From the NCBI GenBank assembly GCA_018238155.1, contig JABCTZ010000006.1, forward strand, positions 72,837 through 136,836: a DNA stretch of 64,000 bases. The letters are read 5' to 3'. The notes beneath the pieces were generated by a model, which was not told where the DNA came from, did not search any database, and saw nothing but the letters and a program-made list of their open reading frames with translations. The DNA comes from Candidatus Heimdallarchaeota archaeon. Its GTDB lineage: Archaea > Asgardarchaeota > Heimdallarchaeia > JABLTI01. This document shows, piece after piece, positions 1 to 64,000 of the stretch. Made by a program: the position numbers and the translations under genes. The first letter of the stretch is position 1. Every line of letters begins with the position of its first letter.

Positions 1-982
1 CAATACCAAGAGATTCATCCCAATAACTCCCACCAAAGAAGGTACTCCAGAGTAAAGAACCATTGGAAGAGAATTTGGTTATAAAAGCATCCCAATCACC
101 AGCATAAGTGTCGTTAATTGCATTTTGTGTGGGAAAATCAATAGAAGAAGTAAATCCTGTGATATAACAGCTGTCATCACTTGCTACTGCAACACCATAC
201 CCCCATTCTCCACCATACTCCCCGCCCAAATAAGTACTCCAGAGGAGAGCGCCATCAGGGTCGAATTTGGATACAAAGACATCATAACCGCCATTAAAAG
301 TGCTATCGAATGCCTTTTCAGTGGGAAAGTTCGTGGAGGACGTCAATCCAGTAACGTAGCAACTACCATCACTTGTTGTTGCAACACTACACCCCATATC
401 CCAGTTATTTCCTCCTAGGTAGGTACTCCATAACAGCGTACCATTCGTAGCAAATTTACTAAGAAAGGCATCGGTAGCAACATCAATCCCACTTCCATAG
501 GTAGCATTGTAAGCATTCTTTGTAGGAAAGTTTGAAGACCAGGTTGTCCCCGTGACGTAGCAGCTGCCATCACTCGCCACAGCTATATCATAACCATAAT
601 CTAAATCACTCCCACCAAGATAGGTACTCCAGCATAGAGTGCCATTTGCAACAAATTTGGACACAAAAGCATCTCTACCACTATATGTATAATTGAATGC
701 ATGAAGCGTTGGGAAATCTCCTGAGGAGGTTCTTCCTGTGAGATAATAGCTGCCATCCCCTGCCACAGCAATGCCTAAGCCAATTTCTGTTCCACCCATG
801 CCACCAAAAAAAGTACAATACTCAAGAGTAGGCATAGCAGTCTTCTGGACTCCAAATTGAGTCTGAGGAAGTATTTGTCCACTGCCAAAATTCAGAGGAA
901 AGGGGGAACAAAGTATTAGAATTACAAAAAGAACGCCACAAGTCCCTCTCTTGCTTCGATTGGAAAATATCGTTTGACCCAT
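1..982 (-). CDS. Secreted SBBP (beta-propeller) repeat protein, 3' end beyond window start
   Basis: Not in ORF track. Manual translation from ATG at 982 (MGQTIFSNRSKRG...) is open to position 1, with a signal-like N-terminus and repeats of WSTYLGG..D.G..IAV..DGS.YVTG.T.S.NFPT..A...DAF.SKF. Confidence 0.85.
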   Translation of the reverse strand, partial: MGQTIFSNRSKRGTCGVLFVILILCSPFPLNFGSGQILPQTQFGVQKTAMPTLEYCTFFGGMGGTEIGLGIAVAGDGSYYLTGRTSSGDFPTLHAFNYTYSGRDAFVSKFVANGTLCWSTYLGGSDLDYGYDIAVASDGSCYVTGTTWSSNFPTKNAYNATYGSGIDVATDAFLSKFATNGTLLWSTYLGGNNWDMGCSVATTSDGSCYVTGLTSSTNFPTEKAFDSTFNGGYDVFVSKFDPDGALLWSTYLGGEYGGEWGYGVAVASDDSCYITGFTSSIDFPTQNAINDTYAGDWDAFITKFSSNGSLLWSTFFGGSYWDESLGI

Positions 983-1145
983 GATAATAACCTATTGCCT
1001 TTCTTTTAAGTATTTTATTCTTATAAGATTTATCTTGATTGAGGTTTCCTTAAATCTTTTAGTTTTGCACTTTCTTTACAATATAACCTCAAATAAAAGA
1101 AGAAACAATGAAATAAATAATGCTGTTATTTTTAAAAAAAAGATA

Positions 1146-1164
1146 ATCCTAGCAAAGCTAGGAT
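1146..1164. terminator. Hairpin downstream of the caspase-like gene
   Basis: atcctagc-aaa-gctaggat perfect inverted repeat. Confidence 0.4.
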
Positions 1165-1180
1165 TTAGTGGTAATAGTTT

Positions 1181-2179
1181 CTAGGAACCAAACCATACAT
1201 AACTTGAACAGTCACTTATTTGAGCATATTGAGCATCACCAACTGGGGATTGACAGCAACTGTAAGCAATAGAGAAACCTTCGGTACCTGTAGCATCCAA
1301 ATTTAATTGTGCAAAGAAGTAATGTGAAAACCTTCCTTCATAAGGTAATGGTTGGAAAAGATAAGAAAAAGCAGGTTTGTCTTCACGACTGCAGGATATA
1401 GCAAGATAAGGTGAAGCTGCAAAATCGTCCACCCAGTAACCTGAATAACATGATTCCACAACAATACATTTACGGGGAGCCTCTAATGCATCCATATAGT
1501 CTCGAAAATCATCTGAAGAGATTGTGGTTCCATCTTCTTTAAATTTTGTATGGGAGTGTTCATTATATGTACTTCCATGACCAAAGATATAAACAAATAC
1601 GGTGTCTTGATCATGTTCGTATGCATCTATAGTATTCATTGCACTTTGAACAGCTGCAACATTTGCGCAGTCTTCGTATTTATAGAATTTCGTATATCCA
1701 TGTTCTTCTTCTAGAATATCAATATAATCGTCAATATCTTGTTCCCGTCCTGCATCACTTGCCCAGAAGAAGACACCTATCTTTTCTGTTATTCCGACAA
1801 GTTCAAAATCATTTGTTCCTCCACCATAGACCGTTTCCATACCAGAATTGAAACGAGTTTTGGTTGCAGTCAAATAATAAGGTGCATTACCATTCAATGT
1901 GACACTAAATCCATAATCACCTGAACTGTCTGTTGTATCTATTCCTAGTATATTGAAATAGCAGTCAGCGAGCATTATTGTAGCACTACTTAATGGATTA
2001 TCAGAACAATCTTCTACTGTTCCCTCAAAGGTTGATACACCTTGTACACTCATTATTCTCATTGTTGAAAAAAGGAGAATGATGATAGCTAAGAAACTTA
2101 TTTTTTTTTCAAATATTTCATTATTAAATCTCCAATTCAAAAGTGTTGAAAGAAAATTCTTTAACAGAGCTATTACCAA
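1181..2179 (-). CDS. Secreted clan CD (caspase/legumain-like) cysteine peptidase with N-terminal carboxypeptidase-regulatory-like beta-sandwich
   Basis: Hydrophobic N-terminus; G.V.D...PL..A.I...TD.SG.Y domain; catalytic motifs VFVYIFGHGS and IVVESCYSG. Confidence 0.7.
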   Translation of the reverse strand: MVIALLKNFLSTLLNWRFNNEIFEKKISFLAIIILLFSTMRIMSVQGVSTFEGTVEDCSDNPLSSATIMLADCYFNILGIDTTDSSGDYGFSVTLNGNAPYYLTATKTRFNSGMETVYGGGTNDFELVGITEKIGVFFWASDAGREQDIDDYIDILEEEHGYTKFYKYEDCANVAAVQSAMNTIDAYEHDQDTVFVYIFGHGSTYNEHSHTKFKEDGTTISSDDFRDYMDALEAPRKCIVVESCYSGYWVDDFAASPYLAISCSREDKPAFSYLFQPLPYEGRFSHYFFAQLNLDATGTEGFSIAYSCCQSPVGDAQYAQISDCSSYVWFGS

Positions 2180-2312
2180 TGGTGTGTAATAAAGTTACCT
2201 ACATAGTATACGTTATCTTTTCTCTTTGTGAAATTTCCAGTAAGAATTCAAAAGCTTAAAGAATTGTGAGAAAAGGAATTTTTCACTCAAATTAAAACAT
2301 TGATTTACTACT

Positions 2313-2335
2313 AACCTGCGGCTGGATCACCTCCT
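2313..2335 (+). other. Orphan 3'-terminal fragment of archaeal 16S rRNA (h45 loop to anti-SD), possible att-site remnant
   Basis: aacctgcggctggatcacctcct matches the conserved archaeal 16S 3' end; no upstream 16S sequence; followed by hairpins (gattggcc...ggctaatc). Confidence 0.85.
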
Positions 2336-2413
2336 CTGAAATCGATTGGCCCTCAAGGCTAATCTCTGGTCCATGGAGGGAAATTTAACCCCTTTACATG
2401 TTTGACCTTAATT

Positions 2414-2480
2414 GTAGGGTTTGTTCAACCTCATGAAATCTTTTGTCATGCAAGAAAAAATATTTTTGTGCGAATCTTTA
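2414..2480 (+). repeat. attC-like repeat copy 1 (R' degenerate)
   Basis: GTTCAAC-ctcat-GAAATCTT...gtgcga-ATC. Confidence 0.55.
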
Positions 2481-2516
2481 TAGTTTATATCTAGCTCTTA
2501 TATAATAGGTGAATAT

Positions 2517-2711
2517 ATGAATTCAATTAACTTGAAAGTAGATGAACCAATAGTTATCCTTTCTTTGGCTGATTATGAAGCTTTAATAGAATCACTTGAA
2601 ATTTTAACTGAAGATTCCAAGATATTAGAAGAGATTACAAAAGCAAGAAAGGAGATTGTTACTGGTCAAGGCGTGCCTCTCAAGGAATTTCTCAAGGAAT
2701 TGAAGTCATGA
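2517..2711 (+). CDS. Phd/YefM-like antitoxin
   Basis: VILSLADYEALIESLEIL motif; stop overlaps start of the relE-like gene (ATGA). Confidence 0.75.
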   Translation: MNSINLKVDEPIVILSLADYEALIESLEILTEDSKILEEITKARKEIVTGQGVPLKEFLKELKS

Positions 2712-2965
2712 TCTATGATATAATATTGGCACCTCAACCACAAAAATTTCTTAAAAACATGAAAAATAAATGAATATTTCTTCAAATTGAAGTTGCTTTC
2801 ACAAGTATATCTTTAGATCCTAAAAAAGGCAAACAATTAGTAGGTGCTCTAAAGGGATTGTGGAGTTGGCGTGTAAGTTCTTATCGAATTTTATATGAAA
2901 TTCAAGAGCAGAAAGTAATTGTATATGTACTTCGTATTTCACATCGGAAAAAAGTCTATGAGTAA
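2708..2965 (+). pseudogene. RelE/ParE family toxin with in-frame TGA at 2771-2773
   Basis: MIYDIILAPQPQKFLKNMKNK*IFLQ...GKQLVGALKGLWSWRVSSYRILYEI...VYVLRISHRKKVYE. Confidence 0.8.
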
Positions 2966-2993
2966 TTTTTAGTCTGAATTTTCATATCTTTGT

Positions 2994-3061
2994 GTAGGTT
3001 ATTGTACTCTTTGATTATCTTTTACCATTCAAGGAGCGAAATTTTATTGTGCGAGTTAGGT
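2994..3061 (+). repeat. attC-like repeat copy 2
   Basis: gtac-tcttt-gattatcttttacc...aaggagcgaa...attgtgcga-GTTAGGT. Confidence 0.55.
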
Positions 3062-3190
3062 TCGTTGTTTTTAGATAAAGTTTTAACCTTTTTTTAAGAA
3101 GTTTTTACTTTGCACGTGAGTTGATTTCTTATAAGTTGAAAGGTATTATTTAATAGTTTAACTTCTATATAGTATAAAAGAGGAATTCGT

Positions 3191-3442
3191 ATGAGTAAAT
3201 TTGAACGAATTGTCCGTGATCCTGAGATTTGTGGAGGACAACCAACCATAAAAGGCACTCGAGTTCTAGTTCTCGATATTCTTGATTGGGTTAAAGAAGG
3301 ACTATCTTTCGATGAAATTTTGGAGAGCTTCCCCAGTATTACTCGAGAGGATATCCAAGAAATAATTGCATATGCAAAGGATATGATTGCAGGTGAGGTT
3401 GTCATTTATGGTTCTAAGAAAAGCGAAGTTTCTATTGGATGA
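3191..3442 (+). CDS. DUF433 antitoxin
   Basis: RIVRDPEICGGQPTIKGTRV...EILESFPSITREDI. Confidence 0.9.
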   Translation: MSKFERIVRDPEICGGQPTIKGTRVLVLDILDWVKEGLSFDEILESFPSITREDIQEIIAYAKDMIAGEVVIYGSKKSEVSIG

Positions 3443-3767
3443 GAACATTCCTATAAAGCTTGAACAATTATTCACTTCTCTTGAGTTATCTTGTGTTTCA
3501 ATTCGGGATGTGAAGTGGTTTGGCATTAAAAATAGAAAATTATCTGAAAGAGTCAAAAAGAGCTCCTATATTCTAATTACTCGTGATAAAGATTTCACGT
3601 TTCTCTGGAACAAATATGAAGTCCAAGTTATTTATTTAGCTATTGACCCTCCACTTCTATCTTCTTTTCTTCAACCTCTTCAGAATTTACTTCTAAATTG
3701 GCACTATAACCTAGACAAACCTTTTCTTATAATTTTGACTAAGGATACAATTCGTTTAAGACAATGA
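3408..3767 (+). CDS. DUF5615/Mut7-C PIN-like toxin
   Basis: FLLDENIP...ILITRDKDF; ATG at 3408 follows aggtga RBS. Confidence 0.8.
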   Translation: MVLRKAKFLLDENIPIKLEQLFTSLELSCVSIRDVKWFGIKNRKLSERVKKSSYILITRDKDFTFLWNKYEVQVIYLAIDPPLLSSFLQPLQNLLLNWHYNLDKPFLIILTKDTIRLRQ

Positions 3768-3840
3768 TTTGTATTAACACTCTGAAATCTTTTACCAAGT
3801 AAGGAGCAAAAAAAGTATTATTGTGCGAGTTCGGTTAGAT
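3768..3840 (+). repeat. attC-like repeat copy 3
   Basis: attAAC-actct-GAAATCTTttaccaag...attattgtgcga-GTTCGGT. Confidence 0.6.
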
Positions 3841-3846
3841 AATCAT

Positions 3847-4212
3847 TTAATCTTTAGGTCTTATTCGAATTGCTTTGGTTGTAATAATAACTAATTTGCC
3901 TTGATATCTAGGTTCTTTTAAGTCTCTAAGCATAAGGCTTCTATGCAATAGTTGATTTGTTGCTTCAGGATGTGGTGATAGCACTTGCAGAATAATTGTT
4001 AATGGAGGTTTTTCTTTCGTGTTATGATATATTTCTCCGAATCTTCTATCATGTGTAATCAACGGAGTAGAATTTTCTGTTGCATAATCATATATTTCCT
4101 CATCAGTTATACTTGATTTCAAAATCTCATCAATTTCTAATACTATGAATTTATTTTTTCTCAAAATTTTCTTCGTTGATTCTGATAAGCATTCATCAAC
4201 AATTACTCTCAT
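3847..4212 (-). CDS. DUF5615 PIN-like toxin
   Basis: VIVDECLS...DEEIY..A......LITHDRRFG. Confidence 0.85.
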   Translation of the reverse strand: MRVIVDECLSESTKKILRKNKFIVLEIDEILKSSITDEEIYDYATENSTPLITHDRRFGEIYHNTKEKPPLTIILQVLSPHPEATNQLLHRSLMLRDLKEPRYQGKLVIITTKAIRIRPKD

Positions 4213-4227
4213 TGCCCCTCTCCTCTC

Positions 4228-4467
4228 TTACTCTACTATTGGGATAATTTCATCTTCTGGGTGATTAATGAGGTGAATTGAATATTCAAGTGTTGCTCGT
4301 ATATCCTCTTCTGTTAATTTTGGATATTCTTTGATTATCTGCTCAAAAGACGCTCCGTCTTTTAGCATCTGTAAGATAATGTAAATTGGTATTCTAGTAT
4401 TTCTAATGACAGGTTTGCCACCTAGAATCTTGGGGTTTACTTCTATACGATTTATTATTGGATTCAT
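4228..4467 (-). CDS. DUF433 antitoxin
   Basis: RIEVNPKILGGKPVIRNTRI...EYPKLTEEDI. Confidence 0.9.
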   Translation of the reverse strand: MNPIINRIEVNPKILGGKPVIRNTRIPIYIILQMLKDGASFEQIIKEYPKLTEEDIRATLEYSIHLINHPEDEIIPIVE

Positions 4468-4538
4468 TTCTTCTCACAATTATATTTATCTGGCTGACTA
4501 ATAAAGTTTTTTTGGATTTCTAACAAATTTTTCCATAA

Positions 4539-4615
4539 TAGGAATTTGTTTACACAAAACATCTTGAAATCTTTTACCAAGCAAGAAGTGAAAAATAGTT
4601 TTGTACGAGTTAGGT
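4539..4615 (+). repeat. attC-like repeat copy 4
   Basis: aaAAC-atctt-GAAATCTTttaccaagcaag...gtacga-GTTAGGT. Confidence 0.6.
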
Positions 4616-4756
4616 TGTTCTACTTTTATTTGACTCTAATTTTTTTGATTTAGATTTTAAAAAGAATGAAACAAGAAATAAGAATTTCAAAATATCTTAA
4701 GATAGTGGATTTTACATTAAAAAAACCGTTTTGGTAACTAATTTTCTGTATTGTTT

Positions 4757-5014
4757 TTACTGAAGCATTTCGATGAGTTTATCTTTCGAGATATTGTTCC
4801 AAATTGCTACCTTCGTTAAAATATCGTTTAGAGTTCCTTTTGCAATCTCTTTATGTGTAACAATAGTAATATGATGTTCTCCTGCTTCCCCTTTCTTTGT
4901 TAGTCTTATATGACTTCCTTTTTGTCTTACTACCCGATAATCTAGTTTATTCAGTAGCTTTAGTAGTTTCTTTCCACTAACTACTGGAAGCTTTGGCAAT
5001 TGCTTGCACCTCAA
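4757..5014 (-). CDS. hicA: HicA family mRNA interferase toxin
   Basis: LPVVSGKKL...VVRQKGSHIRL...H.EIAKGTL. Confidence 0.9.
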   Translation of the reverse strand: MRCKQLPKLPVVSGKKLLKLLNKLDYRVVRQKGSHIRLTKKGEAGEHHITIVTHKEIAKGTLNDILTKVAIWNNISKDKLIEMLQ

Positions 5015-5213
5015 ATTCAGACAAAGTTAAAATTCTTATCGTTTCTGTTTGCAATTCTTCCTCAAAGTGCACCTCAACGGCTTCTTCAATATTCTTTCGT
5101 AATTCATCTAAGGTTTTCCCTTGAGTAAAAATATCTGCATCCATTCCTCTTGCACACCAATTTCCCTCTTCATCTTGATATATTTCTAATTTTATTAGAC
5201 GCATTAATTTCAC
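4977..5213 (-). CDS. hicB: HicB-like antitoxin
   Basis: QDEEG.WCA......FTQGKTLDELRKNIEEAV; overlaps hicA. Confidence 0.8.
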   Translation of the reverse strand: MKLMRLIKLEIYQDEEGNWCARGMDADIFTQGKTLDELRKNIEEAVEVHFEEELQTETIRILTLSEFEVQAIAKASSS

Positions 5214-5301
5214 CTAATTATATCTTCTTTTTCTTTAATTATAAACTCATTTATTATTGATTATATTTAAAACTCATTCTCTTTTCATGTTCGATCTAAA
5301 A

Positions 5302-5371
5302 GTAGGATTTGTTTAACCTCATGAAATCTTTTACCAAGCAAGGAGCGAATAAATTATTGTGCTAGTTAGGT
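5302..5371 (+). repeat. attC-like repeat copy 5 (best conserved)
   Basis: GTTTAAC(5311)-ctcat-GAAATCTT...aattatt-gtgcta-GTTAGGT(5371): RYYYAAC and GTTRRRY cores, 61 bp. Confidence 0.65.
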
Positions 5372-5419
5372 CAGTTGTTATTATTTTTACTATTTTTCGT
5401 TTATCTTAATTGTAAATGG

Positions 5420-6700
5420 TCACTCAGATTTTTTCAGTTGTTTTTTTGTTCTTATCCTAATAGCAGCAATTACTTTTAGGACAATAACAATTAGAATGAT
5501 AGAAATAACCGCTATTACTGATACAATTGTAATTATCATTTTAGTTTCAAAGGTTAGAGGAATTACCATTGGAAATAATCTTTTAATTCTCTCAGGATTT
5601 GTAACATCATAGATAAAAAGGAACCAAGAATAATAAAAAGTCGTAGCAATCCAATCTTCCGTAATTATTATACAAATGTTGTTTATCATGACTATTTTTT
5701 TATACTCTAACTTCAAACGGTCTTCCATTGAATGTTTATCGAGTTCAATAATATGTTCAAGATTTGTTTTATCTAATGTTAGTATTTCCCTTTCAGTTAC
5801 TAGATAAACAATATTTTCAGATACATGAGCTGATTTTGCATTTTCTAATGTATAATTAGCTATACAATTCAATCTATTATCATTTAGTATTTCATAAATC
5901 TTCAATCCCATATTATCGCAAGCATTTAGCTGATCATCCGACAATGAAATGCTGTTTAGATTGTCGAATTCATATTCAACTACAAAATCTAATTGAAGAG
6001 CACTATTTACTTCATAGATAGCTAAATTTTGCTCTCCGGTTATTACGAAAACTCTTTCCTCATCCATTATTACATCATTAAAGGAAAAGTTTCTCGTTGT
6101 ATTACCAATTAAGTTCCAGTTGTTAAAATCTGTTAAATCATATGTGAGCATTAATTTACTTCCATAATCGTTAGAACCAAAAATGAATAATTCATCATTG
6201 ATTATAATCAATTTTAGTATTTCCAAATCTATTGTTGTAAGTATATTCACCAATGTAGCGTTTATTTCACAATTAACTATCCCAATGAAATTATCATAGT
6301 GTCTTGCACTGAATAATATCTTATCATTGTATCTTGTTATATACCGTGCTAAACTGAGATTTGCATTTTTTTCTTGATAGATTACTTGCGCTTTCGCTGG
6401 TCTACTTATATCGATTATCTGAAAACCTGCTGAGCTTGTTGAATAGATTAAATCTTCATATACTACAAAATCAAAACTACAATGCATCACTGTATTGATC
6501 GTATAAAATTTGTCGATACAGACTTTCTTATTGATTGATGTATTTCCACTAATATATTGTGGATTTTTGATGTTATTATAGTCTATGGACGTTCCAATGA
6601 TAACTGTAATGATCATTGAAATTCGTACTAATTTAAAAAAATCGTTTCCTCTCATAATGCATCCCGCTTTTCCATTCTCTTGTATTTCTTTCCTTTTCAA
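5420..6700 (-). CDS. LVIVD-repeat-like beta-propeller surface protein with C-terminal TM and basic tail
   Basis: FQIIDISRP, LTYDLTD, FIYDVTNP repeats; N- and C-terminal hydrophobic segments; true start probably a later Met. Confidence 0.65.
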   Translation of the reverse strand: MKRKEIQENGKAGCIMRGNDFFKLVRISMIITVIIGTSIDYNNIKNPQYISGNTSINKKVCIDKFYTINTVMHCSFDFVVYEDLIYSTSSAGFQIIDISRPAKAQVIYQEKNANLSLARYITRYNDKILFSARHYDNFIGIVNCEINATLVNILTTIDLEILKLIIINDELFIFGSNDYGSKLMLTYDLTDFNNWNLIGNTTRNFSFNDVIMDEERVFVITGEQNLAIYEVNSALQLDFVVEYEFDNLNSISLSDDQLNACDNMGLKIYEILNDNRLNCIANYTLENAKSAHVSENIVYLVTEREILTLDKTNLEHIIELDKHSMEDRLKLEYKKIVMINNICIIITEDWIATTFYYSWFLFIYDVTNPERIKRLFPMVIPLTFETKMIITIVSVIAVISIILIVIVLKVIAAIRIRTKKQLKKSE

Positions 6701-6726
6701 ATTGATAAAATTTTTTGTAATGAGCG

Positions 6727-6740
6727 TGTGCGAGTTAGAT
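6727..6740 (+). repeat. Half copy of attC-like repeat (R' side only)
   Basis: tgtgcga-GTTAGAT. Confidence 0.45.
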
Positions 6741-6752
6741 TAGTTCATTTTT

Positions 6753-8068
6753 TTATTCTTCTTTATATTTCAATTCAGGTTTATTTTTCAGTTTTATTTT
6801 TTTAGATTTCTTCAACTTCCTCACAGAAAAGATAGACATAATTATAACAATAATCAAAATAAATGGACTTGCAATACCCATTATTGGAAGAATTAAATAG
6901 TGAAATATGAGTGGTAATTTTATTATTGGAAATTGTAGTTTAATTCTATTCTTATTTTCTATATCAAAGATAAAAAGATCGGTTTGTGTGTCAGGGGCAC
7001 CTGTCATGTAATCCTCTGTCATAACTAAAACATAGTTTTTGTACAAGAAAATTTTCTTAAAATCTAGTTCTACTATATCCTTTAGCCTATATTTACTTCT
7101 GCATTTAATTTCATCATTTTCTACTTCTAAAAGTACTAAATTCTTTGAGTTTATGATGCAAATAATATCATCCTTAACAGCAATTGACTTTGGTTGAGCT
7201 ATATCATAACTTGCAATTTTTTCCGGATTATAAGGATCGTCATTATTGAACACTTGAATTTGGTTACTTTTTAATGCATACAGAAAGTTATCCTGAAAAC
7301 TTATTCTGGTATATTCTTCTTCAAATTCTTTTACTTTTACTGGTGCACTTACATTGCTGAAATCGTAGACCAACAATTTGTTGTCAATAGTACTATGATA
7401 TAGAAAATTATTATGGAATTTATAATCTAGGATATCATCATATTTATAATACGGTGGATATTGATTCCCAATCACAATTTCTGAAATATTGTGACAACCA
7501 ATTAAGATTGGATTATAGATATCACTAATATTGTATATTTCACATTGAGGGACTTCATATCTTGAACCAAACAAAAAGAGATTGTTCTTTTTTTGCTCTA
7601 AACGGTGAACAAAGCTTAAATTTGTACCAATTATTTTATTAAAGTATTGATCTTTTCATTTTCAATAAATCCAATTACACTTTGATTAACATTATAATTT
7701 CCATCCATTGCCATGAACGTAATACTGCCATTATTGTAAAATGAGAAAATATATTCATAATCAAAATATCTTACCCATTTTAATTCTTTCCATCTTTGTA
7801 ATTGGGAGATATTTCTTACAAATATTGAACTTGATGAGAAGCTAACGAGAACTAAATCATTTACGCATGTAATATCATTGCACATCTTTAACATATGATT
7901 AATACTCAGTGGATTATTATTGAAATAATTTAAACTTTCAGTTTTAGCATTGTTTTTCTCAGTATTCATATTTGAGTAATGATTCCGTAAATCATTCATT
8001 TGAACTAAAATTATGATTATAAAAAAAAAGGTATAAATAATCCTCTTCCTACAATTCTTTAATCCCAT
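6753..8068 (-). pseudogene. Frameshifted LVIVD-repeat-like surface protein (ORFs 7631-8068 and 6753-7574)
   Basis: The 6753 frame stays open upstream to about 7640 (KIIGTNLSFVHRLEQKKNNLFLFG); adding one base in the A-run near 7635 would join the halves; paralog of 5420-6700. Confidence 0.7.
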
Positions 8069-8128
8069 TTTTCCACTCTCTTGTATTTATTTACTCTTCA
8101 AATTAATAAAATTTCTTGTAATAAGAAT

Positions 8129-8142
8129 ATGCGAGTTAGGTT
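8129..8142 (+). repeat. Half copy of attC-like repeat (R' side only)
   Basis: tatgcga-GTTAGGT. Confidence 0.45.
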
Positions 8143-8370
8143 TGTTTTTTTCTTTTTTTGTTTTTCGTTCGAGTTTTCCTATTATTTTCAACCCAAGAAC
8201 TATACTTAATATTATTATGATAAAAATAATCCTCGATTTTTATTGTTTATTTCAATCAAAAAGAGCATGCCAAATTATTATTAAAGATAGAAAGATATTC
8301 TTCATTGGGATTTATACTAGGTTTATTATCTTAGATTTTGAATTCACAAGAAATTTCCAGGTGAAAAAGT

Positions 8371-9672
8371 ATGGAAGAAAACCAACTAACTGAACAAGAA
8401 ACAGATACTAGAATAGAAGAAGTATTGAACGATAATCGAGCAGATAAAAAGCAAATTAGTCCAGTATTAAAGGTGATTATTCTAGGCATATTGACCTTCT
8501 TTACTATTGTAGCTGTTTCAGTTTTACACGCAAATAAACCAGAATTCCTCGCTAAAGTCAGTACGTATGAGTTATCAGAGTTTCAGGAATCGTTATTTGA
8601 TTCTGTGCAATATGCTTCGTATCTTATTTTCGGTATTATTATAGGAATACTTGCTGATAGATTCGCAAAGCGGAGAATCTTTATTCTTATTGGAAGTGCT
8701 GTTTCAGCAGTTTTCTTCTTTCTAATGACGATTGTGGGTCAATATTGGCTTCTCTTGATTTTCAGGTTTATCCAAGGAGCCTTCACTGTTATGATTTGGC
8801 AGATGTTAATGACTATGATTCTTGATGTTTCTACAGAAAAGGATCGTGGAAGAAACATGGGTATTTATGGCTCTTTACTTGCATTAGGTTTTGGTTTAGG
8901 ACCAATGTTTGGAGGTTTCTTATCTAAGGCGGGAGTTAATGTACCCTACTACACTGCTACTGGTCTTGTCTCACTAGTTTTTATTCTCTCTTTAGTTATT
9001 TTACGAGAAGCAGAAACTACTGCTGATAGACCCACAATTATTGACTCACTTTCAATTGTTAAAAAATATCCCCGAATTATTATCCCCAGTATATTCAATT
9101 TTGTGGATAGATTTACTATTGGTTTTATAGTCTTTTTAATACCGTTCTTCCTTAATGATGAATTAGGGCTTCCAGCTGAAAAAAGAGGTCTCTCTCTTGC
9201 AATCTTTGCTTTACCATTTATTCTTCTTCAATTTCCGATGGGCAAACTAGCAGATAAAATTGGTCGGTATATTCCTTTATTGATTGGTAGTTTATGTTAT
9301 TGTATTGTTTTACCGATGGTAGGCTATTTTAGCGCCAATAATTTTACCGTGTTGTTAATACTGTTAGCTCTTTTAGGAGTCTTCTCAGGTATTTCTGCAC
9401 CTGCTAATATGACTTTAGTTGGAGACTTTGTTAAAAAAGAGGATAATGCTATGGGAATGGGTTTCTTTAATTTCGCCGGAAATTTAGGTGTTACTCTTGG
9501 TCCTTTAGTTGGTAGTTTATATGGCATTTATGGATACAACACAATTTTTCTATCAGCTGGCATTGGAAGAATGATCCTGTTAGTTATTAGTGTTCTCTTG
9601 ATCTTCTTAGTTTTCAAAGAAAAATTACAACCTTCTCCTAAAGGAGCTGTTGAATTAAATACTGAAAAATAA
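8371..9672 (+). CDS. MFS transporter
   Basis: About 12 TM segments; GILADRFAKRR and GKLADKIGR motifs. Confidence 0.9.
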   Translation: MEENQLTEQETDTRIEEVLNDNRADKKQISPVLKVIILGILTFFTIVAVSVLHANKPEFLAKVSTYELSEFQESLFDSVQYASYLIFGIIIGILADRFAKRRIFILIGSAVSAVFFFLMTIVGQYWLLLIFRFIQGAFTVMIWQMLMTMILDVSTEKDRGRNMGIYGSLLALGFGLGPMFGGFLSKAGVNVPYYTATGLVSLVFILSLVILREAETTADRPTIIDSLSIVKKYPRIIIPSIFNFVDRFTIGFIVFLIPFFLNDELGLPAEKRGLSLAIFALPFILLQFPMGKLADKIGRYIPLLIGSLCYCIVLPMVGYFSANNFTVLLILLALLGVFSGISAPANMTLVGDFVKKEDNAMGMGFFNFAGNLGVTLGPLVGSLYGIYGYNTIFLSAGIGRMILLVISVLLIFLVFKEKLQPSPKGAVELNTEK

Positions 9673-9689
9673 TGTTCAAAACTAATAAT

Positions 9690-9715
9690 CTAGATTCCCA
9701 GTAAGAGGAATCTAG
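9690..9715. terminator. Hairpin between convergent genes
   Basis: ctagattcc-cagtaaga-ggaatctag. Confidence 0.45.
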
Positions 9716-9777
9716 TGACTCTTTTCTTTCGATATTCAATAATTTGAAGTGAGAAAAATGAAACGGATAATTACTAA

Positions 9778-10803
9778 TTAAGGTGTAATCACCGTTCTGA
9801 ATTCTGCAGTAAACTTTCTAAGACGATGTTGTACTTCATTAATAGCACCTGCTTCTAGTGGAACTGTTTTTGTTACCACATTAGTTAAGTCAAGTTTTCC
9901 TTTTTCTGCTAATTCAAGTAAGAAAGGTATCTCAGATAATAGGTGATCAGAACATCCAATGATTTCTTTTTCTCTACATATTGCCTCATAAGAATCGATA
10001 TTGAATGGTTGTTTTGTAATTCCGACTAATCCCAATCTCCCAAATCGAGCCAATGATTTAATTCCTTGTTCCATTGTTAGTTGAAGTCCAATTAATTCTA
10101 ATGCGACATCCACACCATCTCCGAGAGTTAGCTCCATTATTTTCTCCACAGGATCATTTTCTTTGGCGTTGATAGGTATCGCTCCTAGTTTTTCTGCATA
10201 AAGCAATTTTTTCTTATCAATATCTACAGCGTAAATCTCTCGAGCACCAAAAACTTTTGCTAACTGCAATGCAGAAATCCCCAATCCTCCTAGACCAAAG
10301 ATTGCTATGTTTTCTCCCGGTTGAAATCTTGTTTTCCTTAGTGCATGAAGCGAAGTTGCTGAAGAACACATCATCACTGAAGCATGTTCAAATGAAACCC
10401 CATCTGGTAGCTTGTATATACCTCGAGTGGGTACAGCAATATATTCTGCGTATCCACCATCAACATCTTTCCCTATCATTTTACCCTTGACACAAAACTG
10501 TTCTGTACCTTGAATACAGTATTTACACTTACCACATGTAATCATATAATTAACACAAATACGGTCTCCAATTTGAAAATCAGTTACATTTTCGCCAATT
10601 TTTTCAATTTCCCCTGCAACTTCATGCCCTAAAGTTATTGGTAAATATCCCACAGGAGAAACCCCCGCTCTATAATGAACATCCGAATGGCAAATTCCTG
10701 CTGCTTTTATTCGAATTAGAACTTCATCTGTCTTTGGTTCCGGTTTTGGAATTTCTCTTTCCTCTAAATCTTTACCAATTTCAATTAATTGAATAGTTTT
10801 CAT
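9778..10803 (-). CDS. Zn-dependent alcohol dehydrogenase (MDR family)
   Basis: GICHSD, GHEVAG, CGKCKYC...C, G.GGLG. Confidence 0.92.
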   Translation of the reverse strand: MKTIQLIEIGKDLEEREIPKPEPKTDEVLIRIKAAGICHSDVHYRAGVSPVGYLPITLGHEVAGEIEKIGENVTDFQIGDRICVNYMITCGKCKYCIQGTEQFCVKGKMIGKDVDGGYAEYIAVPTRGIYKLPDGVSFEHASVMMCSSATSLHALRKTRFQPGENIAIFGLGGLGISALQLAKVFGAREIYAVDIDKKKLLYAEKLGAIPINAKENDPVEKIMELTLGDGVDVALELIGLQLTMEQGIKSLARFGRLGLVGITKQPFNIDSYEAICREKEIIGCSDHLLSEIPFLLELAEKGKLDLTNVVTKTVPLEAGAINEVQHRLRKFTAEFRTVITP

Positions 10804-10965
10804 AGTTTGAGTTATTATCTACCTCATTTAAAACTATTTTATATTATATGAAACAAGCATTAATTGTTCTTGATGGACTCGATTAGAATAAGGATTAATA
10901 TTGTTAAAAAAAAAAGCTTTTTAAGTAACTTGTGAGTCAATCAAAGTATATTCAAACAATTATAG

Positions 10966-13900
10966 GTGTTTCATATTTCCAACTATTACATCGGTACCAA
11001 TGTAGGTTCTGTTTCAGTGAACCTTGTCTATATTGATGATGACGATAATGTTGCTACATTCAAACGACCTCATCTTGGCAATCCAAAACAAGTTCTGAAC
11101 TATCTCTTAGAAGAAAAGATCGGTAAAAAAGATAACTATTATGGTGTTAGTGGTTCTTTTGGTGATATTTCTGAAATTGTTGCAGTAGAACGTGCTCTAA
11201 ATTCTTTCGATGAAAAATTCGATGTTGTTCTCTCTTTAGGAGGGGAAGCACTTATTCTTTATGTCTTAGGAGAAGACGGTCATATCGCCAACGTCATGTC
11301 TCACGATAAATGTGCAGCCGGAAGTGGAGAGTTTTTCATACAACAAATTGATAGATTAGGTCTAACTCTTCCTGAAGCCATTGCACTTGCATTGAAGGGT
11401 AAGAAAACTGAATTAGCTTCAAGATGTTCTGTTCATTGTAAATCTGATATTACACACAAATTGAATCGTGGAGAAGCACTAGTTGAAGATTTATTAACTT
11501 CCGTTCTTGCGAGTATAGTGAGCAAAGTACAAGCTTTGATCTTTCAATCTCGAGCCACTGTCAAACGTATGTTAGTCATTGGCGGTGTTTCATTAAATGA
11601 AGCCTTTATTAAAATATTGCGCGAAGAGATTTCTGGTGTTAATGTAGTAATAAAAGAAGTAAGTCCCGTTTTCGAAGCATATGGAACTGCACTCTTGGTA
11701 CGTGACAAACCTGTTTATCAACAAATCAAGTTAAAAATAACTAAAAGTTTCACATCTAACCCTTCCCTATCTGATTTCGAAAAACAAGTAACAATTATTG
11801 AAGCAACAGAAAATAAGACAAAATTCAAGAGGAACACTGTTTTTCATTTAGGTGTTGATGTGGGTTCTACAACAACAAAAGCTGTATTGGTTGACCCTTC
11901 TGATTCAAGCGTAGTTGCATCTTATTATGGAAGAACAAGTGGAAACCCAATTGAGGCAACAAAGAACTGTCTTGTAGAGCTTATTTCTCAAGTCGGTAAT
12001 CAGAAAGTTTCTTTGGTCGGAGTAACTGGATCTGGAAGATCACTTGTCGGTGCTTTTCTGGGAACACCGGCAATTTATAACGAGATTTCAGCTCATTCCC
12101 AAGGAGCTGTTTTTTATGATCCCGAAGTTGATACCATCTTTGAAATTGGTGGTCAAGACTCCAAATATATGCTCTTGCAGAATGGTGTTCCAGTTGACTA
12201 TGCTATGAATGCTACCTGTTCCGCAGGCACAGGCTCATTTCTGGAAGAAAGTGCAAAAGGTGATTTGGGTATATCTGTTTTTGATATCTCTAAAATAGCA
12301 ATTGATGCAAAGCAACCTATTAGATTCAAAGCTGATTGTGCAGCATTCATAAATACGGATATTCGCACTGCACTACAAGAAGACTATGGCAGAGAAAATA
12401 TCGTTGCAGGATTAGTCTACTCAATTGTTGATAATTATCTAAACAAAGTAAAAGGAGCAAGACAAGTAGGCAAAAAAATCTTCTTTCAAGGTGGCGTTGC
12501 AAAAAATCATTCAGTTGGATATGCATTCGCACAAACAACTGGGAAACAAATTATTATTCCTCCAAACCCCGAACTTGTTGGAGCGTTTGGCATTGCTTTA
12601 ATTGCGAAAATTAAATTCGAACAACATGAAATAACAGAAATGCCAAAATCAACTTCTCTCGAGACTTTGATCAAAGCAGAACTTAAACATCTTGGAAGTG
12701 TTACTTGCAAATCTTGCAAGAATTTTTGCAAAATTGAGCGATATGAAGTTAGTGGTCGACGTTTCTTATTTGGTGGAAGTTGTTCAAAATACGAGCACCA
12801 GTGGAAAGGGTCCGAAAAAACAGCTGAAGTGGAAGACCTTGTTCAAAAAAGAAATGAAATAATGTTTGACGATTCAAATAATAACAAGACGAAAATTTCT
12901 AGAAGTAAAAAATCAATTGGAATTCCTCGAGCTTTGTTAACTCACAGCTTATATCCACTGTACTCCACTTTCTTAAGAGAATTAGGTTATCAAGTCATTC
13001 TCTCTGGAATTGATGATGATAAAGAATTAATGACAAATGCTCCATTTTGCTATCCAATTCAAATTTTGCATGGTGCAGTCTTAGATCTTGTAAAGAGAAA
13101 AATTAAAACGATATTTATACCACATATTGTTAAATTGACAAAAATATATACTTGGAGGGATTCAACATTCTGCCCAATAACTCAAGCAAGTCCTTACATT
13201 ATCTCACAAGCATTTGAAGATACTACTATTTTAAAACCAACTCTTGATTTCTCACGAGGGTATACCAAAGAAAATGCCTTAATCAAAATGGCCGTAGACG
13301 AATTACATCACACTAAAAAATTAGCTAAGAAAGCCTTTCAAAAAGCTGTTGAAGCTCAATTAGATATTGAGAAACAATTCTTGCTTTTAGGACAAGACGC
13401 AATTAACAAATTGAAAGGGACTGATGAAATCGGTATCTTATTGGTCGGAAGAAGCTACAATGCTTTTCCATCTGAAACCTCTCTGAAAATACCAAAGAAA
13501 CTCTCGAGCATGGGTATTACAGTAATACCTTTTGATTTTCTGGAAAAAACTGATACAGACGATATTCCCTGGTATTTTGCAAACTATGTCAAAGTAGCAA
13601 TTGATCTTGCGTTAAAACACGAAAATCTCTACGTACTCTATATTAATAGTTTCAGTTGTACAATAGATGCTTTTATTCAAAATTATGTTAGTACCGAGAT
13701 GACTTCAAAACCTTATCTCTTTTTAGAATTGGATGCACATACTGCAGATGCGGGGATCCAAACACGATTAGAAGCCTTTCTTGAAATTGTTAAAAACTAC
13801 AAAATAAGTGAGAAAATAGACAAAGAAGATTCATTTCAAGTAGCACAAGTAAAACGTAGAAATGGAAAAACAGTAGTAATAACTTCCCAAGGGAAAACTC

Positions 13901-15351
13901 TCGATATAAAAGACTCTCGAGTCAAACTCTATTCACCAAGCTTTTCAAAAAATCATACCGATATCGGTGAAAAATTCATGTCTATGTTTGGCTTTAACAT
14001 GGGTGTTGCCAATGACATTAAACTAGACTACGCCGTGAAAGGATTAAGATGTAGTTCAGGAAAAGAATGTATTCCTCTTCCAATCGTTTTAGGTCAAATA
14101 ATGACTCTTGTTGAAAATAAAAAACCTGAGGAACTTATAGGTATGTTCATGATTCGTGGAGGTTCACCCTGTGCCGTTTATAGCTATTATCATTACATTG
14201 AACAATTTTTAGAAAGTAATAAAATAGAAAATGTTTTCATTTATAGATTGGATTATCTTACAAAGTTCTTAGGTATGAAATTAATTGATGTTTTGCGCTT
14301 TTTCCCAAAAGCAATGGTAATTGCTGATATTATTGATGAAATTGAAAGCTCTCTCCGAGTTGTAGGTGATCAAGATAGTTTAGATTCACTTCAGAGAGTT
14401 TGGGGAGAATTTTTGAACAACATTACCAACAAAAGAAATTTTACCAAAGGATTACCGAGGCTCATTAGAAATATTAGAAAAATACCTCGAAAAGACTCAC
14501 CAATAGACTATCCAAAAGTACTGATCAGTGGTGATTTCTTTGTGCGATTTAGCCCCTTCTTTTTGAAGGAATTACGTGATATTTACAGTGAAAATGGCAT
14601 CATCGTTAAATCCTCAGATTTACTTGAATTAAATTTGTATGGTACAAGTTTTAATGGTGGTTATGAGGTTTTGAAGAAATGGAATAAAGACCCCACGAAA
14701 TTCTTAACTCAATTGAGAGCTTTTCTCACACCTTGGGATCTAGCTTCTAGAAACCTAATTATTTCAAAGATTGTTTTAAAATTTCTACATTCACTTGAAA
14801 GAAGAATTAGAAATCGATTCAAGAAAACAAGATTATTATATGCTGAACCAAATGATATTGGAAAGCTGATAAATCACTCTAGCCCTTATATCTCTCGTTT
14901 AATTTTTGGCGAAGCAATTCCAACAATTGGTAAAGGATTAGAAACTTTGGAAGAGTCTGCATATGATTCTCTGATATTAACTGGTCCCTTTAATTGTCTG
15001 CCATACAAAATATCTCAGGCAATTTTGAAACCTATTTACTTTGAACATAACACTCCTTTCCTAGTATTTGATGTAGATATTACCGCAATTACACCCAACA
15101 CGAAACGATTAATTCATGCCAACATTGAACAAATAAAAAGAAAAAGAACGCAAAATCTTCGTGAAGTAAAATGGTCTCATAGAGTAGAGAGTAGATTGAA
15201 ATCACAAGAAAGAAAGCAAGAACGCAAAAAAGAACGTTTATACAGAATGGTTCAACGGAAAGAAAAAATTTGGTCTCAACAATTAGAGCGAACTGAAAGG
15301 CGACTTAAGAATCGAACGATTATTAATCTGATTAGATGGAGGAGAAAATAG
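10966..15351 (+). CDS. Fused PlsA/Ger-type protein: two BcrAD/BadFG activase domains, DUF2229 and a 2-hydroxyacyl-CoA dehydratase-like domain
   Basis: DKCAAGSG, LGVDVGSTTTK, NEISAH, EIGGQDSK, MNATCSAGTGSF, FQGGVA, CKSCKNFC, IGIPRALL, LDAHTADAGIQTRLEAF, ECIP, PFNCLP. Confidence 0.85.
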   Translation: MFHISNYYIGTNVGSVSVNLVYIDDDDNVATFKRPHLGNPKQVLNYLLEEKIGKKDNYYGVSGSFGDISEIVAVERALNSFDEKFDVVLSLGGEALILYVLGEDGHIANVMSHDKCAAGSGEFFIQQIDRLGLTLPEAIALALKGKKTELASRCSVHCKSDITHKLNRGEALVEDLLTSVLASIVSKVQALIFQSRATVKRMLVIGGVSLNEAFIKILREEISGVNVVIKEVSPVFEAYGTALLVRDKPVYQQIKLKITKSFTSNPSLSDFEKQVTIIEATENKTKFKRNTVFHLGVDVGSTTTKAVLVDPSDSSVVASYYGRTSGNPIEATKNCLVELISQVGNQKVSLVGVTGSGRSLVGAFLGTPAIYNEISAHSQGAVFYDPEVDTIFEIGGQDSKYMLLQNGVPVDYAMNATCSAGTGSFLEESAKGDLGISVFDISKIAIDAKQPIRFKADCAAFINTDIRTALQEDYGRENIVAGLVYSIVDNYLNKVKGARQVGKKIFFQGGVAKNHSVGYAFAQTTGKQIIIPPNPELVGAFGIALIAKIKFEQHEITEMPKSTSLETLIKAELKHLGSVTCKSCKNFCKIERYEVSGRRFLFGGSCSKYEHQWKGSEKTAEVEDLVQKRNEIMFDDSNNNKTKISRSKKSIGIPRALLTHSLYPLYSTFLRELGYQVILSGIDDDKELMTNAPFCYPIQILHGAVLDLVKRKIKTIFIPHIVKLTKIYTWRDSTFCPITQASPYIISQAFEDTTILKPTLDFSRGYTKENALIKMAVDELHHTKKLAKKAFQKAVEAQLDIEKQFLLLGQDAINKLKGTDEIGILLVGRSYNAFPSETSLKIPKKLSSMGITVIPFDFLEKTDTDDIPWYFANYVKVAIDLALKHENLYVLYINSFSCTIDAFIQNYVSTEMTSKPYLFLELDAHTADAGIQTRLEAFLEIVKNYKISEKIDKEDSFQVAQVKRRNGKTVVITSQGKTLDIKDSRVKLYSPSFSKNHTDIGEKFMSMFGFNMGVANDIKLDYAVKGLRCSSGKECIPLPIVLGQIMTLVENKKPEELIGMFMIRGGSPCAVYSYYHYIEQFLESNKIENVFIYRLDYLTKFLGMKLIDVLRFFPKAMVIADIIDEIESSLRVVGDQDSLDSLQRVWGEFLNNITNKRNFTKGLPRLIRNIRKIPRKDSPIDYPKVLISGDFFVRFSPFFLKELRDIYSENGIIVKSSDLLELNLYGTSFNGGYEVLKKWNKDPTKFLTQLRAFLTPWDLASRNLIISKIVLKFLHSLERRIRNRFKKTRLLYAEPNDIGKLINHSSPYISRLIFGEAIPTIGKGLETLEESAYDSLILTGPFNCLPYKISQAILKPIYFEHNTPFLVFDVDITAITPNTKRLIHANIEQIKRKRTQNLREVKWSHRVESRLKSQERKQERKKERLYRMVQRKEKIWSQQLERTERRLKNRTIINLIRWRRK

Positions 15352-15586
15352 GCTACTTGTTGGTTCATCTTTTCTTCATCAATTATTATTTTTTTATTAA
15401 AAAAAGATTTAAATTGAACAGAATTCTTTTAAAATGTAGTTTGAATAAAATAGTATTAATTAGAAATGATGGTTTTTTTACCATAATATTCTAATTAAAT
15501 AACTTGAAACACAAAAAATTATTATAAAAGAAGCGCTGAAAACTCATTGCTCGGTAATGTGATTCTTACTTAGGGAATAGATCAAT

Positions 15587-16465
15587 ATGAAAATCGTTGA
15601 AAATAAACCTCTAAATATACTTTTCCAAGTAGCTATTGCTGTTGGAATTGCTGGACTAGTAATGTTCTTGATTCAAGAAATTATTACTATTTGGACTGGT
15701 ACTGCATATACAGTGATACTTGTAATCGCTGACTTCATTGGAATTATTGCTCTTATTACATTTATTGTGTGGATGTTTCTACCAACTAATAGAGACATTA
15801 CTTTGAATGTTGCATTTATTAGTAGTGCAGTTTATGTTTTATTATACTCATTTGCTCACTTCTTCGTTATACAATATCGAAGTTCAATTGGCTCCGCACC
15901 TTCAACAGGAAATATTCTTAGTGATTTTATAGATTCAGGAGTTAGCTTTATTGGCTTAGTAGCTTTAACATTAATCTCTATAATGATGGTAATTGTTTTT
16001 GCTCTTAGGTTTGTAAAACGAAGTGCAATGCCTGTATATGAGAAATTTGCAACATTGATTTGGTTGTTAGTTTTAGCTATTTATGATTTCGGTGGATTCT
16101 ATTACGTCAAGCAAAGCATAACATATGGAACTTCAGGAGCTCCATTAACAACACTGCTAGGAATAACTTTCTTACCAAATACTTTGGAACTTATTTTCCT
16201 TCTCTTTGCAGCTCTTATTGTAATCTTCAAACTGTTTGGAAGATTGGATAAAAAAGTCGAAAAAATTCTTGTATTGACTTTAGTAAATACTTTCTTCCTC
16301 ACTTTTGCTATTGCTACAGTAAATGCAATAGGCTTTGTTACTTCAATTACAGCACGAATTCCATCTGTGATCGGTAATCATTTCATCATGGCTGGTACAC
16401 TGCTAGCAATAGTTATCACTTTTATCATGTTGGGAAAAGAATATCCTGTTAGATCAAGACAATAG
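15587..16465 (+). CDS. Polytopic membrane protein, unknown function
   Basis: About 8 hydrophobic segments. Confidence 0.7.
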   Translation: MKIVENKPLNILFQVAIAVGIAGLVMFLIQEIITIWTGTAYTVILVIADFIGIIALITFIVWMFLPTNRDITLNVAFISSAVYVLLYSFAHFFVIQYRSSIGSAPSTGNILSDFIDSGVSFIGLVALTLISIMMVIVFALRFVKRSAMPVYEKFATLIWLLVLAIYDFGGFYYVKQSITYGTSGAPLTTLLGITFLPNTLELIFLLFAALIVIFKLFGRLDKKVEKILVLTLVNTFFLTFAIATVNAIGFVTSITARIPSVIGNHFIMAGTLLAIVITFIMLGKEYPVRSRQ

Positions 16466-16484
16466 AAATAAGAAAACAAAATTC

Positions 16485-17012
16485 TTATTTCAAATTCTTC
16501 TTTTTCTTTTTTTGAAAAAAACTGATAATAAATATCGTTGAGAGAACTATTTTTATTGATGAATTTGCTCTGCTTGTTTCTTCCACTGCATTGGAATTAG
16601 GTGCTGTATCTGTTATTACAGCTGTAACTGTGGTATTTTCATCTTTGAAATCCCAATCTAAATGAACAAACCTGATTGAATAATTCAGTGAGACTTCAGC
16701 TAAAAAGCTTCCTTCTCCAATACTTATTCCATGAGCTAAAAGAGTGCTCGATCCTTCTTCTCCAGGAAGAATAGCTAATGTATAGATTGAGATGTTGATA
16801 GTATCTGAGGTGCTTACGAAAGACCAATACAGGGTTTGGTTTTCTATGTGGAAAATACCCAAATCGATATTCAATGCTCTAGAATAAGCTATCTCTTGGG
16901 AACCAATCCACGGACTTTCGGATCGACTCATTTCCATCGATCTACTTAGAATTAAAAATAAAATTAAACATACTATTCGAAATTTATTCTTTCCCAAATA
17001 TTTTACCCTCAA
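16485..17012 (-). CDS. Secreted protein with C-terminal TM and Lys-rich tail
   Basis: Signal-like N-terminus, ends ...IFIISFFQKKKKKNLK. Confidence 0.6.
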   Translation of the reverse strand: MRVKYLGKNKFRIVCLILFLILSRSMEMSRSESPWIGSQEIAYSRALNIDLGIFHIENQTLYWSFVSTSDTINISIYTLAILPGEEGSSTLLAHGISIGEGSFLAEVSLNYSIRFVHLDWDFKDENTTVTAVITDTAPNSNAVEETSRANSSIKIVLSTIFIISFFQKKKKKNLK

Positions 17013-17125
17013 TTAAAGTCAAAATCTAATTCGTATAAAGTTATTGTTAATTATTTTGTGAGAATGATGTTTTTTGAATTAAATTGACGGAAGAAATAAA
17101 TTAGTAATCAGCTTATTTAGTAACC

Positions 17126-17680
17126 ATGCCTTTTACACCGTTTCATTTAGGGTTTGGTGTGTTCATATTTGCAATATGCCCCTTTATTGATATTACAGCA
17201 ATTTTGATTGGAACTATAATCATTGATATAGAAGGAGTTCTTTATTTATTGTTTAAAATTGGTGCATTACATGGCTACTCTCATAGCTTGCTTGGAGTCA
17301 TGATTTATCTAATTCCATGTACGTTTTTCAGTTGGATATTTTACAAGCTGTTAGCAAGAATGACAAAAATAGAATTTAGATTTAACTGGATATTATCTGG
17401 TATCTCAAGTCTAATTGGTCTAATATCACACATCATTTTTGATGGTAGTTTATATCCGGAGATGATGTCTTTGTATCCATTCTCCAAAGTCCAAGGACAC
17501 CTCATAGGAATCATGTCCTATCAAACAGTAATTATTATTTTAATATCTATGTTCGCAGTAGGTGTTCTTATTATAGCAGTAAAATCTTTATTGAGGTTTA
17601 AATTTGAGAAAAATATCTTATTATCCTATAATTTATTGAAACCATTAAACATAGAGGACTCTATACATACTGAATCGTAA
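17126..17680 (+). CDS. Membrane metal-dependent hydrolase-like protein (DUF4184-like)
   Basis: MPFTPFH, DIE, HGYSHS, SHIIFD motifs. Confidence 0.7.
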   Translation: MPFTPFHLGFGVFIFAICPFIDITAILIGTIIIDIEGVLYLLFKIGALHGYSHSLLGVMIYLIPCTFFSWIFYKLLARMTKIEFRFNWILSGISSLIGLISHIIFDGSLYPEMMSLYPFSKVQGHLIGIMSYQTVIIILISMFAVGVLIIAVKSLLRFKFEKNILLSYNLLKPLNIEDSIHTES

Positions 17681-17728
17681 GGCAATTTTTTTCTTCTCTT
17701 GTTTTTTCGATTTCCTAAAGACAATTCA

Positions 17729-18031
17729 TTATTTATGAAAGGGAAGATTAAAATCTCGATTTTGTCTCTCTATCTTTATTTGCTCCAGAAAAGAGCTTAT
17801 TTGATGATCTCTTTTGTGTTTGAATATTTTGTCTTTAAACTTCTTCTCCAAAAGAGCTTCTATCTGAATAAGCAGACGGTCATCGTAAGGTTTGAAATTC
17901 AATTTGCCTTCTGCAGTTCTTTCGATAGTTTCTACTATAGTATAGAGTTTGGAAATTAATCTTTCTTCAATTTCACTATGGATGTTTTGTCTTACAGGAA
18001 GTCTTTCATTGAAGTCTTCTTCTTTTGGCAT
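17729..18031 (-). CDS. Hypothetical protein
   Basis: Probable start MPKEEDFNE at 18031, which avoids overlap with the MBL gene. Confidence 0.5.
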   Translation of the reverse strand: MPKEEDFNERLPVRQNIHSEIEERLISKLYTIVETIERTAEGKLNFKPYDDRLLIQIEALLEKKFKDKIFKHKRDHQISSFLEQIKIERQNRDFNLPFHK

Positions 18032-18128
18032 CACTTGCTCCCTCACAATACTATATGCCGACAAAAAATAAAAGACTTTTGTAAGAAAAAGAAATACGAT
18101 GGAAATATATCCATTGCTCATCGTTTTT

Positions 18129-18893
18129 TCATCTGAATTTATGGGATTCAAAGTAAGCAAGGTGAACAATTTCACATTCTGTTATCAGGTGTCCAAAATT
18201 TAGAATAAAATTCTCATCTGCTAAAGGTCCAAAATGGATAGGAACAAAGTATTCAGGTTGAATGATATCAATTACATCTATGATTTCTAAATCTGTCATA
18301 GTTTGACATCCAGGACCTAAAGGAAGTAATGCTACATCAATTAAACCTGTTAGTTGACTATATTCTTCAATATTCTTGGAATCTCCTGCATGAAAAATAG
18401 TAAACCCATTTATGTTTACAATATAGCTAGTAAAATTCTCTTCTTGAGGATGGCTTGCAAGATACACTTCAACTGGAAGTGTATACATATAGAATGCTGT
18501 GATATCAAAGAGACTTACTTGATATTCATCTTCGGGGTTAAGTCCTATTCCATCAAATGATGCTATGGCTGCTGTCATACATTTTGGAAAAATATTAACG
18601 GTCTCATTTTTTTGTAACATATCAATAATTATCGGTTGGTAATGATCCGAATGACTATGCGTTATTAATATTGCATCTGCAAGTTTAGCACTATAATCTT
18701 CTGGAAGTTCAATGGGATCAATGTATAATCTCATCCCTCGTGTTTCAATCATAACTCCCGCGTTATCTAGTAATGTTAAATTGACTGCATTGTAGTTGAG
18801 TATTGAAAGAGTTATAATTGGTGTTGCAACAGCCGTTACTGTTAACATCACTCCAATACCTATGAAAATTTTAACTCTCTTTGTAAACTTCAT
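18129..18893 (-). CDS. Membrane-anchored MBL-fold metallo-hydrolase
   Basis: YIDP, ITHSHSDH, FHAGDS, VPIH. Confidence 0.88.
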   Translation of the reverse strand: MKFTKRVKIFIGIGVMLTVTAVATPIITLSILNYNAVNLTLLDNAGVMIETRGMRLYIDPIELPEDYSAKLADAILITHSHSDHYQPIIIDMLQKNETVNIFPKCMTAAIASFDGIGLNPEDEYQVSLFDITAFYMYTLPVEVYLASHPQEENFTSYIVNINGFTIFHAGDSKNIEEYSQLTGLIDVALLPLGPGCQTMTDLEIIDVIDIIQPEYFVPIHFGPLADENFILNFGHLITECEIVHLAYFESHKFR

Positions 18894-19014
18894 ACTATCT
18901 AAATTAAAACAGTTATATTAAAACTTCTCGACATTTTGGAGAATTAATTCTCGCCTATATGAGAACAATACTATTTCTTCCCTCGTAGGATTTTTACTAG
19001 TACTTTTAATATGC

Positions 19015-19635
19015 TTAACAAGATTTCAAAGTTTCTTTAATATCATTCTTGTATATCATAATAAGCCAAGCGATATTTTGAATGAATTGATTTATTTCAG
19101 TAAAGTCTTGCCCTTTCAGTAGTTCAAAGACTTTTTCATCAGAATTTTGAATGAATTCGATAGCAAGTTCTTCTCCTTTGGATAACTTCGCCATGATTGT
19201 TTCTATACATTCTTTCGTAAACGTTTTTTCTTCATCAACTTGATCTAAGAGTAATTTGTATGCTTGATAGTTTTTCTTTTTACTTGCCTTAGTTGTTGAT
19301 GTTTCCATTGTGTCATCAAAAAATACTTTGGCTGTTCGCATAAAAATAGAGACACTTTTATTTCTATTTTCATCATCAGTGAAAATTCGTTTCCCTGCTT
19401 CTACTACCAACCCAACATCCCCCAAAGTCCGAATATATCGATATAGTGTTTTATCCGATTTCTCATTTCCTTCAGCTGCATATACCTCTTCAATTTCCTT
19501 TATGGTTTTAGGCCCTGTTCTCAAGACGGTCAAAAGAAGTCCATAATCCTTATCATAGAAATATTTTGAAACCTCTTTATCTTTGACTTTCAAAGTGACT
19601 CGCTGATTGTAGGTTATTACATCTTGTTCACGCAT
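19015..19635 (-). CDS. Winged-helix transcription regulator
   Basis: LRTGPKTIKEI...KSDKTLYRYIRTL...GLV. Confidence 0.75.
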   Translation of the reverse strand: MREQDVITYNQRVTLKVKDKEVSKYFYDKDYGLLLTVLRTGPKTIKEIEEVYAAEGNEKSDKTLYRYIRTLGDVGLVVEAGKRIFTDDENRNKSVSIFMRTAKVFFDDTMETSTTKASKKKNYQAYKLLLDQVDEEKTFTKECIETIMAKLSKGEELAIEFIQNSDEKVFELLKGQDFTEINQFIQNIAWLIMIYKNDIKETLKSC

Positions 19636-19759
19636 CTAAATCTCCAATATATTTGTCGTAACTATGAAATATTAATGTTTTCTCACCTCTTAGGAGTGCT
19701 GAACAAATCACAAACTAGTCGGACAGACAATACAAGTCTTTTCTCAATAGATAAACCTC

Positions 19760-30799: not shown

Positions 30800-31384
30800 C
30801 TAGGTAAAATCTGCAAGACCCCAAAAGAAAGTAAAATCGGCATTCATAATGGATTCTTGAGTATCTTCCTTCTCATCAACTTCTTTGATTTTAGCCCAAA
30901 GTGCAGTAAATTCTTGCTTTACCCTATCTAATTTTTCTTTGGAACAAAACCACATGCCAATTTTATGAACTGGCGTTTTCTCAGATTCCTTGAATTGTCT
31001 TTCTGACATCATGCTTAATTGATTTATTTCCCGCTGCATTAAACTATTTGCAATTAACAAGGAGAAAACTCTAAACTCTCTTTCCTTACCTTCAAGTTCC
31101 TTTTTATCTACTTGATACAAATCGAAGAAATTCAGAAGGATATGATAATGCTTCAAACCTTCACTCCTTTTGACATTAATAATTGAATATTCTTCTAGTA
31201 ATTTAAGATGATAATACATAGCTGTTTTTTGAATCAAAATGACATTCATTAATTCTTTAGCAGTAATTCCTGGCTTTCTCAAAACTTCAAACCAAATGGC
31301 AACTCGAGTAGGATCCAGCATTACTTTTCTAATTAGCTCAAAAATTTCATGTGTTGCCAAAGATTGGCTGTTCATTTCTGCCAT
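30800..31384 (-). CDS. ArsR-like winged-helix regulator
   Basis: LDPTRVAIW...PGITAKEL......TAMYYHLKLL. Confidence 0.8.
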   Translation of the reverse strand: MAEMNSQSLATHEIFELIRKVMLDPTRVAIWFEVLRKPGITAKELMNVILIQKTAMYYHLKLLEEYSIINVKRSEGLKHYHILLNFFDLYQVDKKELEGKEREFRVFSLLIANSLMQREINQLSMMSERQFKESEKTPVHKIGMWFCSKEKLDRVKQEFTALWAKIKEVDEKEDTQESIMNADFTFFWGLADFT

Positions 31385-31431
31385 TTCATTATCACAATAC
31401 TAATTTTAATTTGATATATTATTAAGTTTAC

Positions 31432-31476
31432 TCCTATGTTTAGGAAAGGGTTCAATTATCTTTCCTATATATGGGA
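31432..31476. promoter_or_regulatory. Two palindromic operator-like sites in the divergent promoter
   Basis: TCCTA-tgtt-TAGGA (31432) and TCCTA-tata-TGGGA (31463), 31 bp apart. Confidence 0.45.
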
Positions 31477-31505
31477 AAATATTCTCTTACTCTGATTAGA
31501 GTGTA

Positions 31506-31733
31506 TTGGGAAAAGTGGTGCAAATGGAAATTGATTGTAAAATAGAAAAAATTACTGCTCGAACTGCAATAAGTAGAAGCTTTATAGATAAAAGCGATAC
31601 GCAAACAAATTTGGATGTTATTGAATTTTATGATTATCTAATTCTTATTGATCCCTCACCAAATGAGGACGCTGCAAAGATAATGAAATCTCTAATAAAA
31701 GAGAAATATAAAAAACCAGTGATTTTCCAATGA
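31506..31733 (+). pseudogene. Truncated N-terminus of an MBL-fold protein
   Basis: N..VIEF.D.LILID........KPV, stops before the THxHxDH motif. Confidence 0.45.
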
Positions 31734-31751
31734 AAAAAGGAAAAGAGAACA

Positions 31752-32921
31752 TTAGCGATAATAATGTACTGCTAATGCTTCATCAAATAGTGAAGTTGGA
31801 TCTGCAGGCAAAGTAGTGGCATTATCAATAACCTGTAAAAGTAGTTCTCGATCGCCAATCATCTTAATCATGATTACTTTGTTGTAATAGATTGGAAAAC
31901 TGAATTCTTCACAGAAATAATAGTAGATATCGCCATCATTTGTTACTTGGCTAAAATTACGATTCATAAAACCACTATTAGTAGGATTAAATCTTTGAAC
32001 TCTTCTATCCCAAGTAGAGTTCTCAGCATTACCTATCGAGATTACTCCTTTTGAGGCATTTATATTACTGTAAACTAATGCAAGGCCTCGCTCTTCTGCT
32101 TCATGACCAGTCCAACCTTCACGTGCCCAAATACCCTGTGCTGTATTTGGTACATCAAAATCAATTTTTCCACAATGACCAAGGGGATACACAGGTCCAC
32201 CCCAACCTCCAAGTTTATCCAATAGAGCCTCTTTTAAAGTATCAGTGAAATAAGCTAAAGGACAGACTGTATTTTGAAAAGTACTAGAAATATCAGCATT
32301 CACCCATTCTAAATTGACTCGAGTATCTTTTAACCAGAAATCAAATCCACCGCCACCTATACATGCTCTTCCTAAAAGCTGTCCGGCATCAACATCAATA
32401 CGAATTGTTTTCTCAAATCTTGTGTATGTTCTACCATCAATTTCATAGGAATTCTCATTATCGCCATATTCTGAACCAAACTCGCCTGTAATATCACTAA
32501 GAAAAGTGCTAATATTGTTTACATGTCCAAATCGTCCAGAAATTTTTGAGCATACTACAAAATCGATAGAGTAATCAATTGTTACTCCACCAATTTGTGG
32601 TGGATCATATTCCACTTTAGATATTTCAGTAATTGAAATATTTCCCGGAGCGTAAATCTCAAAACCATCAGGCCAAGCAGTAGAATTTGTATTAAAATAC
32701 ATATGATCTGTAGGATAGGTATGTCCAGGTGGATTTAGATTTCCCAATGGAATGATTGATACTAAGCGATTCATATCTACAGGATAACTAGTAAATGGCT
32801 TATCTTCACAAGGAATAAGAAAGTCAGGATTATACAAGAAAAAATGTGTTAAAAATCCTGATGTTCCAAGGACTATTATGATAGATGTGACTATAACAAG
32901 AATCTTTATTCCTTTCTTCAT
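31752..32921 (-). CDS. Membrane-anchored protein, possible degenerate M23/LytM-like fold
   Basis: N-terminal TM; HTYPTDH, IYAPG, FGHV, VDAGQLLG; no HxH motif. Confidence 0.55.
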   Translation of the reverse strand: MKKGIKILVIVTSIIIVLGTSGFLTHFFLYNPDFLIPCEDKPFTSYPVDMNRLVSIIPLGNLNPPGHTYPTDHMYFNTNSTAWPDGFEIYAPGNISITEISKVEYDPPQIGGVTIDYSIDFVVCSKISGRFGHVNNISTFLSDITGEFGSEYGDNENSYEIDGRTYTRFEKTIRIDVDAGQLLGRACIGGGGFDFWLKDTRVNLEWVNADISSTFQNTVCPLAYFTDTLKEALLDKLGGWGGPVYPLGHCGKIDFDVPNTAQGIWAREGWTGHEAEERGLALVYSNINASKGVISIGNAENSTWDRRVQRFNPTNSGFMNRNFSQVTNDGDIYYYFCEEFSFPIYYNKVIMIKMIGDRELLLQVIDNATTLPADPTSLFDEALAVHYYR

Positions 32922-32980
32922 AATTCTTAAACTAGACTAAACAACAAAAAGTTTGTGATATGGAAAAAGAGTATGGAAAG

Positions 32981-34066
32981 TTATACTTCCCATTTTTTAC
33001 ACTTACTGCCCCAACAAGCAATGGTTTTCCCATCACGAATAACTCTAATAACTTCGCAGAGATTAGAACAATCTTTACACTCAAAACCCTTAGTTTCATA
33101 TTGTAAATCAGGAATATTCCAACCAACGAATTTAGTGTCATAAGATTTTTTGATCATTTTATTTAAAGCAAGAATTGCTGCACCGATTGCACCCATAACA
33201 GCAAAGTTCTCTGGAACAATAACTTCCTGATTTAATGAGCGTTGAAAGGCATCACGAATGCCAATATTCGCAGCCACACCTCCTTGAAACATGATAGGAC
33301 CAAGAATTTCTTTTCCTTTCCCGACATTGTTCAAGTAATTTCTTACTAGTGCTTCTGAAAGACCTCTGATAATATCTTCAACGGGATGACCTAATTGCTG
33401 TTTGTGTATCATATCACTTTCAGCAAATACAGTACATCGACCTGCTATACTAACTGCATGTTCGGATTTTAAAGCTAAATCACCAAACTGTTCAATTGGT
33501 ATCTCGAGTCTATTTGCTTGCTGATCTAAAAATGACCCCGTACCAGCTGCACAAACAGTATTCATAGCAAAATCAATAGCAATACCATTGCGAATTAAAA
33601 TTATTTTAGAATCTTGCCCGCCTATTTCAAAAATCGTTTGGATATCCGTTCTTACATTCAAAGAAGCTACTGAGTGAGCTGTTATTTCATTTTTAACAAT
33701 ATCTGCTCCAACAATTAATCCGGTTAATTGTCTTGCACTACCTGTTGCTCCTACACCAGAAATAACAAAATCTTCTCCAATCTTCTCTTTCAGTAGTACA
33801 ATTCCACGCTGTACTGATTGGATGGGTTTTCCTTCTGTTCGAATATAAATTGATTCAACGAGTTCCTTATTTCCATTAATCACTGCAAGATTAGTGCTTA
33901 TAGATCCAACATCTACTCCAAGGAAATATTGATTAGCTAATGCATCAGCCATTATTCCTTCATTTGTTTCTCTCAAAACTTTTCCTTTATTAGGAGAACT
34001 TACCAAATCACTTTTTTGCACTTTTATACAATCACTTTCACAATTTGTTTTAGTATTATTAGTCAT
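32981..34066 (-). CDS. CoA-substrate-specific enzyme activase (BcrAD/BadFG, HgdC-like ATPase)
   Basis: LGVDVGSIST, NEITAH, EIGGQDSK, MNTVCAAGTGSF, GRCTVFAESD, FQGGVA, CKDCSNLC. Confidence 0.9.
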   Translation of the reverse strand: MTNNTKTNCESDCIKVQKSDLVSSPNKGKVLRETNEGIMADALANQYFLGVDVGSISTNLAVINGNKELVESIYIRTEGKPIQSVQRGIVLLKEKIGEDFVISGVGATGSARQLTGLIVGADIVKNEITAHSVASLNVRTDIQTIFEIGGQDSKIILIRNGIAIDFAMNTVCAAGTGSFLDQQANRLEIPIEQFGDLALKSEHAVSIAGRCTVFAESDMIHKQQLGHPVEDIIRGLSEALVRNYLNNVGKGKEILGPIMFQGGVAANIGIRDAFQRSLNQEVIVPENFAVMGAIGAAILALNKMIKKSYDTKFVGWNIPDLQYETKGFECKDCSNLCEVIRVIRDGKTIACWGSKCKKWEV

Positions 34067-35216
34067 AATTGAATGTCTCCCAAGTTACTTTTTCGGGTTC
34101 TTTTCCACCTAGTCTCTGTTCTCGTTTTAAATGTAACATATCTACAAAGGCTTCAAGTCGTGTTTGATATCCTGCTTCGCCTGTTTGTTCATCAACTATC
34201 ATCGGTAAAACGGGCATATCATATTCTTTTGTAATGCTTGGTATTATGTTTTGAGCACTAAGTTCTGGAATACATGAAAATGGCCATACATGCACCATTC
34301 CATCCCAACCTTTCTTTTTCAAGAAAATCGTCGTTCCAATGCTCTCTTGTCCATCCCCTCCAATATACTCTTGCATATATGGTCTTGCTTCTTTTCTATA
34401 AACTTTGTAATATTCCTTTTTGAATGGGTTGATTTTTGCCGGAATGTCTGAGAATTTCTTTAAGGACACTCCACATCGTGCTGCTACGCCAAGTTTGTTC
34501 AAACGACGGTAAAGATCTAAATGAAGCATTGGTTCTAATACTGCATAGATTTCCCCTATGACCCCTACTTTCAATGGTATAATTGATTCATCAACTTCTA
34601 TTTCATTTTTGAAAATGGCTGGTATTTCTTTATGGAATTTCTTTACTTCTCTAACTTTACGTAACTTGAAGAGTTTTTCGTAAACTTTTGCTGCGACATT
34701 ATCAGTTGTATCTTCAACTGCTTCTACTGCACGATAAAAATTGATGAGGTTCTCAATAAGATCTATTGAATAATTCTTGGTCCAAATTTTTCGTAAAACA
34801 CCAATTGTTTTCAAGGTGCTGAAACCGTTGCTGATTTCCTTGAAGTCTTTTATCATTTCAATCGGTTTATGGTAATCAATATTAGTGTATTTAACCGTAT
34901 ATCCTAAGTCTTTACAGATTACTCTTTGAACTGGACCATAACAACTTGCTCGACAAGTACCAATTCCGCCAATTTGGAAAACATGATCTGCTCCTCGTTC
35001 AATACTATCTAGTAGAGACCCAAGGCATAATTTGAAAGGTGTGCACATCCATTCTGGAGAATGTTTAGATCCACGGGTAATTGTTTCCTTATTCGGTGGT
35101 GTAGGCTCAATGATATTTTCTTCTGGTACTTCTAGTTCTTGAAAGACTGATTTAAATAATAAGGTTAGTGAACCAAAATAGGGATAAGTAACAGGCATAA
35201 ATTTTAACTCCATCAA
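34059..35216 (-). CDS. 2-hydroxyacyl-CoA dehydratase-like Fe-S subunit (PlsR-like)
   Basis: MCTPFK, GTCRA, PFSCIPE, VDEQTGEAGYQTRLEAF; overlaps both neighbours. Confidence 0.8.
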   Translation of the reverse strand: MMELKFMPVTYPYFGSLTLLFKSVFQELEVPEENIIEPTPPNKETITRGSKHSPEWMCTPFKLCLGSLLDSIERGADHVFQIGGIGTCRASCYGPVQRVICKDLGYTVKYTNIDYHKPIEMIKDFKEISNGFSTLKTIGVLRKIWTKNYSIDLIENLINFYRAVEAVEDTTDNVAAKVYEKLFKLRKVREVKKFHKEIPAIFKNEIEVDESIIPLKVGVIGEIYAVLEPMLHLDLYRRLNKLGVAARCGVSLKKFSDIPAKINPFKKEYYKVYRKEARPYMQEYIGGDGQESIGTTIFLKKKGWDGMVHVWPFSCIPELSAQNIIPSITKEYDMPVLPMIVDEQTGEAGYQTRLEAFVDMLHLKREQRLGGKEPEKVTWETFNYD

Positions 35217-36367
35217 GCTAATACCATTGGGGAATCTTTCTTTGTTCCCGGAAGAGAAACTCCTTCTTTCATCTTCTTTAAACGTAGGATATCTGTGAAT
35301 GCTTCTAATCGGGTAAGAAAACCAGCCTCTCCTGTATGTGCATCTAAAGTGATAATCATTAATGGTGTTTCAGATTTAATTCTCTTAGAAAATTGTTTCA
35401 CATATTCCAGAGAAACAGAGACAGGTCCACAAATGAAATTTACCAACATTAATACACCATCTATTTTTTTATTTTCAAGATAGTGCATTGTCGTTCCAAC
35501 AAGTTCATGTTCAAATTCAAAATAGAGATAATCGTTTTCCCCGAGAAAATATTTTTCTTTCTCTTCTTTGGTAACATTATCTATATCTTTAACCATCAGC
35601 CCATAATCATCAAATGTTAATCGTTTTATTTGGCGTTCTATTATTGAACGCGGCATTTGTTGAGCAGTAATAATATCTACGCCCAATTGTTGCATTTTTT
35701 TCCTCATCTCCAAAGAGGCGAATTCATCATTAATAACATATGGGTGGCTAACTACTGCAATTTTCAAGACTTCTTCTCCATCTTGGATATTGGGTGGATC
35801 ATTCAGTAAGATTTCTGAATGCTCCCATTTTGCCAAATCCTCTTCGCTGATAATTAAATTGTTCAGATATTTCTTATCCGCTCTTAATCCTTTGATGGTA
35901 GCATTTAGGATTTTAAATGGGTTCTTTGTGAAATGAAATCCAATTTGGAATACTATTTTTAGTAAGCGTAATAGTCCATGTCCTTCTCGAGAGGTTGAAT
36001 AATACGGTCCAAAAACCGGTGGAGCGTTTTCAAAAGTTGCCTTTATGATGTCCGCTAAAGCAATGAATTTTGGACATCCAACTTCTTTTTTCTTTCTACT
36101 GGCAAATCTTGGAACAAATAAATAGTCTACTTTATCTTGCAGTTCAAGAATGTGCCCATAAAATAATTTTGCTGAATAACAGTCGTCATCTAATGTAGAT
36201 TTAATTCCATTAGTTTTCATTTGTTTTGTTGTTGGAGCTGAAATAACAACTTCTGCACCTAGTTTCTCAAAAAAAGTCGTCCACATTGCTTCAAATTTAA
36301 AGAACAGTAGTGCACGTGGAATACCAACGCGTTTCTTCTTTTTTTGTGCAAGTGATCTCTTTGACAT
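35213..36367 (-). CDS. DUF2229 / acyl-CoA dehydratase activase-related subunit
   Basis: VGIPRALL, DCYSAK, GCPKF, FICGP, LDAHTGEAGFLTRLEAF. Confidence 0.8.
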   Translation of the reverse strand: MSKRSLAQKKKKRVGIPRALLFFKFEAMWTTFFEKLGAEVVISAPTTKQMKTNGIKSTLDDDCYSAKLFYGHILELQDKVDYLFVPRFASRKKKEVGCPKFIALADIIKATFENAPPVFGPYYSTSREGHGLLRLLKIVFQIGFHFTKNPFKILNATIKGLRADKKYLNNLIISEEDLAKWEHSEILLNDPPNIQDGEEVLKIAVVSHPYVINDEFASLEMRKKMQQLGVDIITAQQMPRSIIERQIKRLTFDDYGLMVKDIDNVTKEEKEKYFLGENDYLYFEFEHELVGTTMHYLENKKIDGVLMLVNFICGPVSVSLEYVKQFSKRIKSETPLMIITLDAHTGEAGFLTRLEAFTDILRLKKMKEGVSLPGTKKDSPMVLA

Positions 36368-36591
36368 TCTTCTTTTCCTCTTTAGATTGACTGAAAGAAA
36401 CTTTTTATAATTCTTTCCTTACTAATCATTATTTAATATACAACTTAAATTAACCTTAATCTCTTCTATTATAAAAGAGAACTTTTTTTCTTATTTATTA
36501 TCAGAATCATTTCTCGAAGTGATGAGAATGCTTTTTTAATACCTTGAAAACATTCAAGTAGGAAAATAAATTGATGAAATGAGGGTATCTT

Positions 36592-36843
36592 TTGTCAAGT
36601 TGTGATAATAAAAGAAAGAAAACATTGGATATGCTACTTATTTCTATTAGAAATAATGAACTCTTTGAACTTCTTAAAGAATACTTGAGATTAAAGAATA
36701 ATTTCGAAGAGCCTATTGATGCTAAAAAAATGAGAGAAAGAGCTGAAGAATGTTTGCAAGAAGATTTATTAGATTATGCTCGTGCATATAAGCTTCTTAA
36801 ACTTGCTACGAAAATTCTGAAAGCTTGTAATGGTATAAAATAA
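36592..36843 (+). CDS. Small hypothetical protein
   Basis: Fills the gap, gagggt RBS before TTG, helical charged sequence. Confidence 0.45.
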   Translation: MSSCDNKRKKTLDMLLISIRNNELFELLKEYLRLKNNFEEPIDAKKMRERAEECLQEDLLDYARAYKLLKLATKILKACNGIK

Positions 36844-36857
36844 TAGTAATGAAGTTT

Positions 36858-37568
36858 TCACTTCATTACATCATCTGGTTTGAGTGTTGTCCAGATTTTT
36901 GCTTCTCCTGAGCGTATCTTTTTGAATTCTGGAATGTAGCGAAGGAGAATAATTGCCAATATGCCAAACGAATATAGAACTGTGAACGGTATTCCATACC
37001 CTGAACCGTCTACTAGGTAACTATGTGGAAATATTTGTATTATTTGTGTTCCAGGACCTATCAAATCTAGAATGAAAAACACTGGTGAAATTAAGCTTAC
37101 ACCCCAACCCGAACCAACACCAGAATAACCTGAAAATCTACTTAACAGAACAATGAGTAATGGGAAGATAAGTGGTCCAATAGGCCAGTAGAAGAACATC
37201 AACGTTCCTGCCATTGTAGCGAGTCCTTTGCCTCCTTTAAATCCTAAATAAGGCATCCAACAATGTCCTGCTACTGCAGCTAATGCTGTTAACACTACAA
37301 GATAATCTAAATGCGGATGATTACGCGCCAATGCGTATTCTACAATAGCACATGCAGCTGCACCTTTTACAAGATCAGTACCTCCGACTAACATTCCCCA
37401 CCATACTCCTGTTGCTCGGATAGCGTTTCTTGTGCTTACTGAGCCTGAACCAAATTCACGTGGGTCTATTCCCTTTACTAATTTACATACAATGAATGAT
37501 GTAGGGAATCCTCCTAATAATAAACCAATAATTGGGGCAACAAAAAATTGCCATATAATTGATGCCAT
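36858..37568 (-). CDS. plsY: Glycerol-3-phosphate acyltransferase PlsY (divergent)
   Basis: IDPREFGSGS, DLVKG, GHCWMPYLGFKGGKG, multiple TMs. Confidence 0.85.
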   Translation of the reverse strand: MASIIWQFFVAPIIGLLLGGFPTSFIVCKLVKGIDPREFGSGSVSTRNAIRATGVWWGMLVGGTDLVKGAAACAIVEYALARNHPHLDYLVVLTALAAVAGHCWMPYLGFKGGKGLATMAGTLMFFYWPIGPLIFPLLIVLLSRFSGYSGVGSGWGVSLISPVFFILDLIGPGTQIIQIFPHSYLVDGSGYGIPFTVLYSFGILAIILLRYIPEFKKIRSGEAKIWTTLKPDDVMK

Positions 37569-37597
37569 TTTTATTTTTCTCCTGGTTTCTTTTGACT

Positions 37598-38494
37598 TTA
37601 ATTCTTAGTGTTTTCAAGCCAAGAATTTTCATATTCTCCAAGATAACCTAAAGTTAATGATTTCTTGCCAACAAAGTTTGCTACAATTGCTCCTGTCTCT
37701 TGAATAATTATCTTTTTGTTTTTAGGATTATATTGTTGCATATATTTAACGATATCCTCAGCTGCTTCAAGCCAACGAGTGTGCCCGATAATCACGTGAT
37801 CACTATACCCATTGATATTTTCTAAAGCTGCTCTGCCATATTTCTTCATTTGTTGAATAATGATTTCATCATTTGCTCTTATTTTTCCTTGAACAATTAT
37901 TTTTCCTTCTTCTAATTTAACAATGGGTTTTACTTTAAAGAAATCAGCGAGATACTTCTTTGTTTTGGGTACTCGTCCTGTTCTCACAAGATTTTCCATA
38001 GTGGATATAATCCCTGCAAAATTTATTTCTTCCATAAATTCAGTTAACTTTTCAATTATCGCTTCAAATGACATCTCATTTTGTGCCATTTTTCCTGCTT
38101 CTAAAACTAAAATTGCTAATGCAACGCTTGTTACTTTGGAATCAATGATGTGGATTTTCTTTTCTGGGAACCTCTGATTAACTAAAGCTTGTGTATTTGT
38201 TGCGATAGGTGACATTAGATTTGAAACGAAAATACCAATGACTGTATCTGCTTTTTGCAATGCTTCCTCTACTTTTTGAAAGATACTTCCAGGTGATGGT
38301 GTGGATGTTGTTGGTATTTCAGATGCCGTTCTTTCATAGTATTCATCAAGAGTTAATTCTCCTGTTGGACCACTAGAATTAAAAACGTGGTCAGAAAAAA
38401 TAATCTTTACTGGAATTATTGTTATATCTAATTTTTCAATTAATTCCACAGGTAAATCGCATGTATCGTCACTGATTATTGCTACTTTTGCCAT
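37598..38494 (-). CDS. degV: DegV/FakB fatty-acid-binding protein
   Basis: IISDDTCDLP, PTTSTPSPG, IIDSK, L.RTGR, KPI. Confidence 0.9.
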   Translation of the reverse strand: MAKVAIISDDTCDLPVELIEKLDITIIPVKIIFSDHVFNSSGPTGELTLDEYYERTASEIPTTSTPSPGSIFQKVEEALQKADTVIGIFVSNLMSPIATNTQALVNQRFPEKKIHIIDSKVTSVALAILVLEAGKMAQNEMSFEAIIEKLTEFMEEINFAGIISTMENLVRTGRVPKTKKYLADFFKVKPIVKLEEGKIIVQGKIRANDEIIIQQMKKYGRAALENINGYSDHVIIGHTRWLEAAEDIVKYMQQYNPKNKKIIIQETGAIVANFVGKKSLTLGYLGEYENSWLENTKN

Positions 38495-38665
38495 TGAATG
38501 ATATCTCCTACAATATCTGTTTTTATTATAATTTCCCCTGGAAAAACCAGGTTAGATTGTTATTTTTACTTTCATCATTAAAAAAATATCTAAGAAAATC
38601 ACTTTTGGAGTAAGTAAAAATGAATTTTTCCTTCAAAAAAAACATTTAAATGGTACTCAGATGAG

Positions 38666-39076
38666 TTACTCACCTGCTTGTCCGTATTTGAAATCTGGTG
38701 CACAAAAGCTTGATTTTTCACCTTTTAACCATGCGTTTAGGTTATCTTTCTCGTAAACGACCTTGTCATTAATCGAGAGTTTTATTTTATTAAGGCACCA
38801 ATCATCATCTCTTGCAGTTTGTGTTCTTTTCTTGAAACACAAATAACGGAAGGTAGAACTATCCATATTCTCTGGTACATCTAAATCAAAGCTATCTGTA
38901 TTTCCTCTTTCAAAATCATCATAATGAGGTTTGTCTAGGTCCCATTCATGACCACCAACGTAGAGTACTACTGGATCATCTGTTGAGCTTCTTCTTTTCT
39001 CACTGCAAGTTGTGAGCTCGATGACAATTTTGTTAATTTTTTCGTAATTTTTGCCAGTCATTATTTCTTCCTTCAT
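38666..39076 (-). CDS. Stand-alone PLAT/LH2 domain protein
   Basis: TDDPV.L, DDFERGNTDSF, DDWCLNKI signature. Confidence 0.7.
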   Translation of the reverse strand: MKEEIMTGKNYEKINKIVIELTTCSEKRRSSTDDPVVLYVGGHEWDLDKPHYDDFERGNTDSFDLDVPENMDSSTFRYLCFKKRTQTARDDDWCLNKIKLSINDKVVYEKDNLNAWLKGEKSSFCAPDFKYGQAGE

Positions 39077-39621
39077 TGAATTATTATCTATGGTGATACT
39101 GCCTTTGAACTATAAAACAGTATTCTTTAAACTTCATGAAAATAGATAAAATATGGAAGACAAACAGAAATGATTTCCTTTTTGATTTCGGTTCTCTTCC
39201 ACATTCAATTCGAATACCTTTTCCAATTCCCGCGACGACTGCTACAATTTCTCCCCAAATTGCTTTTTTTTGTCATTTAATTTCATCTTTTTTTACTCTA
39301 ATTTCTTCATTAGATGAATTTTGAGAAGAATCAAATAAGTCGGTCAAAGTTCTGTTTGTATAAACCATCCTTTCTTTGATCCAGATGGTTCCTCTCCTTG
39401 ATTTCCCTTTTGAATCCATCATAGAACTTGAACGATATATCGTTAAAGCGATATATAATTCTTACTACAAATATTCACTAATTCTGTAAGTGTATCTTTT
39501 TCTTCCTTTGATAAAATTAAGCGTTGGGTTCTTCAGAATTCAAAAGATTTTGTTTGATTCATTTCTTAAATTGGGAAATATCTATTAAATGCTACATTCA
39601 AATTTTTGATTGTGAACCAAA

Positions 39622-40185
39622 TTGATTTCTAAGACCGGTTGGTCAATAGAAAAAGGAAGAAACGGACTGCCTGTATGGCGGTTAAATCGAATACTGTCAA
39701 TTATCCATAAGCACGCAATTAACTTGGTAGATGCAAATAGAGAAACACCCCTTGTTTGGAGTATAATGCATATGCATACCACAATGCAGTTAGCAAAACT
39801 GATTGCTTTGCAAAGAAATATTGATCCCGAACTTGCTGGTTTGGTATGTGTATTCCATGATATTTACACACTTTACACTGGATTTCATAAAGACCATGGG
39901 TTGTTAGCAGAAAAACACATTGTGGAAATTATTGCTGAATATAATGAAAACACTCGAGATGAATTGTCTCCCGTAACTGCAGAAGAACAAATGTGTATCA
40001 TTGCGGCTGTTAAAGTACATAGTGATAAACAATCAATGGAAGAAAACGTTTACGCGGAATTGTTGAAGGATGTGGATAGTTTGGATAGTTATTTAGCAGG
40101 ATTTACTCCCGGGCGAAAGTCTGGAAGAATTCCGCGAATAAATACTCTCTTCAAAAGTTTAAATTTAGACTGCCGTGTCGAATGA
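39622..40185 (+). CDS. HD-domain metal-dependent phosphohydrolase
   Basis: H...HDI...HG...VHS...KDVD. Confidence 0.8.
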   Translation: MISKTGWSIEKGRNGLPVWRLNRILSIIHKHAINLVDANRETPLVWSIMHMHTTMQLAKLIALQRNIDPELAGLVCVFHDIYTLYTGFHKDHGLLAEKHIVEIIAEYNENTRDELSPVTAEEQMCIIAAVKVHSDKQSMEENVYAELLKDVDSLDSYLAGFTPGRKSGRIPRINTLFKSLNLDCRVE

Positions 40186-40210
40186 GCATTGAGAAAAAAG
40201 TTCTGAGGAT

Positions 40211-40456
40211 TCATTCCTCTATATCTGCTGACCAATAATTGCCGCGTTGCCTTCGCTTTAATTCTGCTTGTTTAGATTTATTCCAATTTTGAATTTCTGA
40301 GAAATAGCCTACAATTCTACTAATACCGTAAACATTGTTGCTACCACATGATGGACACGTGCATTTTTCCTCAGAACCACTTGATTCTAAATTTTCATTT
40401 ATACAATGCTTTTTGAGGTTTTTCTCTTTCAATTTGTCTTTGCTCTGATAAATCAT
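40211..40456 (-). CDS. Stand-alone NrdD C-terminal (Zn-ribbon plus glycyl-radical loop) protein
   Basis: CPSCGS...SRIVGYFS....WNKSKQAELKRR. Confidence 0.75.
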   Translation of the reverse strand: MIYQSKDKLKEKNLKKHCINENLESSGSEEKCTCPSCGSNNVYGISRIVGYFSEIQNWNKSKQAELKRRQRGNYWSADIEE

Positions 40457-40742
40457 TCATCCCTCTAATCATTAGATCGTGATTTTATATTAACTAATTA
40501 TACATTGTGTTTGTTTATTTAAATCATTTATCTCTAGAGATAACCTAAACTATTCTATTTCTTCGTCTAGACAAAAGGTTATGCTATCTCTCATGTTCAA
40601 AATCCAAAGATACGCGATTATTCCTCCTGTGTTTGGTTTACATAAAAATGTTCATTTTGCAATGGTTAGAAAGAACTTCGTCATAGATTGATAGAAATAC
40701 ATAGTAAAATCTTGGTTTGTTTGCTAAACCATTGCTTTTTCT

Positions 40743-41267
40743 CTAACGCAATATTTTTGCTTTACAAACTGGACAATTTTTCATAGTAGTAAACCAAATC
40801 ATTAGATTTATTTTATCAAAATATGATTTGCATTGAAGGCATTGTAAAACATCCCGATCTGTTAATATTGGTATTCTGCTAACTGTACAGATATATTTCT
40901 TCTTTTTTACTTTTGCAATATTCATTTTTTTGATTTTTTCTAAATCTTCTTCTGAGAATTTTTTAGTTAATTCTTCAACATCTATTTGCTTTCCATTACT
41001 TTTTGTTTGAATTAATTGTTCTTGATATTCTGCTTCGATCCTTTGATTTCTTTCCTCTCGTGTTTTTTTTGCCTCTTTCCGAATTTCAAATATGATCCCC
41101 AAAATTATTGGAATTAAACTATTTAATGCTGTAATTACTAAAATAAATAATTCCTTCAAATTTATAGCTAAAACTATTCCTATTATCCAATTAAGAATGA
41201 AACAGCTGAAAGCTAATACAATTTCTTTAGTTGGTTTTAGCATTCGTTTCCATTTTGCTCTTCTCAT
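40743..41267 (-). CDS. 2-TM protein with degenerate C-terminal RING-like domain
   Basis: CTVS...QCLQCKSYFD..NL..W......CPVC. Confidence 0.6.
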   Translation of the reverse strand: MRRAKWKRMLKPTKEIVLAFSCFILNWIIGIVLAINLKELFILVITALNSLIPIILGIIFEIRKEAKKTREERNQRIEAEYQEQLIQTKSNGKQIDVEELTKKFSEEDLEKIKKMNIAKVKKKKYICTVSRIPILTDRDVLQCLQCKSYFDKINLMIWFTTMKNCPVCKAKILR

Positions 41268-41413
41268 TCTTCATCCCTTTTACATTATTTGATAAAAAAA
41301 TTATCTCTCCATATTTCGTTAGGCTTTTTTATTTATAATAATATTTATATATCGGGGCTCCCCATACCATCCTCAGAGATGTTCTGGAGATTCTCTTAAA
41401 AGGTGAAATAATC

Positions 41414-41863
41414 ATGTATAAAGAGTCAAAAATGGAAAAATTAACAATAAATTTACCCCCTGTAGAGCTTGCAAGAATAGATATTCTGGTAGAAGCAGGA
41501 ATCTACCCAAATAGAACAGAGCTAATTCGAACTGCTGTCCGTAAGACTTTGGATGAAAATCAAGATTTTATCAAAGAACGCATCTCTCAATTCAGAGAGG
41601 AATTTGATCAAAAGAAGGAGGGAAATGATTCTGATAAATACTCTACGAAAATGTTTTACATGGGTGTAGTGAATTTGGGTGTTAAAACGTTTGAAAAGGC
41701 GATGAAAGACGGCAAAAAAATTCGTGTTGTAGCTTTTGGTTTACTATCAATCGATAACAAAGTAACTATAGAACAGATTGAACAAACCGTTGAAAGGATT
41801 AGAGTTTATGGTGTACTAGTCGCCTCGCCTAAAATAAAAAAAGCTCTAGCAGGAAAGCGGTAA
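41414..41863 (+). CDS. CopG/ribbon-helix-helix regulator
   Basis: EKLTINL...ARIDILVEAGIYPNRTELIRTAVR. Confidence 0.85.
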   Translation: MYKESKMEKLTINLPPVELARIDILVEAGIYPNRTELIRTAVRKTLDENQDFIKERISQFREEFDQKKEGNDSDKYSTKMFYMGVVNLGVKTFEKAMKDGKKIRVVAFGLLSIDNKVTIEQIEQTVERIRVYGVLVASPKIKKALAGKR

Positions 41864-41884
41864 ATATACGTTTGGTGATTGGTT

Positions 41885-42004
41885 ATGAAAACTAAGAAAA
41901 CAATCATTGTGCCAGATATTACTTATAATTTACCTTGTGTAAGAATTGAATTAAAATTTAGAGAAAAGAAACTACGAGTAATTATCTCACTCCTTGTATA
42001 CTAG
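41885..42004 (+). CDS. 39-aa small ORF
   Basis: ggtgat RBS; MKTKKTIIVPDITYNLPCVRIELKFREKKLRVIISLLVY. Confidence 0.35.
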   Translation: MKTKKTIIVPDITYNLPCVRIELKFREKKLRVIISLLVY

Positions 42005-42191
42005 TTATAATCTTTGTTTATTGGTTGAAGTGGAGATAGACTCAAAATTCTTTCTCACTTTATTTTATTTTTTCACTTATTTTGTCCCTATCAAAGCACT
42101 CTTATACTTGACCGACAAAATTAATGGTTGTATGGTAGATTAGTAAAATAATCGAGTGTAAAAACTAGTATTAAATATGTAATTAAATTGG

Positions 42192-42560
42192 ATGTTCATT
42201 AGAATGAAAATTATGATTGTTGAAGATGATCCACTTATCAGACAGTTATTTGTTGAAGCTCTATCAAAGAACGGATACGAAGTCATTGCAGTTGCTTCAA
42301 ATGGTGCTGATGCTATTATGATGTACAACAATCTCAACCAAAAACCGGATATTATTATTTTAGACTTCCGTTTACCTGAAAAAAATGGTTTTGAAGTTTC
42401 ACAAGAAATCTTAGCGACCAATTCTAGTGCTGAGATTCTTATGATCAGTGGTGACCCAACGTTTGATCGAAAAGCGATTATTAATCGTGGTATCAACTTC
42501 ATGCAAAAACCTGTTGAAATAAACGCAGTTATTAATGAAATATCATCAATTTGTGGATAA
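42192..42560 (+). CDS. Single-domain response regulator receiver
   Basis: IMIVEDD, IILDFRLP...G, MISG, QKP. Confidence 0.9.
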   Translation: MFIRMKIMIVEDDPLIRQLFVEALSKNGYEVIAVASNGADAIMMYNNLNQKPDIIILDFRLPEKNGFEVSQEILATNSSAEILMISGDPTFDRKAIINRGINFMQKPVEINAVINEISSICG

Positions 42561-42664
42561 TTAAAAAAACTCTGGGATGACCTTTTCTCCAAAAGAAACA
42601 AATAGTATAATTAGTTTACCAAACCAGCGTTAACAAATAATGAGTTATCTTTGGGGAAAATAAA

Positions 42665-44065
42665 ATGAATGTTCTAGTGCTAAGTTTTCTAGTTATTTCA
42701 TCTCTTTTACTTCTTGTTTTAGTTGTTATTTCACTTTCCTTTCTTGGGCTATATCTCTCAGAATTAGGTTTGTGGTTTTCTTGGTTACCTTTTGGGTTAG
42801 TTATTGCTTCTATTCCTTTTCTAATACAATTATCTGCTGAACCTCACCCAAGTGTTGATTTCTTTTTATTGTTGCTAAGTACGATTTTTAACATAGGTAC
42901 ATTTCTTAGATTGATTACTCCTTTTCTATTGATCTATCGAACAAATAAAGAATTCAAAGCAAAAATGAAACAATCACTAGGAACGGACTATTTATTATAT
43001 ATCGACCCTAGAATTAGATCCCGGTTTTTCAAGAACGTTCACTTTCGATTGAAGCACTATTTCTGTGGAATAAGAGAAAAAAGGCTTCTTCAGAATATTG
43101 AGATACAAGAAGATGTTATCTACAAGACAGTAGGAAACGAGGAAATAAGATTAGATGCCTACTATCCAAGAAAAGATGGCCTATTTCCAATCATTGTTTT
43201 TATTCATGGTGGGGGTTGGATGAGGGGTTCAAAAGATGAGGGTACGAATGAAAAGGTTGTTATGTTGCTAGCAACATATGGCTATTCAGTTTTTAATATT
43301 GATTATCGATTATCCCCTTCTGAACCTCTGACTCACAATATAAAACGTCCCCATGAACATCCGACTATTCTTGAAATGGTATCTGATGTAAAATCAGCAA
43401 TAACATTTGTTTTGAAAAATGGAACGCAATATAAAGGAGATACAGAGAATATTTTTCTATTTGGCAGATCTGCAGGTGCACATCTAGCTCTTCTAACAGC
43501 ATTTAGTTTTGATGAGAGCTTCTTTGATGAATGCAATGAGAATTTCTCATTAGATAATTCACCAATAACGGGTGTGATAGCTTTCTATCCAATAACCGAT
43601 ATGGAAGATTTAGATGAATTTTATGATGCTCTAAATCCTTTAAGATTAGCCCTTGTAAGGGGAACTGGTGGAATAGAAGAAGAGAAGCTTAATCTGTATG
43701 AGTTGTTTTCTCCAATAAAATATGTGACAAAAGATAATGCATCAAAGCTTCCTCCGATTTTTCTTGCAGCAGGAAAGTTTGATCGAATTGTCGATGTTTA
43801 TCAATCAGAAGAATTATCTGAAGAGCTTGATAAATTAGCTATCCCGAATGTTTATCTTGAACTTCCGTGGGCAAATCATGCATTTGATTTGTTGCTTTCA
43901 GGACCGGGAGGACAATTAGTGATTAAATATATGACCCAATTTTTAGTTTGGAGTCTCTCTAGAAAGAATCTACTTCAAATTGAAGCACTTGCAAACAAGT
44001 CTGGGTTAACAAATATCGTTTCTGTTGCTAAGATGAAATCACTTCAACAAACAAAGGAAAATTGA
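42665..44065 (+). CDS. Membrane-anchored alpha/beta hydrolase (HSL-like esterase/lipase)
   Basis: N-terminal TMs; HGGGW, GRSAG, D, HAFD. Confidence 0.88.
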   Translation: MNVLVLSFLVISSLLLLVLVVISLSFLGLYLSELGLWFSWLPFGLVIASIPFLIQLSAEPHPSVDFFLLLLSTIFNIGTFLRLITPFLLIYRTNKEFKAKMKQSLGTDYLLYIDPRIRSRFFKNVHFRLKHYFCGIREKRLLQNIEIQEDVIYKTVGNEEIRLDAYYPRKDGLFPIIVFIHGGGWMRGSKDEGTNEKVVMLLATYGYSVFNIDYRLSPSEPLTHNIKRPHEHPTILEMVSDVKSAITFVLKNGTQYKGDTENIFLFGRSAGAHLALLTAFSFDESFFDECNENFSLDNSPITGVIAFYPITDMEDLDEFYDALNPLRLALVRGTGGIEEEKLNLYELFSPIKYVTKDNASKLPPIFLAAGKFDRIVDVYQSEELSEELDKLAIPNVYLELPWANHAFDLLLSGPGGQLVIKYMTQFLVWSLSRKNLLQIEALANKSGLTNIVSVAKMKSLQQTKEN

Positions 44066-44204
44066 GTGATAGAGTGTAGATTTTTGAATACCTATTGATA
44101 GATAGCATTTTTTTTCAGATTTATGTAGTAATATATAGTTCATTGTACCATTGTTTAATTGTGTGATGTAGTTACCATTGGTTGGTTGGGTTGGTTAAAA
44201 AAAC

Positions 44205-45635
44205 TTGATAACACAAGCAATAATTCTTTTAGCAATTGCAGTAGCCCTCTTCTTAATAATGGTACCAGTTTCATACTCCATTTTTGGTATTTGGTTATCA
44301 GAATTGGGGTTCTGGGTTGCTTGGATTCCTCTTGGAATGATTGCTTATGAAACATATCAAATAATTGCAATAGAATCACAAATTGATTTACTACCTGTAC
44401 AAGGTATATTCTTCGTTTGTATCATTTTTAATTCGATTACGCTTGTAAGAATGATTATTCCACTCATTAGAGTAAAATCTACAAACAAACGTCTATCGCA
44501 AGCAATGAAACAATATCTTGGACCTGATTATCTCCATTATATTGCTTCTTCAAATTGTGTCGGGTTCTTCAGTTGTGTAAAATTCAAATTTACTTATTAT
44601 TTAACAAGCTTACAACGTAAGAATTTGAATAAACGGGTAATAACAATCAGAAATTTGACTTATCGTGTGATAGATGGAAAGGATTTGAAATTAAATATTC
44701 ATTATCCAACAGCAGAAGGAATAAATCCTATTATTGTATTCATTCATGGTGGAGGATGGATATTTGGTTCTAAAGATAAACCTGCTCATGATCGGGTTTG
44801 TAAATTACTGGCAAGTTTCGGATACACAGTATTTAATATCAATTATCGATTAATACCTCCTGAATATATTTTCTCCAAAAAACCTTTACTATTTGAAAAT
44901 CCAGTATTGAACGAACTAGTTTCAGATGTTGATAGTGCAATTTCATTTGCAATAAAAAATGCTCTTAAATATAATGGGAATCCAAATAGTTTATTCCTAT
45001 TTGGTCGCTCTGCAGGAGCACATTTAGCTTTGTTGAGCACTTTTCTACCTGATACATATTCAAAAATATCTGGTGTCATCGCTTTATATCCTATTACTGA
45101 CCTAGAAGGATTCTATGATTTTTACAAAAATAATCACAAAAGAAAAATCTCCTTGATAGGAAGCTCATTTGACGATACAGATGAACATCTGATGCTTTAC
45201 AAGCTCTTCTCACCACTTAGCTATATCAATGAAGATACAAGTGAGGATATTCCACCTGTTTTCCTAGCTACTGGTGATAAAGATCGACTTGTAAATCCTG
45301 AACAATCAAAGAAATTGTTCAAACGAATGCAAAAACTAGGAATACGTAGTGTGTTATTGGACCTTCCTTGGGCAAACCACGGTTTTGATCAAGTTCTACT
45401 TGGTCCAGGTGGACAATTGGTGTTCAAGTATCTCATTCAATTTTTGGCTTGGGTTATAGCTCAGCAAGAACTGGATGATATAGAATTCAAAGCGAAAGAA
45501 TTTGGTTTAGATTCTGTTCTCTCGAGAGAGAAAATTCGCTCTATACATAGTATTGATGATACTAGAAAAACTAGAAAAGAGAACATTGTGAATGTTGTCT
45601 CAACGAATGAAGAACGATATAAACGTGAAAAATAG
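44205..45635 (+). CDS. Membrane-anchored alpha/beta hydrolase (tandem paralog)
   Basis: HGGGW, GRSAG, D, HGFD. Confidence 0.88.
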   Translation: MITQAIILLAIAVALFLIMVPVSYSIFGIWLSELGFWVAWIPLGMIAYETYQIIAIESQIDLLPVQGIFFVCIIFNSITLVRMIIPLIRVKSTNKRLSQAMKQYLGPDYLHYIASSNCVGFFSCVKFKFTYYLTSLQRKNLNKRVITIRNLTYRVIDGKDLKLNIHYPTAEGINPIIVFIHGGGWIFGSKDKPAHDRVCKLLASFGYTVFNINYRLIPPEYIFSKKPLLFENPVLNELVSDVDSAISFAIKNALKYNGNPNSLFLFGRSAGAHLALLSTFLPDTYSKISGVIALYPITDLEGFYDFYKNNHKRKISLIGSSFDDTDEHLMLYKLFSPLSYINEDTSEDIPPVFLATGDKDRLVNPEQSKKLFKRMQKLGIRSVLLDLPWANHGFDQVLLGPGGQLVFKYLIQFLAWVIAQQELDDIEFKAKEFGLDSVLSREKIRSIHSIDDTRKTRKENIVNVVSTNEERYKREK

Positions 45636-45671
45636 TTTTTCAAAATAGAAAAGTAAACAACAGACAGGACG

Positions 45672-46250
45672 TTGGTTTGTATTATGGTTGATCGATGTTG
45701 GTGGGCAGGAACAGATAAAATGTATAATGATTATCATGATTTAGAATGGGGTGTTCCTGTTCATGATGATAGAATTCTTTTTGAGTTTTTAACACTAGAA
45801 GGAGCACAAGCCGGACTCAGTTGGAGAACAATACTCGAGAGAAGAGAGAATTATCGATTGGCATTTGATAATTATGATTACAAGAAAATTGCTCAATACG
45901 ATGAAAGTAAAGTTGAAGAACTTAGAAATAATGCCGGAATCATTAGAAATAAATTAAAAATTCGCTCAACTATTACAAATGCAATTGCTTTTCTTGAAGT
46001 GCAGAGAGAATTCGGTTCTTTTAATGATTACATTTGGTGTTTTGTTAAGAATAAGCCAATTCAAAATAATTTCAAAGAACCAAAGGATGTTCCCGCTAAG
46101 ACTGAACTATCTGAGACCATTAGTAAAGATTTGAAAAAAAGAGGTTTCAAATTTGTGGGTCCAACGATTGTTTATGCCTACATGCAAGCAGTTGGCATGG
46201 TAAATGATCATACTGTTGATTGTTTTCGATACAAAGAACTGTTAGAATGA
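45672..46250 (+). CDS. tag: DNA-3-methyladenine glycosylase I
   Basis: RCWW, YHDLEWG, LEGAQAGLSW, IIRNKLKI, FVGPT, NDH...C. Confidence 0.95.
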   Translation: MVCIMVDRCWWAGTDKMYNDYHDLEWGVPVHDDRILFEFLTLEGAQAGLSWRTILERRENYRLAFDNYDYKKIAQYDESKVEELRNNAGIIRNKLKIRSTITNAIAFLEVQREFGSFNDYIWCFVKNKPIQNNFKEPKDVPAKTELSETISKDLKKRGFKFVGPTIVYAYMQAVGMVNDHTVDCFRYKELLE

Positions 46251-46283
46251 TTAAATGATTAATCACTCCATCAACCAACCAAT

Positions 46284-46877
46284 TTATTTTCTTTTCCTTT
46301 GAATTGTTAGACTGAAAAAGACAAAAGCAAGAATTCCTGTAATAATTGTTATTGGCATTTCAAGACTGATTTCTTCAGTGGGTATCAGTCCACTATTGAT
46401 TTGATAATATTCTAAAGTTAGGTAGAGTGTATCTTGGATAGCACTAGTTAAGCTTTGATCATTGTCAACTTCAAAATAAAAATTCAAAGGGAGAGAATAT
46501 TCCTCTGTCTTTGAAACATTAATTTTGATACTGATATTACCACTACTTTCTTGGCATCGAAGAATACGTAAATATCCTAAGTTACCAAATTCTCTTTGGT
46601 TTTCATCAGATAATGTTTCTAAACTCCAAAAATTAATTACTGCAGCAGAGCATGTTGCTCCTATGGAGCCGGGCCAATTAAAGTAGGCAATAAATTCTCC
46701 ATTTCCTAATACTTCAAAAATTTCAATTGGAGTATCTTTTGCAGTGTCTTCTGATATTTTGAATGAAGTAGTATAGGTAGGAGTAGCTTCTAAACTAGTA
46801 ACTTGTAAGTTGAACATATTTATACTTAAGATCAGAATTATCAGTAAAATATTGGATACATGCTTTAATTTTGACAC
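46284..46877 (-). CDS. Secreted protein with C-terminal TM and basic tail
   Basis: Signal peptide; ends PTEE...FVFFSLTIQRKRK. Confidence 0.65.
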   Translation of the reverse strand: MSKLKHVSNILLIILILSINMFNLQVTSLEATPTYTTSFKISEDTAKDTPIEIFEVLGNGEFIAYFNWPGSIGATCSAAVINFWSLETLSDENQREFGNLGYLRILRCQESSGNISIKINVSKTEEYSLPLNFYFEVDNDQSLTSAIQDTLYLTLEYYQINSGLIPTEEISLEMPITIITGILAFVFFSLTIQRKRK

Positions 46878-46987
46878 TATCGATTCACCAAGTAATAAGC
46901 AGCACGGTACAGTTTTAGTCTATTTATTAAAAAAGTAATAAGAAGAGTAGAAAAAAAATTAGAAACGAAAGAATTCTCCACCTGTAG

Positions 46988-47626
46988 TTAAGTGAAGAGT
47001 GTTGGGATATCTGCTATAGTATATAATCTTGCTAAAGCAAGTAATAAAGCCATACAAACACAGAGAAAAGCATTGCCTAACAACCATCTTTCAGTCCATT
47101 TAACATTTAGAGTTCTACGTTGTTTTCCCTTCCGGTCTTTAAAAACGAAAGGAACATGCATGAGAAAAGTACCTTTTTTCTGACCAATTCGCAATTCTCC
47201 ATTTTTCAAATCCCGTATATTGATATTTGGGAAATAGTCTAAGAAGAGATGTGAACCATAAGCAATAATGAATGGGATAAAGCAGCTAATGAGAGGATCA
47301 TTTGCTGTGACTCTCCACCACATACTTAATCCAAAAACGATTCCTGGATAAAAGGATGAATGGGATACGATATCTCTATGAGACATGAAACTATAGAGAA
47401 CATCAAAATCTGGTCCTTCTGCTCCAAGGATTGCTAACAATAAAGCAATAACCCAATAGAGCCAAATGTCTGATAATCCCGCTCCAAATTTATCGTTAAT
47501 AAGGATGAAATCAATGGGGATATATGCTGCACCTAATATTATACCAATAGTTACATGAGCTGTTCTGTTTGCCAATAAATTCCCACCTGTGTTTCTTTTA
47601 TAAGAAATAAGTAATTTAGTATTCAA
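46988..47626 (-). CDS. Membrane metal-dependent hydrolase (YdjM-like)
   Basis: TAH, GPDFD, HRDIVSHS, SHLFLD; true start probably TTG 47575. Confidence 0.75.
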   Translation of the reverse strand: MNTKLLISYKRNTGGNLLANRTAHVTIGIILGAAYIPIDFILINDKFGAGLSDIWLYWVIALLLAILGAEGPDFDVLYSFMSHRDIVSHSSFYPGIVFGLSMWWRVTANDPLISCFIPFIIAYGSHLFLDYFPNINIRDLKNGELRIGQKKGTFLMHVPFVFKDRKGKQRRTLNVKWTERWLLGNAFLCVCMALLLALARLYTIADIPTLFT

Positions 47627-47720
47627 ATATGTAAAAATCTTTTGGGAACAAAAAGCACTTCAGACTTCAAAAAAAATTGATATAGGAGAATAATTCATCG
47701 AGCACACGAGGAAGTAATAC

Positions 47721-48698
47721 TTGACAATTCAAGATGATAAGAACAATACAGATGGTTTTAAGGATCTAACATTCAAATATGAAGGTCCAAAATGGGATGC
47801 TCATGTTCATCTTTACAAACTGGATGATGTTCGTGAATTTGTTAAATATTCTCAAGGATATAATGTTCAAAAGATGACTGCTATTGTAAGAGAAGATTGG
47901 AAAACTTATGAAAAAGAATTTCCAGAAAGATTCGTTTTTGCTCGTTTCATTATGTCCCAAGATCTTTTCAAAGGAGATATCAAAGCAGTTGTCAATGACT
48001 TACAAGAAATGCATGACTCTGGGTATCCTATTGCAAAATTCTGGTATGCACCTAGATGGCGAAAATATGTAGATGAGAAGTATCAAGCTAATATCGAAGG
48101 ATTTAGAATTGATAACCTTGATTTAGACCCTATCTTTTCCAAAATCGAAGATCTGGGATTAACGTTGTTATTTCATATCTCCGATCCAGACATTTTTTAT
48201 GATACTAAATATCAACCAACCAGTTACTATGGAACTAAAAATCAACATTTGGAAGAATTTGAAAATATTGTCTCGAGACATCCCAATATGAAAGTCATTG
48301 GTGCACACATGTCAGGACAACCAGAACACTTGAATGATTTAGGAAAATGGTTTGAAAAATATCCCAACTTTTACGTTGATACTTCATCTGCAAAATGGAT
48401 GGTCCGTGAATTTTCCTATGATCCTGACGGAACCACTGAATTCTTTGTCAAATATCAAGACAGAATTATGTTCGGTACGGACATTGTAACAGGAAGAGCT
48501 GATCGTGAACCAATTCCGGGATATTATTACAAACGCTATCTCTCTCTTTTAGCATTATTGGAAACAGATGTAAGAGATTTACCATTACCCGTCGAAGACC
48601 CTGAAAATAATAATAAAACGGTAATAAATGGGTTAGACCTACCAATGAACGTTCTGAGAAAAATCTACTGGGAAAATGCTAAACAACTCTTTGGTTAA
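47721..48698 (+). CDS. Amidohydrolase family protein
   Basis: DAHVH, LFH, GAH, DTS, MFGTD, IYWENAK. Confidence 0.88.
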   Translation: MTIQDDKNNTDGFKDLTFKYEGPKWDAHVHLYKLDDVREFVKYSQGYNVQKMTAIVREDWKTYEKEFPERFVFARFIMSQDLFKGDIKAVVNDLQEMHDSGYPIAKFWYAPRWRKYVDEKYQANIEGFRIDNLDLDPIFSKIEDLGLTLLFHISDPDIFYDTKYQPTSYYGTKNQHLEEFENIVSRHPNMKVIGAHMSGQPEHLNDLGKWFEKYPNFYVDTSSAKWMVREFSYDPDGTTEFFVKYQDRIMFGTDIVTGRADREPIPGYYYKRYLSLLALLETDVRDLPLPVEDPENNNKTVINGLDLPMNVLRKIYWENAKQLFG

Positions 48699-48937
48699 TT
48701 TTCCTTTTTTCAATAATGATATCAAATTTGTACAATCAATTATCCACAGACATTCAGTAGTTGAATGGGGTTTTATTTTTAGAATGTATCACTTAATTTT
48801 GATATTGGACAGTAGGGATTAGCAGAAGAGATTTTACTAAACAACAATCTGAATATTAATAGAAATCTCAAAAAAAAAATTTTGACTCATTTTCATTATT
48901 AGAAACTGGAAGAAGAATTGGAAAGTTCTATCTTTTT

Positions 48938-49192
48938 CTAAACTTTACTTCCAAAACGTGTTCTAAATCTTGAATAGCCTCTTGAGTGATAATTTCTAAT
49001 GACTCCTTTTGAAAGGATGGTATCACCACATCTCGGACATGAGTAAAAGTTTTGATAGTATTTGTGCTCTTTGAATTTCAAAGTAATGAGTTGTCCACAG
49101 TTTGGACAAAATCTCAGTGTTTTCATTTCTTCACGCGCTTCTCGTTGCCAATCGATTAATGTATCTTCATCAAACATTCTTATCGGAACCAA
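48938..49192 (-). CDS. Small zinc-ribbon protein
   Basis: FCPNCG...CPRCG. Confidence 0.6.
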   Translation of the reverse strand: MVPIRMFDEDTLIDWQREAREEMKTLRFCPNCGQLITLKFKEHKYYQNFYSCPRCGDTILSKGVIRNYHSRGYSRFRTRFGSKV

Positions 49193-49483
49193 TAATTTTT
49201 TCTCTCGATCATGGTCCCAAAGTTTCCCATTCTAGATTCAATTGGCAATTCAATTCAGATAATATAAAACACTAGAAAAACAAATCTTTGTCTCGTTTAA
49301 AAGAAAACAATGATAAAGTGTTTAATGAGAAAATTTTGCCCGGAAAAAGACAATTCAATGCAATAATTTCGAGATAATTCCCTCAACTTAACCGTTAAAT
49401 TCACAATATATATTGAATTTGTGCTTTTAAACCTAACAAATAATCGCGAAAAGAAGAAATAAAATGAAGAGAGGAAAGTTGGT

Positions 49484-49729
49484 CTATTTCTTTCCTTCTA
49501 AACCGTAGATGCAGAAATAGCCACCTTGAAGATTATCTCTCTTGTAGATCGGGCATCCGAAACAAGTGCATCCTTTGTCAACAATTTTATCTGCTATCTC
49601 AGATTTTCCCCGAGCGCAGAAAAGTGCATGTGGAGCAACTTCTTTTAGTTTATTTTCTTTGAATGTTGGGCACATACCACAAAAATCCTTACAGATCATC
49701 ATGTTTTCTTTATTGTCTTCAACGGGCAT
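49484..49729 (-). CDS. DUF2769 Cys-rich protein
   Basis: C..CPTF, LFCARGKS, GCTC..CP, YFC. Confidence 0.75.
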   Translation of the reverse strand: MPVEDNKENMMICKDFCGMCPTFKENKLKEVAPHALFCARGKSEIADKIVDKGCTCFGCPIYKRDNLQGGYFCIYGLEGKK

Positions 49730-49865
49730 TGTTACTCACTCATTATCTATACGCTTCTATAATATATTATAAGCATGTTCCTTAAAGAAATAAACCTTTT
49801 TTATTAGGTTAATTGAACATTTTATAATGCTCATTTTTGAGTATTTATTGGTGGTTGCTATTCTT

Positions 49866-50897
49866 TTAGTTGACTTTTCTCCTCTTAGCTTTAACAATAA
49901 ATATTAGCATAAGAATAGATGTACATAGAAGTAAAAATTGATGAGTAGTAGCTAAACTTAGAACTGAATTGATGCAAATACTTTCTTCCAATTCATATAT
50001 TCCGATGTTTCCCAATACATCTTCAGCGATGATTTTCAAACTATAATTACCAACAGGAACTTCATCTATGATGGTACTAAAAATAGGATTATTTTTGTAC
50101 AATTCAACTTTGGTATATTCATATTGAGATTGATTATCTAAAACCAGAGAAATTTTTGCAGTTACCTTTTTTGTTGCGAATTCGTCCCTCAATTCAACAA
50201 TAATTGTTATTGATTCTGTTTCACCTGTGGCTACTGAACCAATAGTATACTTGATGATTTCTGGGGGCTCTGTTTCATAAAACCCTAGCGCTTTGAGAAT
50301 ACCTTGTTGAGCTAATGTATACATAAAGGGGAAATCTGCTGTTACAAATGGACCATCAATAACAATTTCATCTGGAACAAAATTTCCACCTGCATTAACG
50401 ACATCAGCTGAAATTACTGCATTGCCACTAATGTTGTATCCGGAAATGATATCTGCAGCAACGAATACAATTGGTCCCGCACAAATAGCTACCATAATCA
50501 AACCGCTTTCAAAAACCTCTACAGTCAAATCAATGCTTTCAGGAATATCTAGTAGTTTCCCTGCAGAGCTTCCACCAGGAACAAAGAAGAAATCATACTC
50601 AGAGACATTATTCATATCATCGATTAAAAAATCCGTTTCAAGAACAACTCCATTGCTAGTAGTTACAGAATTTTCAGGAGCAACTATCGATATTTTACAT
50701 CCGAATTCTGTTAGAAACTCAATAGGATAAGTGTACTCCGAATGTTCAGCTCCATCTGTCATCAATACAAGTCCATGTACATTTTCTAATGGTTTGTTAC
50801 TCATTGAAGTTATTTCTGTGGAAACAATTGAGCTTTTAACCTGAATACAGAAAATAAATAAAATCAATGACAATAACATAGTGCTTTTTTTACTCAT
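49866..50897 (-). CDS. Surface-anchored DJ-1/PfpI family protein
   Basis: DGAEHSE, YD.FFVPGG, AICAGP; signal peptide, Ig-like stalk, C-terminal TM. Confidence 0.8.
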   Translation of the reverse strand: MSKKSTMLLSLILFIFCIQVKSSIVSTEITSMSNKPLENVHGLVLMTDGAEHSEYTYPIEFLTEFGCKISIVAPENSVTTSNGVVLETDFLIDDMNNVSEYDFFFVPGGSSAGKLLDIPESIDLTVEVFESGLIMVAICAGPIVFVAADIISGYNISGNAVISADVVNAGGNFVPDEIVIDGPFVTADFPFMYTLAQQGILKALGFYETEPPEIIKYTIGSVATGETESITIIVELRDEFATKKVTAKISLVLDNQSQYEYTKVELYKNNPIFSTIIDEVPVGNYSLKIIAEDVLGNIGIYELEESICINSVLSLATTHQFLLLCTSILMLIFIVKAKRRKVN

Positions 50898-51004
50898 ATA
50901 ATCCCGCAGATATAGCTTTTAATATCTGTTGAAAAATAAAAAGGAGGGCACTACTCTAGCAAAAAGTAGCTTGTAGAAAAGAAAAATTATTTATTACCAA
51001 TCAA

Positions 51005-51973
51005 TCATTTTTCGATTATTTTAATGGCAATTGGAAAGTGATCACTGTATCCTTCTTCATTATATTTTTGCTTAGAAGGTCTACCAAATCGTTTTGGTAT
51101 ATTGTAATCTCCTTCTTTCATTCTTTCATATCTGACAATTTCAGCAGGTGCATCTGAGAGAGCAAAATCGCCTTCATCCATTAGAAGACCTCGAGATACC
51201 ATTATTTGATCCAACATTGATGGAAAATTCTGATAATAGTAAGTACCAATACTTTTGCCCATTTCTTCCCACATCAAATTGAATAACCTTGGAGTGGTTT
51301 TTTTGGCTTTAATAACTTTCATCTTGCTGGATGTGCTCAAAGCATAATCAACTAAAGAACGATTGAATGGCTCATCGTTAAAATCACCCATAACGATTAT
51401 TGGAGCCATCTTACCTTTAATTTCATGTATTCGATAATTCCAATAAGCAAGAGTTTCACCGGCAACAATTCGATAAGGTTCGGATTCAAGCACCCCTCCA
51501 CTCCGAGCAGGCCAATGATTGCCGATAACAATAATTTCTTTCCCGCTTTCTTTTATTTTGAAATTCACTTGATAAATGTCTCGAGTAGCAACACGTTTCA
51601 TAATTACATGAGAAAAGTCTAAACCCTTCTCGAAAATATTTCCATCATAGATGAATGCTACATCGATTCCTCTTTTATCTTTGCAATCATGATGAGCAAG
51701 TTGATAATTTCTATCAGAACTATTGATTTTTTCAACAAGTTTCTTCAATACATTATCATTTTCAATTTCACAGACACCGAGTAAATCAGGTCCTTTCTTT
51801 TCATTCATATTTTGAATGATGTCAGCTAGTTGAGCTAATTTCTTATCAAGAACATCTTGAGTCCAACCTTTAAGCTCATTTTTAATTGTTCGTTTCAGTT
51901 TTTCTGATCTTTGCTCATAATCCTCAACATCAAAAAGGTTCTCAACATTCCACCATGCTAAATAATATTCCAT
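51005..51973 (-). CDS. Endonuclease/exonuclease/phosphatase family protein
   Basis: WNVENLFD, GVCEIEN, NHWP, MGDFND, LDQI, YSDHFP. Confidence 0.9.
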   Translation of the reverse strand: MEYYLAWWNVENLFDVEDYEQRSEKLKRTIKNELKGWTQDVLDKKLAQLADIIQNMNEKKGPDLLGVCEIENDNVLKKLVEKINSSDRNYQLAHHDCKDKRGIDVAFIYDGNIFEKGLDFSHVIMKRVATRDIYQVNFKIKESGKEIIVIGNHWPARSGGVLESEPYRIVAGETLAYWNYRIHEIKGKMAPIIVMGDFNDEPFNRSLVDYALSTSSKMKVIKAKKTTPRLFNLMWEEMGKSIGTYYYQNFPSMLDQIMVSRGLLMDEGDFALSDAPAEIVRYERMKEGDYNIPKRFGRPSKQKYNEEGYSDHFPIAIKIIEK

Positions 51974-52286
51974 GTCATTTTAACCTCAAGATTTACGTTT
52001 TATTCCTACAATTAAAATACTAATTAACTGATTTAAGTTTTATGAGAGAAAAAATGGCATAAATGAAACAGAAACTCTTGAAAATGTCACTGAATATATA
52101 GCAAAATTTGTTGATGAGCTTTTTGAATTGGAAAATCATTTGAGATGGGTCTATTTTAGGGTAATTATAAAATTGTATCGAGATAAAGAATGCCCATATG
52201 ATCAAGCGGAATGTCCGTTTTAATTTTTTTTTAAAAATAAAAAAGAACAATAGCTTTGACGCGCTTTGCTATTGTAAATTTGGATA

Positions 52287-52745
52287 TTAGTTAAACCAGA
52301 ATAGAATCATTGCAAGCAATCCTCCTGTTTGGCATAATCCCAAGATAATTCCAATTATTGCTTTACTTCTCTTATAGGGATTGAGAGCACCAACAATACC
52401 AAAAATGATTGCTAATATTCCTCCTAAACCAGGCATGATGAAAAATCCAAGTATAGCAAAAACTACTGCTAATTCTGCAGCTTGATTCTTCCGGAGGGTT
52501 GGGTGTTCACCAACTTGAACATATGTTGTTTGCGTTGCTGCACCATATTGATGACTTGGAGCTGCTCCTAGAAAGGGTTGCTGCTGAACTGGTTGGGGAT
52601 AAGGTTGAGCCGTTTGAGTTTGAAGTGGAGTGCTTGGAGAAGTATTGTTATCTAAACTTGCCCCACAAGACTGACAAAATATATCACCTGTTTTTGATAC
52701 ACTTCCACAATAAGGACAATATGAATCTGACATAAATGATTTCAC
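52287..52745 (-). CDS. Zinc-ribbon, Pro/Gln linker and DUF4190-like TM protein
   Basis: YCPYCG...FCQSCG, C-terminal TMs. Confidence 0.75.
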   Translation of the reverse strand: MKSFMSDSYCPYCGSVSKTGDIFCQSCGASLDNNTSPSTPLQTQTAQPYPQPVQQQPFLGAAPSHQYGAATQTTYVQVGEHPTLRKNQAAELAVVFAILGFFIMPGLGGILAIIFGIVGALNPYKRSKAIIGIILGLCQTGGLLAMILFWFN

Positions 52746-52898
52746 CTAAGAATATAATTTAATATTATCTCATCAACAATATAAACATCAGTATTCAAAC
52801 AAAGGTTTTTATCAATAATAGTAAATTTTCACATAATACTATTCACGAGAGAGAAAACAAATTTTTTTTTACTGCTTTAGCATTTTCAGCTGATTTTG

Positions 52899-53528
52899 TT
52901 ATTCATCTTTTGTTTTATCATCATTAGCTTCTTTTTCTTCTTCATAATTCAAAGAAAATGAATTTGAAACCCACTCTTCTAAGTCTTCATTTTGCTCAGA
53001 TCTAAATGCAGACCCTTCACCGTAATTTTCCTCTCGCCATTTAGCCATAATTTCTGATTTGTCGTTTTCCTCAATTAATTTGCCATTTCTAATTTTCAGT
53101 TCAAAAACAGTTTTATAAGCCATGGGTTTCTTAAATCCCATATGGGCACCCATATCTTCTACAAAATCTTTGGCTATTAGAACTCCTCCTGTGAAATTTA
53201 ATTTCAAAAATAATTCAATATAATAGAATTTGAAAAAGTTTCAATTAGATTCTATACTAGGCTCTTTATTGAAATCGGGTTTACCTAGTACTTTTGGTTG
53301 TTTATCATTTATTTTTCTCTCTTTTTCAAGATTGATAAATAAATTATCAATCACAAGATGATTGTCAATAATATTATAGAATGCTTGAAAGCCACGCCAA
53401 CAACCAGATGAAGTAGAGTAAGGTTCTAAACCATGCTCTTTTGGTGAAAATAATTCACCGCCTCTTACTCCACAAATAGCATATTCTTCCTCTTTGAAGA
53501 AAAATTTATCAGAAATTTGAATTGTCAT
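52899..53528 (-). pseudogene. Hypothetical protein with one in-frame TGA at 53241-53243
   Basis: ORFs 53241-53528 and 52899-53207 are in the same frame, joined by 11 sense codons. Confidence 0.7.
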
Positions 53529-53757
53529 TTGTGTATCTCAAGATGTTTCTATTATTTAGAAATAAATTCTTTCTGTTCTGTCTAGTAAAAGAGTTTTGCT
53601 AATTAATTCCTTTTTACATGCTTCAACTAGAATTAGTATTCTCATTTCGAATGAAAAAATACACAATAATATAGATATTATTAACTCAAAGACGTTTCTT
53701 AAACAAATTGAGCAATGTTAAAAAAAATGAATAAAAGAAAGAATCGTATTGAGAATG

Positions 53758-54234
53758 TTAAGGCATATAACTGAAGGATGCAAATAATACTATTACTACT
53801 ATAATTGCTATGATACTCAATATGATACCAATTGCAGATAGTATCAAACCTCCTATTGCTACTCCTTTACTAGGTTTTCCCATTCCAATGACACCTGTTA
53901 TCAAACCAGCAATGAAAAATATTGGGGATAAAAAAGGGAAAATAAAAATTGAAATAAAACCAATAAATGACACTATTAGTGATATTATTCCAAGTGAATT
54001 TGTTTGATTCTCAGTTTTATTAGGTTGAACATAAATAGTCTTAGCACTTGCTCCATATTGATGTGTTGTTGTTTTTGGAGGAGGAGGGTACTGCTGTTGA
54101 GTGGATTGTTGTGATGATAAGGTCTGACTTTGAGCTGGATCAGTTTTTTCCAAAAGGTTTGCACCACAACTATTGCAAAACTCATCTCCAATTTTCATCA
54201 CGCTACCACAGAAAGGACAATAATTATCTGACAT
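53758..54234 (-). CDS. Zinc-ribbon, Pro/Gln linker and DUF4190-like TM protein (paralog of 52287-52745)
   Basis: MSD.YCP.CGSV.K.GD.FC.SCGA and HQYGA shared. Confidence 0.75.
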   Translation of the reverse strand: MSDNYCPFCGSVMKIGDEFCNSCGANLLEKTDPAQSQTLSSQQSTQQQYPPPPKTTTHQYGASAKTIYVQPNKTENQTNSLGIISLIVSFIGFISIFIFPFLSPIFFIAGLITGVIGMGKPSKGVAIGGLILSAIGIILSIIAIIVVIVLFASFSYMP

Positions 54235-54492
54235 TTATAAATCGCCATTTTCTATTATAATATTATCGTCTCATTATAGGATATAAATTCTTTTGTGGTA
54301 TTAATTTTCTGATTGTAAATGAATGGATTTCCTCTCAAAATTAATGATACATCTTGTTCTGAAAGTAATGGTAATTTTATATAAAATTCAAGCAGAAATT
54401 CTCCAAAGAAGCTACATAATGCGTTCTCCCTAATCTTTATTTAGTGTGAAGTTTAAGAAATAAGGAACTTGCAAAGATGAAAGGTTTTAAAG

Positions 54493-54744
54493 ATGCGTCC
54501 CCCTGAATGTGCAATTTGTGGAAATGATTTTGAACCAGGAGAAAAAGGTGGAGTTTTACATTTTAAAAAACGATTTTCAGATTATGTTTGGGAGAGAAAA
54601 ATGAAGAGAATAAATGGTGTAGGGCATCCTCCATTTGCTGATTGGTTCTGTGAAAAACATTTCTCTAGAGCAAAACAGCTCTTGAGTTTGACGATCAATA
54701 AAGCGATGAAGATTCTAAGAGAAGAGGAAGAAGAAAAGAAATAA
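54493..54744 (+). CDS. Small Zn-finger-like protein
   Basis: MRPPECAIC...WFCEKH. Confidence 0.65.
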   Translation: MRPPECAICGNDFEPGEKGGVLHFKKRFSDYVWERKMKRINGVGHPPFADWFCEKHFSRAKQLLSLTINKAMKILREEEEEKK

Positions 54745-54758
54745 AGTAAATAAAAAAA

Positions 54759-57182
54759 CTAAATGATTGACTCTTTCGAATATTCACTTTTTTCTTTTCG
54801 CTCATTAATCATAGGTGCAATTCTTAGCACCAAAGTATCATCTTTTTTAATTTTGAAATTGATTCCTGTTCTCTGAAGCTTTTCAAGGGTTGTTTCTTCA
54901 GTATCAATTTCTGAATTACTATGCTTGTAAATAATTTCTACATTCAGATCAGTTTTCTTAGGTAAACGAGTTTTAGCTGGGATGAGTACTCTAAAATTCC
55001 CTTCTTTCTTCTTGCCACGATTTAAGAGAAACACGAACAAGGATTTCTTTTCTTTATTGAATCGGCAAACAATTTCTATCTCTACATCTGAATTGAAAGT
55101 TTTATGCACATTATGTAAGGCTAACATATCTTCTAGAAATTCTCTATTTTGTTGTTTGGTTTTCTTGGAATCGCGATAGAAACTATCAATGGTATATCTG
55201 GCTCCAAGTGGGGTACCAAAAACAGTATTTGTTCCTTTTCCAATAGAATTTCGATAGGCAATTACTTTATCATTTAACTTCAAAACAGGAACAACATTAC
55301 CACTTTGCCACATAAACTCTCGAGCAATATAATCAATACGCAGCTTTTTACCATATTCGGTGTTTGCTGTTGTACCCCATGGCTTCCAATTGCGAAGAAC
55401 GTTTTCTCGTTCAGTCATTCTCAAATGATAAAGTGCATTTTGATTATAGTTCTTTAGAATCCCTTTTTGTAATTGAAACGTCACATAGGATCGAATTACG
55501 CGCATAATAATCGCATGTTTGCCAAAGACTTTCTGATTAATGACAACTGCCGGATAGAGTTTTTGAGTATTAAGAGGGAAACCGAGCTCGTTCATAACAG
55601 GAAAGTTTGGTCCTGTAACTAAATTTCCGCCGCTTTTAACATAGTCAACAAGCTTGGTGTAATCTGCTTTGACGATTGCACCTCGATTATGGAAGAAAAT
55701 TGTCCGCAATTTCTTCATCTTTTTTAGAGCAATTCGCTCGAGAGCAATTGGAAGGGGATTATACCCATTAGCAAATAGCATTCCAAGAATACCGTGTTCT
55801 GCTTGCATAATGATTTTTTTCATCGGCTTGAAAATCTTGCCTGTTGGATCGAGATCACCAGGGATAATGCGGTGATTCATTGCATAAGTGGCAAAACCAA
55901 TTTCATCATAAATTTCTTCAGAAAGAGTTAATTCTTCCTCGTATTTTTCAACAAACTCGAAAACGCCTTGCACTGCTTCAAATCTTGGAAGCTTTTTGCT
56001 TTTATGATTTAACATTGAACGATAGAGATACTTTTCACCATCGATATCTATTCCATCTCGAACGACATACATACTGATACCTTTGGCTCCATGAGCAATA
56101 GAACCCAACATTAACTGAACAGTTTCTTCAATTTTAACATTGACACGAGGGTCAAACCAACCACAACCCATTTCAGAAGCAAATAATGCTTGATATTCCG
56201 GCTGGAGATACCCTTTGAAAATGGTGGGAGTAATTGAATTAGCAAAAGGACTGTCTTGAGTTGCACTTGTAAGAGCACTTTTAGCAGAAACATTGTACCC
56301 ATAAATTTCTACTATTTGGGATTTCTTGTGAGGGTTAGATGGGTTGAAAAAATTACTTTGTTCATTAATAGCAAAAAGCAATGGGATATCTAATTCTAAA
56401 ACTAGATCTCGTAATGTTTCAAGATATTCCACGATCCAGTCCTCAAAGAATGATTGCCAAATCATTGATTTAGCCACGTTTAAACCATCTTTTGGCGGTG
56501 TTACATCTTCAAAACAAAGATAACTTTCGACACAGTAAACGCTTAAGGTTTGAGGGTCACCAAAGATTTTTTCTAACCAATTATGGAATTGTTCTACTGT
56601 TTCTTCGTTGAAATCAATACGACCAAGATTGGCATTATACATTAAACCCGTTTCATTATCTAGTTGAAAAATGATAATGGGGTTTTCAAAGAAATCGCGA
56701 ATTGCAGTAGCAAGTGTTTCATACCATTTGCGAACTAAAAAGAGATATTTTGGATGATTAAGACTGATATTATAATAATAATTTTCCTTATCCATAGTTC
56801 CATCCACTTTTCGGACAACAACTTCAGGGTAAAGTTCACCAACCCAGAGAGGGATGCCAAAACCACGGTACTCGGAATAAATAAAGGGACCAGGTCGAAG
56901 AATGACTGGAAGCTCAAGATTTCGACAGATCTCAAGAAACAAAACGATGTTTCGTCTTGGATGAGTTTTGCCTTTAAAATCAAAGGCATCCTTGTAAATT
57001 TCATGAAAAATCCAAGGAATATATGTAGAGATACAATTTAATCTCCCTTCTTCCTTTAATAAACGCAAATCACTCTCCCAATGTTGAGGATCAACTCTAA
57101 AATAATGATATTCACCTGATCTGAGAAAGACTTCTTCGCCATTCAATTGGAAACGACCGTCAAAGGAAGTTAATTGGTACAC
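54759..57182 (-). CDS. Beta-galactosidase (GH35/GH42-like)
   Basis: SGEYHYFR, TYIPW.FHE, RPGPFI.SE, QLDNE, ASE. Confidence 0.85.
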   Translation of the reverse strand: MYQLTSFDGRFQLNGEEVFLRSGEYHYFRVDPQHWESDLRLLKEEGRLNCISTYIPWIFHEIYKDAFDFKGKTHPRRNIVLFLEICRNLELPVILRPGPFIYSEYRGFGIPLWVGELYPEVVVRKVDGTMDKENYYYNISLNHPKYLFLVRKWYETLATAIRDFFENPIIIFQLDNETGLMYNANLGRIDFNEETVEQFHNWLEKIFGDPQTLSVYCVESYLCFEDVTPPKDGLNVAKSMIWQSFFEDWIVEYLETLRDLVLELDIPLLFAINEQSNFFNPSNPHKKSQIVEIYGYNVSAKSALTSATQDSPFANSITPTIFKGYLQPEYQALFASEMGCGWFDPRVNVKIEETVQLMLGSIAHGAKGISMYVVRDGIDIDGEKYLYRSMLNHKSKKLPRFEAVQGVFEFVEKYEEELTLSEEIYDEIGFATYAMNHRIIPGDLDPTGKIFKPMKKIIMQAEHGILGMLFANGYNPLPIALERIALKKMKKLRTIFFHNRGAIVKADYTKLVDYVKSGGNLVTGPNFPVMNELGFPLNTQKLYPAVVINQKVFGKHAIIMRVIRSYVTFQLQKGILKNYNQNALYHLRMTERENVLRNWKPWGTTANTEYGKKLRIDYIAREFMWQSGNVVPVLKLNDKVIAYRNSIGKGTNTVFGTPLGARYTIDSFYRDSKKTKQQNREFLEDMLALHNVHKTFNSDVEIEIVCRFNKEKKSLFVFLLNRGKKKEGNFRVLIPAKTRLPKKTDLNVEIIYKHSNSEIDTEETTLEKLQRTGINFKIKKDDTLVLRIAPMINERKEKSEYSKESII

Positions 57183-57619
57183 TAAGTTGATACCTCCGAA
57201 TAAGCACTAAAGGAAAAAGGATTCTACTATATGAATCTTAACTCTAGCTGCAATATACAAATAAACTGCTCGAAGTAATGACATAAAAGTATTATCATTA
57301 AAAGAGACTCAGAAACAAACAGTGAAATAGATGAACAGAAAAAGAAATAAGCAGCAAATGCTAGCAAACACTAACTTTTACTCGAGATAAATTTCAGAAA
57401 TATAGTAATAAATAGACATGAATTGGTTGTTTAAGATGAACTAGACTGAAAAAGTACATTAGAGTCAAAATTGACTTTAAAATTAATTTAAACAAGGCAT
57501 ATCATTAATTACATGCTGAAAAGTTTTGATAATAAAGATGGGCATTGAAAAGCTAGTTTTATTACTGAGTAAACATTGTATTATATTATGATTTTCAAAA
57601 AAAACACTGAGGATAGATT

Positions 57620-58276
57620 TTGCGTAGAATTAGAAATAAAATATCCAGACAAGTAAGACGAGGGAGAAGACCATATAATGATTATGAATCAGATTCTTTT
57701 TGGCATAAATCGTTAGCATATAAAATAGGCATAATTGCTATCATCATTTTAACTCTTATCGGTCCAATAATAACTATAATCACAGCTTTGCTATCCCTGT
57801 TAAAAGAACACTCTGAAATGAGAGTTATCGTCCTTTTGGTTATTTCCGTTGTGGTCATGCTTATTGGGATATTTACAATGCTTTATCTAACAACTCGAAA
57901 TAGAAAGAAAAGGAAAAGAAGAAGAGAAATAAGAGAAGCAGGTTTGGATCGATTGGAGGATGGCGAGGAAGCGATAACCGTAGAAGAATTCGAAAAACGT
58001 TATTCACAAAGACAAGTAGCACAAATGGTAGAAAGGAGACCTGTGTTAGAAATATTGAATGAAATACCATTAAATGAGTTGTTGTTAGGAAAGATGGTTT
58101 TCAAAGGAAAAATACTAAAAGAAGATAAATGTGCCATTTGCAAATTGAGTGTCAAGAAAAGTCAGAATATAGTCCAATGCCCAAAGTGTCTAAATCTATT
58201 TCATTATGAACATCTAAATTCTTGGTTTAAGAATAACAAAAAATGCCCTGTATGTGGTGAAATAAAGGAAATATGA
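57620..58276 (+). CDS. 2-TM protein with C-terminal RING-like zinc finger
   Basis: CAIC...QCPKC...FHYEHL..W......CPVC. Confidence 0.8.
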   Translation: MRRIRNKISRQVRRGRRPYNDYESDSFWHKSLAYKIGIIAIIILTLIGPIITIITALLSLLKEHSEMRVIVLLVISVVVMLIGIFTMLYLTTRNRKKRKRRREIREAGLDRLEDGEEAITVEEFEKRYSQRQVAQMVERRPVLEILNEIPLNELLLGKMVFKGKILKEDKCAICKLSVKKSQNIVQCPKCLNLFHYEHLNSWFKNNKKCPVCGEIKEI

Positions 58277-58332
58277 ATCATCATTATACTTGCAAAACAC
58301 CATTAGAAAAAGAAGAAAAAATCAGCAAACCA

Positions 58333-58641
58333 TTAATAACTGCGGCGGAAATCCCTGGTAGCAGAAACACCACGGTGGGTTTCTTTCAATTGTTTTTCAA
58401 TTAAACGACCATAAGGGCTAATGAGGACACTACCAACAATAAGATGGGTGCGGTCATTTTTAGAGAGACCATCTTCATTAAATAGATACTCAAAAGAAGC
58501 AGAGATGCTACCATCATGCAATTCCTTCATTTCCATGATCGTGAGCTCCTCGAGCTCATATTCAAGCTTCAAGGGGTCAGCCCAACCAGTTTCATCGTGG
58601 ATATACCGAAGGATGACTTTCTTGGCTTCTTCGAAATTAAT
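58333..58641 (-). CDS. Hypothetical protein, probable ATT start
   Basis: GGAGG 7 nt before an in-frame ATT at 58641, extending ORF 58333-58572 (INFEEAKKVILRY...). Confidence 0.5.
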   Translation of the reverse strand: MNFEEAKKVILRYIHDETGWADPLKLEYELEELTIMEMKELHDGSISASFEYLFNEDGLSKNDRTHLIVGSVLISPYGRLIEKQLKETHRGVSATRDFRRSY

Positions 58642-58951
58642 AGTGATTCCTCCAACAATTAATATTAGTTATGAATGATTATAATTTTATCCCATAAACA
58701 AACTAGTTGATAAATGATTTGTGACAAAAAAAGACCCATTGAAATAATAATTATTGGTTAGGAACAGAAAGGGAAATAAATACAAAGTGAAGAATAATGA
58801 TTAGTTAGCTTATTAAGTCTAGAGAAACAAATTTGTATAACAGGAAAATTAGGGAAAGAAAGAATTCTTATTGGGATAAACTTTAGCTGAACATAATAAA
58901 GATCGTTTTTGGAAAGATAAATATGAATCAATTCGAAAAAAACCTTTAGCA

Positions 58952-59536
58952 TTGAAAGTAGTAATTATCATGGCATTTCTAGTACTATTTGTAGGGATTG
59001 TTGGAACACTCATCTCATTACTTGTATTTGGTATAATTAATAATTCAAACGGAATGGTGATGATTATTATGCTACTTGTATTTTTAATACCAGTAGGTAT
59101 TGGGACAATGATTTTTTTTATCCTTGAAATGATGGGTGGAATAGATCAAAATAGTAGAAAAGAACGAAAAAGACGAAAGCAAATAAGAGATGCCGGATTG
59201 GACCAATTAGAGGAAGGAGAGCAGGCAATATCTCCTGAAGAGTTTGAAGAAAAATATAACCAAAGGCAGACAATGAGACAAAATAATGAAAGAAGAAGAC
59301 CGGCAATAGCCATACTGAATGAAAGACCATCAAATGAAACAATGCTGAAGAAAATGACCTTCAAAGGAAAAATAACCGGGGAGAAATGTTCGATATGTAA
59401 ATTAGATCTGAGGAAAAAACAGCGAATTGTTCAATGCCCGTATTGTTATGCGCTGTTTCATTATGATCATTTGTATAATTGGTTGGAAAAAAATAACAAT
59501 TGCCCGGTATGTAGTAAAGAAATAGTAGAAGAATGA
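58952..59536 (+). CDS. 2-TM protein with C-terminal RING-like zinc finger
   Basis: CSIC...QCPYC...FHYDHL..W......CPVC; shares IR.AGLD.LE.GE.AI..EEFE..Y.QRQ with 57620. Confidence 0.8.
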   Translation: MKVVIIMAFLVLFVGIVGTLISLLVFGIINNSNGMVMIIMLLVFLIPVGIGTMIFFILEMMGGIDQNSRKERKRRKQIRDAGLDQLEEGEQAISPEEFEEKYNQRQTMRQNNERRRPAIAILNERPSNETMLKKMTFKGKITGEKCSICKLDLRKKQRIVQCPYCYALFHYDHLYNWLEKNNNCPVCSKEIVEE

Positions 59537-59567
59537 TTGCCTGTATGTAGAAAGAAGAGGAATTGAA

Positions 59568-60164
59568 ATGGCGAGAAAAATAAAACCAGAAATAGCAAAA
59601 AAGATGATGCAAGCTTTTGCTCTATTTATTTTTGTTTTTGGATTAGTGTTGTTGTTGGTTGTGACAAAAATATTTCCTGGCGATGAAAGAGAGGATTTTA
59701 ATTATACTCTCGCAATTGTGCTTCTGGGAAGTTTTACTATATGTTCAATTGTAGGTTTGATTGTCTCGTTCGTTATTTACTTGGAAAAAAAGAACGCGTT
59801 TGCAGAAGAAAGAGGAAGAAGATTACAAAGAGCAAATGACCGACAATTAGCAAATCTATTACTTGAAACAGATCTATTAATTAACGATAGTAGACGAGAA
59901 AGATCGGGAGCGGAGAAAAAAACATCCACTTTAAAAACGAAGAGAGAATACAATATAACGAATTACTATGGAGACGATAAAAACAAAAAATGTTCAATAT
60001 GTAAATTAGAGCTAAGAAAGAGACAACAAAAAGTACAATGTAATAAATGTTTGAGTATCTTTCATAAAGAACATTTGGAAGATTGGTTGGAAAACAAGGA
60101 TTCTTGTCCAGTGTGTAACGAGAACATAGTGGATATAGTCGCAATTGTGAAAGAAAGTAATTAA
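59568..60164 (+). CDS. 2-TM protein with C-terminal RING-like zinc finger
   Basis: CSIC...QCNKC...FHKEHL..W......CPVC. Confidence 0.8.
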   Translation: MARKIKPEIAKKMMQAFALFIFVFGLVLLLVVTKIFPGDEREDFNYTLAIVLLGSFTICSIVGLIVSFVIYLEKKNAFAEERGRRLQRANDRQLANLLLETDLLINDSRRERSGAEKKTSTLKTKREYNITNYYGDDKNKKCSICKLELRKRQQKVQCNKCLSIFHKEHLEDWLENKDSCPVCNENIVDIVAIVKESN

Positions 60165-60176
60165 CAAAGAACAAAA

Positions 60177-60446
60177 GTGGTATGGTATGCTATGATTGAA
60201 CAAGAATCAGAACAACCGGAACAAGAAAAACCATGGGAAAAAAGAGAAGAATCGCTGAAAACAAGAATAGCATTCTTTGTTGGGGGGTCAATTGCAACAA
60301 TAATCCTAGTAGTAGCGCTATTTGCAAATAATTATCACTCAACAGAATTCATAAAAACAATTAGCATCGTAGGAGGGTTAATTCTCCTGTCTGCAATAAT
60401 AATAGTAGTGGCAATAAAAGTACAAAGAAAGAAAAAAGAAATTTAA
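60177..60446 (+). CDS. Small 2-TM membrane protein
   Basis: Two hydrophobic helices and a basic tail. Confidence 0.6.
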   Translation: MVWYAMIEQESEQPEQEKPWEKREESLKTRIAFFVGGSIATIILVVALFANNYHSTEFIKTISIVGGLILLSAIIIVVAIKVQRKKKEI

Positions 60447-60920
60447 GGATAGTTTTTCTCAAAAATATTGGTGTTGTTTTTATAGCAAAAAACTTACCTG
60501 AATAATCTGTCATAAATCGATCCAAACAAGAATTTGTTTTAGTTGATGGGAAAAGAACATGAAGAGTATATACAAGAACTTGAAAAAGAAACTGAAGAAA
60601 AACCGGTAACAAAATAAGCTAACTTTCCTTCTATTTTATAGTAAAATAAACGGCAAGTATTTTTCAAAATAACTCTTTAACATAGTTAAGTTAAAAGAAT
60701 CATAACAAAATCAAAGAAATTAACACTTACCAGTGCCAAAAAAGGTTAAATAGAAAAAAGAGTACTATTAACTTTACCGAGGTATTTTGAGTCAAGCGAA
60801 AAGAGAAATACTCTCCTAGTAGGAAGACTTAAAATGCTCAAGTAAAAGAACAAACCGCTCTGATAGAGCACAATACTGAACAAAAACAAAACGACACGGA
60901 ATATCTTTCCTATCGCAATG

Positions 60921-60929
60921 TTTTTATAA
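60921..60929 (+). promoter_or_regulatory. Candidate TATA box for the 23S transcript
   Basis: tttttataa at the edge of a higher-GC leader, about 280 nt before 23S. Confidence 0.35.
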
Positions 60930-61204
60930 TGAATAATTCAGTAAACGAATCCGCGAGAAATGCGCAACAACAGCAATTGTTGAGCGGATCAACGCGCATA
61001 TTTACGATAATTGATTAAATTATTGATGCGCTTGGCGAGACAGTGAAGCTCGCTGAGTAAGAGGTAAAAAATGTGACCACCGGCGCATCGGTATGGGAAT
61101 AATGAAGAATCATTGCTCTCAAATCGAACGCTAAATAAGACGTCCTTTTTTACCGTAGATGGTCTCACTTCTTCAAGTGAAATCTAGATCTCCATAGTAG
61201 GTTC

Positions 61205-64000
<2,796 letters not shown>

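Follow-up and report, generated by a model that had tools for sequence, protein, structure and literature searches.

The isolated 16S rRNA 3′ end studied here belongs to a direct duplication: the 3′ flank of a single 16S gene occurs twice in the same orientation, two genes of atypical composition lie between the copies, and an array of small gene cassettes, bounded by further partial copies, follows the second one. No integrase was found in cis, and the same layout recurs with different cargo in other Asgard genomes. The best reading, to which we give a probability of about one in two, is a homology-anchored (Campbell-type) insertion of foreign DNA that carried its own 16S flank. The window, i.e. 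the whole 64,000-nt stretch that was analysed, corresponds to positions 72837–136836 of contig C1 in a 4.08-Mb, 46-contig metagenome-assembled genome (MAG; hereafter G000) of roughly 33% GC, 90.7% complete and 5.9% contaminated.

An earlier note, made from the letters of the window, had proposed that an element may have integrated at the 16S 3′ end and had advised looking further left for an intact, co-oriented 16S gene with the same 3′ end. Such a gene is present at C1:70404–71894, on the same strand as the spare copy (archaeal 16S, 1391 bits, model positions 1–1478); no other 16S match was found in the assembly. It ends 943 nt to the left of the window start and 3,254 nt before the spare copy. 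Rfam models found no SSU rRNA in the window, only an archaeal 23S rRNA that runs from position 61201 to the end of the window, where the contig ends as well; a tRNA search of the window found none. The order of the locus is: intact 16S gene, its trailer (T1) with a first copy of the array repeat (R0), two minus-strand genes, and then the co-oriented flank copy T2 with repeat R1. The features of the insert and of the spare flank are as follows.

1–982, continuing left to C1:72232, minus strand: gene for an SBBP beta-propeller repeat protein of 528 aa (PF06739, E 3.7e-22)
1181–2179, minus strand: gene for a C13 (legumain/caspase-like) peptidase of 332 aa with a CarboxypepD_reg-like domain (PF01650, E 5.2e-07)
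2313–2335, plus strand: spare 16S 3′ end, 23 nt (exact match to the native 16S end)
2336–2418, plus strand: spare proximal trailer with two hairpins, 2344–2364 and 2368–2407 (alignment to the native trailer)
2419–2491, plus strand: R1, predicted 3′ arm of the 16S processing stem (nhmmer E 2e-11; pairs with the leader)

Positions 2313–2335 read AACCTGCGGCTGGATCACCTCCT, identical to the last 23 nt of the genome's own 16S gene, starting at the AA of the helix-45 (h45) GGAA loop and extending through the anti-SD to the 16S terminus. This 23-mer matches the window once at up to three mismatches and never in 100 shuffles, with no match expected by chance, so that the 16S tail recognized in the earlier note is real. 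The note was right that 23 nt of 16S are present, but the copy as a whole is far longer. Alignment of the native flank with window positions 2285–2540 gives a 149–152-nt direct repeat of 16S end and trailer at 85% identity, the first 37 nt being identical. The homology runs from 2313 to about 2461, of which roughly 125 nt are trailer, and stops sharply at 2312/2313, to the left of which no 16S similarity was seen even with permissive scoring. Together with R1 the spare copy, at 2313–2491, is the longest version of the repeat in the array. What the note had called trailer-like hairpins are genuine trailer hairpins related by alignment to those of the native gene, and the changes between them preserve structure: the first hairpin differs from its native counterpart by one double compensatory change (T–A to C–G) and two wobble changes.

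The two flank copies can also be compared for their fit to the host. T1 pairs with the 16S leader more stably than T2 in the proximal stem (ddG −18.9 versus −14.2 kcal/mol), and its arm pairs at 13 of 13 positions, whereas that of T2 has one U–U mismatch; the distal arms pair equally well. A comparison of the Heimdallarchaeum sister species, made to recognize the resident copy, gave nearly equal identities of 125/135 versus 121/135. If decay were spread evenly at 15%, the first 37 nt would remain identical with a probability of about 0.002 (0.85^37). T1 and T2 both look like flanks selected as parts of real 16S genes rather than decayed duplicates of each other. The 37 identical nucleotides, set against an overall identity of 85%, and the hairpin differences that keep pairing suggest that one of the copies probably comes from the functional 16S flank of another lineage.

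The 3.1-kb block between the copies, here called cassette 0, consists of the SBBP gene on the left and the C13 peptidase gene on the right, the same pair that the earlier note had thought might belong to an inserted element. Its composition is atypical: the GC content is 37.8%, compared with a genome mean of 32.8% (sd 2.3), which places it in the top 2.1% of 3-kb windows, and the remaining array has 29%. A homologue of the peptidase with 55% identity lies within the array of a congener (G004). Since the DNA behind the spare copy is unrelated to that behind the native copy, the locus is not a simple tandem duplication. The integrase that the note had advised looking for to the left was not found by Pfam searches either upstream of the insert or within it, the SBBP and C13 genes being the only ones that the insert contains, and no serine recombinase was found in or beside it.

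The repeat that follows the spare copy was described in the earlier note as attC-like. A repeat of about 70 nt does recur, in one orientation, at 2417–2491, 2998–3072, 3774–3843, 4556–4627 and 5306–5382, with half copies at about 6723–6752 and 8124–8153; with R0, directly behind the native trailer, there are eight co-oriented copies in all. The repeats were tried as attC sites and rejected, because in nine strand folds, covering seven repeat copies, neither strand was more stable than its shuffles (z −0.66 to +1.63), and R″/R′ pairing is absent from every MFE structure of the tested repeats. Their reverse complement instead matches the 16S leader. In cofolding, the leader sequence TTAAAAGA-CATG-TAA-AGGTTGTACAAAC pairs with the trailer sequence GTTTGTATAACCT-CATG-AAA-TCTTTTAAC as a canonical 3-4-3 bulge-helix-bulge (BHB), and the leader forms the same structure with T1 and with T2: CATG/CATG, TAA and AAA bulges, and helices of 13 bp and 8 bp. 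The BHB lies about 100 nt past the mature 16S 3′ end and 156 nt ahead of the 5′ end. Past the BHB half come a distal helix (GCGAGTT... against leader ...AACTCGC) and a terminal T-tract. Leader complementarity, the BHB cofold and the end at the T-tract thus identify the repeat, on these structural models, as the predicted 3′ arm of the pre-16S processing stem together with the end of the transcription unit. So the repeat noticed in the first reading is real and recurrent, but it is a processing-stem arm and not an attC site.

R1, whose leader partner is at C1:70240–70272, is made up of the helix GTTTGTTCAACCT (2419–2431), CATG (2432–2435), the AAA bulge (2436–2438), the helix TCTTTT (2439–2444) and a degenerate distal arm. 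In R5 the BHB half is intact, and some 25 nt of trailer remain to its left. For the congener G005, too, there is a weak match (E 0.01) between the leader and the complement of the repeat model. A processing stem with a BHB motif is well known from archaeal pre-rRNA (PMC7038931, PMC8339473), and the native copy and leader conform to it in forming the canonical helix and the 3-4-3 BHB; the present locus differs in having the 3′ arm in eight copies and the leader arm in one, the extra arms being without a described role.

The repeats delimit a cassette array just downstream of the rRNA locus, as the first reading of the window had suggested. Each interval between repeats holds one module, and the repeats are co-oriented whatever the orientation of the genes:

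2517–2965, plus strand: cassette 1, small antitoxin-like ORF (2517–2711) and ParE/RelE-type toxin (2708–2965; PF05016, E 3.5e-10 for 2774–2962)
2998–3072, plus strand: R2, CATG lost
3191–3767, plus strand: cassette 2, DUF433 and DUF5615 (PIN-like) toxin-antitoxin pair (PF04255, E 2.2e-24; PF18480, E 3.4e-12)
3774–3843, plus strand: R3
3847–4467, minus strand: cassette 3, DUF5615 and DUF433 pair on the opposite strand
4556–4627, plus strand: R4
4757–5213, minus strand: cassette 4, HicA/HicB pair (PF07927, E 2.2e-13)
5281–5382, plus strand: R5, intact BHB half, left boundary at +58 of the flank
5420–8068, minus strand: cassettes 5 and 6, split by R6, with ORFs of 426, 273 and 145 aa, the 273-aa one giving a weak beta-propeller match
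About 6723–6752: half-repeat R6, between cassettes 5 and 6
8124–8153, plus strand: half-repeat R7, end of the array

The 426-aa ORF occupies one of the last two intervals and the 273-aa and 145-aa ORFs the next. Beyond R7 come genes for an MFS transporter, a zinc alcohol dehydrogenase (ADH) and a CoA-enzyme activase. The antitoxin-like part of cassette 1 gives a weak Phd match (E 0.021). Its toxin gene has an in-frame TGA at 2771–2773, and the part after this stop still matches PF05016 at the E-value given above.

By the textbook account, prokaryotes accumulate accessory genes at a single site in two ways, as gene islands lined up behind tRNA genes or as integron arrays, and the present array invites comparison with both. 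In an integron-like system, a site-specific recombinase acting in trans would exchange cassettes at the processing-arm repeat, and the 16S end and proximal trailer would be passengers that were joined to cassette 0 when it first formed. The eight co-oriented repeats, one per module boundary, the cargo rich in toxin-antitoxin genes and the many copies that begin exactly at the arm (+83 to +86 from the 16S 3′ end) are what such a system would leave behind. So is the spare copy of the congener G010 (L025:4956–5097, G010:C25), in which a 36-nt arm core is identical to the native arm and the flanks have decayed to about 70–80%. (In the 16S-derived part of that copy, at about 69% identity, the changes are mostly to A or T.) Two PF00589 matches exist in G000, both on other contigs (C8 and C19), and the one on C8 could serve as the enzyme acting in trans: it is an XerA-like tyrosine recombinase with an insertion of about 75 aa. 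In addition, integrons and integrase-less attC clusters (CALINs) are reported to be enriched in Asgard archaea (Ghaly et al., 2022; PMC9668308).

Several observations nevertheless make the integron-like scheme unlikely. The repeats do not fold as attC hairpins, and beside the array there is neither an IntI gene nor an attI site, the position upstream being taken by the 16S gene. The conserved core varies between species and between copies, R2–R4 lacking the CATG helix. Moreover, the repeat family is essentially confined to the 16S locus, with two solitary copies elsewhere (C4:44659–44718 and C26:45800–45868). Compared with sedentary chromosomal integrons and CALINs, archaeal ones included (Ghaly et al., 2022; PMC9668308), the array is similar in its small, toxin-antitoxin-rich and often single-module cassettes, in its one co-oriented repeat per boundary and in a content that varies between relatives. 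It differs in that the repeats are homologues of an rRNA trailer, conserved in sequence rather than in structure, in the lack of attC hairpins, IntI and attI, and in the mixed orientation of its genes. Regarding the recombinases themselves, the C8 protein is 351 aa long (L003:925–1980), with the extra residues counted against the XerA profile, and scores 121 bits against a family cut-off of 220, far below the XerA and IntI cut-offs. The other PF00589 protein of G000 has 524 aa.

The layout is not restricted to G000. Five congeners (G004, G005, G006, G008 and G010) carry co-oriented arrays of the same repeat; those of G005 and G010 adjoin the 16S gene, the ADH gene next to the G000 array also flanks those of G005 and G008, and those of G004 and G006 are on short contigs. 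The shared zinc-ADH gene to the right of the arrays of G000, G005 and G008 indicates that the locus is orthologous. The cargo differs between congeners, with some cassettes in common: DUF433/DUF5615 cassettes occur in G000, G010 and G004, and the HicAB cassettes of G000 and G005 share 83–91% amino-acid identity. The flank copy that follows HicAB is long and decayed in G005, with its left end at −14, and shortened in G000 (+58), which shows that the copies are trimmed with age.

Similar arrangements were found in more distant genomes. In the closed, long-read genome of Candidatus Heimdallarchaeum aukensis (G016; 3,081,793 bp), a 134-nt repeat with 95.5% identity, starting at −21, brackets a 6.5-kb block of three ORFs and a gene for an 1171-aa LRR protein; the spare copy is followed by a LAGLIDADG gene and then by tRNA-Arg(TCT). 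At the same place, the sister genome G026 has a single flank copy followed by unrelated DNA and lacks the G016 insert; trailer-only copies occur 38 and 40.7 kb downstream in G026. In G012, a 347-nt repeat (97.4%, left end −146) surrounds 14.2 kb carrying SIR2-STAND and HEPN genes, and in G121, which belongs to another class, a 122-nt repeat (89%, left end −39) surrounds 4.7 kb carrying a histone-fold gene. No protein is common to the inserts of the G000-genus arrays, G016 and G121. Besides a SIR2-STAND-TPR protein and a HEPN protein, the 14-kb block of G012 (L113:1188–4430, G012:C23) codes for a protein of 1625 aa without a Pfam match, and its content resembles that of a defence island. At the 3′ foot of h45, between CCTGCGG and TGGATCACC, the 16S gene of this genome also carries 32 additional nucleotides that form a hairpin; this insertion, which may be an expansion segment or a mini-intron, is shared by the native and the spare copy (L110, G012:C23:18100–18700; L109, G012:C23:3600–4200).

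An exact 20-mer search of 332 genomes of the phylum found the sequence twice on one contig, or without an assembled intact 16S gene, only in G000, G004, G016 and G121; the other double matches were second rRNA operons or lay at contig ends. Among IMG/VR viral contigs none carried the arm core, and the sole match to the junction of 16S end and trailer was discarded as an unrelated GC-rich ribosome-binding site. A scan of metagenomes for an empty site or a variant strain returned only a chance match in unrelated DNA.

This recurrence bears on the more trivial explanations, an assembly artefact or an in-situ segmental duplication of the 16S flank in which mobile DNA took no part. The genome is a MAG of the completeness and contamination given above, and the contigs of relatives often break in this repeat. 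Yet a k-mer misjoin at the shared 37 nt would place 16S sequence, and not unrelated AT-rich DNA, to the left of position 2313, and the layout recurs in independent assemblies, among them the closed genome of Ca. H. aukensis, with an empty site in its sister species. A duplication in situ is further at odds with cargo that differs between species at an orthologous locus and with the unrelated DNA behind the two copies. We therefore regard both as very improbable.

Integration of mobile elements between the only 16S gene and tRNA-Arg has previously been described in Heimdallarchaeum by Wu et al. (2022; PMC8813620), who attributed the targeting to a homologue of homing endonucleases. The G016 insert corresponds to their CRISPR-targeted element HeimM2, and the G026 trailer copies are those of the HeimV2 host. 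The main text of that paper does not mention direct repeats around HeimM2 or HeimV2; as found here, the LRR block of HeimM2 is also bracketed, by the 134-nt repeat that begins 21 nt before the 16S end. The G000 locus resembles these cases in the placement of mobile DNA immediately after the sole 16S gene in an archaeon of the Heimdall group, and it differs in family and cargo, in the lack of a homing-endonuclease gene on the contig and in its multi-cassette array. Our search of the literature found no description of arrays bounded by copies of a 16S tail and a processing arm, only the passage on HeimM2 and HeimV2. Integration beside the single 16S gene of Heimdallarchaeum was thus already known (PMC8813620), and what is described here would be an accretion of foreign DNA behind a structural-RNA gene that led to an integron-like result.

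The ends of the flank copies provide further clues to the mechanism. On the right, every copy stops where the conserved flank stops. The left ends, counted relative to the 16S 3′ end, are the following:

−146: G012
−51 or further left: G010
−39: G121
−25: G004
−23: G000 (the spare copy in the window)
−21: G016
−16: G010
−15 and −14: G005
−5: G004
+17 to +103: numerous copies, clustering at +83 to +86, the start of the arm

Three of about ten long copies (−25, −23 and −21) start in the 4-nt loop of h45, three (−16, −15 and −14) at its 3′ foot, and four elsewhere. The h45 loop is over-represented among the left ends without being a rule, and the clustering, a post-hoc pattern, is suggestive of hairpin-related breakage. 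The earlier note had suggested h45 as a possible integration site. In its strict form, this explanation invokes a site-specific recombinase that would cross over in the symmetric h45 stem-loop and displace the resident 3′ fragment to the far end, the element supplying a new 16S end and trailer by analogy with tRNA-targeting integrases, which use the anticodon or T loop. It is favoured by left ends that fall within or beside the GGAA loop in three lineages from two families, and by the arms of h45, an 8-bp imperfect inverted repeat with a spacer of 4 nt. Moreover, an element integrating in this way would have to carry the whole trailer and BHB arm needed for 16S maturation, which is what is duplicated.

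A fixed crossover in h45 is not established, given that the left ends spread from −146 to +103 and only three long copies start in the loop, other long copies starting at −146, −51 or beyond, −39, −16 to −14 and −5. By Pfam, no recombinase was found in the inserts of G000, G016, G121 and G012, nor an integrase beside them, and T1, which would be the imported copy under this model, fits the host leader better in the proximal stem. The closed genome of Ca. H. aukensis, 3.08 Mb in size, has no PF00589 match at E ≤ 0.01, not even XerA. A recombinase of this kind thus seems rather unlikely. Of the element-integration model in the earlier note, the 16S gene, the related trailer, the bracketed genes and the array were borne out, and the integrase, the h45 crossover and the attC sites were not. 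Williams is said to have set out, in 2002, sublocation rules for integrative elements at the 3′ ends of tRNA and tmRNA genes. Such elements and their tandem islands resemble the present locus in that the insert lies between direct repeats of a structural-RNA gene's 3′ part and the gene stays intact, and in that serial events give queues whose members are separated by partial copies of the gene, the most recent member adjoining it. They differ in their target, which here is the 16S 3′ end with its processing-stem arm; here, moreover, the inserts examined contain no integrase, and the left end of the repeat is not fixed.

The same left ends could be explained by a nuclease. A homing-type enzyme, either LAGLIDADG or RNA-guided and TnpB-like, would cut the 16S 3′ region, and repair would copy or join foreign DNA, the flank copy starting at the cut. 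LAGLIDADG enzymes are expected to leave a 4-nt overhang, and the spread from −25 through −23 to −21 would equal it. A free-standing LAGLIDADG gene lies immediately to the right of the spare copy in Ca. H. aukensis, the only genome in which an endonuclease gene was found beside the spare copy, and Wu et al. (2022; PMC8813620) proposed that a LAGLIDADG protein was co-opted for integration. However, the G000 contig with the array carries neither a LAGLIDADG nor a TnpB gene. The LAGLIDADG matches of G000 are mostly intein-like, inside large ORFs, with one free-standing 150-aa ORF on another contig, and its TnpB-like genes are also on other contigs. Elsewhere in the genome nothing guide-like matches the 16S end or trailer over 15 nt or more, and the putative target is still intact in the native 16S gene. 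Capture triggered by a nuclease is, in our estimation, quite improbable.

We now return to the homology-anchored insertion of foreign DNA. The entire 3′ flank of the single 16S gene, from the final 23 nt of 16S through the trailer and the processing-stem 3′ arm with its BHB half to the T-tract, is directly duplicated, and the spare copy is the right-hand member of the pair. The duplication would have arisen when the SBBP and C13 block was inserted behind the gene. From the layout we infer that incoming DNA with its own copy of the flank recombined with the resident flank inside their shared conserved sequence, presumably catalysed by host or trans-acting enzymes. Between diverged lineages, the longest identical tract would be that of the universally conserved 16S terminus. 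A Campbell-type exchange within the shared flank would keep an intact 16S gene and a working processing arm, and would leave a second flank copy on the far side of the cargo. Repeated events, with decay and left-side truncation of the older copies, could then have built the cassette array. Left ends that vary and a right end that is fixed are as shared homology predicts, rather than one crossover site.

Some points count against this homology-anchored reading. Homologous recombination on tracts of 23–150 nt at 75–95% identity is inefficient, and neither a circular nor a linear intermediate was seen. The starts in the loop and at the foot of h45 hint at structure- or site-specific cutting and not at the random ends of homology, the identical 36-nt core of the G010 copy fits a protected recombination core or gene conversion, and the small single-module toxin-antitoxin cassettes look more like substrates of a site-specific system. 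A retrocopy origin, with 5′-truncated copies of the primary transcript halting at the dimethylated A's of h45, was also considered; it would fit the fixed right end at the T-tract. It was rejected: the G000 genome has no reverse transcriptase (RVT_1) gene, the boundaries include loop A's or G's, and the copy at each cassette joint would be left unexplained.

The anchor of this array is the tail of the only 16S gene together with the RNA-processing arm that this gene needs, with no integrase in sight, and its hosts belong to the archaeal group with the closest relationship to eukaryotes. A mechanism guided by homology or triggered by a nuclease would constitute a third route to a cassette platform, and it would explain why toxin-antitoxin, defence and surface-protein genes gather behind Asgard 16S genes. 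It is tempting to go further and imagine an integrase-independent gene-capture platform of Asgard archaea on the 3′ flank of the single 16S gene, although this broader view is doubtful at present. Breaks at the loop and feet of the h45 hairpin, or pairing within the conserved flank, would admit foreign DNA with its own 16S tail, and surplus BHB arms would accumulate as cassette boundaries, perhaps being used in RNA through alternative leader pairing, splicing and circularization of read-through pre-rRNA. On the practical side, assemblies that break at the flank repeat cause 16S genes to drop out of Asgard MAGs, spare 16S 3′ ends can mislead rRNA annotation, and spare BHB arms predict alternative circular junctions in RNA sequencing.

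The solitary arm copies on C4 and C26 are far from any rRNA gene, and no partner arm or RNA gene was found near them; the position of the C4 copy is conserved in another Heimdall-group MAG (JAUWKS010000034.1). In G000, the 16S gene and the 23S gene (window positions 61201–64000) are on the same strand, about 59 kb apart and separated by ordinary metabolic genes, and the contig ends inside the 23S gene.

Follow-up and report, generated by a model that had tools for sequence, protein, structure and literature searches.

Close to the start of the window, by which we mean the whole 64,000-nucleotide stretch of a Candidatus Heimdallarchaeota genome analysed here, toxin-antitoxin (TA) modules and surface genes stand in a row in which every module boundary carries one repeat copy regardless of gene orientation, which raises the question of what this repeat is and how such an array came about. 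The one-copy-per-boundary rule had already been noticed in a sequence-only reading of the locus, in which the row was interpreted as a decaying CALIN-type or related cassette array, and was confirmed from the positions of copies and genes.

Repeat copies and cargo of the array

A sequence-only covariance model (R1) located seven copies on the + strand of the window, starting at 2414, 3000, 3763, 4539, 5302, 6689 and 8088, in agreement with the earlier positions 2414, 2994, 3768, 4539, 5302, 6727 and 8129. As R1 was built from these same copies, its E-values are circular. The 15-nt right box, allowing at most two mismatches, occurred six times in the window versus 0.07 occurrences expected from shuffled sequences, and ten times in the whole 4.08 Mb genome, with seven of the ten inside a single 9-kb stretch, the array. 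The array extends upstream beyond the start of the window, up to the 16S rRNA gene. The features are as follows, BHB denoting bulge-helix-bulge and copy 0 the trailer directly behind the 16S gene:

1–982, − strand: 5′ part of an SBBP beta-propeller gene (528 aa as a whole; Pfam SBBP, 3.7e-22), running off the window start (whole gene L001:16233–17819); first cargo gene behind copy 0
1181–2179, − strand: 332-aa gene, second cargo gene between copy 0 and copy 1, with a weak Peptidase_C13/CarboxypepD_reg match (Pfam)
2314–2336, + strand: orphan copy of the 16S rRNA gene end (final 23 nt), read directly
2337–2413, + strand: proximal 16S trailer copy that continues into repeat copy 1 (112 nt compared with the true trailer, 83% identity)
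2414–2489, + strand: repeat copy 1 (R1 54.3 bits); exact 18-nt BHB half-site, right box decayed
2517–2965, + strand: TA module 1, a 64-aa presumed antitoxin ORF (2517–2711) without Pfam family and a ParE toxin (2708–2965) interrupted by one in-frame TGA (Pfam ParE_toxin, 4.4e-10 on 2777–2965)
2994/3000–3072, + strand: repeat copy 2 (R1 55.3 bits); left box/BHB half decayed, right box exact
3191–3767, + strand: TA module 2, DUF433 antitoxin-like (3191–3442) and DUF5615/PIN-like (3387–3767) (Pfam)
3763–3843, + strand: repeat copy 3 (R1 61.3 bits, alignment A4), beginning at the stop codon of the upstream DUF5615 gene; BHB half degenerate
3847–4467, − strand: TA module 3, DUF5615/PIN-like (3847–4212) and DUF433 (4228–4467) (Pfam)
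4539–4625, + strand: repeat copy 4 (R1 58.5 bits)
4757–5213, − strand: TA module 4, HicA (4757–5014) and HicB-like (4977–5213) (Pfam)
5302–5381, + strand: repeat copy 5 (R1 74.1 bits); BHB half-site intact
5420–6700, − strand: LVIVD-like beta-propeller surface protein, 426 aa, with a C-terminal membrane anchor
6689–6751, + strand: short repeat copy h6 (R1 36.4 bits); right box with one mismatch
6753–8068, − strand: broken paralogue of the surface gene, its two ORFs out of frame with each other (6753–7574 and 7631–8068), with a weak Beta_propel match (Pfam) and D3/D8 repeats
8088–8151, + strand: short repeat copy h7 (R1 36.9 bits), the last of the array
8371–10803: conserved distal flank, MFS transporter (8371–9672, +) and Zn-alcohol dehydrogenase (ADH; 9778–10803, −) (Pfam)

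The cargo of four TA modules and two surface genes, with TA modules as the main component, was thus the one described before, except that the ParE toxin and one of the surface genes are broken. The intact surface protein is colinear with an LVIVD-repeat protein of the related genome G008 (22% match), and a scan of the window against Rfam returned 23S rRNA as its sole match. Inspection of the alignments likewise bore out the decay of the right box in copy 1 and of the left box in copy 2; the supposed half copies at 6727 and 8129 do carry the repeat, but proved to be full copies with a short middle (alignments A1 and A2).

The repeat derives from the 16S processing stem

The complete 16S gene (L001:14405–15895) ends about 0.94 kb before the window and is single, its tail being the only match to the 16S tail pattern in the genome. 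Copy 0 (L001:15976–16064, about 0.8–0.9 kb before the window) is the trailer of this gene and lies directly behind it. What the repeat duplicates is the 3′ arm of the stem from which 16S pre-rRNA is processed. In this stem, 5′ leader and trailer are base-paired along about 215 nt (−99.5 kcal/mol, G:U pairs included), and the left box of the repeat is the trailer half of a predicted bulge-helix-bulge cleavage site. The model places a 3-nt bulge, a 4-bp helix and a second 3-nt bulge inside the left box and predicts an 8-bp helix for the right box; the leader bulge would lie at 14255–14257 and the trailer bulge at 15998–16000, joined by a CATG:CATG helix and flanked by helices of 13 and 10 bp. 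The register AAC-N5-GAAATCTT, which had been taken for an R''/L'' box, is instead this trailer half, and the extra sequence noted outside the left core is indeed conserved, which is explained by its being 16S 3′ trailer copied as part of the whole unit. Comparison with G010, a genome of the same genus, revealed that the same helices are kept through compensatory changes, with the central helix altered on both strands and a distal helix that differs in sequence and is still complementary, this covariation evidence coming from one species pair.

Only the trailer arm is repeated, the leader being single-copy, and the repeat unit comprises the BHB half-site (left box), the distal helix (right box) and an oligo-T run. 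Decay is graded with distance from the 16S gene, from an intact copy 0 and a long copy 1 to the short copies 2–5 and the still shorter h6 and h7. Ahead of copy 1, the orphan tail matches the true tail exactly over 37 nt, corresponding to the 16S end and the first 14 nt of the trailer, after which identity falls to about 83%, so that the two resemble attL and attR on either side of a 3.2-kb insert. Outside the 16S gene and this orphan, the genome contains no 13-mer of the 16S tail.

Array content and order differ among relatives

Comparison of cassette order in relatives, which had been proposed as a check, revealed differences in both content and order: in genomes of the same genus and in metagenome contigs, the same cassettes occur in other orders, together with other cargo, between the 16S gene and the conserved ADH. 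The ADH shows 94% identity in G009 and G001 and adjoins the arrays in G005, G006 and G008, where other cargo is separated by each genome's own trailer-type repeats. Homology to the closest relative, G009, resumes only at 8236, past h7. The HicAB module is also present in G005 (83–91% amino-acid identity) between G005-type repeats, and G010 has the DUF433/DUF5615 cassette of TA module 2 in another position, upstream of its orphan tail. The repeats around a shared cassette are of the resident genome's type and unlike between genomes, which fits concerted evolution or re-insertion and lends no support to repeats travelling with their cassette.

Orphan 16S tails of 15–21 nt followed by trailer were also detected downstream of the 16S gene in G010 and in G041 and G016, which belong to another Heimdall family; G005 has an orphan tail as well, with its own 16S gene on another contig, and G020, from the family of G041 and G016, has trailer copies without a 16S tail piece. 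The orphan tails differ in their left edge, with a range of 15–23 nt, and in G041, G016 and G020 the trailers bear no sequence relationship to that of the present genome.

Matching of metagenome contigs from related organisms at 85% likeness gave further joints. A 99%-identical contig lacks the block of the 332-aa gene (joint 1005|3048). Contigs join SBBP, a repeat and TA module 2 (side 161), TA module 2 and the orphan tail (side 47) or copy 5 and TA module 2 (side 72), and one joins two copies on opposite strands (side 55). All these junctions fall in repeat copies; as the contigs come from related organisms and some sides are short, they represent different arrangements and not movement in real time. 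With the same modules found in other orders in relatives, the rRNA tail seems to serve as a gene-swapping site.

Origin of the array and alternative explanations

Repeated insertion at the 16S tail combined with recombination between trailer copies is, in our judgement, the probable origin of the array. What the repeat is, its connection with the 16S gene and the variation among relatives are shown above, whereas the mechanism of insertion, its direction and the enzyme are inferred. The array would have lengthened as DNA entered time and again at the 3′ terminus of the single, unlinked 16S gene or immediately past it. With each insertion, 16S would keep a working tail and the older tail would be displaced downstream, as happens at tRNA and tmRNA genes; displaced tails would then shed the 16S piece and the proximal trailer, shrinking to a unit of 55–85 nt. 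The direct trailer repeats may now act as recombination sites, via homology or a recombinase, through which compact self-promoted modules (TA pairs, surface genes) could be lost, change places or pass between related strains. Head-of-stack growth alone does not account for the array, because copy 1 and the G005 orphan share their left junction while the distal modules differ, so that internal events or differential loss must be added. Also counting against this reading are the lack of a recombinase gene in the eight arrays examined, the few recombinases and the lack of a reverse transcriptase in the genome, the unlike repeats around shared cassettes and the variable left edge of the orphan tails. 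A literature search returned no published description of a cassette layout bounded by trailer copies.

Alternatively, the copies might be passive scars left beside the 16S gene by a small number of old insertions and segmental duplications, with only ordinary homologous recombination acting now and relatives differing by plain insertions and deletions. This would agree with the lack of recombinase genes, integrases and transposases included, within or next to the eight arrays whose ORFs were searched for domains, with the broken array genes (ParE, the second surface gene and HicA in G005), and with copies that are 75–90% alike rather than near-identical. However, relatives have the same compact cassettes in another order and on either side of the orphan tail, for which deletions alone are insufficient; moreover, copies 1 and 5 preserve every nucleotide of the 18-nt BHB half-site despite about 16–18% divergence from copy 0 elsewhere in each, and two Heimdall families whose trailers are unrelated in sequence share the layout. 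We regard passive scars as unlikely.

The recurrence with unrelated trailers would also suit a system that reads structure and not sequence, which leads to a possible function at the RNA level. The copies might be kept as partner arms for the single 16S leader, forming a BHB with copy 1 or 5 in read-through transcripts so that splicing endonuclease and ligase cut or circularise cassette RNA, or each copy might be a terminator or insulator against rRNA read-through. In copies 0, 1 and 5 the half-site is exact, and leader pairing amounts to −61, −44 and −50 kcal/mol (z = −7.2, −5.7 and −5.7); a run of at least five T follows five of the eight copies. The leader pairing, however, follows from common descent and is not independent evidence, the BHB geometry is lost in copies 2–4, h6 and h7, and the genome holds no reverse transcriptase to turn RNA events into DNA, which makes such a function an improbable reason for the array.

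Nuclease-driven homing, in which a homing endonuclease or an RNA-guided TnpB-type nuclease cuts the invariant 16S tail and repair from a donor locus introduces cargo together with a resistant tail, so that the old tail is orphaned, appears more doubtful still. It would account for the narrow range in which orphan tails of two families start, 15–23 nt from the 16S end, and in G016 a LAGLIDADG ORF lies directly behind the orphan tail. Against it, the eight TnpB-like and seven LAGLIDADG matches of the present genome are all on other contigs, 16S-tail 13-mers are confined to the gene and the orphan, and the short internal copies have no 16S piece.

An attC identity of the repeats is not supported

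The remaining reading, a true integron remnant (CALIN) whose repeats are attC sites recombined as folded single strands by IntI in trans, could draw on the array architecture, the TA cargo and repeats more alike within than between genomes, all reminiscent of sedentary integrons, and on copies that match RYYYAAC or GTTRRRY. DNA folds of both strands, including the bottom strands whose folding had been suggested as a check, gave no attC-like hairpin in any of the eight copies, with minimum free energies of −0.9 to −5.5 kcal/mol and z-scores versus shuffles of −0.39 to +1.71; RNAalifold found zero consensus pairs in the repeat alignment. Both motifs fit in copy 5 only; several copies agree with a single box, copies 3 and 4 and most of the relatives' copies with none (alignments A1 and A2), and the AAC…GTT ends do not covary. 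A search for the IntI-type recombinase that had been proposed gave no match to the integron-integrase model TIGR02249 in the genome (90.7% complete). The genome encodes only two tyrosine recombinases, both on other contigs, the best being XerA-like with 38 bits versus the 265-bit cut-off of that model, and no serine recombinase. What stands of the earlier interpretation is a cassette-like array of variable order and content among relatives, while its identification with attC sites and integrons does not, since the repeat is demonstrably rRNA trailer and complementary to the 16S leader. The fold tests already contradict the CALIN reading, which is scarcely credible.

Comparison with known systems

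Integrase-less attC clusters (CALINs) have been reported in Archaea, Asgard included (Ghaly et al. 2022, PMC9668308). Like these and sedentary integrons, the present array lines up compact cassettes, mostly of one operon and pointing either way, with one same-direction repeat per boundary, prominent TA cargo, repeats alike within the genome and content that varies among relatives. In contrast to them, its repeat does not fold and has no R''/L''/L'/R' pairing, IntI, attI and Pc are absent, the repeat is a 16S pre-rRNA trailer copy in an array anchored on an rRNA gene, and the repeats flanking the same cassette differ between genomes.

Williams reportedly set out, in 2002, sublocation rules for integration at tRNA and tmRNA genes. 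Integrative elements that accumulate in tandem at the 3′ termini of such genes, with displaced partial copies of the gene, are known, for example, as Prochlorococcus tycheposons (bioRxiv 10.1101/2020.12.28.424599). As in these islands, the targeted 3′ end belongs to a structural RNA gene that is essential and stays intact, orphan 3′ pieces lie in direct orientation at older boundaries with an identical core (37 nt here) followed by diverged arms, and island content differs between strains; the pair of a complete 16S gene and a displaced fragment (2314–2489) is found likewise in G005, G010, G016 and G041. Unlike at tRNA and tmRNA genes, the target consists of the 16S tail and the processing-stem trailer, no integrase adjoins the att-like site in eight arrays, units are as small as 0.7 kb and the duplicated segment reaches about 190 nt, BHB half-site included.

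A further parallel are the dif modules of Acinetobacter plasmids (PMC13141974, PMC6449649), which are small, often consist of a TA pair, are bounded by short recombination sites and shuffle between replicons by means of a recombinase encoded outside the module. Their pdif sites, however, are 28-bp XerC/XerD sites of alternating orientation with two inverted 11-bp arms and a 6-bp spacer, whereas the present repeats measure 55–190 nt, are all direct and are chromosomal, beside 16S. We rejected a dif-module identity, as no inverted-arm core or inverted repeats were found within the copies (alignment A2).

Archaeal pre-rRNA processing stems carry bulge-helix-bulge sites (PMC7038931, PMC10351888), and the rRNA genes of Heimdallarchaeota are unlinked (PMC8997704). 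With its predicted 3-4-3 BHB, covariation between species and a 16S gene unlinked from 23S, copy 0 is an ordinary member of this class; unlike the usual archaeal stems, the present one is unusually long (about 215 nt), and its 3′ arm alone recurs in seven to eight further copies between protein genes.

Repeat copies and cargo of the array

The window (C1:72837-136836 of a 4.08 Mb archaeal assembly, 32% G+C) was searched with R1, a sequence-only covariance model built from the repeat copies. The copies were placed as follows.

Repeat copies placed by R1 (window positions)
2414-2489, + strand, copy 1
3000-3072, + strand, copy 2
3763-3843, + strand, copy 3
4539-4625, + strand, copy 4
5302-5381, + strand, copy 5
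6689-6751, + strand, copy h6
8088-8151, + strand, copy h7

In each unit, conserved left and right boxes enclose a middle of 0-35 nt, and most copies are followed by a T-run. Two counts of the 15-nt right box, both independent of R1, corroborated the repeat described in the sequence-only reading: six occurrences lie in the window (0.07 expected), and seven of the ten occurrences genome-wide fall inside one 9-kb stretch, the array. The units formerly regarded as half copies are indeed repeats, but proved to be full copies with a short middle. At 1040-1100, in the spacer of the SBBP/peptidase-like genes, two short stretches resemble parts of the left box and may represent a decayed further copy; a metagenome contig of 99% identity has a repeat here, with the joint at 1005. 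A series of four diverged 83-nt direct repeats spaced about 190 nt apart (17-681) was rejected as array repeats, as they are the blades of the SBBP beta-propeller encoded by the first cargo gene.

Pfam analysis agreed with the proposed four toxin-antitoxin (TA) modules, revealing ParE, two DUF433 + DUF5615/PIN pairs standing in opposite orientation, and HicA/HicB. ParE is broken by a single in-frame TGA and preceded by a 64-aa ORF without assigned family. The two surface genes encode LVIVD-like beta-propellers with a C-terminal anchor, the second being broken into two frames. Just past the conserved ADH gene, a 1461-aa ORF (10966-15351) fuses two BcrAD/BadFG-type ATPase regions with DUF2229, and also shows a weak HGD-D match (CoA-enzyme activase type).

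Origin of the repeat in the 16S rRNA trailer

A complete 16S rRNA gene is located upstream of the window at L001:14405-15895 (L001 = C1:56000-75500), and the 16S tail pattern has no second match in the genome. The search for more repeat copies, proposed along with the sequence-only reading, uncovered copy 0 in the 3' flank of this gene (L001:15976-16064), where it forms part of the gene's own trailer. Within the window, the last 23 nt of the 16S recur as an orphan copy (2314-2336), followed by a trailer copy leading into copy 1; agreement with the true tail is complete over the first 37 nt and about 83% over the following 112 nt.

According to an RNA duplex calculation, the entire trailer forms a duplex of about 215 nt with the 16S 5' leader (-99.5 kcal/mol), which includes G:U pairs that are possible at the RNA level only. 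Inside the repeat, this pairing comprises a 13-bp helix, a 3-nt leader bulge, a 4-bp helix, a 3-nt trailer bulge and a 10-bp helix, and the bulges together with the 4-bp helix constitute, in the calculated duplex, a canonical bulge-helix-bulge (BHB) site. The right box corresponds to an 8-bp helix farther out in the duplex. The AAC-N5-GAAATCTT register, previously interpreted as an attC core, falls exactly on this BHB site. In G010, a genome of the same genus, both strands of the central helix are altered, and the distal helix has another sequence with complementarity kept; these changes therefore argue that the stem is under RNA-level selection. The trailer arm alone is repeated, while the leader is single-copy and leader-arm copies were found nowhere else.

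The 18-nt BHB half-site is exact in copies 0, 1 and 5 and lost in copies 2-4, h6 and h7. Its exact preservation in copies 1 and 5 may reflect only recent conversion; alternatively, both copies may still be able to pair with the leader in a putative read-through RNA. A solitary short copy with intact half-site lies far from the 16S gene in this genome (G000:C4:44657-44716; L033:1499-1558), and the sister species G009 has one like it, also with the half-site intact, at a similar locus (C119:21997-22055, L005), both about 60 nt upstream of a HicB-like gene.

The 16S stem is unusually long, with about 215 nt of trailer (L001:15881-16094) pairing with about 310 nt of leader (L001:14100-14412). Beyond the right box it has a 15-bp A/T helix without mismatches, and about 100 nt separate the BHB from the mature 3' end of the 16S. 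The right box of copy 0 is apparently doubled (L001:16035-16058), with two overlapping 9-nt versions in tandem and one in copies 2-5. The 16S and 23S genes (the latter at 61201-64000, running off the contig end) lie unlinked on the same strand, about 62 kb apart, separated by the array and many ordinary genes. Unlinked rRNA genes are already known from Heimdallarchaeota (PMC8997704).

The sequence-only reading had taken the repeats as attC-like and suggested a decaying CALIN-type array or a related undescribed cassette system. None of the eight copies forms a hairpin as single-stranded DNA on either strand (-0.9 to -5.5 kcal/mol; z -0.39 to +1.71 versus shuffles) and RNAalifold detected no consensus pairs in the repeat alignment, which rules out an attC hairpin. 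The corresponding integrase was also missing: the integron-integrase model had no match in the genome (90.7% complete), in which neither a serine recombinase nor a reverse transcriptase was detected. Its two tyrosine recombinases, one XerA-like and one of 524 aa, are both encoded on other contigs.

Cassette arrangements in relatives and metagenomes

The comparison with relatives, likewise suggested earlier, revealed that cassette content and order differ among same-genus genomes and metagenome contigs. Between the 16S tail and the conserved Zn-ADH gene (9778-10803), four same-genus genomes (G005, G006, G008 and G010) carry different genes, separated by copies of each genome's own trailer type. 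The cargo of G005 includes a PPDK-like gene, genes for zinc-ribbon and methyltransferase proteins, and a HicAB cassette with 83-91% protein identity to the one found here, G006 has three repeat copies 2-3 kb apart, and G008 harbors a row of small cassettes, the first two being single genes each closed by a copy. In G010, a copy precedes the DUF433/DUF5615 cassette also found here, which is followed by an orphan 15-nt 16S tail with trailer. The two common cassettes (HicAB and DUF433/DUF5615) are alignable over promoter and genes only, and the surrounding repeats are of the resident genome's type and differ in extent. For G009, which is the closest relative (94% identity of ADH), the homologous part of the window starts no earlier than 8236, immediately to the right of the final copy; on the left of the equivalent point, G009 has a flavodoxin gene. 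HicA of the G005 cassette (L034:6534-6790) has no open frame of at least 50 aa next to an intact HicB, and is thus a broken toxin partner like ParE here.

Logan contigs from a marine-sediment run contain the same pieces in other joinings, with junctions in repeat copies: SBBP gene-repeat-TA2 (99% identity on the left side; peptidase gene, orphan tail and TA1 absent), TA2 followed by an orphan tail, copy 5 followed by TA2, and two copies on opposite strands. As these contigs stem from related organisms, they represent alternative arrangements, not movement. Joints with sides of <30 letters (2402/3783, 3066/7324, 3814/8238) and window parts without contig cover in runs X1-X4 were left out of the evidence. 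Mean identity among repeat copies (0.82 within versus 0.81 between genomes) was not discriminating because short global alignments are too coarse. The metagenome loci anchored on ADH (L077-L089) showed neither trailer arrays beside ADH nor 16S ends; only L077 has a single diverged repeat-like stretch.

In another Heimdall family, orphan 16S tails (15-21 nt, with trailer) lie 5-7 kb beyond the resident 16S gene in G041 and the closed genome G016, and G020 possesses trailer copies at 2 and 4 kb downstream; the trailer sequences of all three are unrelated to that of the genome studied here. Recurrence of the layout was in this way confirmed within Heimdallarchaeia. Cargo in the relatives' arrays includes LRR, HEPN/AbiV, histone-fold and peptidase genes, and no recombinase was recognisable in those examined. 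In G016, the orphan 16S tail with its trailer copy is immediately followed by a 206-aa LAGLIDADG-domain ORF (L095:7498-8118). No trailer copy was present in the DNA examined downstream of 16S in G007, G026, G030, G042, G015 and G078. R1 matches in other families of the class were discarded, being weak and resembling chance or partial matches. Viral contigs were rejected as repeat carriers, as the 17-nt left-box pattern hit 28 loci, about the chance number, with none matching the whole repeat (R1).

Possible mechanism

Accretion at the 16S tail, by analogy with tRNA and tmRNA genes, is the best-supported reading and fits the 37-nt identical core, the narrow range of orphan-tail edges (15-23 nt), decay graded with distance from the 16S gene and the variability of relatives. 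Each insertion at the tail would leave the gene and its processing stem whole and push the older tail away, decay would reduce the displaced tails, still long in copy 1, to the short unit, and the direct repeats could then serve deletion, reordering and exchange of compact modules. Because modules distal to the common orphan junction differ between this genome and G005, either internal copies would also be used or modules would have been lost differentially.

As an integrase is absent, homologous recombination by the host, a trans-acting recombinase, or nuclease-and-repair must be assumed; for the last route, no support was found in this genome. A TnpB guide was dismissed because 13-mers of the 16S tail gave no additional match in the genome. 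Four ORFs preceding the 16S leader on its upstream side (350, 103, 410 and 548 aa) were dropped as recombinase candidates, having no Pfam/NCBIfam family and no counterpart beside 16S in other genomes.

Implications and comparison with known systems

We tentatively propose, while considering it rather doubtful, that Asgard archaea possess an integrase-independent mode of gene capture with the 3' arm of the 16S stem as its recombination site, at which small self-promoted cassettes enter, accumulate in a row behind the rRNA gene and change places, and that through kept BHB half-sites cassette RNA may be linked to the machinery that splices rRNA, by way of alternative leader pairing and circular RNAs. 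In Heimdall-group archaea, which are the nearest relatives of eukaryotes known so far, trailer copies that are active sites would amount to an integron-like means of gathering and exchanging accessory genes without integron integrase or attC sites, anchored on the cell's most conserved gene. This would bear on gene acquisition by Asgard genomes, on why their rRNA genes are unlinked and amid variable DNA, on why MAG contigs end at 16S genes, and on whether some archaeal "CALIN-like" arrays are other things. It would also offer an example, open to direct test, of an element of RNA processing taking on a second role in DNA, as kept BHB half-sites predict specific alternative ligation junctions in RNA.

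A full-text literature search yielded no account of arrays in which copies of the 16S trailer separate the cassettes. Sedentary integrons and CALINs with TA cargo have been reported in Asgard archaea (PMC9668308), and the array behaves functionally like them, but shows neither the attC fold nor the IntI that define them. Queueing is similar in tycheposon-type queues at tRNA genes (bioRxiv 10.1101/2020.12.28.424599), whereas the array has no integrases and targets an rRNA tail; it also resembles dif modules (PMC13141974, PMC6449649), but without Xer-type sites. We class the array with site-anchored accretion and cassette arrays.

Follow-up and report, generated by a model that had tools for sequence, protein, structure and literature searches.

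A DegV-PlsY gene pair beside a three-gene DUF2229-type reductase operon in a Heimdallarchaeota genome

Genes and features of the locus

The window analysed here, a stretch of 64,000 nucleotides from a Candidatus Heimdallarchaeota genome, carries at positions 32,981-39,076 genes for a PLAT domain protein, a DegV-like protein and a PlsY-family acyltransferase, followed, beyond a spacer and one small opposite-strand ORF, by three overlapping genes for two reductase subunits and an activase. Every ORF lies exactly where a first-pass annotation of this DNA had placed it, with the PLAT, degV and plsY genes and the reductase trio all on the minus strand, and the annotation was equally right that neither FakA nor PlsC is encoded within the window. 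Its call of a probable Asgard lineage was also correct, since the closest homologues bear the name Candidatus Heimdallarchaeota; the window further contains an archaeal LSU rRNA. The features, including one gene outside the locus, are as follows.

38666-39076, minus strand: stand-alone PLAT/LH2 domain protein, 136 aa (PF01477)
37598-38494, minus strand: DegV/FakB-like fatty-acid-binding protein, 298 aa (PF02645, TIGR00762)
36858-37568, minus strand: PlsY-family membrane acyltransferase paralogue, 236 aa (PF02660)
36592-36843, plus strand: small putative ORF, 83 aa, without family (ORF call, profile search)
36368-36857, no strand: AT-rich spacer between plsY and subunit A, 490 nt (sequence inspection)
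35213-36367, minus strand: reductase subunit A (Red1-type), 384 aa (DUF2229 and an HGD-D-like C-terminus)
34059-35216, minus strand: reductase subunit B (Red2-type), 385 aa (weak DUF2229 and HGD-D matches)
32981-34066, minus strand: ATP-dependent activase with a Cys-rich C-terminal tail, 361 aa (one BcrAD_BadFG/ASKHA domain)
10966-15351, plus strand: four-domain protein of PlsA/Ger architecture, 1461 aa, outside the locus (Pfam domains)

Gene identities and homology were computed directly, and the strong family scores together with orthologues in several genomes place the genes of the locus far beyond chance. The PLAT protein scores 35.9 bits against PF01477 (cut-off 23), and among solved structures it matches best clostridial phospholipase C (C-terminal domain) and 5-lipoxygenase (N-terminal domain); by family it is a membrane- or lipid-binding beta-sandwich, here without a catalytic domain. 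By family, DegV binds a fatty acid that is phosphorylated by a FakA-type kinase, and PlsY moves the acyl group from acyl-phosphate onto glycerol phosphate. The DegV protein of the locus has a full-length DegV domain above the curated threshold (195.8 bits against TIGR00762, cut-off 99.7; 190.8 bits and E 4e-56 against PF02645, cut-off 27) and aligns with FakB1 chains in the PDB at E 1e-28, but its score against the FakB1 equivalog model (126.9) is under the cut-off of 350. Similarly, the PlsY protein matches PF02660 (107.6 bits, E 9e-31, cut-off 24.1) and aligns with Aquifex PlsY (5xj5, E 3e-12) but reaches only 96.1 against TIGR00023 (cut-off 137.2). With respect to the motif residues that we take to be essential, this paralogue keeps H..P..FKGGKG, and its GSGN.GATN..R loop is altered at four positions. 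The genome holds 11 DegV and 6 PlsY copies, and the PlsY family is enlarged throughout this genus (6-13 matches per genome).

The PLAT gene lies 171 nt upstream of degV, which it adjoins, among relatives, only in genomes G001 and G009, and 29 nt separate degV from plsY. Adjacent genes of the trio overlap by 4 and 8 nt in longest-ORF calls. The small plus-strand ORF between plsY and the reductase operon shows 70-74% identity to its counterparts in G001 and G009, whereas the flanking genes are 90-95% identical. TATA-like runs occur 35-110 nt upstream of the subunit A start, inside the AT-rich spacer, and judging from its sequence this 490-nt segment is likely to be the trio's own promoter region, with the trio presumably transcribed separately.

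The reductase trio and its four-domain relatives

The published domain set of Ger and PlsA comprises a BcrAD_BadFG activase, DUF2229 and HGD-D, arranged as two BcrAD_BadFG domains, DUF2229 and HGD-D/DUF2229 repeats in one or two polypeptides (PMC13159169). The recognition of this set in the trio by the first-pass annotation holds, and the three proteins are colinear with the four-domain protein. Subunit A matches DUF2229 at E 7e-44 and subunit B at 30.8 bits (cut-off 29.4); in both, the HGD-D match is weak, under its cut-off and limited to the last ~60 C-terminal residues. The activase matches BcrAD_BadFG at E 8e-40 and TIGR00241 at 160 bits (cut-off 125), and its PDB matches are HgdC (1hux, E 4e-37), HadI, MbdQ and DCCP reductase. 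The cluster cysteines, again computed directly, are all kept. Subunit A has three cysteines in total, Cys63, Cys98 and Cys313 (C733, C775 and C947 of our alignment A1), which are invariant in 35 relatives; subunit B has only three conserved ones, Cys58, Cys88 and Cys315, kept in 32 of 32 Red2 sequences; and the activase has both cluster-Cys motifs, aligning with the A1 invariants C457 and C497, and the CxxCxxxC..C tail. The predicted model of subunit A (pLDDT 87.5) has a DCCP/HadBC/BzdNO-like fold, with DCCP, HadBC and BzdNO as Foldseek neighbours (probability 1.0, TM ~0.5). The trio has the combination that marks the BCR/HAD/DCCP superfamily, an ASKHA-type activase with two cluster cysteines and a HAD-fold catalytic dimer.

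Compared with the fused 1461-aa protein, the activase is 35% identical to the second activase domain and subunit A 25% identical to residues 645-951 (Red1), and subunit B finds its best match at residues 1304-1398 (Red2, 26%). The activase shares 46-48% identity (E 1e-97) with the second activase domain and Cys linker of bacterial four-domain proteins. The two-activase architecture of PlsA/Ger, however, is absent from the trio and present in the 1461-aa protein, in which Pfam finds two activase domains, DUF2229, HGD-D and a second reductase half. This protein is 28-31% identical to bacterial four-domain proteins end to end (E 1e-148 to 1e-171), 28-31% identical to a truncated Thermotogaceae copy over ~1150 residues and 52% identical to a Lokiarchaeum ossiferum protein, and it falls within the four-domain clade (SH-aLRT 100). 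By sequence, its gene, 22 kb off, is a closer match to the bacterial ester-to-ether enzymes than the trio is. Earlier papers report homologues of PlsY and Ger from Asgard archaea (PMC6431249, PMC13159169). Four-domain homologues from Asgard archaea have been in print since 2022.

Clade placement, also computed directly, did not bear out the PlsA/Ger-like grouping expected of the trio. The Red1 halves of four-domain proteins fall into a single clade (SH-aLRT 100) that excludes subunit A, which sits in a separate Asgard split clade (SH-aLRT 100), and subunit B is placed with Red2 sequences of the split and A-B-fused kinds (SH-aLRT 98, first tree), outside the four-domain Red2 clade (SH-aLRT 93-94); because the trees hold no characterised Ger or PlsA sequence, the placement outside the PlsA/Ger clade is one by architecture and by taxa reported to be Ger-positive. 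Outside the Asgard archaea, the closest relatives occur in Peptococcaceae, Thermoanaerobacter, Dehalococcoidia and Chloroflexota, either as split proteins (~330 aa) or with A and B fused (~700 aa), and four-domain proteins (~1400 aa) enter the relative search only at E 1e-27 or worse. On these comparisons the trio is probably a paralogue, not an orthologue, of the PlsA/Ger ether-lipid enzymes. The host genus carries two to three sets of the split relative and a Ger-like four-domain gene of the published type. No description of the split family was found in the literature that could be searched.

Linkage of the trio to degV-plsY and lipid genes elsewhere

Synteny was likewise computed directly. 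The trio is conserved as a unit in eight relatives, but PLAT-DegV-PlsY stands beside it only in the host, G001 and G009, and because these genomes are ~91% identical the linkage counts as one event; the linkage to plsY and degV, whose lack of conservation the first-pass annotation had named as refuting its reading, does not extend beyond them. Other trio orthologues have as neighbours Ldh_2 and an S41 peptidase, HisRS/Arf/thermosome genes, an MFS gene with a flavin reductase, or a methyltransferase with a GDSL lipase. The PlsY orthologue is on a different contig from the trio in G010 and absent from G006 and G012, both of which bear the trio; in G005 it is present but broken, and the trio was not found there. 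The vicinity of the G010 trio holds another DegV, acyltransferase-like genes and, ~5-6 kb away, an AMP-binding gene; a GDSL lipase lies near trio orthologues in two metagenome contigs, and two esterases lie 3.6 kb from the trio in this window.

A FakA-like gene, which the annotation had suggested seeking in the genome, is present on another contig (C6), in a conserved operon with another DegV/PlsY pair. The Dak2-PlsY spacing of this operon recurs in G005, G006 and G010, and the FakA-like protein (330 aa) consists of Dak2 and middle domains only. The plsC and gpsA genes sought with it were not found in the host genome (90.7% complete), nor was PlsX, and PlsC was not found in the 22 genomes (host and 21 others) of f1 and f2, the families carrying this trio type. 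The FakA-FakB-PlsY-PlsC pathway to phosphatidic acid is thus encoded in part, with FakA-like, DegV and PlsY proteins present.

Interpretation and comparison with known systems

We think it probable that the locus comprises two independent units, recent neighbours in one species group of the Heimdall genus, and that the trio is a PlsA/Ger paralogue working as an ATP-driven reductase. The first unit would be the degV-plsY pair with the upstream PLAT gene, one of several paralogous DegV/PlsY copies, and the second a packed three-gene operon for an ATP-driven Fe-S radical enzyme of the DUF2229 branch of the BCR/2-hydroxyacyl-CoA dehydratase superfamily. Cluster chemistry and electron path we infer by analogy with that superfamily: an activase homodimer bridged by one [4Fe-4S] cluster would accept an electron from a low-potential donor and, driven by ATP hydrolysis, pass it into the A/B heterodimer, in which each subunit would hold a three-cysteine cluster with an open iron site, and a carbonyl-bearing substrate would be reduced there via a ketyl-type radical. 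An acyl ester is one candidate substrate.

Several observations sit less easily with two units. The adjacency of trio and plsY at 0.5-1 kb has an estimated chance of ~1.5-3% in a single genome, lipid-flavoured genes recur loosely around trio orthologues, and the separate-clade placement has the basis given above. In Lokiarchaeum ossiferum another lineage of the split family directly adjoins two PlsC genes, so a lipid substrate for the trio stays conceivable. The same adjacency, seen in three genomes, and the same PlsC neighbourhood speak for the single module that the first-pass annotation had proposed, in which a fatty acid loaded by DegV would be esterified to glycerol phosphate by PlsY and the resulting sn-1 ester reduced by the trio to an alkyl or vinyl ether, yielding non-isoprenoid ether lipids. 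Its elements stand in so far as the trio is homologous part by part to PlsA/Ger, with the domain set, colinearity and cluster cysteines kept and an activase close to the bacterial second activase domain, and a FakA-like gene is encoded; PlsY accepts G1P besides G3P (PMC13400652), and that GpsA was not found is therefore no fatal objection. We nevertheless regard such a module as unlikely: its linkage is a single event, trio and PlsY orthologues fail to co-occur in G005, G006 and G012, the spacer and opposite-strand ORF part the units, the trio lies outside the four-domain clade, and the PlsC-linked Lokiarchaeum trio is just 25-30% identical to the host trio. PlsC, PlsX and GpsA were not found in the host genome, nor PlsC in the other f1 and f2 genomes, and the host has its own four-domain gene elsewhere in the window. 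Quite unlikely, too, is that in this lineage, where PlsC was not found, the trio reduces the ester of a PlsY-made monoacyl-glycerophosphate to 1-O-alk(en)yl glycerophosphate; if true, an archaeon would make a fatty-alkyl ether lipid precursor, from which other, possibly archaeal, enzymes could complete mixed lipids.

The superfamily and fold, the resemblance of the activase to HgdC/HadI, and genes for an aminotransferase, malic enzyme, OCD/mu-crystallin or Ldh_2 in the vicinity of some orthologues or paralogues would fit an enzyme of amino-acid or aromatic fermentation without a lipid role, whether a 2-hydroxyacyl-CoA dehydratase or an aryl-CoA reductase. That assignment appears very unlikely, as the subunits do not group with fermentation dehydratases, a grouping that the first-pass annotation had named as refuting its lipid reading: HGD-D is matched by the C-terminal ~60 residues below cut-off, solved dehydratases are matched weakly by profile and not by single-sequence search, and the activase is much nearer to the four-domain second activase domain than to HgdC. 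No CoA-transferase gene lies beside any trio examined, and the sole CoA-ligase-type gene is the distant AMP-binding gene of G010. A DCCP-like small-molecule reductase is scarcely credible, since a double-cubane cluster requires about six cysteines whereas subunit A has three in total and subunit B three conserved ones, and sequence identity is 12-14%, although DCCP comes first in both the fold and the profile comparison and DCCP reductase is among the activase matches.

Eukaryotes have no closer known relatives than the Asgard archaea, and whether these make fatty-acid-based lipids therefore bears on the origin of the bacterial-type membranes of eukaryotes. The locus does not supply the tight ester-to-ether module first supposed; the Heimdall genus has a conserved FakA-like/DegV/PlsY operon and unusually expanded PlsY and DegV families, with no PlsC found. 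Members of the split family occur widely in anaerobes, and identifying what they act on would define a new class of reaction within a well-studied superfamily of radical enzymes; should the substrate be an ester lipid, non-isoprenoid ether lipids in archaea could be put to a concrete test.

Among known systems, HadBC/HadI (2-hydroxyisocaproyl-CoA dehydratase), the class I benzoyl-CoA reductases (BzdNOPQ, MbdONPQ) and DCCP/DCCP-R share with the trio the fold and the logic of activase and catalytic dimer, but they are 10-14% identical to it, and its DUF2229 N-terminal half is distinct. The FakA/FakB-PlsY route of Bacillota, which turns exogenous fatty acid into acyl-phosphate and then lysophosphatidic acid, resembles the host system in its FakB1-like DegV, its PlsY-family protein and the FakA-like kinase on C6, and differs in the sub-equivalog DegV and PlsY scores, the shorter FakA-like protein, the PlsX, PlsC and GpsA not found in the host genome, and the expanded PlsY family. 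Ger (Thermotoga maritima Tmari_0479, Desulfatibacillum alkenivorans SHJ90043) and PlsA/PlsR (Clostridium perfringens CPE1194/1195; single-gene forms in Enterococcus and Lactococcus) have counterparts in the trio for the second activase domain, Red1 and Red2, the three-Cys motifs of both halves and the Cys-rich piece after the activase, and ATP-driven radical chemistry would be expected by family; the trio, on the other hand, is divided among three proteins and has a single activase domain where they have two, and its reductase halves are 22-29% identical to theirs. The bacterial split or A-B-fused "acyl-CoA dehydratase activase-related proteins" (Thermoanaerobacter, Peptococcaceae/Desulfotomaculum, Dehalococcoidia, Chloroflexota) belong to the same family, with 30-40% identity and the gene order A, B, activase, although subunit A is longer in Heimdall orthologues (~384-391 versus ~340 aa), and a Lokiarchaeum ossiferum trio (CP104013, 3.947 Mb) shares 47% identity in A, 45% in B and 68% in the activase.

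Gene layout and parts of the reductase trio

Our analyses suggest that the locus at 32981-39076 holds a paralogous DegV-PlsY pair and, as an independent unit, a putative ATP-driven radical reductase that is a sister, not a member, of the PlsA/Ger group of bacterial anaerobic enzymes turning ester lipids into ether lipids, a reading that we favor with moderate confidence. The first-pass annotation had taken the same genes for a single ester-to-ether lipid module with a split PlsA/PlsR(Ger)-like reductase; its gene content and coordinates were confirmed, and its interpretation found support in part. That DegV, PlsY, and the reductase act together in such a module now seems unlikely.

Genes of the locus and the basis of each call
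38666-39076, minus strand, PLAT (ORF list, Pfam/NCBIfam scans)
37598-38494, minus strand, DegV (ORF list, Pfam/NCBIfam scans)
36858-37568, minus strand, PlsY (ORF list, Pfam/NCBIfam scans)
36592-36843, plus strand, 83-aa ORF (ORF list)
35213-36367, minus strand, subunit A, DUF2229/HGD-D (ORF list, Pfam/NCBIfam scans)
34059-35216, minus strand, subunit B (ORF list, Pfam/NCBIfam scans)
32981-34066, minus strand, BcrAD_BadFG activase (ORF list, Pfam/NCBIfam scans)

The trio genes (subunits A and B and the activase) overlap by 4 and 8 nt in longest-ORF calls, the DegV-PlsY gap is 29 nt, and 171 nt separate DegV from PLAT upstream of it. Between PlsY and subunit A, a 490-nt spacer (36368-36857) contains the opposite-strand ORF and AT-rich TATA-like runs, which argues against an integrated module. 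An archaeal LSU rRNA stands at the end of the window, and the nearest homologs carry the name Candidatus Heimdallarchaeota. Elsewhere in the window are a tandem pair of BD-FAE/Abhydrolase_3 esterase-lipase-type genes (42665-45635, plus strand, 3.6 kb from the PLAT gene), an 1845-aa, probably surface protein that combines FG-GAP with bacterial Ig-like domains (24168-29705, plus strand), and an 81-aa ORF (40211-40456, minus strand) matching the C-terminal end of the anaerobic ribonucleotide reductase NrdD alone (profile positions 514-560 of 562), which we take to resemble a stand-alone spare-part glycyl-radical protein.

The trio is colinear with a 1461-aa fused protein of the same window: the activase corresponds to residues 293-610 (35% identity, Cys-rich piece included), subunit A to residues 645-951 (25% identity), and the best match of subunit B is at residues 1304-1398 (26% identity). 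Residues 63, 98, and 313 are the only three cysteines of subunit A; they are invariant across 35 relatives, in motifs (C-x3-K-x3-GH, CP, and F-x-CGP) that are those of C733, C775, and C947, themselves invariant in an alignment of 13 four-domain proteins. Cys58, Cys88, and Cys315 of subunit B are kept in 32/32 second-half sequences, and the activase retains its two cluster-binding cysteines together with the CxxCxxxC..C tail. On cysteine count, a double-cubane cluster in the trio was rejected. Modeled with AlphaFold (pLDDT 87.5), subunit A most closely resembles DCCP, 2-hydroxyisocaproyl-CoA dehydratase, and the BzdNO/MbdON benzoyl-CoA reductases (TM ~0.5, identity 10-14%). Given this part-for-part mapping, the kept catalytic cysteines, and the model fold, the trio belongs bona fide to the superfamily of ATP-driven radical enzymes and is probably active; its place is in the DUF2229 branch also holding PlsA/Ger. 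It did not group with amino-acid-fermentation dehydratases: the HGD-D match covers ~60 C-terminal residues, below cut-off, and single-sequence search returned no solved dehydratase.

Linkage and fatty-acyl genes in the genome

Eight relatives retain the A-B-activase trio as a compact unit. Conserved linkage to plsY/degV was not borne out, the PLAT-DegV-PlsY flank being limited to two relatives (G001 and G009), with proteins ~91% identical to those of the window.

Neighbors of the trio in other relatives, with subunit A identity
G010, 77%: Ldh_2 and S41 peptidase; a different DegV paralog 5 kb off
G012, 63%: HisRS, Arf GTPase, and thermosome
G006 and a public MAG, 62-63%: MFS transporter and flavin reductase
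Two sets of metagenome contigs, 72-74%: methyltransferase, GDSL lipase, and TPR-protease

The ortholog of the window's PlsY is independent of the trio: it stands alone in G010, on a contig other than the trio's, is missing from the trio-bearing G006 and G012, and occurs with DegV in the relative G005, both genes stop-interrupted, where no trio ortholog was found. In favor of joint action, the chance that a reductase locus falls within 0.5-1 kb of a DegV/PlsY-type gene is ~1.5-3% by simple simulation; the adjacency is thus of low chance, yet it counts as one event, confined to one species group. No consistent hint of a substrate emerged from the neighborhoods of split sets in bacteria and Asgard archaea; a flavin reductase or Pyr_redox_2 gene often lies downstream. 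A ~272-aa stand-alone 2-oxoacid_dh-type acyltransferase-like protein is encoded near split trios of two distant Asgard genomes, G010 (L037:4596-5414), where its gene adjoins a DegV gene, and Lokiarchaeum ossiferum (L152:6067-6894).

The window's own genome (G000) has 11 DegV copies and, at Pfam level, six PlsY copies, and its congeners G005, G006, and G010 have 10-13 PlsY matches. Bacteria usually have a single PlsY, and the expansion of PlsY and DegV in this genus is unusual. FakA, which the first-pass annotation had proposed seeking along with PlsC and GpsA, has a candidate on contig C6 (63777-66559), in a co-directional FakA-like, DegV, and PlsY row; the FakA-like protein (330 aa) has the Dak2 and FakA middle domains only, the PlsY is the best-scoring of the genome, and the Dak2-PlsY spacing is repeated in G005:C69, G006:C106, and G010:C47. 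This row looks like a conserved fatty-acid activation module of the genus, a candidate kinase/acyltransferase operon. The window's DegV and PlsY are more divergent paralogs than the C6 pair: PlsY scores 107.6 bits versus 160.7 for the C6 copy, and neither protein reaches its equivalog cut-off. PlsY and Ger homologs in Asgard archaea have already been published (PMC6431249, PMC13159169); for DegV or FakA, the searched literature offered no such link to these archaea.

PlsC (PF01553), PlsX, and GpsA were not found in G000 (90.7% complete). PlsA/Ger enzymes are known to act on diacyl lipids, for which no canonical route was thus found in G000, a further point against an ester-to-ether module. The missing GpsA is not decisive, because PlsY can use G1P (PMC13400652). 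Among 40 relatives, PlsC was found in 0/11 and 0/10 genomes of the two families carrying the window's trio type (f1 and f2) and in 14/14 and 3/3 of two other families of the class (f3 and f4). Across 41 genomes of the class, the split DUF2229 trio is distributed roughly opposite to PlsC, which is a pattern and not a test because relatives are not independent samples. CarS is present, and with it at least part of the archaeal lipid route; despite CarS, GGGPS (PF01884) was undetected at E 0.01 in G000 and 11 f1 genomes. A divergent GGGPS candidate lies at G000:C7:83940-84623, 38% identical to a G012 protein weakly matching PcrB.

Relation of the trio to PlsA and Ger

Searched exhaustively by HMMER, subunit A matched 288 clusters at E <1e-30, of which the best 150 are ~300-390 or 690-770 aa long, none near 1400 aa; named members are Peptococcaceae, Desulfotomaculum, Thermoanaerobacter, Dehalococcoidia, and Chloroflexota. 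Among longer proteins, A-B fusions of ~700 aa appeared at E 1e-63 to 1e-28 and four-domain proteins of ~1400 aa at E 1e-27 or worse. In maximum-likelihood trees of the reductase halves (quick IQ-TREE, SH-aLRT support), first and second halves split first (100). The four-domain first halves form one clade (100), comprising the fused proteins of the window and L. ossiferum with those of Thermotogaceae, Brocadia, Scalindua, Desulfobacteraceae, and Synergistia; this clade, drawn from uncharacterized homologs, is defined by architecture and by taxa reported Ger-positive. Subunit A falls in a separate Asgard-only clade (100), and the clade of four-domain second halves (93-94) excludes subunit B, which groups in the first tree with split and A-B-fused second halves (98). 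This size gradient and the separate clades point to the trio being a paralog of the four-domain proteins, which weighs against the integrated module; of the PlsA/PlsR(Ger)-like assignment, the shared DUF2229 branch, parts, and cysteines stand, and membership of the four-domain clade does not. We found no description of the split trio family in the searched literature.

Support for a lipid role comes from L. ossiferum, in which an A-B-activase set has two PlsC genes immediately upstream; one or more lineages of the split family are therefore lipid-linked, which modestly raises the prior for the window's trio. That set shares just 25-30% identity with subunits A and B of the window, lies outside the 19-member Asgard clade of the window's subunit A, and has no ortholog in G000. 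A second Lokiarchaeum trio, closest to the window's (A 47%, B 45%, activase 68% identity), has no PlsC neighbor. Within G000, a paralogous A-B set (C20:85836-88003) carries a broken 3' activase remnant (Cys-rich tail, internal stop) and then a Pyr_redox_2 gene, and the split set on C21 is without activase; the window's activase is therefore the sole intact stand-alone activase found in G000, and it may serve all three split sets.

The fused protein (10966-15351, plus strand) unites in a single polypeptide two BcrAD_BadFG domains, DUF2229, HGD-D, and a second reductase half, and its full length can be aligned to four-domain proteins of bacteria (28-31% identity, E 1e-148 to 1e-171). Homolog searches returned uncharacterized proteins only, from Heimdall, Lokiarchaeum, Bacteroidales, Spirochaetes, Brocadia, Scalindua, Syntrophaceae, and a Thermotogaceae MAG; two Gastranaerophilales loci (L058 and L059) proved to be stand-alone activases and not fusions. 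The gene of the window's fused protein adjoins those of a Zn-alcohol dehydrogenase (9778-10803) and an MFS transporter (8371-9672). Sahonero-Canavesi et al. 2022 (PMC13159169) had already described Ger homologs from Lokiarchaeota and Heimdallarchaeota, and the published Ger architecture is written BBDHDDH (PMC13159169). The gene of PlsA/Ger architecture in G000 is the 1461-aa one, whose four-domain arrangement matches that of Ger, whereas the trio's does not.
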